Shown here: in pieces, positions 1 through 64,000 of the stretch
How positions within the stretch are numbered: position 1 is the stretch's first letter
Layout of the letters: every line of letters starts with the position of its first letter
Assembly: GCA_030141605.1 (NCBI GenBank)
Contig: JAQGDQ010000322.1
Location: 1 to 64,000 of the forward strand
Length of the DNA stretch: 64,000 bases
From: Tubiluchus corallicola
Taxonomy: Eukaryota > Animalia > Priapulida
Direction of reading: 5' to 3'
Notes under the pieces: generated by a model
What the model saw: the letters and a program-made list of their open reading frames with translations, nothing else
The model's database searches: none
Told to the model about the DNA's origin: nothing
Translations under genes and position numbers: made by a program

Positions 1-289
1 GTGGAGTAATGACAGGCAATGAAGAAACGGCCAACCGCCGAGAAACCGGCGGCAAATTAACGACTACAAAGCCACTTGTAAACGATTCTGACACGGAATA
101 TGTAAAAATAGACTCGAGTTAAATTAAATTGTGGATTCGTTTTCACAAATGATAAATCTATGGAGTTTGTGTCAGGTTCATGTAGACGAGAGAGGAGTAC
201 ATTCTGAAGAAAGCAATTACTATGAGGCTGTTGATTTGTTGATTGGCAAATGGCATGAATGCTGTTTGCCTTGTTCTCATAATCCTTAA

Positions 290-830
290 AGGAAGACAGA
301 AGGAGTTTTCATATACTACCCCATTTGCAAGTATGATAAAAAGTATACATTTCAACACGATTAATACTACAAAAGCGTTTCTGATAATTAAATTATAGAT
401 TGAAAACTTAATTAACGGCTGGCGAACCCAACTATTGATGACATCACAAACGAACATAAATTTCAACATCAAAAAATACTCCATGAGCGTGTTTCTCGTG
501 TTTGTGAAAGAGAATATTCAGTGTGTTGCACTAAAACTAGGAAAGTTTTAAGATGAAAATTCAAACTTACCACTGTGCTCACGCATGAACTGTTCAACAC
601 AAACTAACACATCTGAGAGGCACACGACCGGTTTTTTGTGCAATGCGTTTCCGAGATGCAGGCGTTAGTGCCCGTCTAACTAGTGAACAATGAAATGTAT
701 GTAACAGCGAAGAACTAGTGACGTGATGCGAAATTATGTTTTTGTGATATTAAGTCAGATTTGAAAGATTAGTAGGTTTTCTTTCAATATTTCAAAGGAA
801 AGATTGTTTAAGATTTCGTCCGGTTTTGCT
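290..830. mobile_element. Kolobok-like non-autonomous DNA transposon (family A), full length
   Basis: TTAA|AGGAAGACAG ... CGTCCGGTTTTGCT|TTAA. TTAA target duplication with AG..CT termini is typical of Kolobok. The internal sequence recurs at 10433, 19465, 20216, 33027 and 40721. Confidence 0.75.
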
Positions 831-1377
831 TTAAATATGCCGCATGTGTGAAAAAGCCCCTGGAATCTCTAGGTTTAACCACGATGTTCAATAAAAGAAG
901 GTATCGGTCTGAGATTGGTCGTGTTTAATGCTGACCAGCGTGCAGTTATGCGTCTTCCCGGTCATTTAGCCAACTAACGTCAATTACTTGCTGAAGAGTA
1001 ATTTTTCACACGGATTAAGCACAACATAAACTTGACACATAATGGGTCTTGAACAAAATTTATTCCGTCTGTATTTTCATCATTTATAATTCCAAGATGC
1101 ACTTTCTGTCTTTGAATAGAATAATGCACCATTTTTCAAGATTTTCAATATTTAATAATCTTTTCTAACCAGGGTATCTATTGTGCATTGAATCCACGTA
1201 TTTTCCCACTCATATGATTTAATCAGTTTTCAGGGAGTGTTATAGTCTCCATCACAGAATCTAAACCTTATTAACTGACATCACTAATTTTACTGACACT
1301 AAAGAAATTAGATAAACTTATGAAAATTGTACAACCAATAACATAGTTAGGGGATTGATATACAAAATAATCCACGA

Positions 1378-1890
<513 letters not shown>

Positions 1891-3322
1891 CTGAACCTAG
1901 GAGCCAGCTACGTGGTCATGCATGTCAGGTTATCAGGTTTCTCAAACTTTTCAAAATATCAATTTCAAACTTGTGTGAAAATATTTTGTTTTGAAAAAGA
2001 TGTATTATTGCTTGTAATAATGTTTGTTTATGTGTTTGTGTGTTTGGTTGTTTGTTTGTTTGGTTGTTCGTTTGTTTGTTTGTCTCTTGGGTGTTACAAA
2101 TCACAATAGATTATTAAAATCATTTCCACAATCGTGGTTTGCATCAGGTTGACCATTGGTCATGACGGCACCTTTTTAGTCATTTATTATCGTTGTTGTA
2201 CTTTGAAAGTAGTCCCGAAGCATTTTTGAAAACTGTGCAAATCCGCAAAATCAATGCGCCATTATTCCTTCTTTCTTTCTGCACGTCACAGCACACAAAA
2301 GTAAATAGAAACATACGTATGATAATTCTACCCCGCGGAGTGATACACGATTTCCACGATAATTGAAATATTGCAGGAAGAACTTTTTATCCGTGTGTTT
2401 TGCGACTAATATTCATCCACGTGATTAAAAAGGGCAAATCAAACATTTGCTTTGCTAAGCAAATATTGGCAATTTCTACATTTCAAAAGAGGGTCTTTTG
2501 TGGCGAAGGCAAAATGTAATAATGGATTCCAACGAAAGCAGATTTAATTGACTGTGAATCGGCGGCTGGGTTTCTGTTACAGCGTATTAGTCGCCGATTC
2601 ATTTAAACTGAAGAGTTCAAGTACATTTACATTTTGAATTTCTAACAGGGCAGTCATCTAAGGCCAGACACGCGTAATAGAGAAAAACTTAACAGGACCA
2701 ATGAACTACGGCAATACCATTGAATGTTATATATACATAATCACTGTACGACGAGCAATTTAAAGGAAAGAACAACTCTTTCAGTATGTTGGGTTTATTT
2801 TACCATGATCACTTAAACTTATAAAAATATAACCACAAAATTTGCAAAGAACTGCCTATAGTGCGTAAATGTAAAATATACTATCTCTGAATAGAAATTT
2901 TAATTTGTTTGGTGGTTGACGTCATTCACTTGAGAATCATGACGTAACTGGGAAATTTCGTGACTTTTCGCAAGCGCATCGTGGCTTTCCGTAAGCGCGC
3001 GCTGTTTAAACTAATTCAAACTTCTGCAACTCCCCCAATGTTCACACAAAAATATTACAACATTTTTGGTAAAAACTACATTTGATGAAGATTTTCTTCA
3101 AGACGAATGACGTCATTGGAGGAAGAATAGACATTGTAAATGGAAGCATCCAAGCATGAAGTGATCACAACTTTAAAGTGGTTTTACTAATTACACGAGG
3201 CGCTTATGGAAGTTTTATTACTAAATCCTTCTGACATTTTTCGTGAACATTGAAATAAGCCTAACCTCCTAGAAGACTTTTACATTGGCAGCCAAATTTT
3301 ACTGGTAATTATTTTCTTCCCT

Positions 3323-3650
<328 letters not shown>

Positions 3651-4059
3651 CACATATAAAAGGCGGGTATCACGCACTAATATGACTTTGCTCTGACGTG
3701 TTTGTCACCGAGACAAATAATTATGCATAGAAGTATGAATTAGGGACTCAGCAATTAAATTACTCTGCCTGAGTGAATGACTGTGCATTTGCCAAGCTGT
3801 GTCAAAGTGCTTGTTGAAAAAAGGGAAGCACACAAGTTCTCATCTTATATAAAATTTGCACATACCATAAATAACAAGCAAGGAATTTGAAGCACATAAA
3901 ACTTACAACAACACTTAGGGCAGGCAGGTAACATGTTACACCTAATCTTTATCCAGTGTAGGACGTTTCCTAGGACACGACGACCCTAATTAGCATGGCT
4001 TCAATAAGAAACGAGGTTAATTTCTTTGAACTGTTAAGCAGCCTTTCACAACTTAGCTA

Positions 4060-5908
4060 CCTGGAGTCATGTAAACGCAACGCCTGTAAACTTTATCACA
4101 AACTAACTGGGAGCCGTGTAAATGCAGCGCCCGTAAATTCTATGAGAAGGTGACAAGGAAGCCATGTAAATGCAGCGCCCGTGAACTCTCTCACAAGGCA
4201 ACTGGGAGCCACGTAAATGCGGCGCCCGTAAATTCTATCGGAAGGTGACTGGGAGTCATTTAAATACAATGTCCATAAACTCTATCAAAATGTGACTGGG
4301 AGCCATGTAAATGCAACGCCCGTAAATTCTATCGGAAGGTGACATCAGAATGTGACTGGGAGCCATGTAAATGCAACGCCCGTAAATTCTAGCGGAAGGT
4401 GACTGGGAGTCATTTAAATACAATGTCCATAAACTCTATCAGAATGTGACTGGGAGCCATGTAAATGCAACGCCCGTAAAATCTATCGGAAGGTGACTGG
4501 GAGTCATTTAAATACAATGTCCATAAACTCTATCAGAATGTGACTGGGAGCCATGTAAATGCAACGCCCGTAAATTCTATCGGAAGGTGACTGGGAGTCA
4601 TTTAAATACAATGTCCATAAACTCTATCAGAATGTGACTGGGAGCCATGTAAATGCAACGCCCGTAAATTCTATCGGAAGGTGACATCAGAATGTGACTG
4701 GGAGCCATGTAAATGCAACGCCCGTAAATTCTAGCGGAAGGTGACTGGGAGTCATTTAAATACAATGTCCATAAACTCTATCAGAATGTGACTGGGAGCC
4801 ATGTAAATGCAACGCCCGTAAATTCTATCGGAAGGTGACTGGGAGTCATTTAAATACAATGTCCATTAACTCTATCAGAATGTCACTGGCAGCCATGTAA
4901 ATGCAACGCCCGTAAATTTTATCGAAAGGTGACTGGGAGTCATTTAAATACAATGTCCATAAACTCTATCAGAATGTGACTGGGAGCCATGTAAATGCAA
5001 CGCCCGTAAATTCTATCGGAAAGTGACTGGGAGTCATTTAAATACAATGTCCATAAACTCTATCAGAATGTGACTGGGAGCCATGTAAATGCAACGCCCG
5101 TAAATTCTATCGGAAAGTGACTGGGAGTCATTTAAATACAACGTCCATAAACTCTATCAGAATGTGACTGGGAGCCATGTAAATGCAACGCCCGTAAATT
5201 CTATCGGAAGGTGACATCAGAATGTGACTGGGAGCCATGTAAATGCAACGCCCGTAAATTCTAGCGGAAGGTGACTGGGAGTCATTTAAATACAATGTCC
5301 ATAAACTCTATCAGAATGTGACTGGGAGCCATGTAAATGCAACGCCCGTAAATTCTATCGGAAGACTGGGAGTCATTTAAACAATGTCCATTAACTCTAT
5401 CAGAATGTCACTGGCAGCCATGTAAATGCAACGCCCGTAAATTTTATCGAAAGGTGACTGGAGTCATTTAAATACAAGTCCATAAACTCTACAGAATGTG
5501 ACTGGGTTAAATGCAACGCCCGTAAATTCTATCGGAAAGTGACTGGGAGTCATTTTAAATACAACGTCCATAAACTCTATCAGAATGTGACTGGGAGCCA
5601 TGTAAATGCAATGCCCGTAAATTCTAGCGGAAGGTGACTGGGAGTCATTTAAATACAATGTTCATAAACTCTATCAGAATGTGACTAGGAGCCATGTAAA
5701 TGCAACGCCCGTAAAATCTATCGGAAGGTGACCGGGAGTCATTTAAATACAATGTCCATAAACTCTATCAGAATGTGACTGGAGCCATGTAAATGCAACG
5801 CCCGTAAATTCTATCGGAAGGTGACTGGGAGTCATTTAAATACAATGTCCATAAACTCTATCAGAATGTGACTGGGAGCCATGTAAATGCAACGCCCGTA
5901 AACTCTAG
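4060..5908. repeat. 47-bp minisatellite organised as a 94-bp A/B dimer
   Basis: A=gtgactgggagccatgtaaatgcaacgcccgtaaattctatcggaag alternates with B=gtgactgggagtcatttaaatacaatgtccataaactctatcagaat; monomers at the left edge are more degenerate. Confidence 0.95.
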
Positions 5909-6510
5909 TCGAACATTTGATTTGAAATTATTCGCATTGTACCGTGCGTGGTTCTATAATGATTAAGTGGATTAGACTGCTCGTGTAGGTCAATACTAAG
6001 TGGCCTATTTAGACGTCTTCCTGTAAGTGAAGCCAGGAATATCCCGGACTAATTTCTGTCATTTATATACTATCACTCCGCCTGTAAGCGCAACAAATGT
6101 TCTCGTGTTGACCGTCACCGTGCTGCGACGGACATTGAATGGAGTCGTCGGTTTCCATCCATTTATGATAGACGAAAGTAATTAATGTATATTCCGCCAT
6201 TAAGTTTGCAGAAGGCACAACTATTGACAGCGTTTGTAAAATGACTAAATACAGCGCATATGGCGCAGGCGTGATTTAGATAATGTTTTCTTCGTGCGAG
6301 TACTGATTCACGGAATATTGCGATGGGTCAACAAAAGCATCCAATAACCAGGGATAATCAATAATATGCAGTACTTGGGTATTATAAGTCTTGCAGGAGT
6401 CAACAACAAGTCGCTTGGACGTGTAACAAGAAGCTACTTAATGGTATTATGACGCCTGAGGAATGGGTAAATTGACTTAAACGTACAGCAATAGATTATG
6501 CTTCTATAAA

Positions 6511-6790
6511 GGATAGGCCTACTGTACATGTATATTACAAATTGTCAAACTGCAGATACTTCTGTAATGGATAGGCCTACTGTACATGTATATTACAAGT
6601 TGCCAAACTGCAGATACTTCTGTAATGGATAGGCTTACTGTATATCTATATTGCAAGTTGTCAAACTGTAGATACTTCTGTAATGGATAGGCCTACTGTA
6701 CATGTATATTACAAGTTGTCAAACTGTAGATACTTCTCTAATGGATAGGCCTACTGTTCATGTACATTACAAGTTGTCAAACTGTAGATA
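6511..6790. repeat. 58-bp tandem repeat, ~5 copies
   Basis: ggataggcctactgtacatgtatattacaagttgtcaaactgcagatacttctgtaat starts at 6511 and 6569 and continues in tandem. Confidence 0.93.
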
Positions 6791-7420
6791 CCACTCATGT
6801 TGAAATGAGCAATTTCACGGCTTACCATGTACCATAAAATAAATGAATATTGTAGACGGTTATGTGATTTGGTATTAATAAAAACAAAATTCTACAATAA
6901 ATAACAGAACAGGACACCGGTACGGACTATTTTCACGTGAAGGAAGAAAGAAAAAAGATGCTAAACAATTTCTTCCTGAGTTTTTTTTCACTGAGAATGG
7001 CGGGTGATCCACGGTCGTTCAGTGAATCGTCTTTTTTCCTTTTTATTCTGGCAATTTTTAGTAATCGTACTAATTCCTGTTATTAGCAATTATCTATGCA
7101 TAATCTAGCAATGTAGTTAGTGATCTTGAATGCAAGTTTAAAGACCGTAAGGGCATCTTTGTTATGCATTGCATATTGTGTTACATAACAGTGCAACATT
7201 GAATCATAGCGTTGGGTAAACAAGGATCGTGAACGATACCCTATTGACCTTCAAACTTGCATTCAATGTCAAAAACTACACTATCAAACTACACAAAGAT
7301 AATTGATAAAGACACTAATTAGTACGATTAATAAAAATAGCAAAAACGAAAAATTACATTACATTGCCGAATTACGTTTTAACCTTTCATGGTAACTACA
7401 GCTTGTCCATTACATCACCA

Positions 7421-7787
7421 TGTTGTGTTCTGTTTCTCTCGGAAGGCTCGTAGAGAAAACCAGAAAACACTTCATCAAATTAAACTAGTTTATTAGGCAA
7501 GAATTCTACAACACAAAAGTATGAAGGAACACGAAATGATTACACTAAACGTGAAATTTTGGAAAAGGTATGAGTTTATCTGAAAATGTAAGTATACAAG
7601 AGAATGTGTAAGTGGCGTCCGTGTGAATCTGTGTGTGTCTCAGCGGCCTGCTTCGCCTTATATAGGGTGCCAGGGAACATTCTAGACGAGTCCTTCCAGA
7701 ACATTCTACAAGGTAAGACGATTATTCTAATGGAACATTCTACAATGTTCTATCTAACTCTAATAGATGCCAGCGATCTCCACAACA
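7421..7787 (-). mobile_element. Solo LTR of an LTR retrotransposon (Gypsy/BEL-like), 367 bp
   Basis: TGTTGTG...CACAACA inverted termini; flanks CACCA/CACTA (5-bp TSD, 1 mismatch); on the minus strand TATATAA (7658-7664) precedes AATAAA (~7489-7494). Confidence 0.7.
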
Positions 7788-8297
7788 CACTAGCAAACAT
7801 TTACACTCTGGTCCAAGAGCAAACCTAATATGATAACTTAATTGGAAGACATTATTATGTATTTCACCCGATTTCGCACGGAGAGAGTCCCCTCATTAAA
7901 CAAAACGCGGTTCTTGTTTCAATTTCCGGAGAGGCTGTTAAGGTTGTTAAATGTCATGTTACCAATTTGCGAAAATAAACAAGCCAGGATGAGCTTCAGT
8001 AGCTGTGAGCAATCTTTATTGAAAGTTGTCATAAGCGAAAAATTTTCTCTGCAGTGTCTAACAATAAACAGTCAGGCTCAGATTAATTTGCAAACTTGTC
8101 AATAAAAACCGGGAAGAAAAACTAGACGGGAAATTGGTTAATGTGGCCCTTAGTAGTTTGGCGTCTATGATATTTCAAAAATTGTCAATTTGAGTCTTTA
8201 AAAATAGTAGAGAAATATGTCGTCGCTTGATGATTTTGAGTTTTTCAAAGAATGCTTTCAGAGAGTTTCAGGCAGTTTGTTGCTTCAGCTGGGAAGA

Positions 8298-9620
8298 TTT
8301 TCTTTCATTGTCTGTCATGGCTTCTTTCTTTCATTGTCTGTCATTGCTCCTTTCTTTCATTGTCTGTCATTGCTCCTTTCTTTCATTGCCTGTCATTGCT
8401 TCTTTCTTTCATTTGCTGTCATTGCTCCTTTCTTTCATTGTCTGTCATTGCTCCTTTCTTTCATTGCCTGTCATTGCTCCTTTCTTTCATTGCCTGTCAT
8501 TGCTCCTTTCTTTCATTGCCTGTCATTGCTCCTTTCTTTCATTGCCTGTCATTGCTCCTTTCTTTCATTGCCTGTCATTGCTCCTTTCTTTCATTGCCTG
8601 TCATTGCTCCTTTCTTTCGTTGCCTGTCATTGCTCCTTTCTTTCATTGCCTGTCATTGCTCCTTTCTTTCATTGCCTGTCATTGCTCCTTTCTTTCATTG
8701 CCTGTCATTGCTCCTTTCTTTCATTGCCTGTCATTGCTCCTTTCTTTCATTGCCTGTCATTGCTCCTTTCTTTCATTGCCTGTCATTGCTCCTTTCTTTC
8801 ATTGCCTGTCATTGCTCCTTTCTTTCATTGCCTGTCATTGCTCCTTTCTTTCATTGCCTGTCATTGCTCCTTTCTTTCATTGCCTGTCATTGCTCCTTTC
8901 TTTCATTGCCTGTCATTGCTCCTTTCTTTCATTGCCTGTCATTGCTCCTTTCTTTCATTGCCTGTCATTACTCCTTTCTTTCATTGCCTGTCATTGCTCC
9001 TTTCTTTCATTGCCTGTCATTGCTCCTTTCTTTCGTTGCCTGTCATTGCTCCTTTCTTTCATTGCCTGTCATTGCTTCTTTCTTTCATTGCCTGTCATTG
9101 CTTCTTTCTTTCATTGTCTGTCATTGCTCCTTTCTTTCATTGCCTGTCATTGCTCCTTTCTTTCATTGTCTGTCATTGCTCCTTTCTTTCATTGCCTGTC
9201 ATTGCTCCTTTCTTTCATTGCCTGTCATTGCTCCTTTCTTTCATTGCCTGTCATTGCTCCTTTCTTTCATTGCCTGTCATTGCTCCTTTCTTTCATTGCC
9301 TGTCATTGCTCCTTTCTTTCATTGCCTGTCATTGCTCCTTTCTTTCATTGTCTGTCATTGCTCCTTTCTTTCATTGCCTGTCATTGCTCCTTTCTTTCAT
9401 TGCCTGTCATTGCTCCTTTCTTTCATTGCCTGTCATTGCTCCTTTCTTTCATTGCCTGTCATTGCTTCTTTCTTTCATTGCTTGTCATTGCTCCTTTCTT
9501 TCATTGTCTGTCATTGCTCCTTTCTTTCATTGCCTGTCATTGCTCCTTTCTTTCATTGCCTGTCATTACTCCTTTCTTTCATTGCCTGTCATTGCTCCTT
9601 TCTTTCATTTGCTATCATTG
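8298..9620. repeat. 26-bp minisatellite, ~50 copies
   Basis: Unit tcattgcctgtcattgctcctttctt. It is stop-free in all three + frames, which produces the 460-480 aa artefact ORFs. Confidence 0.97.
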
Positions 9621-10432
9621 TCCACCGTTTTGACAGATAGCATTGTTTCTCTTACTAGGTACTGAAATTCACATTCTGACTCGGCACCCCAGAAACTACT
9701 GAGTGTCAGCAGATGTAACTGGAAACTAGCGTTATTAAGAGCATAAATGTCTCAGTTCAACTCAAATTTAATGAACTCAAGTTGTATATGATGAGAATGA
9801 ACACGTTAAATTACTAAGCTGAAGCTAATTTCCTCATCATTTTGACTAATTAGAACTTGTAAAGGTTAATTTACAGCACGTAGCGAGTTCAAACTACTCA
9901 GTTTAATTTACCGACATACTGATTCTGGTGACACGCTTTTGAGTACTAAGCCAAACAATTATTCTGAGCATCAAATCACTCCAGTTACTTAAATCTGCTT
10001 TAAGTTACTCAGCGAGCACTCTATTATTAGCCATTAACTAGTAAGTGCTTTAGCGTTCACTTGGCCACCTATTAATAATATGACAGACAATTTTTTCATT
10101 TTTTCGCAAACCAGGCATTATTTGGTCGAAAAGCGCATGCGCGACGTGCGGAAAGCGACCTGCAGGCAGGCGCGGTTACGCCTATAGTTTGGTCATTCTT
10201 TCAACGCCATATTGGTTACAGTTTACAAATTCCAAAGCTTTCACAGCTGTTGTCAACTGATACTTAAGCAACAACTGCACCGCCTTGTTTATAATTAAAA
10301 AATGATAACGTCGTTATGATGGGGTTATTAATTGATACACAAACACATATAAATTTGCAATTTTTAGTTACCAGACCACGTGATTGTATGCTGAATCTAG
10401 TTATAGAAGCCCAACACCCAGGGGCGGATTAA

Positions 10433-10731
10433 ACCAAAACGGGACCCAATCTTAAACTGTAGGTCAAAACAATCTACTCCTTAAAATATTGAAAGGAAAT
10501 ATACTACTTTTTTCAAAAAATGACTTATGTCAAAGAATTATTACCAACAGTTCTTACACAAACACAGTTTTGCTGTTACATGCATTTCGCCAATCGCTAG
10601 TTAGACGGGCACTAAAGTCTGCATTTCGGAAACACGTTGTACAAAAAACAGGTGCTGTACCTCTCAATTCGGATGTGCTAGTTTGTGACGAACTAAACAC
10701 GTTCGACAACTCATGCGTGAGCACAGCCGTA
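10433..10731. mobile_element. Family A Kolobok-like MITE, partial
   Basis: TTAA|ACCAAAACGGGAC then aatcttaaactgtaggtcaaaacaatctac, matching 20216 onward and the reverse complement of 290-830. Confidence 0.7.
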
Positions 10732-11231
10732 ACCCCTGTATGCAAAAAGGCAGTATGTAATCGGTTTAAAATTTCAAGACGAATTTTTAAGTTTCACGTA
10801 AGTGGAGGATTTTCTTGTCTTTAATTAAGCCTGTGAAACCCTTTTCCTGGCACGCGTAACGCATCCAGAACCCCTCGTCTTTCATCACTCCACAGGAATC
10901 TTATCTTTTTTGTAAAGCTCGTTTTGTTACCTTTTTCTGGAACGTTCTTCAAACATCAAACAGAAGTTATTAAATCTTTCAGCACAGGAGAGCTATACCG
11001 CCTTTGATTATTAAACCCTCAAGAGGCGCAGTATTAGGGCTTTAACTCCACAAAGTGCTCACATTATGGCAACAAGTCTTTTCCTAAGAATAAGAATTTA
11101 ATAAGTTTCCGTTAATGATTAACTAATTAACGTAGCAAGCGGCTTGTCACTGATGATAATTCTTACAAGTTTAAAAGCCTTTTTTTGTTTTAAACTGGCT
11201 GGGAGCGGAAGGTCAAGGTTACGAGGATTGT

Positions 11232-11492
11232 GTAATCGTTTGACCAGATTTGCTCGCGTAAAGGAAAAAATCGTACGAGGTCGGAACTGGCGCGTGTTCA
11301 ATGCCATGCTCGACCAACGTAGGATAAAACACATAACCACGGTTATGGTGGTTGGCTGTGTGATGTCTAATCGTTTGACCAGATTTGCTTGCGTAAAGGA
11401 AAAAATCGGAACTGGCGCGTGTTCGATGCCATGCTCGACCAGCGTGGGATAAAACACATAACCACGGTTATGGTGGTTGGCTGTATGATGTC
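11232..11492. repeat. ~135-bp tandem duplication
   Basis: taatcgtttgaccagatttgct...accacggttatggtggttggctgt occurs twice. Confidence 0.85.
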
Positions 11493-12048
11493 TACCTCGT
11501 AAATGTCATTGATTACACAAGTGTGCACAAAGGTATTGCATCGTCTCGTGCACAAAGTGCTCTCTTACAAAAAACATCTTTCAAAGTGTTTATTCAACAG
11601 TTTAATTAACCCGATTAATTCAAACTTTTTCCCAGTTTGATAATAAATTAAACATCGAAACTAAAATCCATGTTTTATTGCACGGCAACTGCATATTGTG
11701 CATTGATTATCAAATCCTAACCTAAATTATTTTGAATTTTTTACTTTTGAATTAATCACCAGCTATTGAGCAATCACGCCTTTGTATAACTAATAGGATG
11801 ATGTACATTGATAATTGTTTCTAGTATCGCTTCTGTAGTCTGTGAGCTTTGTATATTTCAATTTTAAGTGTTAACTAATGAATTAATTGCGTTTTTAATC
11901 TAATTATCTATGTAACTATATTCTTGATAACCAGTTGTATGTATCTGTTCTCAACTAAAATGTATTTGTTGCACAGAGGATAAACTCCGATCAGTATTAC
12001 TGTGTGTCAATTCACTATATAATATATTCAATCCACATATATATATAT

Positions 12049-12945
12049 GTAGTCGTAGTCGTAGTCGTAGTCGTAATAGCAGTGGCAGTGGTAATGTAGT
12101 AGTCGCAGTGACAGTGGTAATGGAGTAGTCGCAGTGGTAATGGAGTAGTCGCAGTGGTAATGGAGTAGTCGTAGTGGTAATGGAGTAGTCGCAGTGGTAA
12201 TGGAGTAGTTGCAGTGGTAATGGAGTAGTCGCAGTGGTAATGGAGTAGTCGCAGTGGTAATGGAGTAGTCGCAGTGATAATGGAGTAGACGCAGTGGTAA
12301 TGGAGTAGTCGTAGTGGAGGTGGTAATAGCAGTGGCAGTGGTAATGGAGTAGTAGCAGTGGTAATGGAGTAGCCGCAGTGGTAATGGAGTAGTCGTACTG
12401 GAGGTGGTAATAGCAGTGGCAGTGGTAATGGAGTAGTAGCAGTGGTAATGGAGTAGTCGCAGTGGTAATGGAGTAGTCGTACTGGAGGTGGTAATAGCAG
12501 TGGCAGTGGTAATGGAGTAGTCACAGTGGTAATGGAGTAGAGTGGTAATGGAGTAGTCGTTGTGGTGGTGGTAATAGCAGTGGCAATGGTAATGGAGTAG
12601 TAGCAGTGACAGTGGTAATGGAGTAGTCACAGTGGTAATGGAGTGGTCGCAGTGGTAATGGAGTAGACGCAGTGGTAACGGAGTGGACGTAGTGGAGGTG
12701 GTAACAGCAGTGGCAGTGGTAATGGAGTAGTCGCAGTGGTAATGGAGTAGTCGTAGTGGAGGTGGTAATAGCAGTGGCAGTGGTAATGGAGTAGTCGCAG
12801 TGGTAATGGAGTAGTAGCAGTGGCAGTGGTAATGGAGTAGTCGCAGTGGTAATGGAATAGACGCAGTGGTAACGGAGTAGTCGTAGTGGAGGTGGTAATA
12901 GCAGTGGCAGTAGTAATGGAGTAGTCACAGTGGTAATGGAGTGGT
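12049..12945. repeat. 20-bp minisatellite (gcagtggtaatggagtagtc) with longer variant units
   Basis: Directly visible; TA-rich runs on both sides. Confidence 0.93.
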
Positions 12946-13711
12946 ATAATATATATATAATATGGCAACTCACTTTTTAATCTTGACCAAAATAAAACTA
13001 TTTTTATTTAACGCTATCATTCATAAAAGCTTCAAGCAGATTCAGTAAACGTTAATTTAACATTTTCCACCATTAGACTGCACTTAATGTACTGTCACTA
13101 TTAAAATATAGATATATATTTAATGTATCAACTTTGTGTTAAAGTACTGACCAATGCCTAAAGTATGTTAACTAGTTTTCTTCCGTATACCGAAGATGAT
13201 GGAAAATAAATACGTTTATAAAAATCATCTTTGATAATTAATTCTGAGAAGTTTTTACTTCACCTCAGTAAATGATTTCCACCACTGCCTCGTGAGATTA
13301 ACTTTATAAGCTGACTGTTACGTAATTACCATCAAATTATCAAGCATAGATCAAGCATTGACTAATTACTGCCTCATTTCACATAATTGGCAGACAAATT
13401 AAATAGCTCAACCTTCTAAACTACGTAGCTAAATAAACGTTCTACGCATTTACACACTTTGGAAAAGTATAGAATTTCAGAAATTGCTATTCTGCGGGTG
13501 ACAAGATTTTATCTCCGAGTTTCAGCGCCTCTGTCAAGGTCAAGAGATACTCAGCATGAAATGGGTGTCCGACTGCTAGAAAGAGAAGTTGAGATTTTCT
13601 GGAGAACCGATGATTGATCATTCGCAAAACGTTAAGTGATAAAATCATTAACTTTTTTAGCACAAGAGAGTGACATTTTGTAGTCACCAGTTAGCTAAAC
13701 AAAGTAAAATG

Positions 13712-14248
<537 letters not shown>

Positions 14249-15078
14249 CCATGATATAATCGTAGTGGTAATGGAGTAGTGGTAGTAGCCATGATATAAT
14301 CGTAGTGGTAACGGAGTAGGGGTAGTGGAGGTTTTAATAGCAGTGGCAGTGGCAGTGGCAATGAAGTAGTCGCAATGGTTATGGAGTAGTCGCAGTGATA
14401 ATGGTCGCAATGGTAATGGAGTAGTCACAGTGGTAATGGAGTAGCCACCGTGGTAATGGAGTAGTCGTAGTGGCGGTGGTAATGGAGTAGTAGCAGTGAC
14501 AGTAGTAATGGAGTAGCCATAGTGGTAATGGAGTAGTCGCAGTGATAATGGAATAGTCGTAGTGGTACTGGAGTAGTCACAGTGGTAATGGAGTAGTCGT
14601 AGCAGCGGTGGTAAGGGAGTAGTAGCAGTGACAGTCGTAATGAAGTCGTTGCAGTCGTAATGGAGTAGTCACAGTGGTAGTGGAGTAGTCGTCGTGGAGG
14701 TGGTAATAGCAGTGGCAGTGGTAATGGAGTAGCCACAGTGGTAATGGAGTAGTCACAGTGGTAATGGAGTAGTCACAGTAGTAACGGAGTAGCCACAGTG
14801 GTAATGGAGTAGTCACAGTTGTAATGGAGTAGCCACAGTGGTAATTGAGTAGTCACAGTGGTAATGGAGTTGCCTCGGTGGTAATGGAGTAGTCACAGTG
14901 GTAATGGAGTAGTAGCAGTGACAGTGGTAATGGAGTAGTCACGGTGGTAATGGAGTAGCCACAGTGGTAATGGAGTAGTAACAGTGGTAATGATGTAGAT
15001 GCAGTGGTAATGGCGTAGTCACAGTGGTAATGGAGTAGTCACAGTGGTAATGGAGTAGCCATAGTGGCTGTGGTAATA
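14249..15078. repeat. Second array of the 20-bp (g/a)cagtggtaatggagtagtc minisatellite
   Basis: Same unit and orientation as 12049-12945. Confidence 0.92.
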
Positions 15079-15363
15079 ACAACACTGACACTTGTAACTT
15101 TGCATTGGATCTATAGTACTAGCAGTGCATGCTGCAGAAGCCAATTTAGTCAGCTAATGGAGTGTAAGAAGTAAGTATGGCTTCCAGATTTCAATGTGTT
15201 ATTTGCTGCACATCATTCTGTATAAAGGCAAATGCAATCTGTGTCACAGAGATCACTGTCTGTCTGTCACAGTCTGCCGCCAATATATAGACGAGGCAAG
15301 TATTATGGCAGACGCCACTGTTTCTAAATTAAACTTAGCATTTATTAGTTAGTAGAAATTTTA

Positions 15364-16292
15364 CAGCAGTAACAATAATAGCGGCAACAGCAGCAGCGGT
15401 AGTAGCAGCAGCAATAGCAGAGGTAGTAGTAGCAGCAGCAATAGCAGCGGTAGTAGTAGTAGCAGCAGCAGCAGCAGCAGCAGCAGCAATAGCAGCAGTA
15501 GTAGTAGCAGGGGGCGGCGCTGTCGTGTGGCGGCGCTGCTGCTGCTGCTGCTGCTGCCGCTGCTGCTGCTGCTGCTGCTGCTGCCGCTGCTGCCGCTGCT
15601 GCTGCTGCTGCTGCTGCTGCCGCTGCTGCCGGGCTGCTGCTGCTGCTGCTGCTGCCGCTGCTGCTGCTGCTGCTGCTGCTGCTGCCGCTGCTGCTGGGCC
15701 GTTGCAGCAGCAGCTACTACAGCAGCAGTACGCCGCTGCCGCCGCCGCCGCCAGCAGCCGCAGCCTGGCCGCCGCTGCTGCTGCCGCCGCCGTTGCCGCT
15801 GCTGCAGCAGCGCTGCAGCAGCAGTTGCCGCTGCTGCCGTTGGTCAGCAGCTGTTGCCGCTGCTGCTGCTGCCGTTGCTGCTGCTGCTGCCGCGTTGCTG
15901 CCGTTGTGCGCCGCCGCCGCCGCTGCCGTCGCTGCTGCTGCTGCTGCTGCCGCCGCTGCCGCCGCTGCCGCCGCTGCTGCCGCCGCCGCTGCTGTTGCCG
16001 CCGCTGCTGTTGCCGCCGCTGCTGTTGTCGCCGCTGCTGTTGCCGCCGCTGCTGTTGCCGCCGCTGCTGTTGCCGCCGCTGCTGTTGCCGCCGCTGCTGT
16101 CGCTGCCGCCGCCGTGTCGCGCTGCTGCCGGGCTGCTGCCGCCGCCGCCGCTGCCGTTGCAGCAGCAGCTGCTGGTGCAGCGCTGCCGCCGCCGCTGCTG
16201 CTGCCGCCGCTGCTGTTGCCGCCGCTGCTGCTGCCGGCTGCCGCCGCTGCCGCGCGTTGCCGTTGCTGCTGCCGTTGGGTTGTTGCGCCGTT

Positions 16293-16338
<46 letters not shown>

Positions 16339-16413
16339 CAGCAGTAGTAGCAGCAGTAGCGGGGACAGTAGCAGGGGCAGTAGCAGCAGCAGCAGCAGTG
16401 ATGGCAGCAGCAA
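15364..16413. repeat. Compound trinucleotide tract: (GCA/GTA)n flanks around a GC-rich (GCT/GCC)n core
   Basis: Directly visible; explains the poly-A/Q/C/L ORFs in several frames. Confidence 0.9.
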
Positions 16414-16487
16414 TAAAACCTCGAAGTCTTAACGAGTGTTGATCCTGCCTAACGAGTACCAAGTTAATTTTTCTGAAACGTAGAATT

Positions 16488-17330
16488 CAAGAAAATACTC
16501 TTCACAAACAAAGCTTAAAAATCGTAATGAAATTTTGTATCACTTACATATTGCCTTATTGCACACAGAGCTTGCGTTAACAGTAACGTTGTATAAAAAC
16601 TTGTAAATTTAAACTCCCGCAATGACCTTTAAGCGCAGCCATTTTAACTGCAAGTCGTATGAAACAAGTTTAGTTAACATTGTATAAAGTTTGAAAAAAT
16701 TCTGCGCATTCGTAACGCACACGTCACTAACTAACAAAAGTGTAGATTACTCTATATTGTCATTAAGACCAATAATATATTTTTGGTGAATCAGTGGTGC
16801 ACACTGGGATGGCGATGCAGTGCTGTTGGTGAATCAGTGGTGCACACTGGGGTGGCGAAGCAGTGCTGTTGGCGAATCAGTGGTGCACACTGGGATCGCA
16901 ATGCAGTGCTGTTGGTGAATCAGTGGTGCACACTGGGATGGCGATGCAGTGCTGTTAGTGAATCAGTGGTGCACACTGGGATGGCGAAGCAGTGCTGCTG
17001 GTGAATCAGTGGTGCACACTGGGATGGTGGTGCAGTGCTGTTGGTGAATCAGTGGTGCACACTGGGATGGCGATGCAGTGCTGATGGTAAATCAGTAGTG
17101 CACACTGGGATGGTGATGCAGTGCTGTTGGTGAATCAGTGGTGCATACTGGGATGGTAATGTTGTGCTATTGGTGAATCAGTGGTGCACACTGGGATAGC
17201 GATGCAGTGCTGTTTTTACTAACTGGAGCAAACATTTTAAATTATTAAGTCTCCCAAACAGATAGGTAACATAACTTTAGATAGTAAGTTCTTTGGTATA
17301 TACTTCTAAATTCACTTTTCCACCCGCTTA
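16488..17330 (+). mobile_element. Family B TTAA-type (Kolobok-like) MITE with internal 43-bp array
   Basis: Flanks of the array (aagaaaatactcttcac...cttattgcacacagagc...aaatttaaactcccgc; aaacattttaaattatt) match 31844+, 59299+ and the reverse copies at 26578, 34267 and 41457. Confidence 0.65.
16783..17213 (+). repeat. 43-bp minisatellite, ~10 copies
   Basis: Unit ggtgaatcagtggtgcacactgggatggcgatgcagtgctgtt (starts 16785, 16828). Confidence 0.95.
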
Positions 17331-18985
17331 ACTTAGTTGAATTCTCATCATTAAAACAACTCACGCATGCGCAGTTCCATTATGATGCAACGTCGCCATA
17401 TTTCAGTTTATTTCCGTCTGGAAGTAACCGGTTATGGGCTTCAAAACCGGAACCCAGCTAAAAGTGGTCACGTGATACGAATCAACGAACGCTTCGGTGA
17501 AAGAATCGAGCAAATCAGAGGCTTTTAGCTTCAGTTAACGTTGAAAAAAGTTGGAATTTGTCGTGAAAGCGTCTTACGTATGACATTCAGTGCATGTAAA
17601 CTCATAAATCAAATATGAAATGCTCATAAAATCCTCTCTCCGTGTGTATTTATGGTCAATTCACACTGAGATGATCTTTCAAGGTCACTCGTGTGACAGA
17701 ATTTTCATTTTGACACCGACAGTGGCGGTTCGTAGCTAACATTACTGGGGGTGCTGTGCTTCAGAAGATTTTTGGCCATTGTTTTAGTAAAACAGACACG
17801 TGTAATTTTAATGTTGTACTTTTAAACAAACACACTTATGAAAGTTTATATACACTTGATAAAATCCTGAACAAAAATACATATTTTTTGTTTACTAATA
17901 GCCTAAATTGTCACAGCTCAAGCTTGATTCATTCACGGTATGCACATGGCAACTGACAACAAACTGTGTGAGTGACAGTACTTTCTCTACCTGGGCTCAG
18001 ACATGTACGCATGCGCACAAGAGCCAAACACCGCATCGCTGGAGCGCACTGTGCTGGGCTGTTAAGCAAACAGTAGTACCCTCACGTGCTCTGGTTCCAC
18101 GCAAGTATAAAGAAAGATGTAAAGAGTAAAGTCTTATTATATTGAATGTTATCGATAATATTGAGTGAAAATAGCGACTGCTGCAGTTATATACTGCAAT
18201 CTCTATTTCTATTATTATTATTTGTAGAAGAACAATTATTTAGTCTTTGAGTTTACTTTTATAAAATAATAATAATAATAATAATAGTGCCCCTTTTCTT
18301 GTCCTTTATACTTGCGTCGTATATGAATGTGGACAGACTGTCACACATCTGAGATGCACTGCAATCACAAATTCCGTAATTACATATCGTTTTGGCATCT
18401 GGGATCATGAATCATCATCACCTTCTTTTTTCTTCTTCTCTATCATCATCATCATGTTCTTCTTTTCTTCTTTTTCTAACATTTCCATTTCCATTCGGTT
18501 TTTGCATTTCGCCTAAGTACTGGCCAAGTTTTCTTACACTTTTTCGCTGTACCTAGAACGTATCCGGTATAACTTCCTGTCAGGAAGTTATTAATGACTA
18601 GAAGGAAAAGAAATTTAAACTGAACTGACTTTAACTTTGAAGTCATTCTCAAACAATCGTCAGCAAAAGATCTTCGATATGTGCAGCTGCCGGACTGTGC
18701 ATAATTACAGAAATAATCAATTCTTAGACGTTTCAGTACAAAGAGAAATGCGTCGAGGCTTTGAAAAAGATTGATATCTCCTTTTAAAGCCACTTTGAGG
18801 CATCCGTGCCGACTACACGCCCTAAACTAAAGATTTCCTCGCTTTCCATGGATTTTTCAACTTTCCTCGTAACCAAGAGTCAATGTATAGCACGGGGATG
18901 ATATAAGAGAGATTAAATGATGCAGACGAGGTTTATATATCGTCTCTCACATACACGTACTCTGTACATGAAAGCTTTTAGTGGT

Positions 18986-19370
18986 AATCAATGGTGTCCC
19001 GAAAGCTATAGAGAAGCAAAGGTGAAATTAATGGAAGCCTGTTGATACACGTGTTTCAGCTACTCGACATATTCTCAAGGTCAAGCGAAAACTATAATTA
19101 CTGGCTTCTTTTGGAGGAGAAAATCAATGGTGTCCCAAAAGCTATGCAGAAGCAAAGGTGAAATTAATGGAATCCTGTTGATGCACGTGTTTCAGCTACT
19201 CGACATATTCAAGGTCAAGTGAAAACTGGCTTCTTTTGGAAGAAAGAATCAATGGTGTCCCGAAAGCTATAGAGAAGCAAAGGTGAAATTAATGGAAGCC
19301 TGTTGATGCACGTGTTTCAGCTACTCAACATATTCAAGGTCAAGTGAAAACTATAATCACTGGCTTCTTT
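18986..19370. repeat. ~125-136-bp tandem triplication
   Basis: aatcaatggtgtcccgaaagctatagagaagcaaaggtg... at 18986, 19122 and 19247. Confidence 0.9.
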
Positions 19371-19464
19371 TCTACGTTTCCAAGCGTTCGTTTTATTGGC
19401 TAAATGTTATCTCAAGTGAAAAAAGGACTCCAGCTTAAATTAGGACTTCAGACATGGAAACAAC

Positions 19465-19745
19465 CTACAATATAAACTATTGAAAGGAATCATACTATTA
19501 TTTTTCAAGAATGATTTACGTGCCAGAATTATTGCCACAGAAATGTTGGCGTCGGCTAGTTCTTCGCTGTTACACGCATTTCGCCATTCTCTAGTTAGAT
19601 GGGCACCAGCGCCTGCATCTCGGAAACGTGTTACAACAAAACGGGTGCCATACCTCTCAGATCAGAATTGTTCATTTGTGATGTAATGCACACATTTCAG
19701 AGCTCATGCATGAGCACAGCAGTAAACTTGAAAATTTGAGCTCTA
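19465..19745. mobile_element. Family A MITE, partial
   Basis: tattgaaaggaatcatacta...tagttcttcgctgttacacgcatttcgccattc matches the other family A copies. Confidence 0.65.
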
Positions 19746-20215
19746 AACTTAAAATTTGTCGAGTTTTTGTATGATTCTGTATGTTAAAATTGCAGTGTTA
19801 CTACTAGCGCAAGCTTTGCGCGCAACAAGACAGCGTGTAAACAATGTAAAATTTTAAGACCTTTTTTTAACTTTATTTAGACTGCTTTCTTGCGTTTTGA
19901 ACAACTAAAGTTTGAAATCACAATTAGCGTTGAGTAACAGATGCTTATACATCCAGCGTCTGTCAGGAATCCGGGATGGTTCCCGTCACAAAGTCGGCAA
20001 TTAATTTCGACTGTTCACATGTTCATCATGAAGAGGGGAGGAATCGTCTTCATTATCATTCATTCATTGATTAACAGACATTCTTCCGCCTCTTTGCCTT
20101 CGCTAATTACATTTTCTGATTACCTCCGTGATCATGTGATCATGTCTTGTTATGGAGTAGTCAAATATGTAGCGTCCAAAACAGGCTGTATCTGTACCCA
20201 GCAATTCCTTGTCAA

Positions 20216-20787
20216 AGCAAAACTGGACCAAATCTTAAATAGCAGGTCAAAACAATCTACTCTTTAAAATATTGAAAGAAAACATACTATTTTTTTCGAA
20301 AGTGATTTACGTGAAAGACTTATTACCTCACAAACACAATTTCACGTTCGCGCCACTAGTTCTTCGCTGTTACATACATTTCACCATTCGCTAGTTAGAC
20401 GGGTACTAACGCCTGCATTTCGAAAATGCTTTGCACAAAAAATAGGCGCTCTCAGTTCAAATGTGTGAGTTTGTGACGAACTATCATCTCATGAATTTTT
20501 ATCTTAAAACTTGCCTAGTTTTATTACAACACGCTGAATATCTTACGGTAGCACTGTACTTCAATTTTTACTTTCGCAAACACGTGCAACTCGCTCGTGG
20601 AATATTTTTGCTGTTGAAAATTATGTTCGTTTGTGACGTCATCAATAAATGGGCTCATCCACCGTTAATTAAGTTTTAAATCTATTATTTAATCATGAGA
20701 AATAGTTTTGCAGTATTAATTGTGTTAAAATCTATACTTATCGAACTTGGAAATGGGACAGAACATGAAAAATCATCCTGTCTTTCT
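20216..20787. mobile_element. Family A Kolobok-like MITE, full length (opposite orientation to 290-830)
   Basis: TCAA|AGCAAAACTGGAC ... CCTGTCTTTCT|TTAA. Confidence 0.75.
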
Positions 20788-21530
20788 TTAATATCTACAA
20801 AAGCGTGAGAGTTTTTGTGTAAAAGAAAAACAATTTCAACTGTTTTTCACTCATCCGATGAACATTAGAGATGTTATGAGAAAATCTGCCACTAAATCCT
20901 GTTACAGTCAACCATTTTACGAGTTCTGATTCAGTTTAACGGGAACTTGATCGTTGCAGCGTCTCTTCCAATCTTATTGCTCCTCTCTCTCTGCTTCACG
21001 CGATTAGAGCTCATAATACTTTATGAGTTGCACGTCAGAAATTAGCTGATGCCCTTTTATGTCTGCTAGCTGTTCGCCATCGGGCACTTAGGCTTAAAAT
21101 TAGTCTGTATTTTCTACTATGAGCGTCATCTGTAAGGGACAGAGTAACAAAGAAACCGAGAATGGTGCACGTAAGAGCACTTACTGTATCACCAGTCAAT
21201 AAGTTTCACAAAATCTAGTGAATTTTCCATACAGTTTTGGCAATTAAATAATTGACGAATGACGTACTGTCTGTGGAAGATTCCCGCAGGAGTTTCTCTC
21301 ACTGTTTCCAGTTCGCAATGCCAATTTTTTCTGCTGCTTTTTATGGGGTTATGTTAGATGATCCTAAAACAGCTAGTCATAAATCCGTTTTCCCGCGGGC
21401 ATCTTATCTGTGAAATTCTATGTCTGAATATTGTTTTGCTGAAAACTATAAGCTCAGTCGCTTCAAGAAGCAATCAATAGAAATCTTCCCTCACCAACAA
21501 AAAGTTATTTGTACCTTTTTCTGGACATGT

Positions 21531-22937
21531 ATTCATATTCTTTACCTTATTCATTTATATTCTTCACACTGTTCATGTTTGCCTGATTCATATTCTCCAC
21601 CTTGTTCATTTTCTTTACTTTATTCAAATTATTTATCTTACTCATAATATTGACATATTCATATTCTTCACATTATTCATATTCTCCACCTCGTTCATTT
21701 CTTTACTTTATTCAAATTATTTATCTTATTCATAATCTTGACATATTCATATTCTTCACGTTATTCATATTCTCCACCTCGTTCATTTTCTTTACTTTAT
21801 TCAAATTATTTATCTTACTCATAATCTTGACACACTCATATTCTTCACATTATTCATATTCTCCACCTTGTTCATTTTCTTTACTTTATTCAAATTATTT
21901 ATCTTGTTCATAATATTGACAAATTCATATTCTCCACCTCGTTCATTTTCTTTATTTAAATTATTTATCTTACTCATAATCTTGACATATTCATATTCTT
22001 CACATTATTCATATTCTCCACCTTGTTCATTTTCTTTACTTTATTCAAATTATTTCTCTCATTCACATTGTTACTATTATTCATTGCGGCGCCCTACTTT
22101 GACTGATCATTGGCCATTGAGTAATTTGTATATAAACCTCCTGCCACAAAAATTCCTAAATACGTAAACATTTCCACACTTATGTTAATCCATCCTGCAT
22201 AATTATCTACCATTCTCTAGTGAAATGATTTCTAATGTCATTACCTAGATGCTGTCCATTTCCGAGAACCTCTGCATTTATTAGTACTCATGTGTTTTCT
22301 AGAAAACCCTGTTTTGTGTACTAAGTAACTTTTACACAAGCTGAATGTATTTCTTCACAAAGTTTGGAACGTAGTTGAATAGGTGCAGATCTAAATAATA
22401 ATATCTGTCATTCAGCAGAAAGAAGGACTTTGCTCTAGAGATGCGTCTTTGCGCTAAAGAATTCATGAGAGATTCATTCCGTGAAATATCTATGCCACTG
22501 GCGTCATAAATAAGACATTAATGTGACTCAGATCACAATGATACAACATCAAGCAAGTACCATACTGATGCTAATGTTTCTCCGTTGTTATGGGGGCCAA
22601 CTGGCATGAGATTTATGCATGTGGGTCGTATTATTATGATACTATCTATAAGTCGAGAGAAAGTTGTTATCGTGGTTTAGTAACGTGGCTTCTTTTGTTA
22701 CAGTTAAATATGAGTTCCGTAATTATTGAAGACGGATTATGAAGTAACTGTGCCTGGTAATTTATACGATTGAATAAAGCAAAGAACATGAACAAGGTGG
22801 AGAATATGAATAATGTGAATATGTCAAGATTATGAATAAGATAAATAATTTGAATAAAGTAAAGAAAATAAATAAGGTGGAGAATATGAATAATGTGAAG
22901 AATATGAATATGTCAAGATTATGAATAGGATAAATAT
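21531..22937. repeat. Foldback-like structure: ~89-bp tandem array (21531-22065) with inverted copies (22770-22937)
   Basis: Unit catattcttcacattattcatattctccaccttgttcattttctttactttattcaaattatttatc...; its reverse complement (ggtggagaatatgaataatgtg...) occurs about twice at 22770-22937. Confidence 0.8.
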
Positions 22938-23864
22938 CTGTAAATCAGGTCAAAACCGAATATGATTTTACTGGATACTTGGCAAAGTGCCAAAATTGGC
23001 AACTTTAATTGAGACAGACTTGTAATATCGAAATTTTAGAAATGTTCCTTCAACACAAGTATACCAAACGAACAAACCATTACGTATACAAGCCAATCCT
23101 TGGCTCTTTTGCGTGGAAAACAATGAGCAATGGCATCGTGTTCAGAGTTCCATTTTAGGGACAAGGATAATCATAAGATTGTGAACAAAATAGATATTGC
23201 AAGCTTTTGCTTTGTCTCACAGCTGTCTACAAATATACGTTTACTGTTATTAATATTATTATCGCTTTTAAATGCTATCATAGTTGTACAATTAATTATA
23301 ATTTTGTGCATGAACTCTTTACGGGTGCCAGTGGTATACGGAACAAACCATGTGGCGCCACTCATGGGCAGGAACCGAAATCATGGTACGCCGATGCTTC
23401 TTTAAGCAAAAATGCACAAGTGCTTCTTCTTCACACTTATGCAAATATTCGCATACTGTTAGTTTAACAATGATGCAAACGACCACGGCTTCATTTCACA
23501 GATGCACATGAGAAAGTGAAGACAGACTGTGCATAATCGATTCCATACGTGTTTGCGATGACCATTAAGCGGCCAAGTAGCTGCCCGATCGGTTTCACGA
23601 TATAGTTGACCAATGTGTCCAGGTATCGATTAGTGAATGATACCAGCTTGGCTTATGTAATGTAGGATTACTGAAATGATGCTAACACGAAACATGGAAT
23701 TACTGAATCTGTCGATTTCACTTGCGTGACTTCTCGTGCCTGCAGGCGCTAATCAAAATTCCTGGCTGGTCATAGACGTTTCAGAGAAGTGCTGAAGGTG
23801 CTCGCCTCTTGGGAAAGAGGCACTTAAATTTAACGCGGAAGTAGGATAACACCTGTCAGTGCTA

Positions 23865-24348
23865 GAGTGAGAAAGAGAAGGGGAGAGAAAGAGAAAGGGA
23901 GGAAAAGAGAGAGGGGGCAGAGTGAGAGAGAATGAGAGACCGAGAGAGAGAAAGAGAAGTGGGCGCAGGAGAAGAAAAATAAAAAGACAAAGACAGAGAG
24001 AGAAGAGAAGGAAAAGAGGCAGAAAGAAAGAAAGGAAGAGACAGACAGAGCAGGGACGGAGAGGGAGAAAAGAGAAAGAGAAAGAAAGAAAGAAAAAAGA
24101 AGGAAAAGAGAGACGAGGAAGAGAAAGAGAAATGGGAGAGGAGAGACAGAGACAGAGAGAGAGGGGGGAAGGCACAGAGAGATAAATAGAAAGAAAGAGA
24201 TGTGTGTGAGAGGGAAAGAGAGAGACAGAGGGAGAGGGGGGAAGGCACAGAGAGATAAATAGAAAGAAAGAGATGTGTGAGAGAGGGAAAGAGAGAGAGG
24301 GGGAAGGGGGACAGATATAAAGAAAAATAAAGAGGAGGGAGAGACAGA

Positions 24349-24400
<52 letters not shown>

Positions 24401-24419
24401 GGGGGAAATGAGAGAGAGA

Positions 24420-24466
<47 letters not shown>

Positions 24467-24485
24467 GGACAGAGAGACAGAGAAA
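23865..24485. repeat. GA-rich low-complexity / (GA)n tract
   Basis: Directly visible. Confidence 0.95.
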
Positions 24486-24829
24486 GACTTTTATGAATTG
24501 TAACTTTCATTACCGGTCACCTTAAGAAATACCCCCCCTAACATGGCTTCTGCTTTAGACAACAATGAACGACGAAGAATGAAAATGATTGAGCACATTA
24601 GAATTTTCTCTTGACGTGTTTTAGAACTGGTCAGACATGTAAGCCACGTACGTATAAAATTGCAGACAGTAGATGCCTTGATTGATATAACAGATAAGTT
24701 TAATGACAACATGATATGTAATGGATACACAGCACCATTTTACTGTAAGATGCAGTTGTATGCTGCACAATAGTGACCTGCACTGCTTGGTTTGTAGTGA
24801 ATTTACTGTACTGTTACCGAAGGTTTCAT

Positions 24830-25405
<576 letters not shown>

Positions 25406-25419
25406 AATACCCCAATGTT

Positions 25420-25617
25420 CCGTCGTGGTAAAAAAGTAACAGGTAAAAAAATCACAGGCAAAACGTCACAGAAAAGGTCACAGGAAAAAAGGAAAAACCC
25501 TAACCGTAACCGTAATCTTAAAATCCTCACCCTTAACTCTAACCCCAGTCAAAATTAATTAGAACTTTTTTCCTGTGACTTTTTGTGAGTTTTTTTTACC
25601 TGTGAGTTTATTTCCGG
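25420..25617. mobile_element. Small palindromic MITE-like element with telomere-like core
   Basis: Left arm of aaaa(g/t)cacagg modules, right arm of cctgtga(c/g)tttt modules, centre ccctaaccgtaacc...ctctaaccc. Confidence 0.5.
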
Positions 25618-26012
25618 TCATCACATACAGTAAAAACACGTGATAATTATGTAGAGCGGAGAGGAAACTTGAAGCACTTAGTCAGTATGTGTGGCTTCAC
25701 CTGGAAATTCCATTACAGCATATTGTTACGATGATTCAGTAGCATCATCTAGCAAACTGTCATGGTTGCTTGCCCAGACTTTAGAACAATTTTTCAGCAT
25801 TTGGTTTAATCTGTTAAAATCTCGGACTCGTTCACTTTGTATCAATGGCAAGCGAAGGTCAACTTTCCCACCTTGTGAGAAAAAAACCTGATAAATAATG
25901 ACTGAACCGAACAATATTAATCATTACCAGCATAAAAGCAATCGGGACTTTTACAAGGGAGGAGATTTATGGCTTCCCTTTTGATGTTCACTTGTGAGGG
26001 CATAGTTGAAAC

Positions 26013-26388
26013 TAGGGGTGAGCATCGAACGTTCGAGTTCGATTCGAACGAGTTTTTTTAGTTCGAACTCGATCCGAATCTAAAACTATACATTCGAATA
26101 ATTCAGCACTTCAATCACAAACGTTCTTTATCATTAAAACGATTGAAACGTCATGCAATTAGCATAATTTAGCTGTGACTTCTGCACGCAATTTTAAAGA
26201 AATTACTAGTCGTTTTATTGCAGAACAAAATCTAGTGATATGCATGATCTTTCTAAGACTGATTTTTGCTGGTGGTTCGAAAACTTGTCCGAAAATCTTT
26301 CGATCTCAATTCGAATTCGGTTCGAATTCGAAACACTGAAGTTCGGTTCGATTCGAATTCGCTTTCTGGTAGAGAATGCTCACCCCTT
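26013..26388. mobile_element. hAT-superfamily MITE, 376 bp
   Basis: Perfect 8-bp TSD GTTGAAAC (26005-26012 and 26389-26396); TIR TAGGGGTGAGCAT / ATGCTCACCCCTT; many subterminal TTCGA repeats. Confidence 0.9.
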
Positions 26389-26577
26389 GTTGAAACTGAT
26401 ACCGATGATTATGAAAGTTCGTGTGTAGCTCTGACATCATTTGGTTGAGTTAGGAACAAAGTGTTTGCTCTGCTCTTAATTCTCTCGGCGCAACATTCAA
26501 TGCTCTATTTGCAGATCACTTTAAACTGTACAGAGAAATTTAGCAGCCTGATATTATAGTTTAGCTTGAAATTATCA

Positions 26578-27493
26578 AAGGGGGAGAAAAGGCAATTTTA
26601 AAGCAAAAAAGCTTTGCAAACAAAGTTATATTGCTTTATCTTACGCTTCGCTTTTTGTGTAATTGCAAGAGAAAATTCTTAATTATTTTAAATGTTTGAG
26701 AAACGTCACTGTTTAGTTTAAACATAATTTATTGTAGAATTGGATCAGACAGTTTGAGAAATATGATTTAGGATCCTCACCACAACAGACTTTATACACT
26801 ATTTACAAGAACATTTATAGACTATAACTGCACAAGCTGACAAGTTCTACTACAAGATTACATTAGATATTAGTAACATTTACTGTAAGAATAGATTATA
26901 ACTACACAAGCTGACAAGTTTTACTACAAGATTACATTAGACATTAGTAACATTTACCGTAAGGATAGACTATAACTACACAAGCTGACAAGTTCTACTA
27001 CAAGATTACATTAGACATTAGTAACATTTACCGTAAGAATAGACTATAACTACACAAACTGATAAGTTTTACTACAACATTACATTAGATATTAGTAACA
27101 TTTACAGTAAGAATAGACTATAACTACACAAGCTGACAAGTTTTACTACAAGATTACGCTGTTTCACTATCCCAGCGTGCTCTGCAGTAACTGGCTCACC
27201 AAAAAACACATTCTTGGCCATATTCACAATATAAAGTAATCTATATATACGTTTGCTTAGTTAGTGAAGTGTGCACAACCACTGTTCTGATTTTAAACGA
27301 CTTACCATTAAAATGGCTGCCATTTTAAACTTATTACCATTAACGGTCGTCGTGCAAGTTTAAATTTACAAGTTATATGCAACGTTGCTGCCAGTGCAAG
27401 CTCTGTATGCAATAAGACGGCATTGTAAGTGGCAAAAAGTTTCAAAACAGACAATTTTTTAGCTTTGTTGATGAAGAGTGTTTTTTTTGTCTT
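26578..27493 (-). mobile_element. Family B MITE (reverse) interrupted by an insert with a 74-bp array
   Basis: agggggagaaaagg terminus; single degenerate 43-bp unit at ~27158-27205; aagagtgttttttttgtcttttaa at the other end. Confidence 0.6.
26817..27156. repeat. 74-bp tandem repeat, ~4.6 copies
   Basis: atagactataactacacaagctgacaagtt... starts at 26817 and 26891 and continues in tandem. Confidence 0.92.
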
Positions 27494-27675
27494 TTAACAG
27501 ATACCAGAAAGCAGTTATTATTAGTTCAAAAAATAAACAAAGCAAACATTACTGATTATCAGCCATTTGAGTTAAACGTACAGTGCAGTATAGTGGAGAG
27601 CAGTGCACAGTTGTACAATGTTAGGCGACGAGAGTAGACAGTGTATATAACTTCTGAGCACCTCTAGCTGTTTAA

Positions 27676-28321
27676 ATCTAATCTAATGTAATCTAATCTA
27701 ATCCAATCTAATCTGAACTAATCTAACCGAGTGCAGCTTAGTCTAACCTAACCAAATTAAATCAAGTTAAGTCTAAAATGATATGTAATGTAATGTAATG
27801 TAATATATAATATAATATAAAATAATATAATATAATATAATATAATATAATATAATATAATATAGTATAGTATAGTATAGTATAGTATAGTATAGTGTAG
27901 TGTAGTGTAGTATAGTATAGTATAGTATAGTATAGTATAGTATAGTATAGTATAGTATAGTATAGTATAGTATAGTATAGTATAGTATAGTATAGTATAG
28001 TATAGTATAGTATAGTATAGTATAGTATAGTATAGTATAGTATAGTATAGTATAGTATAGTATAGTATAGTATAGTATAGTATAGCATAGCATAGCATAG
28101 CATAGCATAGCATAGCATAGCATAGCATAGCATAGCATAGCATAGCATAGCACAGCACAGCACAGCACAGCACAGCACAGCACAGCACAGCACAGCACAG
28201 CACAGCACAGCACAGCACAGCACAGCACAGCACAACATGACATGACATAACATAACATAACATAACATAACATAACATAACATAACATAACATAATCCAA
28301 TCTAATCTAATCTAATCTAAT
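27676..28321. repeat. Compound pentanucleotide microsatellite
   Basis: Successive blocks of AATCT, AATGT, AATAT, AGTAT, AGTGT, AGTAT, AGCAT, AGCAC, AACAT, AATCT. Confidence 0.95.
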
Positions 28322-28756
28322 GATCACTAGTTGACATTTGAAGATAAGACAGAATTGTACAGACAGATATTTTAGTCTTTTTGACTATAAAAAGATTAAC
28401 ACTGTTGAATTTTGAATCAACGAACTCTTCGTGTCGGTATTTTTGACGACCAAATTATCAATCACCAAAAAAAAACATTTTAAAACTGCTTTTATTTCAT
28501 TCGCATCCAGAAAACCATTTTGCTCCGTTTGTCAGTGAGAGCAGGAAGAGAGGGGGAGGTTCATGCAATCACGTGGGTGGAAAACTAGAACTCTTGCTTA
28601 ACTTCAAAGTTTCAGCAAGTGTTTAGCAAATAGAACGATCCTCTCCACTAATTGAGCAATAAGATTTTAGACTGCCCAAATCACTAATATAGACATTATA
28701 CAGATCTTACTCCCAGTATTTACGCATGCGCAGAAAGTTTGACTGGTGGGCGGGAA

Positions 28757-30650
28757 GGATTACAGGATAAACCTCTCAGATCATCTGCAGAACTGAGTCA
28801 TCCCAGCAGGATTACACGATAAACCTCGCAGATCATCTGCAGAACTGAGATATCCCAGCAGGATTACAGGATAAACCTCTCAGATCATCTGCAGAACTGA
28901 GACATCCCAGCAGGATTACAGGATAAACCTCTCAGATCATCTGCAGAACTGAGTCATCCCAGCAGGATTACAGGATAAACCTCTCAGATCATCTGCAGAA
29001 CTGAGTCATCCCAGCAGGATTACACGATAAACCTCGCAGATCATCTGCAGAACTGAGATATCCCAGCAGGATTACAGGATAAACCTCTCAGATCATCTGC
29101 AGAACTGAGACATCCCAGCAGGATTACAGGATAAACCTCTCAGATCATCTGCAGAACTGAGACATCCCAGCAGGATTACAGGATAAACCTCTCAGATCAT
29201 CTGCAGAACTGAGACATCCCAGCAGGATTACAGGATAAACCTCTCAGATCATCTGCAGGACTGAGACATCCCAGCAGGATTACAGGATGAACCTCTCAGA
29301 TCATCTGCAGAACTGAGACATCCCAGCAGGATTACAGGATAAACCTCTCAGGTCATCTGCAGAACTCAGATATCCCAGCAGGATTACAGGATAAACCTCT
29401 CAGGTCATCTGCAGAACTGAGACATCCCTGCAGGATTACAGGATAAACCTCTCAGATCATCTGCAGAACTGAGATATCCCAGCAGGATTACAGGAAGAGC
29501 CTCTCAGATCATCTACAGAACTGAGACATCCAAGCAGGATTACAAGATAAACCTCTCAGATCATCTGCAGGACTCAGATATCCCAGCAGGATTACAGGAT
29601 AAACCTCTCAGATCATCTGCAGAACTCAGATATCCCAGCAGGATTACAGGATAAACCTCTCAGATCATCTGCAGAACTGAGACATCCCAGCAGGATTACA
29701 GGATAAACCTCTCAGATCATCTGCAGGACTGAGATATCCCAGCAGGATTACAGGATAAACCTCTCAGATCATCTGCAGAACTGAGATATCCCATCAGGAT
29801 TACAGGATAAAACCTCTCAGATCATCTGCAGAACTGAGACATCCCAGCAGGATTACAGGATAAAACCTCTCAGATCATCTGCAGAACTCAGATATCCCAG
29901 CAGGATTACAGGATAAAACCTCTCAGATCATCTGCAGAACTGAGACATCCCAGCAGGATTACAGGATAAACCTCTCAGATCATCTGCAGGACTGAGACAT
30001 CCCAGCGGGATTACAGGATAAACCTCTCAGATCATCTGCAGAACTGAGATATCCCAACAGGATTACAGGAAGAGCCTCTCAGATCATCTGCAGAACTGAG
30101 ATATCCCATCAGGATTACAGGATAAACCTCTCAGATCATCTGCAGAACTGAGACATCCCAGCAGGATTACAGGATAAAACCTCTCAGATCATCTGCAGAA
30201 CTCAGATATCCCAGCAGGATTACAGGATAAAACCTCTCAGATCATCTGCAGAACTGAGACATCCCAGCAGGATTACAGGATAAACCTCTCAGATCATCTG
30301 CAGAACTGAGATATCCCAACAGGATTACAGGAAGAGCCTCTCAGATCATCTGCAGAACTGAGATATCCCATCAGGATTACAGGATAAACCTCTCAGATCA
30401 TCTGCAGAACTGAGACATCCCAGCAGGATTACAGGATAAAACCTCTCAGATCATCTGCAGAACTCAGATATCCCAGCAGGATTACAGGATGAAACCTCTC
30501 AGATCATCTGCAGAACTGAGACATCCCAGCAGGATTACAGGATAAACCTCTCAGATCATCTGCAGGACTGAGACATCCCAGCGGGATTACAGGATAAACC
30601 TCTCAGATCATCTGCAGAACTGAGATATCCCAACAGGACTACAGGAAGAG
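28757..30650. repeat. 52-bp minisatellite, ~36 copies
   Basis: Unit ggattacaggataaacctctcagatcatctgcagaactgagacatcccagca (starts 28809, 28861). Confidence 0.97.
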
Positions 30651-30842
30651 CTAAATTTCTGATCTTGTCCATCTGTTTAATGTGGCGTGAATTTAAGCCC
30701 AGCAGTCAAATGTCATCAAACCGATTCTTTGACGACTGGCAGCAAGCTGATAGCAAGTCTCAAGAAACTAGTGATTTCTAAACGTTGATTTTGAACGACG
30801 AGTCTGTCTAATATTCGCTAACTACAACATTTTCTTTTCTGT

Positions 30843-30852
30843 TGATGATGAC

Positions 30853-30884
<32 letters not shown>

Positions 30885-30972
30885 TGATGATGACGATGAT
30901 GGTCACGAAGACAATATTGAAGATGATGATGATGATAATGATATGATGGTGACGATGATGATGATGACGATG
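30843..30972. repeat. (GAT/GAC)n microsatellite
   Basis: Directly visible. Confidence 0.9.
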
Positions 30973-31084
30973 ATCTCTCAACATCTGACTTTTATTTTTA
31001 CTGCCAATCATTTGAAAATATTATGGTGACATGGCTAAAGTTTACAGTTTCCCACCTACAAGAAATTAGTTCGTGAAGCAGATA

Positions 31085-31586
31085 AGGGTTTAGGTTAGGG
31101 TCGGGATTAGGATTAGGCTTAGGGTTGGGTTAAGATTAGGGTTGGGTTAAGATTAGGGTTGGTTTAGTTAAGATTAGGGTTGGGCTAGAATTAGCGTTAG
31201 GACTAGGATTACGATTAGGCTTATGATTAAGATTAGGATTCGAATTAGGGTTAGGTCTAGGATTGGGATTGGGGTTAGGATTAAGATTAGGTTTATTGTT
31301 GGATTAGGATTTGGGTTAGGGTTATGGTTGGGGTTAGGATTAAGATGAGAGTTAGTGTTAGGGTTGGGTTAAGGTTAGGCTTAGGGTTAGGGTTGGGGTT
31401 AGGATTAGAGTTAGGGTTAGTGTTAGTGTTAGGTTTGGGGTTAGGATTAGGATTAGGGTTAGGGTTACACTTGGTGTTAGGATTAGGGTAAGCATTATGG
31501 GGGTTACAGATAGGATTGGGTTAAGATTAGCATTAGGCTAAGGGCTAGGGTTAGAGTTGGAATTAGGACTGGGGTTAGATTTAGGG
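31085..31586 (+). repeat. Degenerate interstitial telomere-like (TTAGGG/TTAGGA/TTGGGG)n tract
   Basis: ~500 bp of 6-bp periodicity including exact ttagggttaggg runs. Confidence 0.85.
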
Positions 31587-31843
31587 ATATTTCACAATTT
31601 AAAAATCTTTTACATGTATTTTTTTGTAAAATTTACGTGAGTTTACAAACAGAAAATGGTGCTGCTGTCTACTACAGACGATTAGTGGTACAAAAAACTG
31701 CTATAAAAACATTTTTAGTCAAACTAAGTGATAAATTCATAGATAGCGTAAAGCAACGCGTTTCTCTTTGCCTAAAATAAGTGAAAACTTGGAAAGACGA
31801 AAGTTCGAAACTGGTAATGAGTAAAATTCTCAGGATTTATTAA

Positions 31844-32768
31844 AGCACAAGAAAACACTCTTCATCAAAATTCGTTTTCAAATTTTTTGTCACTTACTTG
31901 CTTTCTTATTGCATGCAGAGCGTGCGTTAGCAGTAAGGCTGTATTTTAACAGTAAATCATTTGAAACAAGTTCAGATAACATTTGGCAAAATTTGAAGAA
32001 ATTATCAGAGCATTTGCAGCATACTCTTCAATACCTATGTAAAAGTGTAAATTACTTTGTGTTGTCAATAAGATCAACAATGTGCTTTTTGTGAACCAGT
32101 AGTGCACCCTGGGATAGTGACGTTTTGCCAGCCGGCACCAGCGTTTTATATTATTTCTAATTACAGTCATACCTCGGTTTTCGACCATAATTCGTTCCTA
32201 AAAGTGTTTGAAAACCGATTTGGTTGAGAACCGAATCATTTATTCCCATAAGAAATAATGTAAAAGCAAATAATCCGTTCTCAAGCACCAAATGAACGGT
32301 AGCGTATTACCAAAATGAAACATAATAATGCAAAAATGCTTATTCAAACAGGAGATGTGATATAATTGATAACAAAAACATAATAGAATTACTTAGAAAG
32401 AAAAAACAATTATTCCTGCCTGAAAAAACCTTACGTGTTGGTAGCAGTGTGATGGTATACGTAAGCAAGAGCAGAAACACGTGAGTGACTCGGGCGCGGT
32501 CGGTTACGCTCGGCTCTACTCGGCTCGCCGCGCATGCGTTCATCACATGCTTGGCGGTTGGTCGAGTACCGAAATTCTGGTCGAGAATGGAGACAATTTC
32601 AACTCGAATTTTCTGGTCGAAAACCGATTTATACGAGTACTGAGACGTTCGAAAACCGAGGTATAACTGTACATAAGTTTTTGAAATAGATAAGCGCCAT
32701 GCTGAGTAACATAACTTCGTATGGAAAATTTTTTGGGACATAGTTTAACATTCTCTTTTCTTCCCCGT
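31844..32768 (+). mobile_element. Family B MITE (single 43-bp unit) hosting a nested pogo/Tigger MITE
   Basis: TTAA|AGCACAAGAAAAC ... cttttcttcccc; single unit at ~32090-32130. Confidence 0.7.
32164..32669. mobile_element. pogo/Tigger-like (Tc1/mariner superfamily) MITE, 506 bp
   Basis: TA|CAGTCATACCTCGGTTTTCGA ... TCGAAAACCGAGGTATAACTG|TA (21-bp TIR, 1 mismatch); the empty site is visible in the paralogous family B copy at ~59676-59689. Confidence 0.9.
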
Positions 32769-33026
32769 GTACTATTTCATTTTAATTGTACTTTTATATT
32801 ACTTGTATATATAAATGTAATCTAAACTATATTAGTATAACTTTCATTAATGTGATAGTATATTTTACAGATCATAGTCTGTTTGAAGTCCGTTTATAAT
32901 GCCCTGCAAATAGAAGGTCTCCGTATCGTATATATGTAAACATTGTATATGTATATGTAAAAATGTTTAGTTTTACATTTTAAATAAAGAATTATAATAA
33001 TAATAATAACAGTAATATATTTCCCT

Positions 33027-33360
33027 CAATCTTAAACTGTAGATCTAAACAATCTACTCTGTAAAATATTGAAAGGAAACATACTATTTTTTTAGAAATG
33101 AGCGCAGCGGTAAATTTGAAATCTAAATTTTTATCTTAAACTTACCTACTTTTAGTACAGCACGCTGAATTAGAAAAGCTAATGGAATTTTTTTGCCGAA
33201 AATTATGTTTGTTTGTGACGTCATCAATAGTTGCATTAATGACGACTTTAATCTATGATTTAGCTATGAGAAACGCTTTTCCAGCATTATTCATATTAAA
33301 ATGTATACTTTTTATCGGACTCGAAAATGGGCTGATATACGAAAAATCATCCTTTCTTCC
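33027..33360. mobile_element. Family A MITE with internal deletions
   Basis: caatcttaaactgtagatctaaacaatctac ... gaaaaatcatcctttcttcc. Confidence 0.65.
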
Positions 33361-33756
33361 ATAACAATGATCCAGGCATAATCTAGGTCATTATCCTATG
33401 GTATACAGCACTGTTAGGTCTATTACAAGATGCCACACAGAAGAACAAAACTTCTAGAATAACATTCTATCAAGGTTCTTCACTTCTGGAGAAATGTAAA
33501 ACCTGTTACCGCACTGCCTCTTTTATAGCAGCAGATTATTGCCCAGTTGATTTTATTATTGCAGTTACTTTCCATTCCAGCACACGTTCCACAATAATAA
33601 GTGCAGCTGTATAGACGGCTTGAACAATAAAACATGCAGACGATTTAAAAGCGAAAGTTTGACTTTGACCTTCCAATTAGAGTAAATGACAATTTAATGT
33701 GATGAAATGCATTTGCTGTGTTGCGTATAATAGGTACCAGAATTTTTTAATTCATG

Positions 33757-33972
33757 CTTTGTAACGGTGGCAAGTTTAGTAACTTTGTAAGTCGTCAAGT
33801 AACTCGCTGGTGTATTTAATTAGAGCCAGAAAGTTTGCAGACAGTAACTCGCAAAGCAGTTCACATAAGCTTTGTAACGGTGGCGAGTTTAGTAACTTTG
33901 TAACTCGTCATGTAACTCGCTGGCGTATTTAATTAGAGTCAGAAGTTTGCATACAGTGACTCGCAAAGCAGT
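33757..33972. repeat. ~112-bp tandem duplication
   Basis: gctttgtaacggtggc(a/g)agtttagtaactttgtaa...ctcgcaaagcagtt occurs twice. Confidence 0.85.
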
Positions 33973-34266
33973 TATTCACACTGCGAGTTTGCTGTCAGAG
34001 TTACAGACAACTCACGACAGAAAGCTTGCTAGTGTGAACGCGGCCATAAGAGTTTGTAGAACAGAACAACACTCACTGATTCGTTATCCTTCTGCTTTTC
34101 TTAACGAAAACCCGTAAAAACAGTGTACGTCTGCCTTTATTCTCCCGCCGGTGTCAACTTATCAGAGCCAAACAGGAAAAAATAATCAATAATATGCCTT
34201 AAATTAACACGATCAGCATTGAAAGCAAATGTGTGAACAACTAATCAAAATTAGAGCTGATTTTAA

Positions 34267-35710
34267 AATGGAAGAAAAGCTATTATAAAGTACTGTTTGT
34301 CCCAAAAAAAAACTTCCCACACAAACTTATATTACTTAGCATTACGTTAACCTGTTTACTAATTAGAGAAGAAAATTCTTAATAATTAAAAATATTCGCG
34401 CCACCTGGTAAAACGGCACTGCATCGCCATCCCAGTGTGCACCACTGATTCACCAACAGCACTGCATCACCATCCCAGTGTGCACCACTGATTCCCCAAC
34501 AGCACTGTATCACCATCCCAGTGAGAACCACTGATTCACCAACAGCACTGCATCACCATCCCAGTATGCACCACTGATTCACCAACAGCACTGCATCGCC
34601 ATCCCAGTGTGCACCACTGATTCACCAACAGCACTGTATCACCAACCCAGTGAGAACCACTGATTCACCAACAGCACTGCATCATCATCCCAGTGTGCAC
34701 CACTGATTCACCAACAGCACTACATCACCATCCCAGTGTGCACCACTGATTCACCAACAGCACTACATCACCATCCCAGTGAGAACCACTGATTCACCAA
34801 CAGCACTACATCACCATCCCAGTGTGCACCACTGATTTACCATCAGCACTGCATCACCATCCCAGTGTGCACCACTGATTCACCAACAGCACAGCATCGC
34901 CATCCCAGTGTGCACCACTGATTCACCAACAGCACTGTATCACCAACCCAGTGAGAACCACTGATTCACCAACAGCACTGCATCATCATCCCAGTGTGCA
35001 CCACTGATTCACCAACAGCACTACATCACCATCCCAGTGTGCACCACTGATTCACCAACAGCACTACATCACCATCCCAGTGAGAACCACTGATTCACCA
35101 ACAGCACTACATCACCATCCCAGTGTGCACCACTGATTTACCATCAGCACTGCATCACCATCCCAGTGTGCACCACTGATTCACCAACAGCACTACATCA
35201 CCATCCCAGTGAGAACCACTGATTCACCAACAGCACTACATCACCATCCGAGTATGCACCACTGATTCACCAACAGCACTACATCGCCATCCCAGTGTGC
35301 ACCACTGATTCACCAACAGCACTGCATCACCATCCCAGTGAGCACCACTGATTCACCAACAGCACTACATCGCCATCCCAGTGTGCACCACTGATTCACC
35401 AACAGCACTGCATCGCCATCCCAGTGTGCACCACTGATTCACCAACAGCACTGCATCACCATCCCAGTATGCACCACTGATTCACCAACAGCACTGCATC
35501 GCCATCCCAGTGTGCACCACTGATTCACCAACAGCACTGTATCACCATCCCAGTGAGAACCACTGATTCACCAACAGCACTGCATCACCATCCCAGTATG
35601 CACCACTGATTCACCAAAAAAACACGTTATTGATCTTACTGACAATGTTAAGTGATTTAAACTTGTGCTAATTTGTGAAGAGTGCGCTATTCACACAGCG
35701 CCATTTTCGT
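34267..35710 (-). mobile_element. Family B MITE (reverse) with ~28-copy 43-bp array (34413-35616)
   Basis: TTAA|AATGGAAGAAAAG terminus; the array is the reverse complement of the 16783 unit; the flank after the array matches the family B body. Confidence 0.7.
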
Positions 35711-35947
35711 TTATTTAGTTTAAGCACCGAATTAAAAGCGTCGAAATTAATAGTACAAAAAATTGTAATTGAAAAAACTTGTCGTTTGAATGTTTCCTAG
35801 CGTTCACGCGACTAAAACATCTTTTTCGAAAGTTCATATCTGCTAAATGATTCCGTACCATGCTGTTAAGCACTGTTCTAACAATTTTTATGCTTGAGTA
35901 ACTTGGTTGTTACACTTTACTCAGCTACTCAACTTGTTTAAAATGTA

Positions 35948-36423
35948 CATTTCTCAAAACGACAGTGTAAATTAATCTGTGTGAAGTTGCATTATGTTAC
36001 GTTGTACTACGTTATGTCATGTTATATACATTTCTCAAAACGACAGTGTAAATTAAACTGCGTGAAGTTGCATTGTGTTACGTTGTACTACATTACGTCA
36101 TATTATATGCATTTCTCAAAATGACAGCGTAAATTAAACTGTGTGACGTTGCATTGTGTTACGTTGTACTACGTTACATCATGTTATATATATTTCCCAA
36201 AACGACAGTGTACATTAAACAATGTCAAGTTGCATTATGTTACGTTGCACTACGTTACGTCATATTATATGCATTTCTCAAAATGACAGCGTAAATTAAA
36301 CTGTGGGACGTTGCATTATGTTACGTTGTACTACGTTACGTCATGTTATATATATTTCTCAAAACGACATTGCACATTATGCTGCGTGACGTTGCATTAT
36401 GCTACGTTGCACTACGTTACGTC
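35948..36423. repeat. 81-bp tandem repeat, ~6 copies
   Basis: catttctcaaaacgacagtgtaaatt... at 35948, 36029, 36110 and onward. Confidence 0.92.
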
Positions 36424-36496
36424 ACGGTACGTTATGTGCGTGTGTAACGAACAAGTTATAACGATGTCGTGAACTTATTATAGAAATACATCAAAA

Positions 36497-36845
36497 TGGA
36501 GTTCATTGCCGAGAAGTTTTGAACAAACTGTTCATTGTCGGGGCATCTAAAACAAAGAAATTTACCAAACATCTCGAAATACAATTCAGTAGTTAATAAT
36601 CAAAAGATATATGATATAAAAGTGACAGTTTTGTTACTACTAACATGTTTGTTTGTTTGTTTGTTTGTTTGTGGAGTGTTACATAGTTTCATACCAATCA
36701 AGATATGTAATCTGTAAGGTAAATTTTCAAAACTTTCTATATAATAGTATCATATTATATCTCTTTTAGCTGTTAACTACTGAATTGTATTATGATGTTG
36801 TTTCTAATTTTCTTGTTTTAGGTGCCTTGATAATGAACAGTTTTC
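36497..36845. mobile_element. Palindromic interspersed element with (GTTT)n (family C); second copy 63128-63432
   Basis: Arm gcatctaaaacaaagaaatt...tacaattcagtagttaa is inverted at 36770-36845; the same sequence plus (CAAA)n lies at 63128-63370. Confidence 0.6.
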
Positions 36846-36879
36846 TCTCATAGCCTCACTACAGTCACATCCCTCACTA

Positions 36880-37347
36880 ATTATTATCACTACATGCAGT
36901 GCAACACAAATGTTAGAAAATTTTCTATTAAATACAATGGCCCTTACATATGGAATTCAATTGCTCCCGCTATTAAAAATGCCAACTCGCTTTCCATATT
37001 TAAAAAAATATAAATTAAACTTACTTGAAACATATAACTGATCACTCAATTATGATTTGTTGTTTTTCATTTTCAAAAACTTCCCCTCTAGTATAATAAT
37101 ATTTTTATTACTTCCCACCCGTATTTATATTTGTATATATTGTAATGTTGCATCTGTATATGTTGTAATTTTTTTCGTAACTAATTCTAGTGGCCTACCA
37201 TAAGCTAGCTTCTTAGGTCTCTAGCGCAGTATTCATGAATTGTATCATATTTTTGTATGAATAAAACCTGATTATCGTGCAGATGTAATGTATATGTATA
37301 TGTTTATTGCGAAATAAATCTATTAAAATCTAAATCTAATCTAAATC
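36880..37347 (+). mobile_element. Degraded non-LTR retrotransposon (L2/CR1 group) 3' end
   Basis: From ~36939 translates GPYIWNSIAPAIKNANSLSIFKK (WNxLP-type ORF2 C-terminus), followed by an AT-rich UTR, AATAAA and an (AATCT)-like tail. Confidence 0.6.
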
Positions 37348-37576
37348 ATTAATAAATTGCTTTTTGATGACGTAGTTACATTCATTTGCCAAATATGGAT
37401 AATTCTATTATAGAAACGTCATAATGAATTCCCATATTCGGGCTTGATTTTATTTTCACTGGAAATAATAATAATTGTGTTTTGAACCTACGTGTGTATG
37501 AGGCATACAGAGATATGCTACATATTTAAATACATTAACAACATTAGCAAACCATTCCAGAATAACAGATTTATCT

Positions 37577-38040
37577 TTTTTTCCAAATCCTATCGTTAAT
37601 TCCAGAACAAGCAATCCAAAACAAATTAGGACAAATACCCACTATGGAACGAACTCTGTAATCAAACAAGCAATTCTACTTTGGAATTCTCTACCATTAC
37701 AGGTTAAACAAATCAAGTCCCTATCAGCATTTAAAACAAAATTAAAATCACTAATATTAACCAGATATGAAATACCATCACACCAGTACGACAACATACA
37801 CACTAATTCAGAATTCATATACCCACGGCCATATTAATTAAATCATAATTTTTTTCATTTTTGTGCATAGTTGTAAATATGTTTGATTTTATTCGTCGTT
37901 ACTTATATAGATATATATAATATATATATCTTATTTGCCATTAAAATACATTGATAATCACTGATAAAAACTTTACAGAGATGATCAATCAGTGTTAGTT
38001 AATAAAAACTTACACTGCTAAAGGCAAATGCGTCAGTGCA
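37577..38040 (+). mobile_element. LINE 3' fragment (L2/CR1 group) with its terminal UTR segment inverted
   Basis: Near-identical to 44537-44860 (…QAILLWNSLPLQVKQIKSLSAFKTKLK); 37905-38040 is the reverse complement of 44890-45010. Confidence 0.75.
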
Positions 38041-38769
38041 TATATATATATATGCCATTATTTGAAACACAAAAGCTTCAAAACACCTTTTTGTTTTATA
38101 CCGATTGGTAGCAGCTGGTCCAACTATTCGGTAAACCACAAAATGTATTGAATTAAACTACATAGTTCATGTAGCTATTACCAATTCAAACGTACATTTT
38201 TTTGTGAAAAATATTAAAAGTCAACCTACCTTTATGACGCACTTATTGCAATCAAACTTTCCTGCAATTTTTCTTCCTGTAAAAAATCTCTTACTGGAAA
38301 ACACCGGGAAATTGGAAATTAATGGAACTCGGCTAAAAGTTGCGCTAATTGCTACATCATTTAACGTCATATTACCCCCAGGATCTGCTATGCTTTCTTG
38401 ACTAGCAGGCGACTTGTATCCGACTGCGCATGCGCGAGATGTCCGGAAGCCAGTGAATTATTGTTGCTTTTAGTTTACAACAGCCTCCGTCAGAGGCACC
38501 TGTGCATCTTATAACGTTCGGCATTTGCATTCTTGCTATAAATAGCCGTTCATTGAATTTGCTGAATAATATAACCCGAGCAAGCCGATCGTCATAAAAA
38601 TATTTAATCATGCGGTGTAGAATAAAAAACGAGTTTAGGATTGAATCAAAGCTTTTATTAGTCCTAAATGAATGCGCAGATGTTCTGCTTTTATAACACT
38701 AGATGGCTTCATTTTTTACACTGGATGGCTTCATTTCTTACACTCATGCCACGCAGCCTATCGAGATTA

Positions 38770-39262
38770 CAAAACACTGATACTTCTTTATAAATATATC
38801 AATAAACTGAGCATTCCATTTATAAACAATCCCTCAGCATTCATTCCTGATACCACTTTAAACAATAGAACACACAATTTAAAGCAAATTACAGTAAACA
38901 ATAAATTTGGAAATAACTCTATATCAAAACAGGCCATACATTTATGGAACTTACTACCCAGTGAAATAAAACAAATAGAATCTCTCCACTACTTTAAAAA
39001 GAAATTAAAAGAATATCAATATAACAGGTATGTGATGTAAAATTTAATGTACTTTTGTAATCTTGTTTTATAAAAATATTTTAATATGGTGTTTGTAAAT
39101 GTGTTCATTTATTGTATATAACTAGGCCTTAGTTTTGCACTTTAGTTTTTTTTAGTCAGCACTGGACGCATTTGTCTTGAACAGTGTTGTTATTTTAACA
39201 TTACGCTGAGGCTTACTCAATTTTATTATAATGAGTGAACTATTTAAATGACAAATAAAGAA
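38770..39262 (+). mobile_element. LINE 3' fragment related to the 37577/44537 family
   Basis: ORF 38672-39040: …RTHNLKQITVNNKFGNNSISKQAIHLWNLLPSEIKQIESLHYFKKKLKEY; 3'UTR hairpin and AATAAA at ~39254. Confidence 0.75.
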
Positions 39263-39263
39263 T

Positions 39264-39538
<275 letters not shown>

Positions 39539-39974
39539 GACCCTAGCAGTATATCCTTCTCTTCATAAACAGGGCCTCATTTTGATTTTGTAGGCTCCTG
39601 GACAACGGATACTATGAGGCCTCGGACCCTCAGTGACCAATGACAAAAGTGTGAATGTTGGATTCTTCAAATCAACTTCTACAACATAATGTCAACATTA
39701 GACTTACGTGGATGGGTGCCAGTACAGATGGTTAGACAGGATTGTTAGTGTGGCAGTACCAGTGACTTGGAATAACGAACAAGAAAACAATTCCAGTATG
39801 TCAGTCAACTGAGCCGTTTTTAAAGAAGTGATTCAACATACTTTTACTCTCATTCTGTAGTAACTTTTCACAGTAAATTAATTTCACTTAATCTCTGGAG
39901 GCCCCTCAACTGGCGGAGGCACCTGGGCAGCAACCCATGAAGCCCAAGCCTTAATCCCGTATAATTGATATATA

Positions 39975-40278
39975 ATATAATGCAATGCAATGCAATGCAA
40001 TGCAATGCAATGCAATGCAATGCAATGCAATGCAATGCAATGCAATGCAATGCAATGCAATGCAATGCAATGCAATGCAATGCAATGCAATGCAATGCAA
40101 TGCAATGCAATGCAATGCAATACAATACAATACAATACAATACAATACAATACAATACAATACAATACAATACAATACAATACAATACAATACAATACAA
40201 TACAATACAATACAATACAATACAATACAATACAATACAATACAATACAATACAATATAATATAATATATACAATATA
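39975..40278. repeat. (AATGC)n-(AATAC)n-(AATAT) compound pentanucleotide microsatellite
   Basis: Directly visible. Confidence 0.96.
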
Positions 40279-40720
40279 ATACTGTTCATAAACGGCCGAA
40301 AACAATAAAAATATGTACGAGTCAATCAATACTTTTTGCGGTTTAGCGGTAGCGTGACTTAAGTAGCCTGTGTAGAGACGCGGGGCTGAGCCGATGAACC
40401 GCCCAGAAAACGAGCCCAGTCTATAAAGCTCCTCAGAGGACAAACTGAACTGTTCACTTCCGCTAGTGATGTACTAGCTTCCGCTCTTGTAAAAAACCAC
40501 CGGAAATGCGTTATTTTATCTTCGCATTTTTTTGCTGATTTACCGGAAAGCGAAACACGAATCAATAATAACACAATAGGAAACCCAGACGAATCACATA
40601 AGACATCTCACGTAATAAAGTACTGTGGTTCAACAGCCGTCAATAATTAATGTAAACTAATTTTCCAACTATAATTTAGAGTTCAAACCATTAATAAATT
40701 TAAAAGTAGACATTACTTAA

Positions 40721-41291
40721 AGGAAGACAGGATGGTTTTCCATATACTACCCCGCTTTCACGTACGGTTAAAAGTATACATTTTAACACAATTTATTCTG
40801 CAAAAGCATTTCTGATAATTAAATAATAGATTAAAAACTTAATCAACGGTGTTCGAGGACAACTATTGATGACATCACAAACTAACATAATTTTCAACAG
40901 CAAAAATATTCCATGAGCGTGTTGCACGTGTTTGTGAGCGAGAAAATTGAAGTACAGTGTTACTGTAAGATATTGAGTGTGTTGTACTAAAACTAGGCAA
41001 GCTTTAAGATAAAATTCAAATTTCAAATTTTGTTGTGGTCACGTATGAGTTGACGAACGTGTGTAGTTCGTTACAAGCTAACACATGTGAACTGAGAGGT
41101 ACGGCACCTTTTTTGTGCGATGCGTTTCCGAAATGCGGCGCTGGTACCCGTCTAACTAACGAATAGCGAAGTGCATGTAACAGCGAAGAACTAGTGACAC
41201 GAACGCGAAATTGTGTTTGTGTGGTAATAAGTCTTTCACGTAAATCATATATTGTTTTGGCCTACAGTTTAAGATTGCGTCAGGTTTTCCT
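40721..41291. mobile_element. Family A Kolobok-like MITE, full length
   Basis: TTAA|AGGAAGACAG ... CGTCAGGTTTTCCT|TCAA; colinear with 290-830. Confidence 0.78.
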
Positions 41292-41339
41292 TCAATTATA
41301 TTACTTGCACTATCCATAACAGGCATAATTAAAAGCAGG

Positions 41340-41399
41340 AGAAGAAGAAGAAGAAGAAGAAGAAGAAGAAGAAGAAGAAGAAGAAGAAGAAGAAGAAGA
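41340..41399. repeat. (GAA)n microsatellite
   Basis: Directly visible. Confidence 0.95.
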
Positions 41400-41456
41400 C
41401 TTTGTAGACTCAACATTCATATAAATATATCACGCATTAAAAATTTCACAACTTAA

Positions 41457-41880
41457 AACGGAAGAAAAGGGAATATTAAAGTACAAATCCAAAAATTATC
41501 ACAAAGTTATACAATAACCTGAAAAAGAAAATTCTCTATCATTTGAAATGTTCTCGGCTACTGGCATAACGTTACTGCATCACCATCCCAGTGTGCACCA
41601 CTGATTCACCAACAGCACTGCATCACCATCCCAGTGTGCACCACTGATTCACCAACAGTACTGCATCACCATCCCAGTGTGCACCACTGATTCACCAACA
41701 GTACTGCATCACCATCCCAGTGTGCACCACTGATTCACCAACAGTACTGCATCACCATCCCAGTGAGCACCACTGATTCACCAACAGCACTACATCATCC
41801 CAGTGTGCACCACTGATTCACCAACAGCACTACATCACCATCCCAGTGTGCACCACTGATTCACCAACACCAACAGCACT
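41457..41880 (-). mobile_element. Family B MITE (reverse, partial) with ~7-copy 43-bp array (41575-41880)
   Basis: TTAA|AACGGAAGAAAAGG terminus followed by the same 43-bp unit. Confidence 0.65.
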
Positions 41881-44279
41881 GGAAAATTTCAATGTGATTT
41901 TTTAAGCTTTATCTATAAAGAGTCGGGTTTCCTTGTACTTTAAAGGTTTAACTCATAATTATACACTGCATCAACAAGCCTGGCGTAAGAAATGATTAAA
42001 TGCCAATCTAGTCCATAAACGTTAATAAAAATTGGCTATTGTGCAAACTACGTAAAAGAAGTTAAATTGTTGGTTTTTTCAAACTCGGTAACATTCCATT
42101 AATCCACTGCAGACATAATTATTGAATTATTGAAGCACTGTAACATTTCTTTATGAACAAAAAACAAGAGAAAATGTCTGAATTAAAATCTTTGTTGCTA
42201 ATATTCAACAAGGCCAGATACGCAAGACGAGGCCTCAAGAATAAATTAACTCTGCATTTTGCATGGATTCAAGAAAAACTGCCCTCACTAAGCAACGATT
42301 ATGTTCTATTTGATAGTTTTTGTAGGTTTCTACTCCTCACATAATAGATATTCATGCAAAATTATATACGAAAGACATTTGATTACCCTAGACAAATTAA
42401 AAATCGATTTTTGATAAAAAGAATTGAAAAAAGCTTTCAGTAACTGCAGTGTTTACACTGTAACAATGTACAGTATCACTTGTGTGAAATCGGCTAATGC
42501 AGAAAATTTCAACTATTCAGACACAACACTCTGATAAACTGTGGCTCCAAGTTTACTATATTTTTAAAGAGAAATTTCTGTTAAAAGCATGAATTTGTCC
42601 TTGGCTGATTGGTTAGTTTTCCTGGAATAGCAGCAGAAAACGCACAGTTTGGACCAAGCAGACGATCAATAAATTAGTGTGTACGATCATGCAAGTGTAC
42701 ACCAGACTAGGCTACTCGATAGGCTAAACTGGAGTGCCGGAAAAGGGCGTATCTTTCTCAATTTTATCTAATTAAATCATTTATAAAAGCTTAAACAAAT
42801 AGCAAGATTAGATAACCAAGATTCTCCTAAATAGAACAGTACCTAATTTGTAATCACTTAGTTATGTCTGTGATCATACAGTACCTAATTTGTAATCATT
42901 TAGTTATGTCTGTGCTCATACAGTAGCAGAAAAGTCATAGTTCTTATAAGGCGTATTTTGAGTGGTACAGTCCTGAAAAATCTCCGTCTATGGAATTTTA
43001 CCTGCAAAAGACTTCGTGTCCTGATCCTCAGTACGTGTAGTTATTTCACACGCGGACAGCAACAGACGTCTCAGGTTTCTTATATCGTGAAACTTAAGTT
43101 TCAATGTGTTTTTGTAAGCATGATATGTTGACGTTACTGCTAATGCTTTTGCGAGCTCCTGTGTTGACTTAACCGAAACGATGATGAAGGAGGGGCTCCC
43201 TGATGAACGAATGCCTCGAAACAGCTTCATTCCTAAACAAGCTTTGTCTCAACTAAGGTAACTATGGCTTCTCAAATCCCGTTTTCTCGATAACCTGGTT
43301 TTAGTATGTAAAAATGTTTGCTGTTCTGCAGTAAAGTCTGAGATCAGATGATTTTTTACTAAAGGGAGTTGAACTTGTAACAAGAGCTCGTTGATGCTTG
43401 GTAAAGATTGATTGTTTACAGAGTCTGAAAATAAACAACATGATTCGAGCTGTGAATGCGTCATACAAGCAGACAGTCTAAAGAAGTTCGTGGACTGTAA
43501 AACTGTAGTTATTTTATGTATTTTAATGATTACGGTTGTATTTTGGGAGCGATTGCTTTGCCAACACATTTATACATTTTCACAGGCGCAAACTGTTTAA
43601 TACAGGTCTCGTGAGAGACTACTACTTCATGATGCCCAAAGTCAAAAAATTTATGTTTGAGTAGCTTTATTACGCTTTATCTGCAAGAAAAATCATAATA
43701 AAATATAACAAACTAATTTGAGCCAAAAAAGAAACAAGGAAATTAAAAATAAAGTGAGACTGAATAAACTTACATCATGGCTCTACTACTCTTGATAAAT
43801 AAATGGTTGAACTGAGACAAAACAACAACAAGAACTTTCTTAGCCAAGAACAGACTGCAAACTAGCCAGGTAAACTAGCTCTGTCAGTAGAACATGACAG
43901 AAAGAAGCCAAGTCAAGACGTACATACATGAATGCAGTTAAAAAGGACAGTATGGGGGGGGGTTACAGAATGAGAGAACACTGAAGTAATAATATAACCT
44001 AAAATCCTTCATAGGTCTCGTTGCTGAACCTGCAAATTTCAAGGAAGTTACAGGGATTATACGACCTTGGCTCCAACGCTAGTCTTGCAACCGTTGATAT
44101 TTGCAAAAATGACAATCTTGACAACGATCACGTGGTAAAATTCGATTTAGTAATACCAGAATTTTCGATGTTTCGATTTTCGATGCTATAATGTTAGAAC
44201 AACGAACCAAGCTTCTCGCGCATGCGTAGAAACGCAGGCTGAAAATACTGCTGTTGATAAACCGATCGTACAATATCGA

Positions 44280-44420
44280 ATGAAGTTGCAGTTTTCAGTG
44301 AACCAATTTTCTGGTAGAGAATTCCACAGATAAGAAGACCGAAGGAAAAAATTGGATACATAAACAGCCGTTCTACATCTATAAATGCGCAGGGTAAGAC
44401 GCGCCGGTGATTCAGCTAGA
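44280..44420 (-). mobile_element. Jockey/CR1-like LINE ORF2 C-terminal fragment
   Basis: Minus strand translates RCRTAVYVSNFFLRSSYLWNSLPENWF. Confidence 0.55.
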
Positions 44421-44536
44421 AGAGACCATTAATTTATAACGGGGGGGGCGCAGGCAGCGCACTACTAAATTTGTCACTAAAAACAACGATCGACTACATT
44501 GTATAATTAATGATATTTGATAAGTGTTTTGATACC

Positions 44537-45003
44537 TTTTTTCCAAATCCTATCGTTAATTCCAGAACAAACAATCTAAAACAAATTAGGACAAATACCC
44601 ACTATGGAACGAACTCTGTAATCAAACAAGCAATTCTACTTTGGAATTCTCTACCATTGCAGGTTAAACAAATCAAGTCCCTATCAGCATTTAAAACAAA
44701 ATTAAAATCACTAATATTAACCAGATATGAAATACCATCACACCAGTACGACAACATACACACTAATTCAGAATTTATATATCCACGGCCATATTAATTA
44801 AATCATATTTTTTTTCATTTTTGTGCATAGTTGTAAATATGTTTGATTTTATTTGTCGTTGCTTTCCATTACTGCACAGTAGTTTAGATTGCACTGACGT
44901 ATTTGCCTTTAGCAGTGTAAGTTTTTATTAACTAACACTGATTGATCATCTCTGTAAAGTTTTTATCAGTGATTATCAATGTATTTTAATGGCAAATAAA
45001 GAT

Positions 45004-45053
<50 letters not shown>
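44537..45053 (+). mobile_element. LINE 3' end (L2/CR1 group) with intact UTR, AATAAA and (TA)n tail
   Basis: ORF 44510-44797 contains WNSLP...FKTKLK; hairpin gcactg...cagtgt at ~44891-44918; AATAAA at ~44995; (TA)n 45008-45053. Confidence 0.78.
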
Positions 45054-45056
<3 letters not shown>

Positions 45057-45204
45057 TGCATGAGTGACTGTACGAAACCTTTACAGGAAAATGTACAAGA
45101 ACTTTTGCTTACACGGCTGCAACTAACCTGCAAAAGCATAACCTACCAAACGTACTTGATGTTATCCAAACATCTGCGTTTAATTCCTGAAATACTTCAT
45201 ATTT

Positions 45205-45553
45205 GACATGTATTTATTGGTGTCAAAAATACATACAATACAAGAAAACAAACAAGACATACATACAATTTCAATTTTGAAATATAGTGACACTACAGAC
45301 AAACAAAACAGTTATTGGTAAAACAAATATTATTAAATGTTTCTGTTCGTCATATTAGTTATTTAAATGAAAAGTTTAATGATTAGTATTTAAAATAAAT
45401 TGTCATTCATCAGGCCTAATTTTCAATGATATGATCATTATATAGTATATTGTTCATCGTGTCTTAAAAACGCTTTTTGAACAAAAATAATGAACATGAG
45501 CGGACTGATGATCGAGCCTTGTGGAACGCCAAAAGTTTATACACACACACACA

Positions 45554-45635
<82 letters not shown>

Positions 45636-46110
45636 GCGTCATTTTCAATGATTTTGATCATCATGTCTTAGTTAAAAACGCTTTTCCAACATAATTAATA
45701 AAAAACTTAATTACTTCTAAATCATTACTTCTCACCAAGAATATAAATTTATCAGCATCGCATATAGGGAAAAATTCTGGTTTAATTACATTGATGTGAT
45801 TACATGATTTTTCTCTAAGATCATTGTAATATGGGCATTTTATAACAAAGTGTAATTCGTCTTTGATTTCATTTCTTAAACAGGACGAGCATATACGATT
45901 CTCAACTGGGACTCTTCCAGGTTTAACGTACCTCCCTCTTTCAATACACAAACTATGAGAGCTGATTCTCAGTTTTGTAAATTTTGTTATAGCAAATTTG
46001 GAATAACCAGAAAGTAAATAGTTTTCCAGTTGATGAAGTTTTTTGAAGGTTCGATACATCTGTAGTTTGTTTTGTCGATCAGGTTTGTTGTCATTATGGA
46101 TTTCTTCTTT
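45205..46110 (-). mobile_element. RTE-X-like LINE 3' fragment with CCHC zinc knuckle
   Basis: ORF 45661-46059: KLRISSHSLCIERGRY...RICSSC...DELHFVIKCPYY, the typical C-terminal motif of RTE-X-type ORF2; minus-strand AATAAA at ~45213-45218; a (CA)/(CGCA) microsatellite lies at 45541-45632. Confidence 0.75.
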
Positions 46111-46721
46111 CTTATTAACTTCTTGCTTTATTTCTTTGCCGAAGTTCTTTGTCTTTTATTTCGCCTCGCTATTTCAGAAACAAAGAAGAGTTAAAGAAAC
46201 CCCTTCAACAAATAGTTTGGTGCAAAGTAACTGTCAGTCAAAACTCATCGTGTGAACAGAGTTCGGTGTTTTGAATGTCATTCTTTTGAAGGGCCTTGTT
46301 GACTAGGCATTAGATGAGCAAGAGATTGCTGAGTTCACCCCAAATCACAGCCAACCACAGTACGATTTTACAATCTGTCAGGTGGGTGAAGCCAGTCAAT
46401 GTTAGGGACCAAATGTGTCATAATGGTTAATTCACAAACTCTTCATACAGTTTCACACTGCAAAATTTCACAGTAATTGACATCTATTGCGGATGTTTAA
46501 GCGAGAGAATTCAATCACTAATCTTGGAGCTGGTGTAATTTACTGAATGCGGAATTGGAATACGTTCTCAGGACAATTTCGGCTGAGCTACAAAGAGGCT
46601 GCAACGATTTCGCGCATTTCAAAAGAATCCCAACGCGTGGTAATCATCCATGCTGGCAAAGGAGATGGTAATTTATTCCTTTTAGTCTGACACTTTCCAG
46701 CGCGTAATCCATAGCTACATG

Positions 46722-49652
46722 GAGAGTCAGAGATTAGGCGCTTGCACCCATGAGAGGGTCAGAGATTAGGCGATTGCACCCATGAGAGGGTCAGAGATTA
46801 GGCGCTTGCACCCATGAGAGGGTCAGAGATTAGGCGCTTGCACCCACGAGAGGGTCAGAGATTAGGCGCTTACACCCATGTGAGGGTCAGAGATTAAGCG
46901 CTTGCACCCATGAGAGGGTCAAAGATTAGGCGCTTACACCCATGAGAGGGTCAGAGATTAAGCGCTTACACCCATGTGAGGGTCAAAGATTAGGCGCTTA
47001 CACCCATGAGAGGGTCAGAGATTAAGCGCTTACACCCATGTGAGGGTCAAAGATTAGGCGCTTACACCCATGAGAGGGTCAGAGATTAAGCGTTTACACC
47101 CGTGAGAGGGTCAGAGATTAAGCCTTGCACCCATGAGAGGGTCAGAGATTAAGCGTTTACACCCGTGTGAGGGTCAAAGATTAGGCGCTTACACCCATGA
47201 GAGGGTCAGAGATTAAGCGTTTACACCCATGAGAGGGTCAGAGATTAAGCGCTTACACCCATGAGAGGGTCAGAGATTAAGCCTTGCACCCATGAGAGGG
47301 TCAGAGATTAAGCGCTTACACCCGTGAGAGGGTCAGAGATTAGGCGCTTACACCCATGAGAGGGTCAGAGATTAAGCGTTTACACCCATGAGAGGGTCAG
47401 AGATTAAGCGTTTACACCCACGAGAGGGTCAGAGATTAAGCCTTGCACCCATGAGAGGGTCAGAGATTAAGCGCTTACACCCACGTGAGGGTCAAAGATT
47501 AGGCGCTTACACCCATGAGAGGGTCAGAGATTAAGCGTTTACACCCGTGAGAGGGTCAGAGATTAAGCGCTTACACCCATGAGAGGGTCAGAGATTAAGC
47601 CTTGCACCCACGAGAGGGTCAGAGATTAAGCGTTTACACCCATGAGAGGGTCAGAGATTAAGCCTTGCACCCGTGAGAGGGTCAGAGATTAAGCGCTTAC
47701 ACCCACGAGAGGGTCAGAGATTAAGCCTTACACCCACGAGAGGATCAGAGATTAAGCCTTACACCCACGAGAGGGTCAGAGATTAAGCGCTTGCACCCAT
47801 GAGAGGGTCAAAGATTAGGCGCTTACACCCATGAGAGGGTCAGAGATTAAGCCTTGCACCCACGAGAGGGTCAGAGATTAAGCCTTGCACCCATGAGAGG
47901 GTCAGAGATTAAGCGCTTACACCCATGAGAGGGTCAGAGATTAAGCGCTTACACCCACGAGAGGGTCAGAGATTAAGCCTTGCACCCATGAGAGGGTCAG
48001 AGATTAAGCCTTGCACCCATGAGAGGGTCAGAGATTAAGCCTTACACCCACGAGAGGGTCAGAGATTAAGCCTTACACCCACGAGAGGGTCAGAGATTAA
48101 ACGCTTACACCCATGAGAGGGTCAGAGATTAAGCCTTACACCCATGAGAGGGTCAGAGATTAAACGCTTACACCCATGAGAGGGTCAGAGATTAAGCCTT
48201 ACACCCATGAGAGGGTCAGAGATTAAGCCTTGCACCCATGAGAGGGTCAGAGATTAAGCCTTGCACCCATGAGAGGGTCAGAGATTAAGCCTTGCACCCA
48301 TGAGAGGGTCAGAGATTAAGCCTTGCACCCATGAGAGGGTCAGAGATTAAGCCTTGCACCCACGAGAGGGTCAGAGATTAAGCGCTTACACCCGTGAGAG
48401 GGTCAGAGATTAAGCCTTGCACCCATGAGAGGGTCAGAGATTAAGCCTTACACCCACGAGAGGGTCAGAGATTAAGCCTTACACCCACGAGAGGGTCAGA
48501 GATTAAGCGCTTACACCCACGAGAGGGTCAGAGATTAAGCGCTTGCACCCATGAGAGGGTCAGAGATTAAGCCTTACACCCATGAGAGGGTCAGAGATTA
48601 AACGCTTACACCCATGAGAGGGTCAGAGATTAAGCCTTACACCCATGAGAGGATCAGAGATTAAGCGCTTACACCCATGAGAGGGTCAGAGATTAAGCGT
48701 TTACACCCATGAGAGGGTCAGAGATTAAGCGCTTACACCCATGAGAGGGTCAGAGATTAAGCGCTTACACCCATGTGAGGGTCAAAGATTAAGCGCTTAC
48801 ACCCATGAGAGGGTCAGAGATTAAGCGCTTGCACCCATGAGAGGGTCGGAGATTAGGCGCTTGCACCCGTGAGAGGGTCAGAGATTAAGCGCTTACACCC
48901 ATGAGAGGGTCAGAGATTAAGCGCTTACACCCATGAGAGGGTCAGAGATTAAGCGCTTACACCCATGAGAGGGTCAGAGATTAAGCCTTGCACCCATGAG
49001 AGGGTCAGAGATTAAGCGCTTACACCCATGAGAGGGTCAGAGATTAAGCGCTTGCACCCATGAGAGGGTCAGAGATTAAGCCTTACACCCATGAGAGGGT
49101 CAGAGATTAAACGCTTACACCCATGAGAGGGTCAGAGATTAAGCCTTACACCCATGAGAGGATCAGAGATTAAGCGCTTACACCCATGAGAGGGTCAGAG
49201 ATTAAGCGTTTACACCCATGAGAGGGTCAGAGATTAAGCGCTTACACCCACGAGAGGGTCAGAGATTAAGCGTTTACACCCACGAGAGGGTCAGAGATTA
49301 AGCGTTTACACCCACGAGAGGGTCAGAGATTAAGCGCTTGCACCCATGAGAGGGTCAGAGATTAAGCGCTTACACCCATGAGAGGGTCAGAGATTAAGCG
49401 TTTACACCCACGAGAGGATCAGAGATTAAGCGCTTACACCCACGAGAGGATCAGAGATTAAGCGCTTACACCCACGAGAGGGTCAAAGATTAGGCGCTTA
49501 CACCCACGAGAGGATCAGAGATTAAGCGTTTACACCCACGAGAGGGTCAGAGATTAAGCGCTTGCACCCATGAGAGGGTCAGAGATTAAGCCTTACACCC
49601 ATGAGAGGGTCAGAGATTAAACGCTTACACCCATGTGAGGATCAGAGATTAA
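46722..49652. repeat. 31/32-bp minisatellite, ~90 copies
   Basis: Unit gagagggtcagagattaagcgcttacacccat with variants. Confidence 0.97.
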
Positions 49653-50156
49653 ATAATAAATAAACGGCAAATGAATAAGCAAATCAATGAACAAATGAAT
49701 GAATGGGTGAATAGATAAACAGATAAATAAAAAAATGAATACGCTAATAGATCAATCAATAAATGAATCAATGAACAAACGGCTGTATAAATGAATTAAT
49801 TAATAAATAAAAAAGACGAGTAAATAATAACTGAATGAATAAGTAAACGAACGAATGAATGAATAAATGAAGAAATGAAAGAACGAATGCACTAACAGAA
49901 TAACCAATAAATGAATGAATGAATAAGTAAACGAATGAACGAATGAATAAACGAAGAAATGAAAGAACGAATGCACTAACAGAATAACCAATGAATGAAT
50001 GAATGAATAAGTAAACGAATGAACGAATGAATGCAATTTAAACGTACTAATCAAGACAGGATTGTTCTAATTTACTACATCAAGTTCATCATCAGTACCA
50101 GACAATTAAATGCATAAAAATGAACACTTTTTCACAGACAAACAAAATTCAATCAG

Positions 50157-50162
50157 TTTATT
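50157..50162 (-). promoter_or_regulatory. Candidate polyadenylation signal of the TMEM106B-like gene
   Basis: Minus-strand AATAAA followed by a GU-rich element (ttttgtttgtctgtg); the region up to the stop codon is U-rich on the minus strand. Confidence 0.4.
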
Positions 50163-50472
50163 AACTATTCACATTTAGAATAATTGACTATAATCAATCC
50201 AATTAATTAATAATACTATTATTGGTTAAGTAACTAACAACACTATAAATTACTAAAAGTTCTTCCACTGTAAGCAAGCCAGCAGAAATGATCAGCATTC
50301 AATAATTAGGTGCTTGAAATATTTTTCTCATTAACAAATAAGTTATTTACACACAGAACAATTATGAATTATAACACAGAGAGACTGAAACATCCATTAC
50401 TGTAATTACCTTGTTCGTTACTAGTATTATTCATTAATAAAATGAAATTCTACGCATGTTTGCAGCAGTAGA

Positions 50473-50738
50473 GCTCATGCAGACTGTCAAGACTCAACAT
50501 TATTTGCTGTCATGCAACAATGTGAACAAATTGAATATGACACACGTAATGACACATTTAAGGCTCATGCAGACTGTCAAGACTCAACATTATTTGCTGT
50601 CATGCAACAATGTGAACAAATTGAATATGACACACGTAATGACACATTTAGGGCTCATGCAGACTGTCAAGACTCAACATTATTTGCTGTCATGCAACAA
50701 TGTGAACAAATTGAATATGACACACGTAATGACACATT
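50473..50738. repeat. 90-bp tandem repeat x3
   Basis: gctcatgcagactgtcaagactc... at 50473, 50563 and 50653. Confidence 0.95.
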
Positions 50739-51412
50739 TTACAGACGAATTCACGCGGAGTTTATCAAACTCAAGCGAAACAAACTTTATAAATAGATTC
50801 AACCATAAGCACAACATTCACAAAGCTGCTCATTGGAAGCAAGTCACTGTGCAAATGACCTTTGAAACTCACTTTTGGCAAAAGCGATGCCACGATGACC
50901 CACGTGGAGACCACATATAAGGTACCATAGTTACTTAAACTAATATAAAGACAAATGAGGAAAACTGACCATTAATTTCTAACAATCGATACATTTTTGA
51001 CACGAATAACTTTTTTTCCATACAGGTCAGCATTGGTAAGAAATCAAAACACAGAATAAGAAGTACAAAAGTTATACAAGTAATGTTCACCTGTACAACA
51101 CCTGTTTAGAATCTACAGTACCTGAACTGCACATTTCTAAAATACAATGATAAATATGCAACTATTCTGATATGTTAATTTTACAATTTTATAGAAAGAC
51201 AATTAGATTCACAACGTTTAAAAAACTTACACCTACAAAAATACATCGTGATTTCATAATAAAAGAACTAAATGAAAAATACACGTGAAAATAGTTACTT
51301 AAACTATCATTAATTAATAATGACTGTTATTGCCATAATTTTTAAAAGCCATTGCAATTTATATTGCCCAATTTTATGGGTAACGAGTTAGGGAAAGGAG
51401 ACACTGAAAAAC

Positions 51413-51479
51413 TGTGGACTAGTTGGGATTTGAACCCAAGACCTTGGCTTCTACTAATGTGGTACCCATGCTCTACCAC
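51413..51479 (-). mobile_element. tRNA-derived SINE head / tRNA-like fragment
   Basis: Minus strand GTGGTAGAGCA (A-box-like) ... GGTTCAAATCC (B box); no intact cloverleaf. Confidence 0.55.
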
Positions 51480-52382
51480 AAATTTTCAGAAAACGAACTC
51501 TTATTGTTTGTTTAGGGTCAAAATTACAAATTACAAATCTTCATGTACAAAACCAGCAAGTATCAGCAAGTTGCGTAAAATACGAAAATTAGTGTGGACA
51601 TTAACCACTGCGTTTGGACCTGGTGCAAGTTCTGTGTAGTGCTTGGTCGAATCTGCAAACCAGCAGTCGGAAGGTAATACCTTCTAACCACGTCAAGACG
51701 CTAAGTTTATTATAGCGACTTTCGATCAACTTTCAAGCTTCAGTAACCTCAATATTAAAGTTTAACAAAGGTTAGGAAATGTTAACACAACACAAACAGT
51801 TTAGACAATCTTCTTAAAGCTAAGTAGTTTTTGACTGAATAACAAACTTGGGAAACTGATTAACTATTAAAGATTCATGCTCTTGCTTTATAGACACACG
51901 AAAGCTTTTCATAATCACAGGAAACGACAATAAACTCAAGACAAACAAGCCGATATTAGCATTAATAATACATGGATATGTCATTTCCCGGAAATATTGC
52001 CTGATGCAGATTTTATGTCATTGAATTCTACAGGTTTTTATTGAGCACAAAAGACAGAGAGACGCCAGAATAAAAAAATTATGACGTACAGGTGAAGAAA
52101 TTGTAAACGGGAGAAGAACTTACAGAATACATTTTGCAATCGCTATCGAATCAGCAGCCTGTTCTACTGAACCTTGTTAATGCATATCAGATCTCAAGTG
52201 TGAGACGTTTCAACTCTAGCGGCGTTTGCAAGAATCTCGTGATTTTAAATGATTTCTCATAGTTTCACAGTAATTACAAATTACCAACTAGCGCTCTGAA
52301 ATAGACGTCTTTGCGTATTATCAAACAGAATACATTACTTATATAGAAATAATTTACTCCACTCTACATTGTATGACCACTA

Positions 52383-52840
52383 CAGTCATTTGCAAAAGTT
52401 TAAGACCAAGCTCGAGTTTTCGGGATTTTCATCATACTGTACCTGAATGGCCTGGAAACGGCCCGGACCTCAATCCGATAGAGAATCTCTGGGAGATACT
52501 GAAGGATAAGGTGGCAGACAGGCAGCCATCAAGTGCTGAAGACTTGCGAAGAGTTATCAAGGACGTTTGGGTTAAAGAAATTACTTCCGAGTACTGCCAA
52601 AACCTAATTTCCAGTATGCCTCTTAGAATGAAGGCAGTGATTGACAACTTCGGCAGCCATACAAAGTACTAAAATGTTCAAGGACTGTGACTATTTTTGG
52701 ATAAAAACATACAAACTATGCTGTAGTATATTTTTCTAGAAGAATAAATGAATAGTTTTTAGATGGAACCGTGTTAAACGATGGTTTTTGACAATTTTCA
52801 GGAAAAAATCGCTTTGGTCTTAAACTTTTGCAATTGATTG
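52383..52840 (+). mobile_element. Internally deleted Tc1-like transposon, 458 bp
   Basis: TA TSDs; ~27-bp TIR CA(G/A)TCA(T/A)TTGCAAAAGTTTAAGACCAA; retains the transposase C-terminus WPGNGPDLNPIENLW...MPLRMKAVI...GSHTKY. Confidence 0.92.
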
Positions 52841-53034
52841 TACAACAACACTAACTGCCAATAAAGTAACCTCTATGGTGTCCGTGGTAATCCGTACGCG
52901 ACAACTAAGTCTACACCATAAGAGCAGTACCTAACTTAAATAAACTGCATGTTACATGAATACATATTATCACAGGAAGAAAGCACTCATCGACGTCATG
53001 ACTCAGATCCACTTTGTCTGACGAGAGGAACTCA

Positions 53035-53224
53035 TCATGTCATTCGGATCACATCATTCCACTCATCGGTTTCCGCAAGAATTGGGACTTCTGTTGACGG
53101 TGCTGTAGTTGTCGTTGCTGTCGTTGTCGTAGTTGTAGTCGCTGTTGGCGAACAGTTTACATATTGAAATGTTGTTAAGCTTACTTGTTCTACATGGTTT
53201 AAGTAAGTTGTGTCTACTGTGGTC
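53035..53224 (-). CDS. TMEM106B: TMEM106B-like protein, terminal coding exon
   Basis: Acceptor ttttttcattttctag; phase-2 start; TTVDTTYLNHVEQVSLTTFQYVNC matches recalled human [24 protein letters not shown]; then a Thr-rich tail and TGA TGA. The symbol denotes a family homolog; orthology is not established. Confidence 0.88.
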
Positions 53225-53437
53225 CTAGAAAATGAAAAAAATACAACATCAAAACCATGATCTTCATTAGTAAAATTTGCACAACTAATGCAAAAATGTC
53301 CAAGAATACCGTAAAATCATGACAGTTTTTATATAGCATTGGTAAAGTTCACGCCAGTATTTACTCTTCCCAAAGGTACAGTGTTTTACCCACATTCAGA
53401 CGTGTATCCCCCCCCCCACTCTTCAACGACAGCCTAA

Positions 53438-54000
53438 GGCCCGTGTCACACAGAGAAAGGCGTAAGAAACAATTCGTAATCCACAATCCGTAAGCCATCT
53501 TCCATCTTCCGTAAGACTCATGTCATAATCCGCGGTATGCGTGTTACTCCGTGTTTCTTTTGGCTGGAGACACGAAATTACTGCTTTAATACAGACTGTA
53601 GTTGAACAGTTAATATAATTTTACTCATTACAGCATAGCAGGTTGTCAATCGCATGCATTGTACAATATGACTGAATGGTAAATCCTGCCTGTTGCATGT
53701 AATGTAATACAGCAGTTGTAAATCAGTGTTGTGGGTTAAAATACTTTTTGATGTTTATTTTATGCCCGTGTTTTTGAATTCTTCTGATATAAATGAATTT
53801 TGTATCGCAAAAAGAGCAATTACACTAATTTTCACATTAGTAATAAAGCAAAAACACCTTATGACAAATGAAATTAATGACCAAACTCATTTCGCGATAA
53901 GAAACGCTCAAAATGGCTTGCAAGGAGCGTACCGTGGATTATGGAAAACACCCTACGGTAGGCAGCAAATGGTAAATGGATCATCTGTATGACAGGGCCC
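53438..54000. mobile_element. Possible PIF/Harbinger-type MITE
   Basis: TAA|GGCCCGTGTCACACAGA ... TCTGTATGACAGGGCCC imperfect TIR; subterminal cgtaag repeats. Confidence 0.4.
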
Positions 54001-54099
54001 ATTGATAAGTGTAATAAGGTGCCTCTTTCTCCGCCCAGCTTCTTACGCCTTACGGAATGTATCCAGCTCCGTGTGCCAGGAGCTCTCACAGGACAGAAC

Positions 54100-55285
54100 A
54101 GAGATAAACAATAAAACATTATGTGCCATAATTATGCTTTAAAACAGTTGATTTAGAGAGAGGAACAATAACACCTTATGTGCCATAACTATGCTTTAAA
54201 ACAGTTGATTTAGAGAGAGGAACAATAACACATTATGTGCCATAACTATGCTTTAAAACAGTTGATTTAGAGAGAGGAACAATAACACATTATGTGCCAT
54301 AACTATGCTTTAAAACAGTTGATTTAAAGAGAGGAACAATAACACATGATGTGCCATAACTATGCTCTAAAACAGTTGATTTAGAGAGAGGAACAATAAC
54401 ACATTATGTGCCATAACTATGCTCTAAAACAGTTGATTTAGAGAGAGGAACAATAACACATTATGTGCCATAATTATGCTTTAAAACAGTTGATTTAAAG
54501 ACAGGAACAATAACACATTATGTGCCATAACTATGCTTTAAAACAGTTTATTTAGAGAGAGGAACAATAACACATTATGTGCCATAATTATGCTTTAAAA
54601 CAGTTTATTTAGAGAGAGGAACAATAACACATGTGCCATAACTATTCTTTAAAACAGTTGATTTAGAGAGAAGAACAATAACACATTATGTGCCATAATT
54701 ATGCTTTAAAACAGTTGATTTAAAGAGAGGAACAATAACACATTATGTGACATAACTATGCTGTAAAACAGTTGATTTAAAGAGAGGAACAATAACACAT
54801 TATGTGCCATAACTATGCTTTAAAACAGTTGATTTAGAGAGAGGAACAATAACACATTATGTGCCATAACTATGCTTTAAAACAGTTGATTTAGAGAGAG
54901 GAACAATAACACATTATGTGCCATAACTATGCTTTAAAACAGTTGATTTAGAGAGAGGAACAATAACACATTATGTGCCATAACTATGCTTTAAAACAGT
55001 TTATTTAGAGAGATAAACAATAACACATTATGTGCCATAACTATGCTTTAAAACAGTTTATTTAGAGAGATAAACAATAACACATTATGTGCCATAACTA
55101 TGCTTTAAAACAGTTTATTTAGAGAGATAAACAATAACACATTATGTGCCATAACTATGCTTTAAAACAGTTTATTTAGAGAGATAAACAATAACACATT
55201 ATGTGCCATAACTATGCTTTAAAACAGTTGATTTGGAGAGAGGAACAATAACACATTATGTGCCATAACTATGCTTTAAAAGCAG
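54100..55285. repeat. 57-bp minisatellite, ~21 copies
   Basis: Unit agagagaggaacaataacacattatgtgccataactatgctttaaaacagttgattt. Confidence 0.96.
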
Positions 55286-55697
55286 TTTAGTTGAAGAGAA
55301 GAACACGCGAATCATACATGATGGTACCATATGACTGAAGTAAGTTTATCAGGAGTTTCTTTTTGAAGGGGGCGACAAGTGTCGATTGATTAGTTATCTC
55401 ACATGTTTCATTTATAAAGTGACATGATTTATAAAGTTTCATGTGAAATACGTGAAATCGGAAAAACTGTAATTTCCGCTTACATAATGCAATAATTCTT
55501 TTCACAGTTCCAGCGATTAATGATGATCGTGAAAAGGTCAAAGGTTAAGTGCACCAGACAACACAATTGTGTACACTTGACAATGCCTTGCAGCCAAAGC
55601 TGTTGTAATAGTTACCGTATTAACAGCTAGCTAGAACTTTGCCTAGTTCATTTTTTCTTGTTCCCAAGCAAAATCCTGCTCGTAAATCACTCTACAT

Positions 55698-56179
55698 CAG
55701 GGGTGTGCAAATTGCGGCCCGCCAAGAGAATTTGTGCGGCCCGCGAAGAGATTTGTCAACCTAATGAAAGTGCGGCCCAGGCGATTAATTGAGTGTATCC
55801 AGCTGAAGTCCGTGCCACGATCCCAAAGATAGTGCGGGTAGTTTTTTCTACTAGATCGGATGCCATTAACCCTTACAAGACGGTTGTAGCTTAATGTCAC
55901 TGTACTACACAGACTGTGTGATACACGTTACTAATATGCATTGTATTGAAATTACCACTATCTGTGCTGAAAGTAGAAATATATGGTTTGTAATATAAAT
56001 TTTAGTGACTTCTAAAATAGTTTCTTGAGTGTAGTAGTAATGATGTACGCAGGTCGGATGCAAAAAAATCGTTATTAGGCCTTTCTGTACTTGGCTCCTT
56101 GATCAAACTGCGTGTGGCCCGCAGGAATTGCGGGAAAGTTTAATGTGGCCCGCCTAGTCAGATAATTTGCACACCCCTG
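55698..56179. mobile_element. hAT-Charlie-like MITE, 482 bp
   Basis: Perfect 16-bp TIR CAGGGGTGTGCAAATT; perfect 8-bp TSD CTCTACAT; subterminal GCGGCCC/GTGGCCC repeats. Confidence 0.93.
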
Positions 56180-56599
56180 CTCTACATACAGACTAATACA
56201 TAATCAGCTAAAATCCATGTAAAAGAGCAGGATTTACTGAAGTGATGGTGCAAGCAGCTTTGCTTTAACCTTTGACTTACAGCAACGGTGCATGTGCACA
56301 ATGAAACTGTGAAAAGAGTTATTTTTAATGCTTAAAACTTAAAAGAAAAATTGTTGAAAACGAGTTTGTCTTTGCCTGCACAATCTGCATGGCATTTTGC
56401 CTTGACTGTTTGTACATGAATACTGAATGAAGCCAGTGGCTACTGTTAGATATATTAACACCACATATATACGATTAAATATTAGATATATTAGTCTGCT
56501 AAATATATTAACACCAGCCAGAAAAAATGCAATTCTTAATAACTAACATGCAAGTCGTAAAAGACGTATTTTATTTACTGATTTTCTATATAAAGCAAG

Positions 56600-57400
56600 T
56601 GAGGCTGTGGGTGAAACAATCATGCAGTAAAAAATTCCACAGATAAGAGGTCAGGGGAAAGTATATTTATACCTTTTGTTACCTAACTAAATCATCTAAT
56701 GAAGGCAGCAAAAGGGAGCTTCCAACCAAATTGTCGGCATTTAGGGGGGAATTACAGTTCGGGAATTATGGTCTCGACAGCTTCTGGTGAAGAAAGAAAC
56801 AACTGACCTTGAATGAACATGAAAATACATGGCTGACAACATATCAGACCCAACCAGATTACCAACAAGATTTGTCAATCTATCAAGTGGGTTGAGGTAA
56901 CGAGGCTGAGGCATGAAAATGCATGGTTGACAACATATCAGACTCAACCAGATTAACAATACGATTCGTCAATCTATCAAGTGGGTTGAGGTAACAAGGC
57001 TGAGGCATGAAAATATGTGGCTGACAACATATCAGACTCAACCAGATTAACAATAAGATTCGTCAATCTATCAAGTGGGTTGAGGTAACAAGGTCGAGGC
57101 ACCAGCCCTATTGTGGCTGCAGTATTCCATGCAAGAAAAGACAGTTGAGATCGAGTCCAGCACTGGAGGGACAGATTTGGATCGTCTTGACTACAATACA
57201 GGTAATCTCCTTTTGATAAAGCAAACGATATCTTTGTACGTCTCTGAAAGATACTTTTTCATCTAAGATTGGAACACAAGCACAGGGCAAGCAAACATGG
57301 CAACCCCTTCAAAGCGATACGTTTTCCACATTTTCTAATTGGGAGTTGTTCAGTTTCGTACGGAATCGTATCATTAGCTGGTTTAAAAACCGTGAGATTA
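56600..57400 (-). mobile_element. Degraded Jockey/CR1-like LINE ORF2 fragment containing a 94-bp triplication (56818-57092)
   Basis: Minus-strand remnants in the expected order: LCSNLR*KKY, MEYCSH..AGA (~57100-57132), PLTSYLWN (~56633-56657). Confidence 0.55.
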
Positions 57401-57495
57401 AAAACTGATAATCTGTTAGTCGGTAGCTATTTGAGAAAACGAATTCTTGAAATTTGTGTGTAAATAAACATGGTTAAATTAAAAGTAGTACTTAC

Positions 57496-57549
57496 ACAAA
57501 AGCAAAAGCAATGTAATGCATCCATGTGGTGGGACTACTGCAAAATTTC
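57496..57549 (-). CDS. TMEM106B: TMEM106B-like internal exon (54 bp)
   Basis: ttctctgtag|...|gtaagt; phase 2/2; KFCSSPTTWMHYIAFAF(V) aligns without gaps to recalled human DFCTLISIKVHNIVLMMQ. Confidence 0.85.
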
Positions 57550-57804
57550 CTACAGAGAAATAATTTCAAATTGGTGCATGCGTTAAGTCTACTAATTAGT
57601 GCAGTTTTTTAATGAGGCAGTTTCAAACCATTGCATCCAAATTAAACAGCAAATAACTGGAAATTTTAACAATTCTGCTAAAAGGAAAAGAGTTACCAAC
57701 AAATGTACTGTACTGTTCATAGCATTCGAAAACAACATTTGAAACTGCCCACGTGTTAGCCAGTCACCCATACAACTACCACACTACCTACAGCAGTTAC
57801 TTAC

Positions 57805-57849
57805 ATAAACGTGATGAACACCTCGTTGCCCATCATCTTGCAAAATAAG
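57805..57849 (-). CDS. TMEM106B: Candidate alternative (mutually exclusive) TMEM106B-like exon (45 bp)
   Basis: tctttctattttcattctctag|...|gtaagt; phase 2/2; LFCKMMGNEVFITF(M), paralogous to the 54-bp exon. Confidence 0.65.
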
Positions 57850-58013
57850 CTAGAGAATGAAAATAGAAAGACAAAACTTCAGACAAGAGTAGCAACAAAA
57901 CACTACACAAAAAGCGTATCCCATAATCCTGTGCGTGTGCACAAGATCACGCTGTTATTAAGAAAAAAGTGGTTCACCCGAACGGGGACTCCGTTTTTGC
58001 GTATTAACATTAA

Positions 58014-58553
58014 AGGAAAACCGGACGATTTTGTAGACATTAGTTCAAAATAAAGCATACTCTAAAATACAGAAAACTACAATAGCTTTTTTAAAATCAA
58101 AGCTTAGATTAAATAATAATTACCTTGGATAGTTAAATTTTGTTAAATTTTTAAAGCTATGCACAGCTCAGCTAATCCACTAAGACTGACAATGGCACCT
58201 TTTTATCACATTCACGTGGCCGACAAATAGGCGTTGTACATTGATAAGCATGATCATGACCTGAAGAGATGTCAGTGTGATGTAGAGCCCATTTTCATGA
58301 CATCACATCAGCGTCTTATAGCAACGTTCGCTTACACAAACCTGCTTGACGTGCAAGGAAGATGTCTACCATTGCATAAAATGTGGTTAATTTGTGATGT
58401 AAGTGACAGGCTGTGTTCGGTTGCCGTTAATTAACTTTCCAAGGTAATGTTTCAAATATTAGAAACAACTGCTAATTTTTACACGTAACAAAATGTATAT
58501 TTTGGACAGTAAATGAAAATGAGATCGAGTCTAATCGAACGTCCGGTTTTCCT
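58014..58553. mobile_element. Kolobok-like MITE (family D), 540 bp
   Basis: TTAA|AGGAAAACCGGACG ... CGTCCGGTTTTCCT|TTAA: perfect 14-bp TIR and TTAA TSD. Confidence 0.88.
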
Positions 58554-58879
58554 TTAACTACAAATGATACGGTGAATCAAAATGCCATCAATGTGAAAAA
58601 ACACTTGTTGTGTTGACACCATTTGCAAATTGGTGATGTTAGCGGGCACTTGGGCTAGCAAACAATTACTGTTACATCGTAATTTACACACCACAGGCCC
58701 AACCAAGACAAATAAACAAGCTAAGCATGGCAGTGGCGGAAACCTATTAAATTTAGACAGAAGCGCCTACACATAAATCTTTACGCACCGTGGTATTAAG
58801 AATGGCAACACCGATGCAGGTCAGTTGTATGCAATAAAATATTTTGACATGTCAAACTGCTTTAATCATCTCTTTCGTT

Positions 58880-60199
58880 ATCCTTTAAGTTAAACTATTT
58901 AAAATAGTTCATATTAAAATAAAAATTGCACAGACAGCACAGCTTTTAAATAAGTATTCATAAAAATTCATTTAGAGGAAACAAAAAATGCATAAAAAAA
59001 TGGGTAGAAAGTTAGTGACACTGAAATATTAGTGTGACAGAAAACTAACATTAGTTAATAAACGCAATGAAAACAAAAACAAAAATTACTAATAGATTAC
59101 TGCATAATTAACAAAGTTTAAATATTTGACAGATATGAACTCTGTTGAAGTTCAAAAACTCTTTGCTGGATATTTCAGTAACTGTAGACCTCATGAGTTT
59201 ACCTCAGAAAACATTTTAAAGTCAATGCATCTATTATATAAGATGAATGGTGAGAGAACCAATGTAAATTTAATATTGTTTCTGTTTCGGTAATTTAAAG
59301 CACAAGAAAACCCTCCACTTACATAAAGCTTAAAAAACTCGTCTTGAAATTTTATACCACTTATTTAACGCCCTTTTGCATACAGCCATAACGCTGTATG
59401 AAACGTAAATTTAAACTCCCGCGATGACCATTAGACACATCCAATTTGGCGAGAAATCATTTGAAAGAAGTTTAGATGACACTGAGTAAACTTTTAAAAA
59501 ATAGTCAGAGCATTCGTAGTGCACACATCGCTAACTAAATAAAATTTTAAATTACTATATCTTGTCAATAAGATTAAAAATACATTTTTGGTTAGTTAAT
59601 GGTGCACCCTGGAGGGTGAGTCATTGACATTTTACCAATTGGTGAAAACATTTTAAATAATTAATAATTTTCTTTTCTAGTTACATAAGTCTTTCCAGCA
59701 GGTAAACGAAATGCTAAGTAATATAACTTTGCATGGAAAGTTTTTTGGGACATAATTTAACATTTCCTTTTCTTCCCCTGGTTTATGATGTGCGTAAGTG
59801 ACGTCATGTAATGGCATTGTCGGACTGTGGGAACTTTAAAATGAAAACAAACAAAAAATCCTTTCAACACGAGTACGATATACGCAAAAAATGTTATAAA
59901 GTAATATAATTTTTAAAGCCGTTTTTTGAAACCTACTTCAGGTACCTCTTTTCTTGTCCTTTAAGTTAAACTATTTGAAACAGTTCACATATTAAAATAA
60001 AAATTGCACAGACAGCACAGCTTTTAAATAACTATTCATAAAATTAATTTACAGGAAACAAAAAAATGCATAAAAAAATGGGTAGTAAGTTAGTGACACT
60101 GAAATATTAGTGTGACAGAAAACTAACATTGGTTAATAAACGCAGTGAAAACAAAAACAAAAATTACTAATAGATTACTGCATAATCAACAAAGTTTAA
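58880..60199. repeat. ~240-bp direct duplication (58880-59120 and 59957-60199)
   Basis: tcctttaagttaaactattt...ttactgcataa(t/c)aacaaagtttaa occurs twice, 1.08 kb apart. Confidence 0.88.
59299..59779 (+). mobile_element. Family B MITE, full length, single degenerate 43-bp unit
   Basis: TTAA|AGCACAAGAAAACC ... CCTTTTCTTCCCCT; unit at ~59588-59632. Confidence 0.7.
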
Positions 60200-60305
60200 T
60201 TTAGTTAGTAAATCAATTAATGCAAGTTACTTAAAACATGAGAGAGTTCTCCTGAGAGTTTGCCATCTTTAGTGTAAAAATGATGAATGCTCTTTACGTG
60301 GTGAA

Positions 60306-60614
60306 CGCGTGGCATCCGGAATACATTACGCACACACTTGGCATCCCGAATACGTTACGCACATGCGTGGCATCCGGAATACGCTACGCACACGCGTGGC
60401 ATCCGGAATACGCTACCCACACGCGTGGCATCCGGAATACGTTACGCACACGCGTGGCATCCGGAATACGTTACGCACACGCGTGGCATCCGGAATACGC
60501 TACGCACACGCGTGGCATCCGGAATACGCTACCCACACGCGTGGCATCCGGAATACGTTACGCACACGCGTGGCATCCGGAATACGTTACGCACACGCGT
60601 GGCATCGCACACGC
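60306..60614. repeat. 29-bp CpG-rich minisatellite, ~10 copies
   Basis: Unit cgcgtggcatccggaatacgttacgcaca. Confidence 0.94.
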
Positions 60615-60804
60615 GGAATGGCAGCAGAAAAAAATAACGCATATTGCAGGTCACATAAACTGTTGCATTGAAAACAGTATGAATCAATTTTATCTATTCC
60701 GCATCCGCATAACACATTCCGAGCGCTCCATAAACGCCACTTTATAGTATCACAATGATTATTTGTTTATTTCAGGAGTTTTCACCCTAACAGGCCTCAT
60801 TAAC

Positions 60805-61821
60805 TGAATACACTGTCTATCCAAATGATGAGGCCCGTTAGGGTGAATACACTGTCTATACGGCTGATGAGGCCCGTTAGGGTGAATACACTGTCTATTT
60901 AGCTGACGAGGCCCGTTAGGGTGAATACACTGTCTATCCAGAGATGAGGCCCGTTAGGGTGAATACACTGTCTATCCGGCTGATGAAGCCCGTTAGGGTG
61001 AATACACTGTCTATCCAGATGATGAAGCCCGTTAGGGTGAATACACTGTTTATCCGGCTGATGAGGCCCGTTAGGGTGAATACACTGTCTATCCAGATGA
61101 TGAAGCCCGTTAGGGTGAATACACTGTCTATCCAGATGATGAGTCCCGTTAGGGTGAATACACTGTCTATCCAAATGACGAGGCCCGTTAGGGTGAATAC
61201 ACTGTTTATGCGGCTGATGAGGCCCGTTAGGGTGAATACACTGTCTATCCAAATGATGAGGCCCGTTAGGGTGAATACACTGTTTATGCGGCTGATGAGG
61301 CCCGTTAGGGTGAATACACTGTCTATCCAAATGATGAGGCCCGTTAGGGTGAATACACTGTTTATGCGGCTGATGAGGCCCGTTAGGGTGAATACACTGT
61401 CTATCCAAATGATGAGGCCCGTTAGGGTGAATACACTGTTTATGCGGCTGATGAGGCCCGTTAGGGTGAATACACTGTCTATCCAAATGATGAGGCCCGT
61501 TAGGGTGAATACACTGTTTATGCGGCTGATGAGGCCCGTTAGGGTGAATACACTGTCTATCCAAATGATGAGGCCCGTTAGGGTGAATACACTGTTTATG
61601 CGGCTGATGAGGCCCGTTAGGGTGAATACACTGTCTATCCAAATGATGAGGCCCGTTAGGGTGAATACACTGTTTATGCGGCTGATGAGGCCCGTTAGGG
61701 TGAATACACTGTCTATCCAAATGATGAGGCCCGTTAGGGTGAATACACTGTTTATGCGGCTGATGAGGCCCGTTAGGGTGAATACACTGTTTATGCGGCT
61801 GATGATGCCCGTTAGGGTGAA
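60805..61821 (+). repeat. 39-bp minisatellite (~26 units; 78-bp A/B dimer in the right part)
   Basis: tgaatacactgt(ctatccaaa/ttatgcggc)tgatgaggcccgttaggg. Confidence 0.96.
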
Positions 61822-61830
61822 AGTTCCTGA
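61795..61830 (+). ncRNA. Minimal type I hammerhead ribozyme motif (Penelope/retrozyme-like)
   Basis: gCGG-CTGATGA-T-GCCC(GTTA)GGGT-GAAA-GT-TC-CTG: conserved core boxes, 4-bp stem II, short stem I; a degenerate inverted partner lies at 60771-60808. Confidence 0.55.
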
Positions 61831-62075
61831 TATAAATATATAATCATTGTAAGACTATGAAGGTCGTTTGACGTTTTTTATGTTACTGCAAAATACTCTT
61901 GATGTATTTTTGTATCTTAAGATAAGAGAGAGTTAAAGAAGAAAAATTAACTGTTAAAAAAATCTGGATTCAAATGCTAGCAGCAAGACCAATTTTTTTC
62001 AACTTTTCAACTTTTTCTATCAAGCCTTGATAAAACACACGGCTAATATGTATATTATACTTTTCAAGTTTTGTT

Positions 62076-62076
<1 letters not shown>

Positions 62077-62119
<43 letters not shown>

Positions 62120-62125
62120 CTCCCT

Positions 62126-62185
<60 letters not shown>

Positions 62186-62270
62186 GTTCACTCTTTCTCT
62201 CCCTCTCCCCCTCCCTCCTCTCTCTCTCTCTCTGCCCTCCCTCCCCCCTCTCTCTCTCCCTCTCTCTCTC
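62077..62270. repeat. (CT)n microsatellite
   Basis: Directly visible. Confidence 0.95.
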
Positions 62271-62508
62271 AATATATTGAAAAAGAGAGAGAACAACAAA
62301 TGCAAATATTTGGTATTTACTATAAAAATAATAGATACTCAGAAAGTAGCTACAAAACACTCAAAGATCAAGGATATTTCCTTTATCAACTCACAAACAT
62401 TTTCACCTTGACTTCTGAAATAAAAGGCACAAAGCATGTGGCTTAAAAAGAAAAATGAAGAAGCCAATCTTGGGAACTTTTGCAACCGATATAGCAGAGC
62501 ATACTTAC

Positions 62509-62699
62509 GCTATGTAACCTTGGTCATCTTTGAACGTGATATTCATCGGAATCTTGACCGTCTCTTCGGATCTTAGACCAATCTTGACCGAGTCAGAGAG
62601 CTTCGTTTCACTAATTAATTTCGTATCATACATTGCTACCATCGTTATGTTTTCTGCCACAACTTTTACAAAATTCTTATTTGAAATGTTGAAAGAATT
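62509..62699 (-). CDS. TMEM106B: TMEM106B-like luminal-domain exon (191 bp)
   Basis: aatttttcag|...|gtaagtat; phase 0/2; NSFNISNKNFVKVVAENIT...IGLRSEETVKIPMNITFKDDQGYI(A) matches recalled human NTLNITNNNYYSVEVENIT...[25 protein letters not shown], including the NxS/T sequons. Upstream exons lie beyond the window. Confidence 0.88.
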
Positions 62700-63127
62700 C
62701 TGAAAAATTAAACAAAACATAAAAGACTTAAGACACGAAGGAGAATTTAATGGAAAAATGGCGACACCTTTTAAAGTCCAGGTGAAAAAGGTGAATGTTT
62801 ACACACATCCAATGTATTGATGCTCTACTAAAGTATCTAGAAGGCTAATATGTCATTGTTTTTGGCACACTATTGCTTACGATACGCTGGAGTGACTGGC
62901 GATCGCGTGTAGCAAATGGCAAGAAGAAATATTTCCAATGTATGAGATGCACCAAGTCAACACTCGTTTGAAAATTAAATTCTCCATATTTGGCAAATAA
63001 ATGTAACTATATCATCATGTAACTTATCATGTGACCACAGGCTGAGTTATCATTGGATAATTGTCAATTAAACAATGGTCGCTGGTCACCAGACACTCAA
63101 AAAATAAAAACAATTTCTATTTCAAAA

Positions 63128-63432
63128 TTGAATTCATTGCCGACCGGTTTCGAACAAAACTGTTTATTATCAAGGCATCTAAAACAAAGAAATTTACCAG
63201 AATTTAGAAACATCGAAATACAATTCAGTAATTAATAGCCAAAACACAGATAATACATTATATAGATAATTTAACAATTTACCTTACAGATTACATATCT
63301 TCATTGGTTAGAAACCATGTAACAAACAAACAAACAAACCAACCAATATGTTAGTAGTAACACAACTGCAATATTAGGTAACAAAACAGCAGCTCCTTAA
63401 TATTGACAGTTCTGTTACTAGTAACATATTGG
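63128..63432. mobile_element. Family C element, second copy
   Basis: Matches 36497-36845; (CAAA)n followed by inverted pair ccaatatgttagtagtaaca / tgttactagtaacatattgg. Confidence 0.6.
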
Positions 63433-64000
63433 GTCTATATGACCACCGCACGGCCCTCCATAATTAAACAATGGATTAGCATTCTAGATGCTTTAGTACT
63501 GTACATTTAATGACATACAACAATGCAGAAGCGTAGCAAGGCAAGGCAACAGGAGACAATTCCCTCGGGAGCAAGAGTGAGAGGGTGTAAAATTCTTCTA
63601 GAGTTCAATGACTGTTAATTATTCATTACTAATCCGACATTAACAAAACAATTAACAAAAGTTTTCAAACTACAAACAAAATTGTCTAGTCAGAGATCAT
63701 AGTAGCTGATTTAATTACAAGATACAGCCTAGAAAATGGGCTAATGTTGTTACTCAATGGCATGCGTGTGGTTTAGCAGATCAATAATTTTGGAAGAAAC
63801 AGTGACATTCTTCTAAATGCAGATTGTATTATTGTGAAAACTTGCAGTGTTCTGTATCTTTCATAATCTTTACATGTTTTAATGCTGGAGCTGAATGTTT
63901 AATGACTGTCATGTTACAAACAACTAATGTATAGAAAAGAGTTATTCTGCTGCAGTACCGCAAATCAAACACAGGGTGATTCTTAGAAAAAATTCTTTTG

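What the first reader, a model, noticed from the sequence alone, without database searches (positions are those of the whole stretch)
57496..57849. Duplicated, probably mutually exclusive exons in the TMEM106 luminal domain
Seen: two small minus-strand exons 255 bp apart, each with a pyrimidine-tract AG acceptor and a GTAAGT donor, both phase 2/2. Spliced between 62509 and 53224 they give QGYIA-KFCSSPTTWMHYIAFAFV-TTVDTTY (54 bp) or QGYIA-LFCKMMGNEVFITFM-TTVDTTY (45 bp). Both keep the FC motif at the same position and end in a hydrophobic strand. Known: that Cys corresponds to human TMEM106B C214 (disulfide with C253), inside the luminal fragment that forms amyloid filaments. Inference: the exon was tandemly duplicated and gives two isoforms with different loops; including both would repeat the segment and leave an extra Cys. 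I know of no description of this for TMEM106.
Basis: partly seen in the sequence, partly recalled or inferred. Interest (0 to 1): 0.8.

Follow-up and report, generated by a model that had tools for sequence, protein, structure and literature searches.

The report
Swappable tip exon in worm TMEM106
An animal gene, likely from a priapulid worm, for the lysosomal membrane protein TMEM106 carries two intact versions of one small exon side by side; spliced transcripts from close relatives use the shorter one alone and the longer one keeps the family's usual sequence, so the gene likely makes two proteins predicted to differ at the tip of the domain that faces into the lysosome.

Summary
Observation confirmed. 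Two phase-2 exons, A (57805-57849, 45 nt) and B (57496-57549, 54 nt), lie 255 nt apart on the minus strand between two TMEM106 exons. Two assembled transcripts from close relatives (protein P0001, run X2) join upstream exon > A > terminal exon and skip B. No transcript with B was found. B is nevertheless likely alive. It ranks 1 of 253 possible in-frame micro-exons against a family profile. It keeps the family's usual length and its Trp and His. It is 8/17 identical to the Priapulus caudatus RefSeq model, about like the constitutive upstream exon (34/63). Models place the swapped segment on the capping helix with the disulfide Cys, the next loop and half of strand 6; A shortens the loop by three residues and loses Trp and His. 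Best reading: an old tandem duplicate pair spliced mutually exclusively by regulation (0.70). Frameshift cannot enforce the choice, and steric blocking looks unlikely. Still unshown: B inclusion, absence of A+B joins, and duplication at DNA level (p about 0.05). This is a known kind of splicing. It was not found for TMEM106 in my paper searches or in earlier scan notes. The amyloid link is incidental.

The parts
62509..62699 (-). Upstream constitutive TMEM106 luminal exon; ends in phase 2 with a GTAAGT donor
   Evidence: Pfam PF07092 positions 31-93; 61 of 63 identical to P0001 and 34 of 63 to P. caudatus P0079; its 3' end is joined to exon A in contig X2
57805..57849 (-). Alternative exon A, 45 nt, phase 2/2; derived short form (second half of capping helix with the Cys, 3-residue loop, first half of strand 6)
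   Evidence: Spliced in without B in P0001 and in X2 record 4; peptide identical in P0001; model
57550..57804 (-). 255-nt intron between A and B; G/U-rich stretch after A's donor; branch-like motifs 49 nt from A's donor and 46 and 33 nt before B's acceptor
   Evidence: DNA run X1 covers 57426-57779 unspliced in two overlapping contigs
57616..57749 (-). Perfect 12-bp inverted repeat (arms 57738-57749 and 57616-57627, 110 nt apart); candidate regulatory stem, function untested
   Evidence: 2 of 400 shuffles reach 12 bp; the whole-intron fold is not exceptional (z -1.42, 17 of 200 shuffles as good)
57496..57549 (-). Alternative exon B, 54 nt, phase 2/2; family-typical form with Trp at Cys+6 and His at Cys+8
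   Evidence: Rank 1 of 253 candidates; 8 of 17 identical to P. caudatus XP_014674669.1; spacing shared by 50 of 80 homologs; no transcript found
53035..53224 (-). Terminal coding exon: rest of strand 6, strand 7, second disulfide Cys, Thr-rich tail, stop
   Evidence: Pfam PF07092 positions 113-138; its 5' end is joined to exon A in X2

Best explanation
This TMEM106 gene holds two intact exons for the same 15-18 residue slot, which likely arose by an old tandem duplication and are likely spliced one or the other into each message, giving two proteins predicted to differ at the membrane-distal tip of the lumenal domain. Shown: both exons with their splice sites; A joined to both flanking exons with B skipped in two relatives' contigs; B's match to the family and to Priapulus caudatus. 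Inferred: B is still used (in some tissue or stage); A and B exclude each other because the slot runs from mid-helix to mid-strand and a double insert would add a third Cys. Because both lengths are multiples of three and B has an ordinary near branch-like motif, the choice is likely made by regulation: A, with the stronger acceptor, as the default; B switched on by a splicing factor, perhaps helped by the 12-bp stem between them. The B protein would keep the family's longer loop with Trp and His. The A protein would keep the fold and disulfide but present a tight loop without them, and so would likely bind lumenal partners differently.
For: Spliced upstream>A>terminal in X2: the contig covers 57804-57848 only, and its two loose ends match the flanking exons with 6 differences in the 60 letters shown, all synonymous by my reading by eye. 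P0001 from a 1,205-nt Logan contig has A's peptide unchanged and no B; it differs from X2 at one flanking residue, so they are separate sequences. B: 1 of 253; score 56 against the P. caudatus segment versus 9 for A and at most 11 for 115 decoys; 8/17 identity against 34/63 for the upstream exon. His at Cys+8 in 41 of 50 and Trp at Cys+6 in 20 of 50 same-length homologs. P0001 and P. caudatus are sisters (SH-aLRT 97, quick tree, 42 rows). A and B have diverged almost to chance at DNA level, yet B is undamaged. The A form folds confidently and matches human 8b7d (E 2e-13, TM 0.85 on target, rmsd 1.9). The 14-residue strand is in register in the A-type and B-type models. The A+B form scores no better than A alone (74.9 vs 75.0) and below B alone (88.9).
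Against: No transcript or protein with this species' B was found; X2 had no cover on B. Both A-containing records come from relatives, not demonstrably from the window's own population. Only contigs were available, so rare A+B joins could not be seen. The P. caudatus record is a partial predicted model whose RNA support I did not see, and I could not check whether that species has A. DNA likeness of A and B is marginal: 10 of 115 decoys and 254 of 5000 shuffles reach it. No second lineage with a swap was seen among 96 close protein pairs. The stem has no conservation test.
Confidence: 0.7

Rival explanations
1. Exon replacement: A has taken over as the constitutive exon and B is a recently silenced relic of the ancestral exon.
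For: 2 of 2 transcript-derived records use A, none uses B. B has the weaker pyrimidine tract (9 of 15). Seven of 80 homologs manage with a loop as short as A's or shorter.
Against: B is as close to P. caudatus as the constitutive exon is (8/17 vs 34/63), with an open frame, the usual length and a consensus donor, although A and B split long ago. Two contigs are a small sample, and assemblers drop minor paths.
Confidence: 0.13
2. The two exons alternate, but A is intron sequence turned into an exon rather than a duplicate of B.
For: A-B DNA similarity is marginal (254 of 5000 shuffles). A scores within the decoy range against the family HMM (rank 6 of 253) and against the P. caudatus segment (9 vs decoy maximum 11).
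Against: A has the same phase, Phe-Cys at the same offset (1 of 115 decoys), peptide likeness to B reached by 1 of 115 decoys, and a strand in register with B's.
Confidence: 0.1
3. A and B are independent cassette exons that are often included together, giving a longer protein with a duplicated loop.
For: Both are multiples of three and the A+B form is open. The intron is 255 nt with a normal near branch-like motif, so nothing physical forbids joining.
Against: 0 of 2 records show A+B. The A+B form has three Cys and repeats half a helix and half a core strand. No homolog among 222 shows a doubled Cys segment.
Confidence: 0.07

Closest known systems
Human TMEM106B luminal domain (PDB 8b7d; PMC10409496 passages)
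   Same: Same fold and family. The swapped segment covers the second half of helix alpha1 (208-216), the Phe213 and Cys214 equivalents, and runs into strand 6. Met210 and Phe213 in that helix form a protein-binding surface in the human protein.
   Different: No duplicated exon was found described for human TMEM106A/B/C. Phe and Cys are kept in both worm exons, so the change lies mainly in the loop after them.
FGFR1-3 exons IIIb/IIIc (PMC5703972 passages)
   Same: A tandem exon duplicate that swaps part of a beta-sandwich domain on the outer side of the membrane; the choice is set by splicing factors.
   Different: FGFR is conserved across chordates with shown tissue control and ligand effects. 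Here the pair is seen in one lineage, and regulator, tissue pattern and effect are untested.
OGDH exons 4a/4b, steric exclusion by distant branch points (PMC7969005 passages)
   Same: Short intron between two alternatives; a branch-like motif lies 49 nt from A's donor, at the ~50-nt threshold.
   Different: Eight AG dinucleotides lie between that motif and B's acceptor, there is no long pyrimidine tract behind it, and a near motif exists 33 nt before B, so this mechanism is not favoured.
Priapulus caudatus TMEM106B-like XP_014674669.1 (P0079)
   Same: Closest named relative (51-55% identity; sister in tree); it uses a B-type segment and shares the Thr-rich tail.
   Different: A partial predicted model; no A-type form is on record in its cluster (1 member).

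Membership tests
TMEM106 family | PF21002 N-terminal region plus PF07092 luminal domain | tested here: met
   Window exons hit PF07092; P0001 has both domains above the curated cut-off. The N-terminal exons lie outside the window.
TMEM106 family | Seven-strand beta sandwich capped by one helix, with the two conserved Cys | tested here: met
   Model of P0001 matches 8b7d; C219 invariant and C255 nearly invariant in 82 rows. The disulfide itself was not measured.
Mutually exclusive exons (criteria of PMC5740500, passages) | Neighbouring internal exons, same reading frame, similar length, no stop | tested here: met
Mutually exclusive exons (criteria of PMC5740500) | Sequence similarity between the two exons | tested here: inconclusive
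   Peptide likeness reached by 1 of 115 decoys; DNA likeness by 10 of 115 decoys and 254 of 5000 shuffles
Mutually exclusive exons (criteria of PMC5740500) | Junction from exon A that bridges B | tested here: met
   X2 contig and P0001, both from close relatives; contigs, not counted reads
Mutually exclusive exons (criteria of PMC5740500) | Junction into exon B that bridges A | tested here: inconclusive
   Not seen in the one RNA-like run available or the protein searches; only the predicted P. caudatus model has that form
Mutually exclusive exons (criteria of PMC5740500) | No reads joining A to B | not testable with these tools
   Only contigs were served; 0 of 2 records show the join
Frameshift/NMD-enforced exclusion | Joint inclusion shifts the frame | tested here: not met
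   45 and 54 nt; the A+B form is open
Steric (distant branch point) exclusion | Branch point within ~50 nt of the upstream donor, followed by an AG-free pyrimidine zone | tested here: inconclusive
   Motif at 49 nt, but 8 AGs follow and a near motif exists; branch points not mapped
Docking/selector RNA pairing | One site able to pair with competing sites beside each exon, conserved with covariation | tested here: inconclusive
   One 12-bp stem inside the middle intron (-22 kcal/mol); the best alternative partners are weaker (-17 or less) and uncontrolled; no relatives' introns to test conservation

The most novel reading that the evidence does not exclude
Priapulid worms have evolved a tissue- or stage-switched splice choice that rebuilds the binding tip of TMEM106: one isoform keeps the family's Trp/His loop and the other removes it while keeping fold and disulfide. 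This would be a natural pair of variants for asking what that conserved loop of the human disease protein binds (a partner, a lipid or a virus), with the intronic stem as part of the switch.
Probability: 0.3. Interest if true: 0.6.

Novelty: new member of a known kind. Interest (0 to 1): 0.38.

Why it matters
The molecular job of TMEM106 proteins is still unsettled (lipid transfer is a prediction in bioRxiv 10.1101/2021.03.12.435176, passages). The swapped segment is the tip of the luminal domain, next to the residues that bind coronavirus spike in the human protein, and it holds a His kept in 41 of 50 same-length homologs. If one animal keeps both a His/Trp form and a form without them, that loop probably has a tunable function, and the two forms give a ready comparison. 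As splicing biology it is ordinary: two-exon duplicate pairs are common.

Tried and rejected
No whole genome is held for this window, so paralogs and the gene's 5' exons could not be checked. The run search listed 2 runs and no RNA holder on record. X2 had no cover on exon B; that is a hole in contigs, not evidence of silence. X1 is unspliced DNA, may be the window's own sample, and has no cover on A; its 0 differences over 57426-57635 were not used as evidence of constraint. The reads were laid only on 57110-60250 and 57300-57950, not on the whole gene span, so junctions were read from loose ends. A degenerate exon-B motif found 0 matches in metagenome contigs. P0001 gave 77 pattern hits there, 0 confirmed. 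The shorter-protein search gave 1 hit of 1 candidate. Search for the same swap elsewhere: among 222 proteins, 96 close pairs, 35 differ in the segment, all in Trichinella/Trichuris models that skip or truncate it; none is a swap. The 'strong splice site' filter passed 0 of 115 decoys, but B itself would fail it (9 of 15 pyrimidines), so it supports A only. For the HMM I left out P0001 and 8 of the other 59 hits whose segment was missing or broken; P0079 was not in the training set. Frameshift exclusion was rejected and steric exclusion is disfavoured. The careful tree did not finish; the quick tree was used. The window's own B form and the A+B form were not folded; P. caudatus P0079 stood in for B. 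Papers: 'TMEM106'+'mutually exclusive exons' gave 5 unrelated listings; +'priapul' 0; +'exon duplication' 0; TMEM106B splicing gave 10 listings, none on this by title or abstract start; priapulid/mutually exclusive/exon gave 8 unrelated listings. 'TMEM106' has 0 hits in the main text and in 10 readable supplements of PMC5740500, which include the lists of 1,399 validated exons; two files, among them probably the full candidate table, were too large to read.

Full report
Observation. The flanking exons, 62509-62699 and the terminal exon from 53224, hit Pfam TMEM106 at profile positions 31-93 and 113-138. The forms with A, B, both or neither are all open and carry 2, 2, 3 and 1 luminal Cys. GTAAGT occurs 5 times in the 9,284-nt span, twice at these exons.

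Whose gene. No genome is held. The closest named protein is Priapulus caudatus XP_014674669.1 (P0079; 51% over the luminal region; name). It groups with the window's relative P0001 at SH-aLRT 97 in a quick tree of 42 rows and 112 columns and shares the Thr-rich tail. A priapulid origin is therefore likely; this is inference from homology.

Exon A is spliced, and alone. P0001, a 293-residue protein from a 1,205-nt Logan contig, is 61 of 63 identical to the upstream exon and carries A's peptide unchanged between the two flanking exons, with no B. A 169-nt contig in run X2 (RNA is the tool's guess) lies on 57804-57848 only. Its two loose ends are the end of the upstream exon and the start of the terminal exon, which lie 4.7 and 4.6 kb away in the DNA. 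Comparing the 60 loose letters shown with the window by eye gives 6 differences, all synonymous. X2 and P0001 differ at one flanking residue, so they are separate sequences. Both come from relatives or divergent populations, so neither isoform is observed in the window's own population.

Exon B was not seen spliced but looks alive. No record with B turned up in three protein searches, the representative search, two metagenome scans or X2. Against an HMM of 51 homologs (P0001 and 8 broken models left out; P0079 not included), B ranks 1 of 253 open in-frame AG..GT candidates at 88.9 bits. The 251 others average 65.3 (sd 3.6, maximum 79.4); A ranks 6th at 75.0, A+B scores 74.9 and skipping both 54.4. 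B is 8 of 17 identical to the P. caudatus segment, against 34 of 63 for the upstream exon; its score is 56, A's is 9, and 115 decoys reach at most 11. Fifty of 80 homologs share B's Cys-to-Tyr spacing; among those 50, 41 have His at Cys+8 and 20 have Trp at Cys+6, both present in B and absent from A; 7 of 80 are as short as A or shorter. So B is the family-typical exon and A the derived one, and the evidence is complementary: transcripts for A, conservation for B.

Origin. A and B share phase, Phe-Cys offset (1 of 115 decoys) and a peptide likeness reached by 1 of 115 decoys, but DNA likeness is marginal (10 of 115 decoys; 254 of 5000 shuffles). An old duplication is the simplest reading and is inferred. 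Its age is also the argument against B being long dead. No swap of this segment was seen elsewhere: of 96 close pairs among 222 proteins, the 35 that differ here are Trichinella/Trichuris models that skip or cut it.

What changes in the protein. The P0001 (A) model has helix 214-221, a 3-residue loop and strand 225-238, with block pLDDT 90-98 over the luminal domain. It matches human 8b7d best (E 2e-13, TM 0.85 on target, rmsd 1.9). The P. caudatus (B-type) model has helix 74-84, a loop, a short helix 88-91 and strand 92-105. The strands are 14 residues in both and in register, so the 3-residue difference is in the loop. In human TMEM106B this helix crowns the domain, is held by Cys214-Cys253, and carries Met210 and Phe213 that bind SARS-CoV-2 spike (PMC10409496, passages). 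The same disulfide closes the 211-254 hairpin of the amyloid core (PMC9095482, passages), but nothing here bears on amyloid in a worm. The window's own B form and the A+B form were not folded.

How the choice is made. Frameshift cannot enforce it. A branch-like motif lies 49 nt from A's donor, at the ~50-nt steric threshold (PMC5740500 and PMC7969005, passages), but 8 AGs follow it and another motif sits 33 nt before B's acceptor with no AG behind it. A's acceptor is stronger (13 vs 9 of 15 pyrimidines), which fits A-only contigs. The middle intron holds a perfect 12-bp inverted repeat (57738-57749 with 57616-57627; 2 of 400 shuffles; longest in 36 tiles of the gene's span was 11), though the intron's overall fold is unremarkable (17 of 200 shuffles as good) and conservation could not be tested. 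I commit to regulated choice with A as default, possibly stem-assisted. That step is inferred.

Comparison and novelty. It works like FGFR IIIb/IIIc, a tandem duplicate that swaps part of an outer beta-sandwich domain (PMC5703972, passages). By the read-based criteria of PMC5740500, frame, length and the A-bridging junction are met, exon similarity and the B junction are inconclusive, and the absence of joining reads is untestable here. My paper searches and the 10 readable supplements of PMC5740500 (two files unreadable) gave no TMEM106 case; most subscription journals are not searched. Earlier scan notes hold no TMEM106 finding, while 342 notes mention duplicated mutually exclusive exons in other genes, which shows how common the kind is.

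Verdict. Real feature; likely a mutually exclusive duplicate pair (0.70); new member of a known kind; interest 0.38.

Noticed in passing
window 52996-53061, minus strand: The window's frame ends 8 residues after the acidic motif of the tail, at two in-frame stops. The 11-residue tail that P0001 has at that point lies in frame just behind them, so the window has 30 extra bases (or P0001 lost them) and a different C-terminus.
   Followed up: partly
run X2 against window 57804-57848 and flanking exons: X2 carries the same species label yet differs at 6 of the 60 flanking letters shown and 1 of 45 in exon A, far more than DNA run X1; possibly divergent populations or cryptic species.
   Followed up: no
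P0010, P0012, P0018, P0026, P0073, P0076, P0077: Trichinella and Trichuris gene models include, skip or truncate this same segment, which suggests the exon boundaries are old; these are predictions and may be annotation errors.
   Followed up: partly
window 53185-53190, minus strand: A donor-like GTAAGC lies inside the terminal exon just after the codons for the His-Val-Glu-Gln motif; P0001 reads through it.
   Followed up: no
window 52292-52672, plus strand: DDE_3 transposase remnant just downstream of the gene's stop codon.
   Followed up: partly
window 57576-57586, minus strand: A GCATG pentamer directly follows B's near branch-like motif; its likeness to an RBFOX site is recalled, not tested.
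   Followed up: no
window 54100-55305, 60305-60606, 60805-61821: Long minisatellites (57-, 29- and 39/78-nt units) in the introns flanking the exon pair; none lies in the intron between A and B.
   Followed up: no
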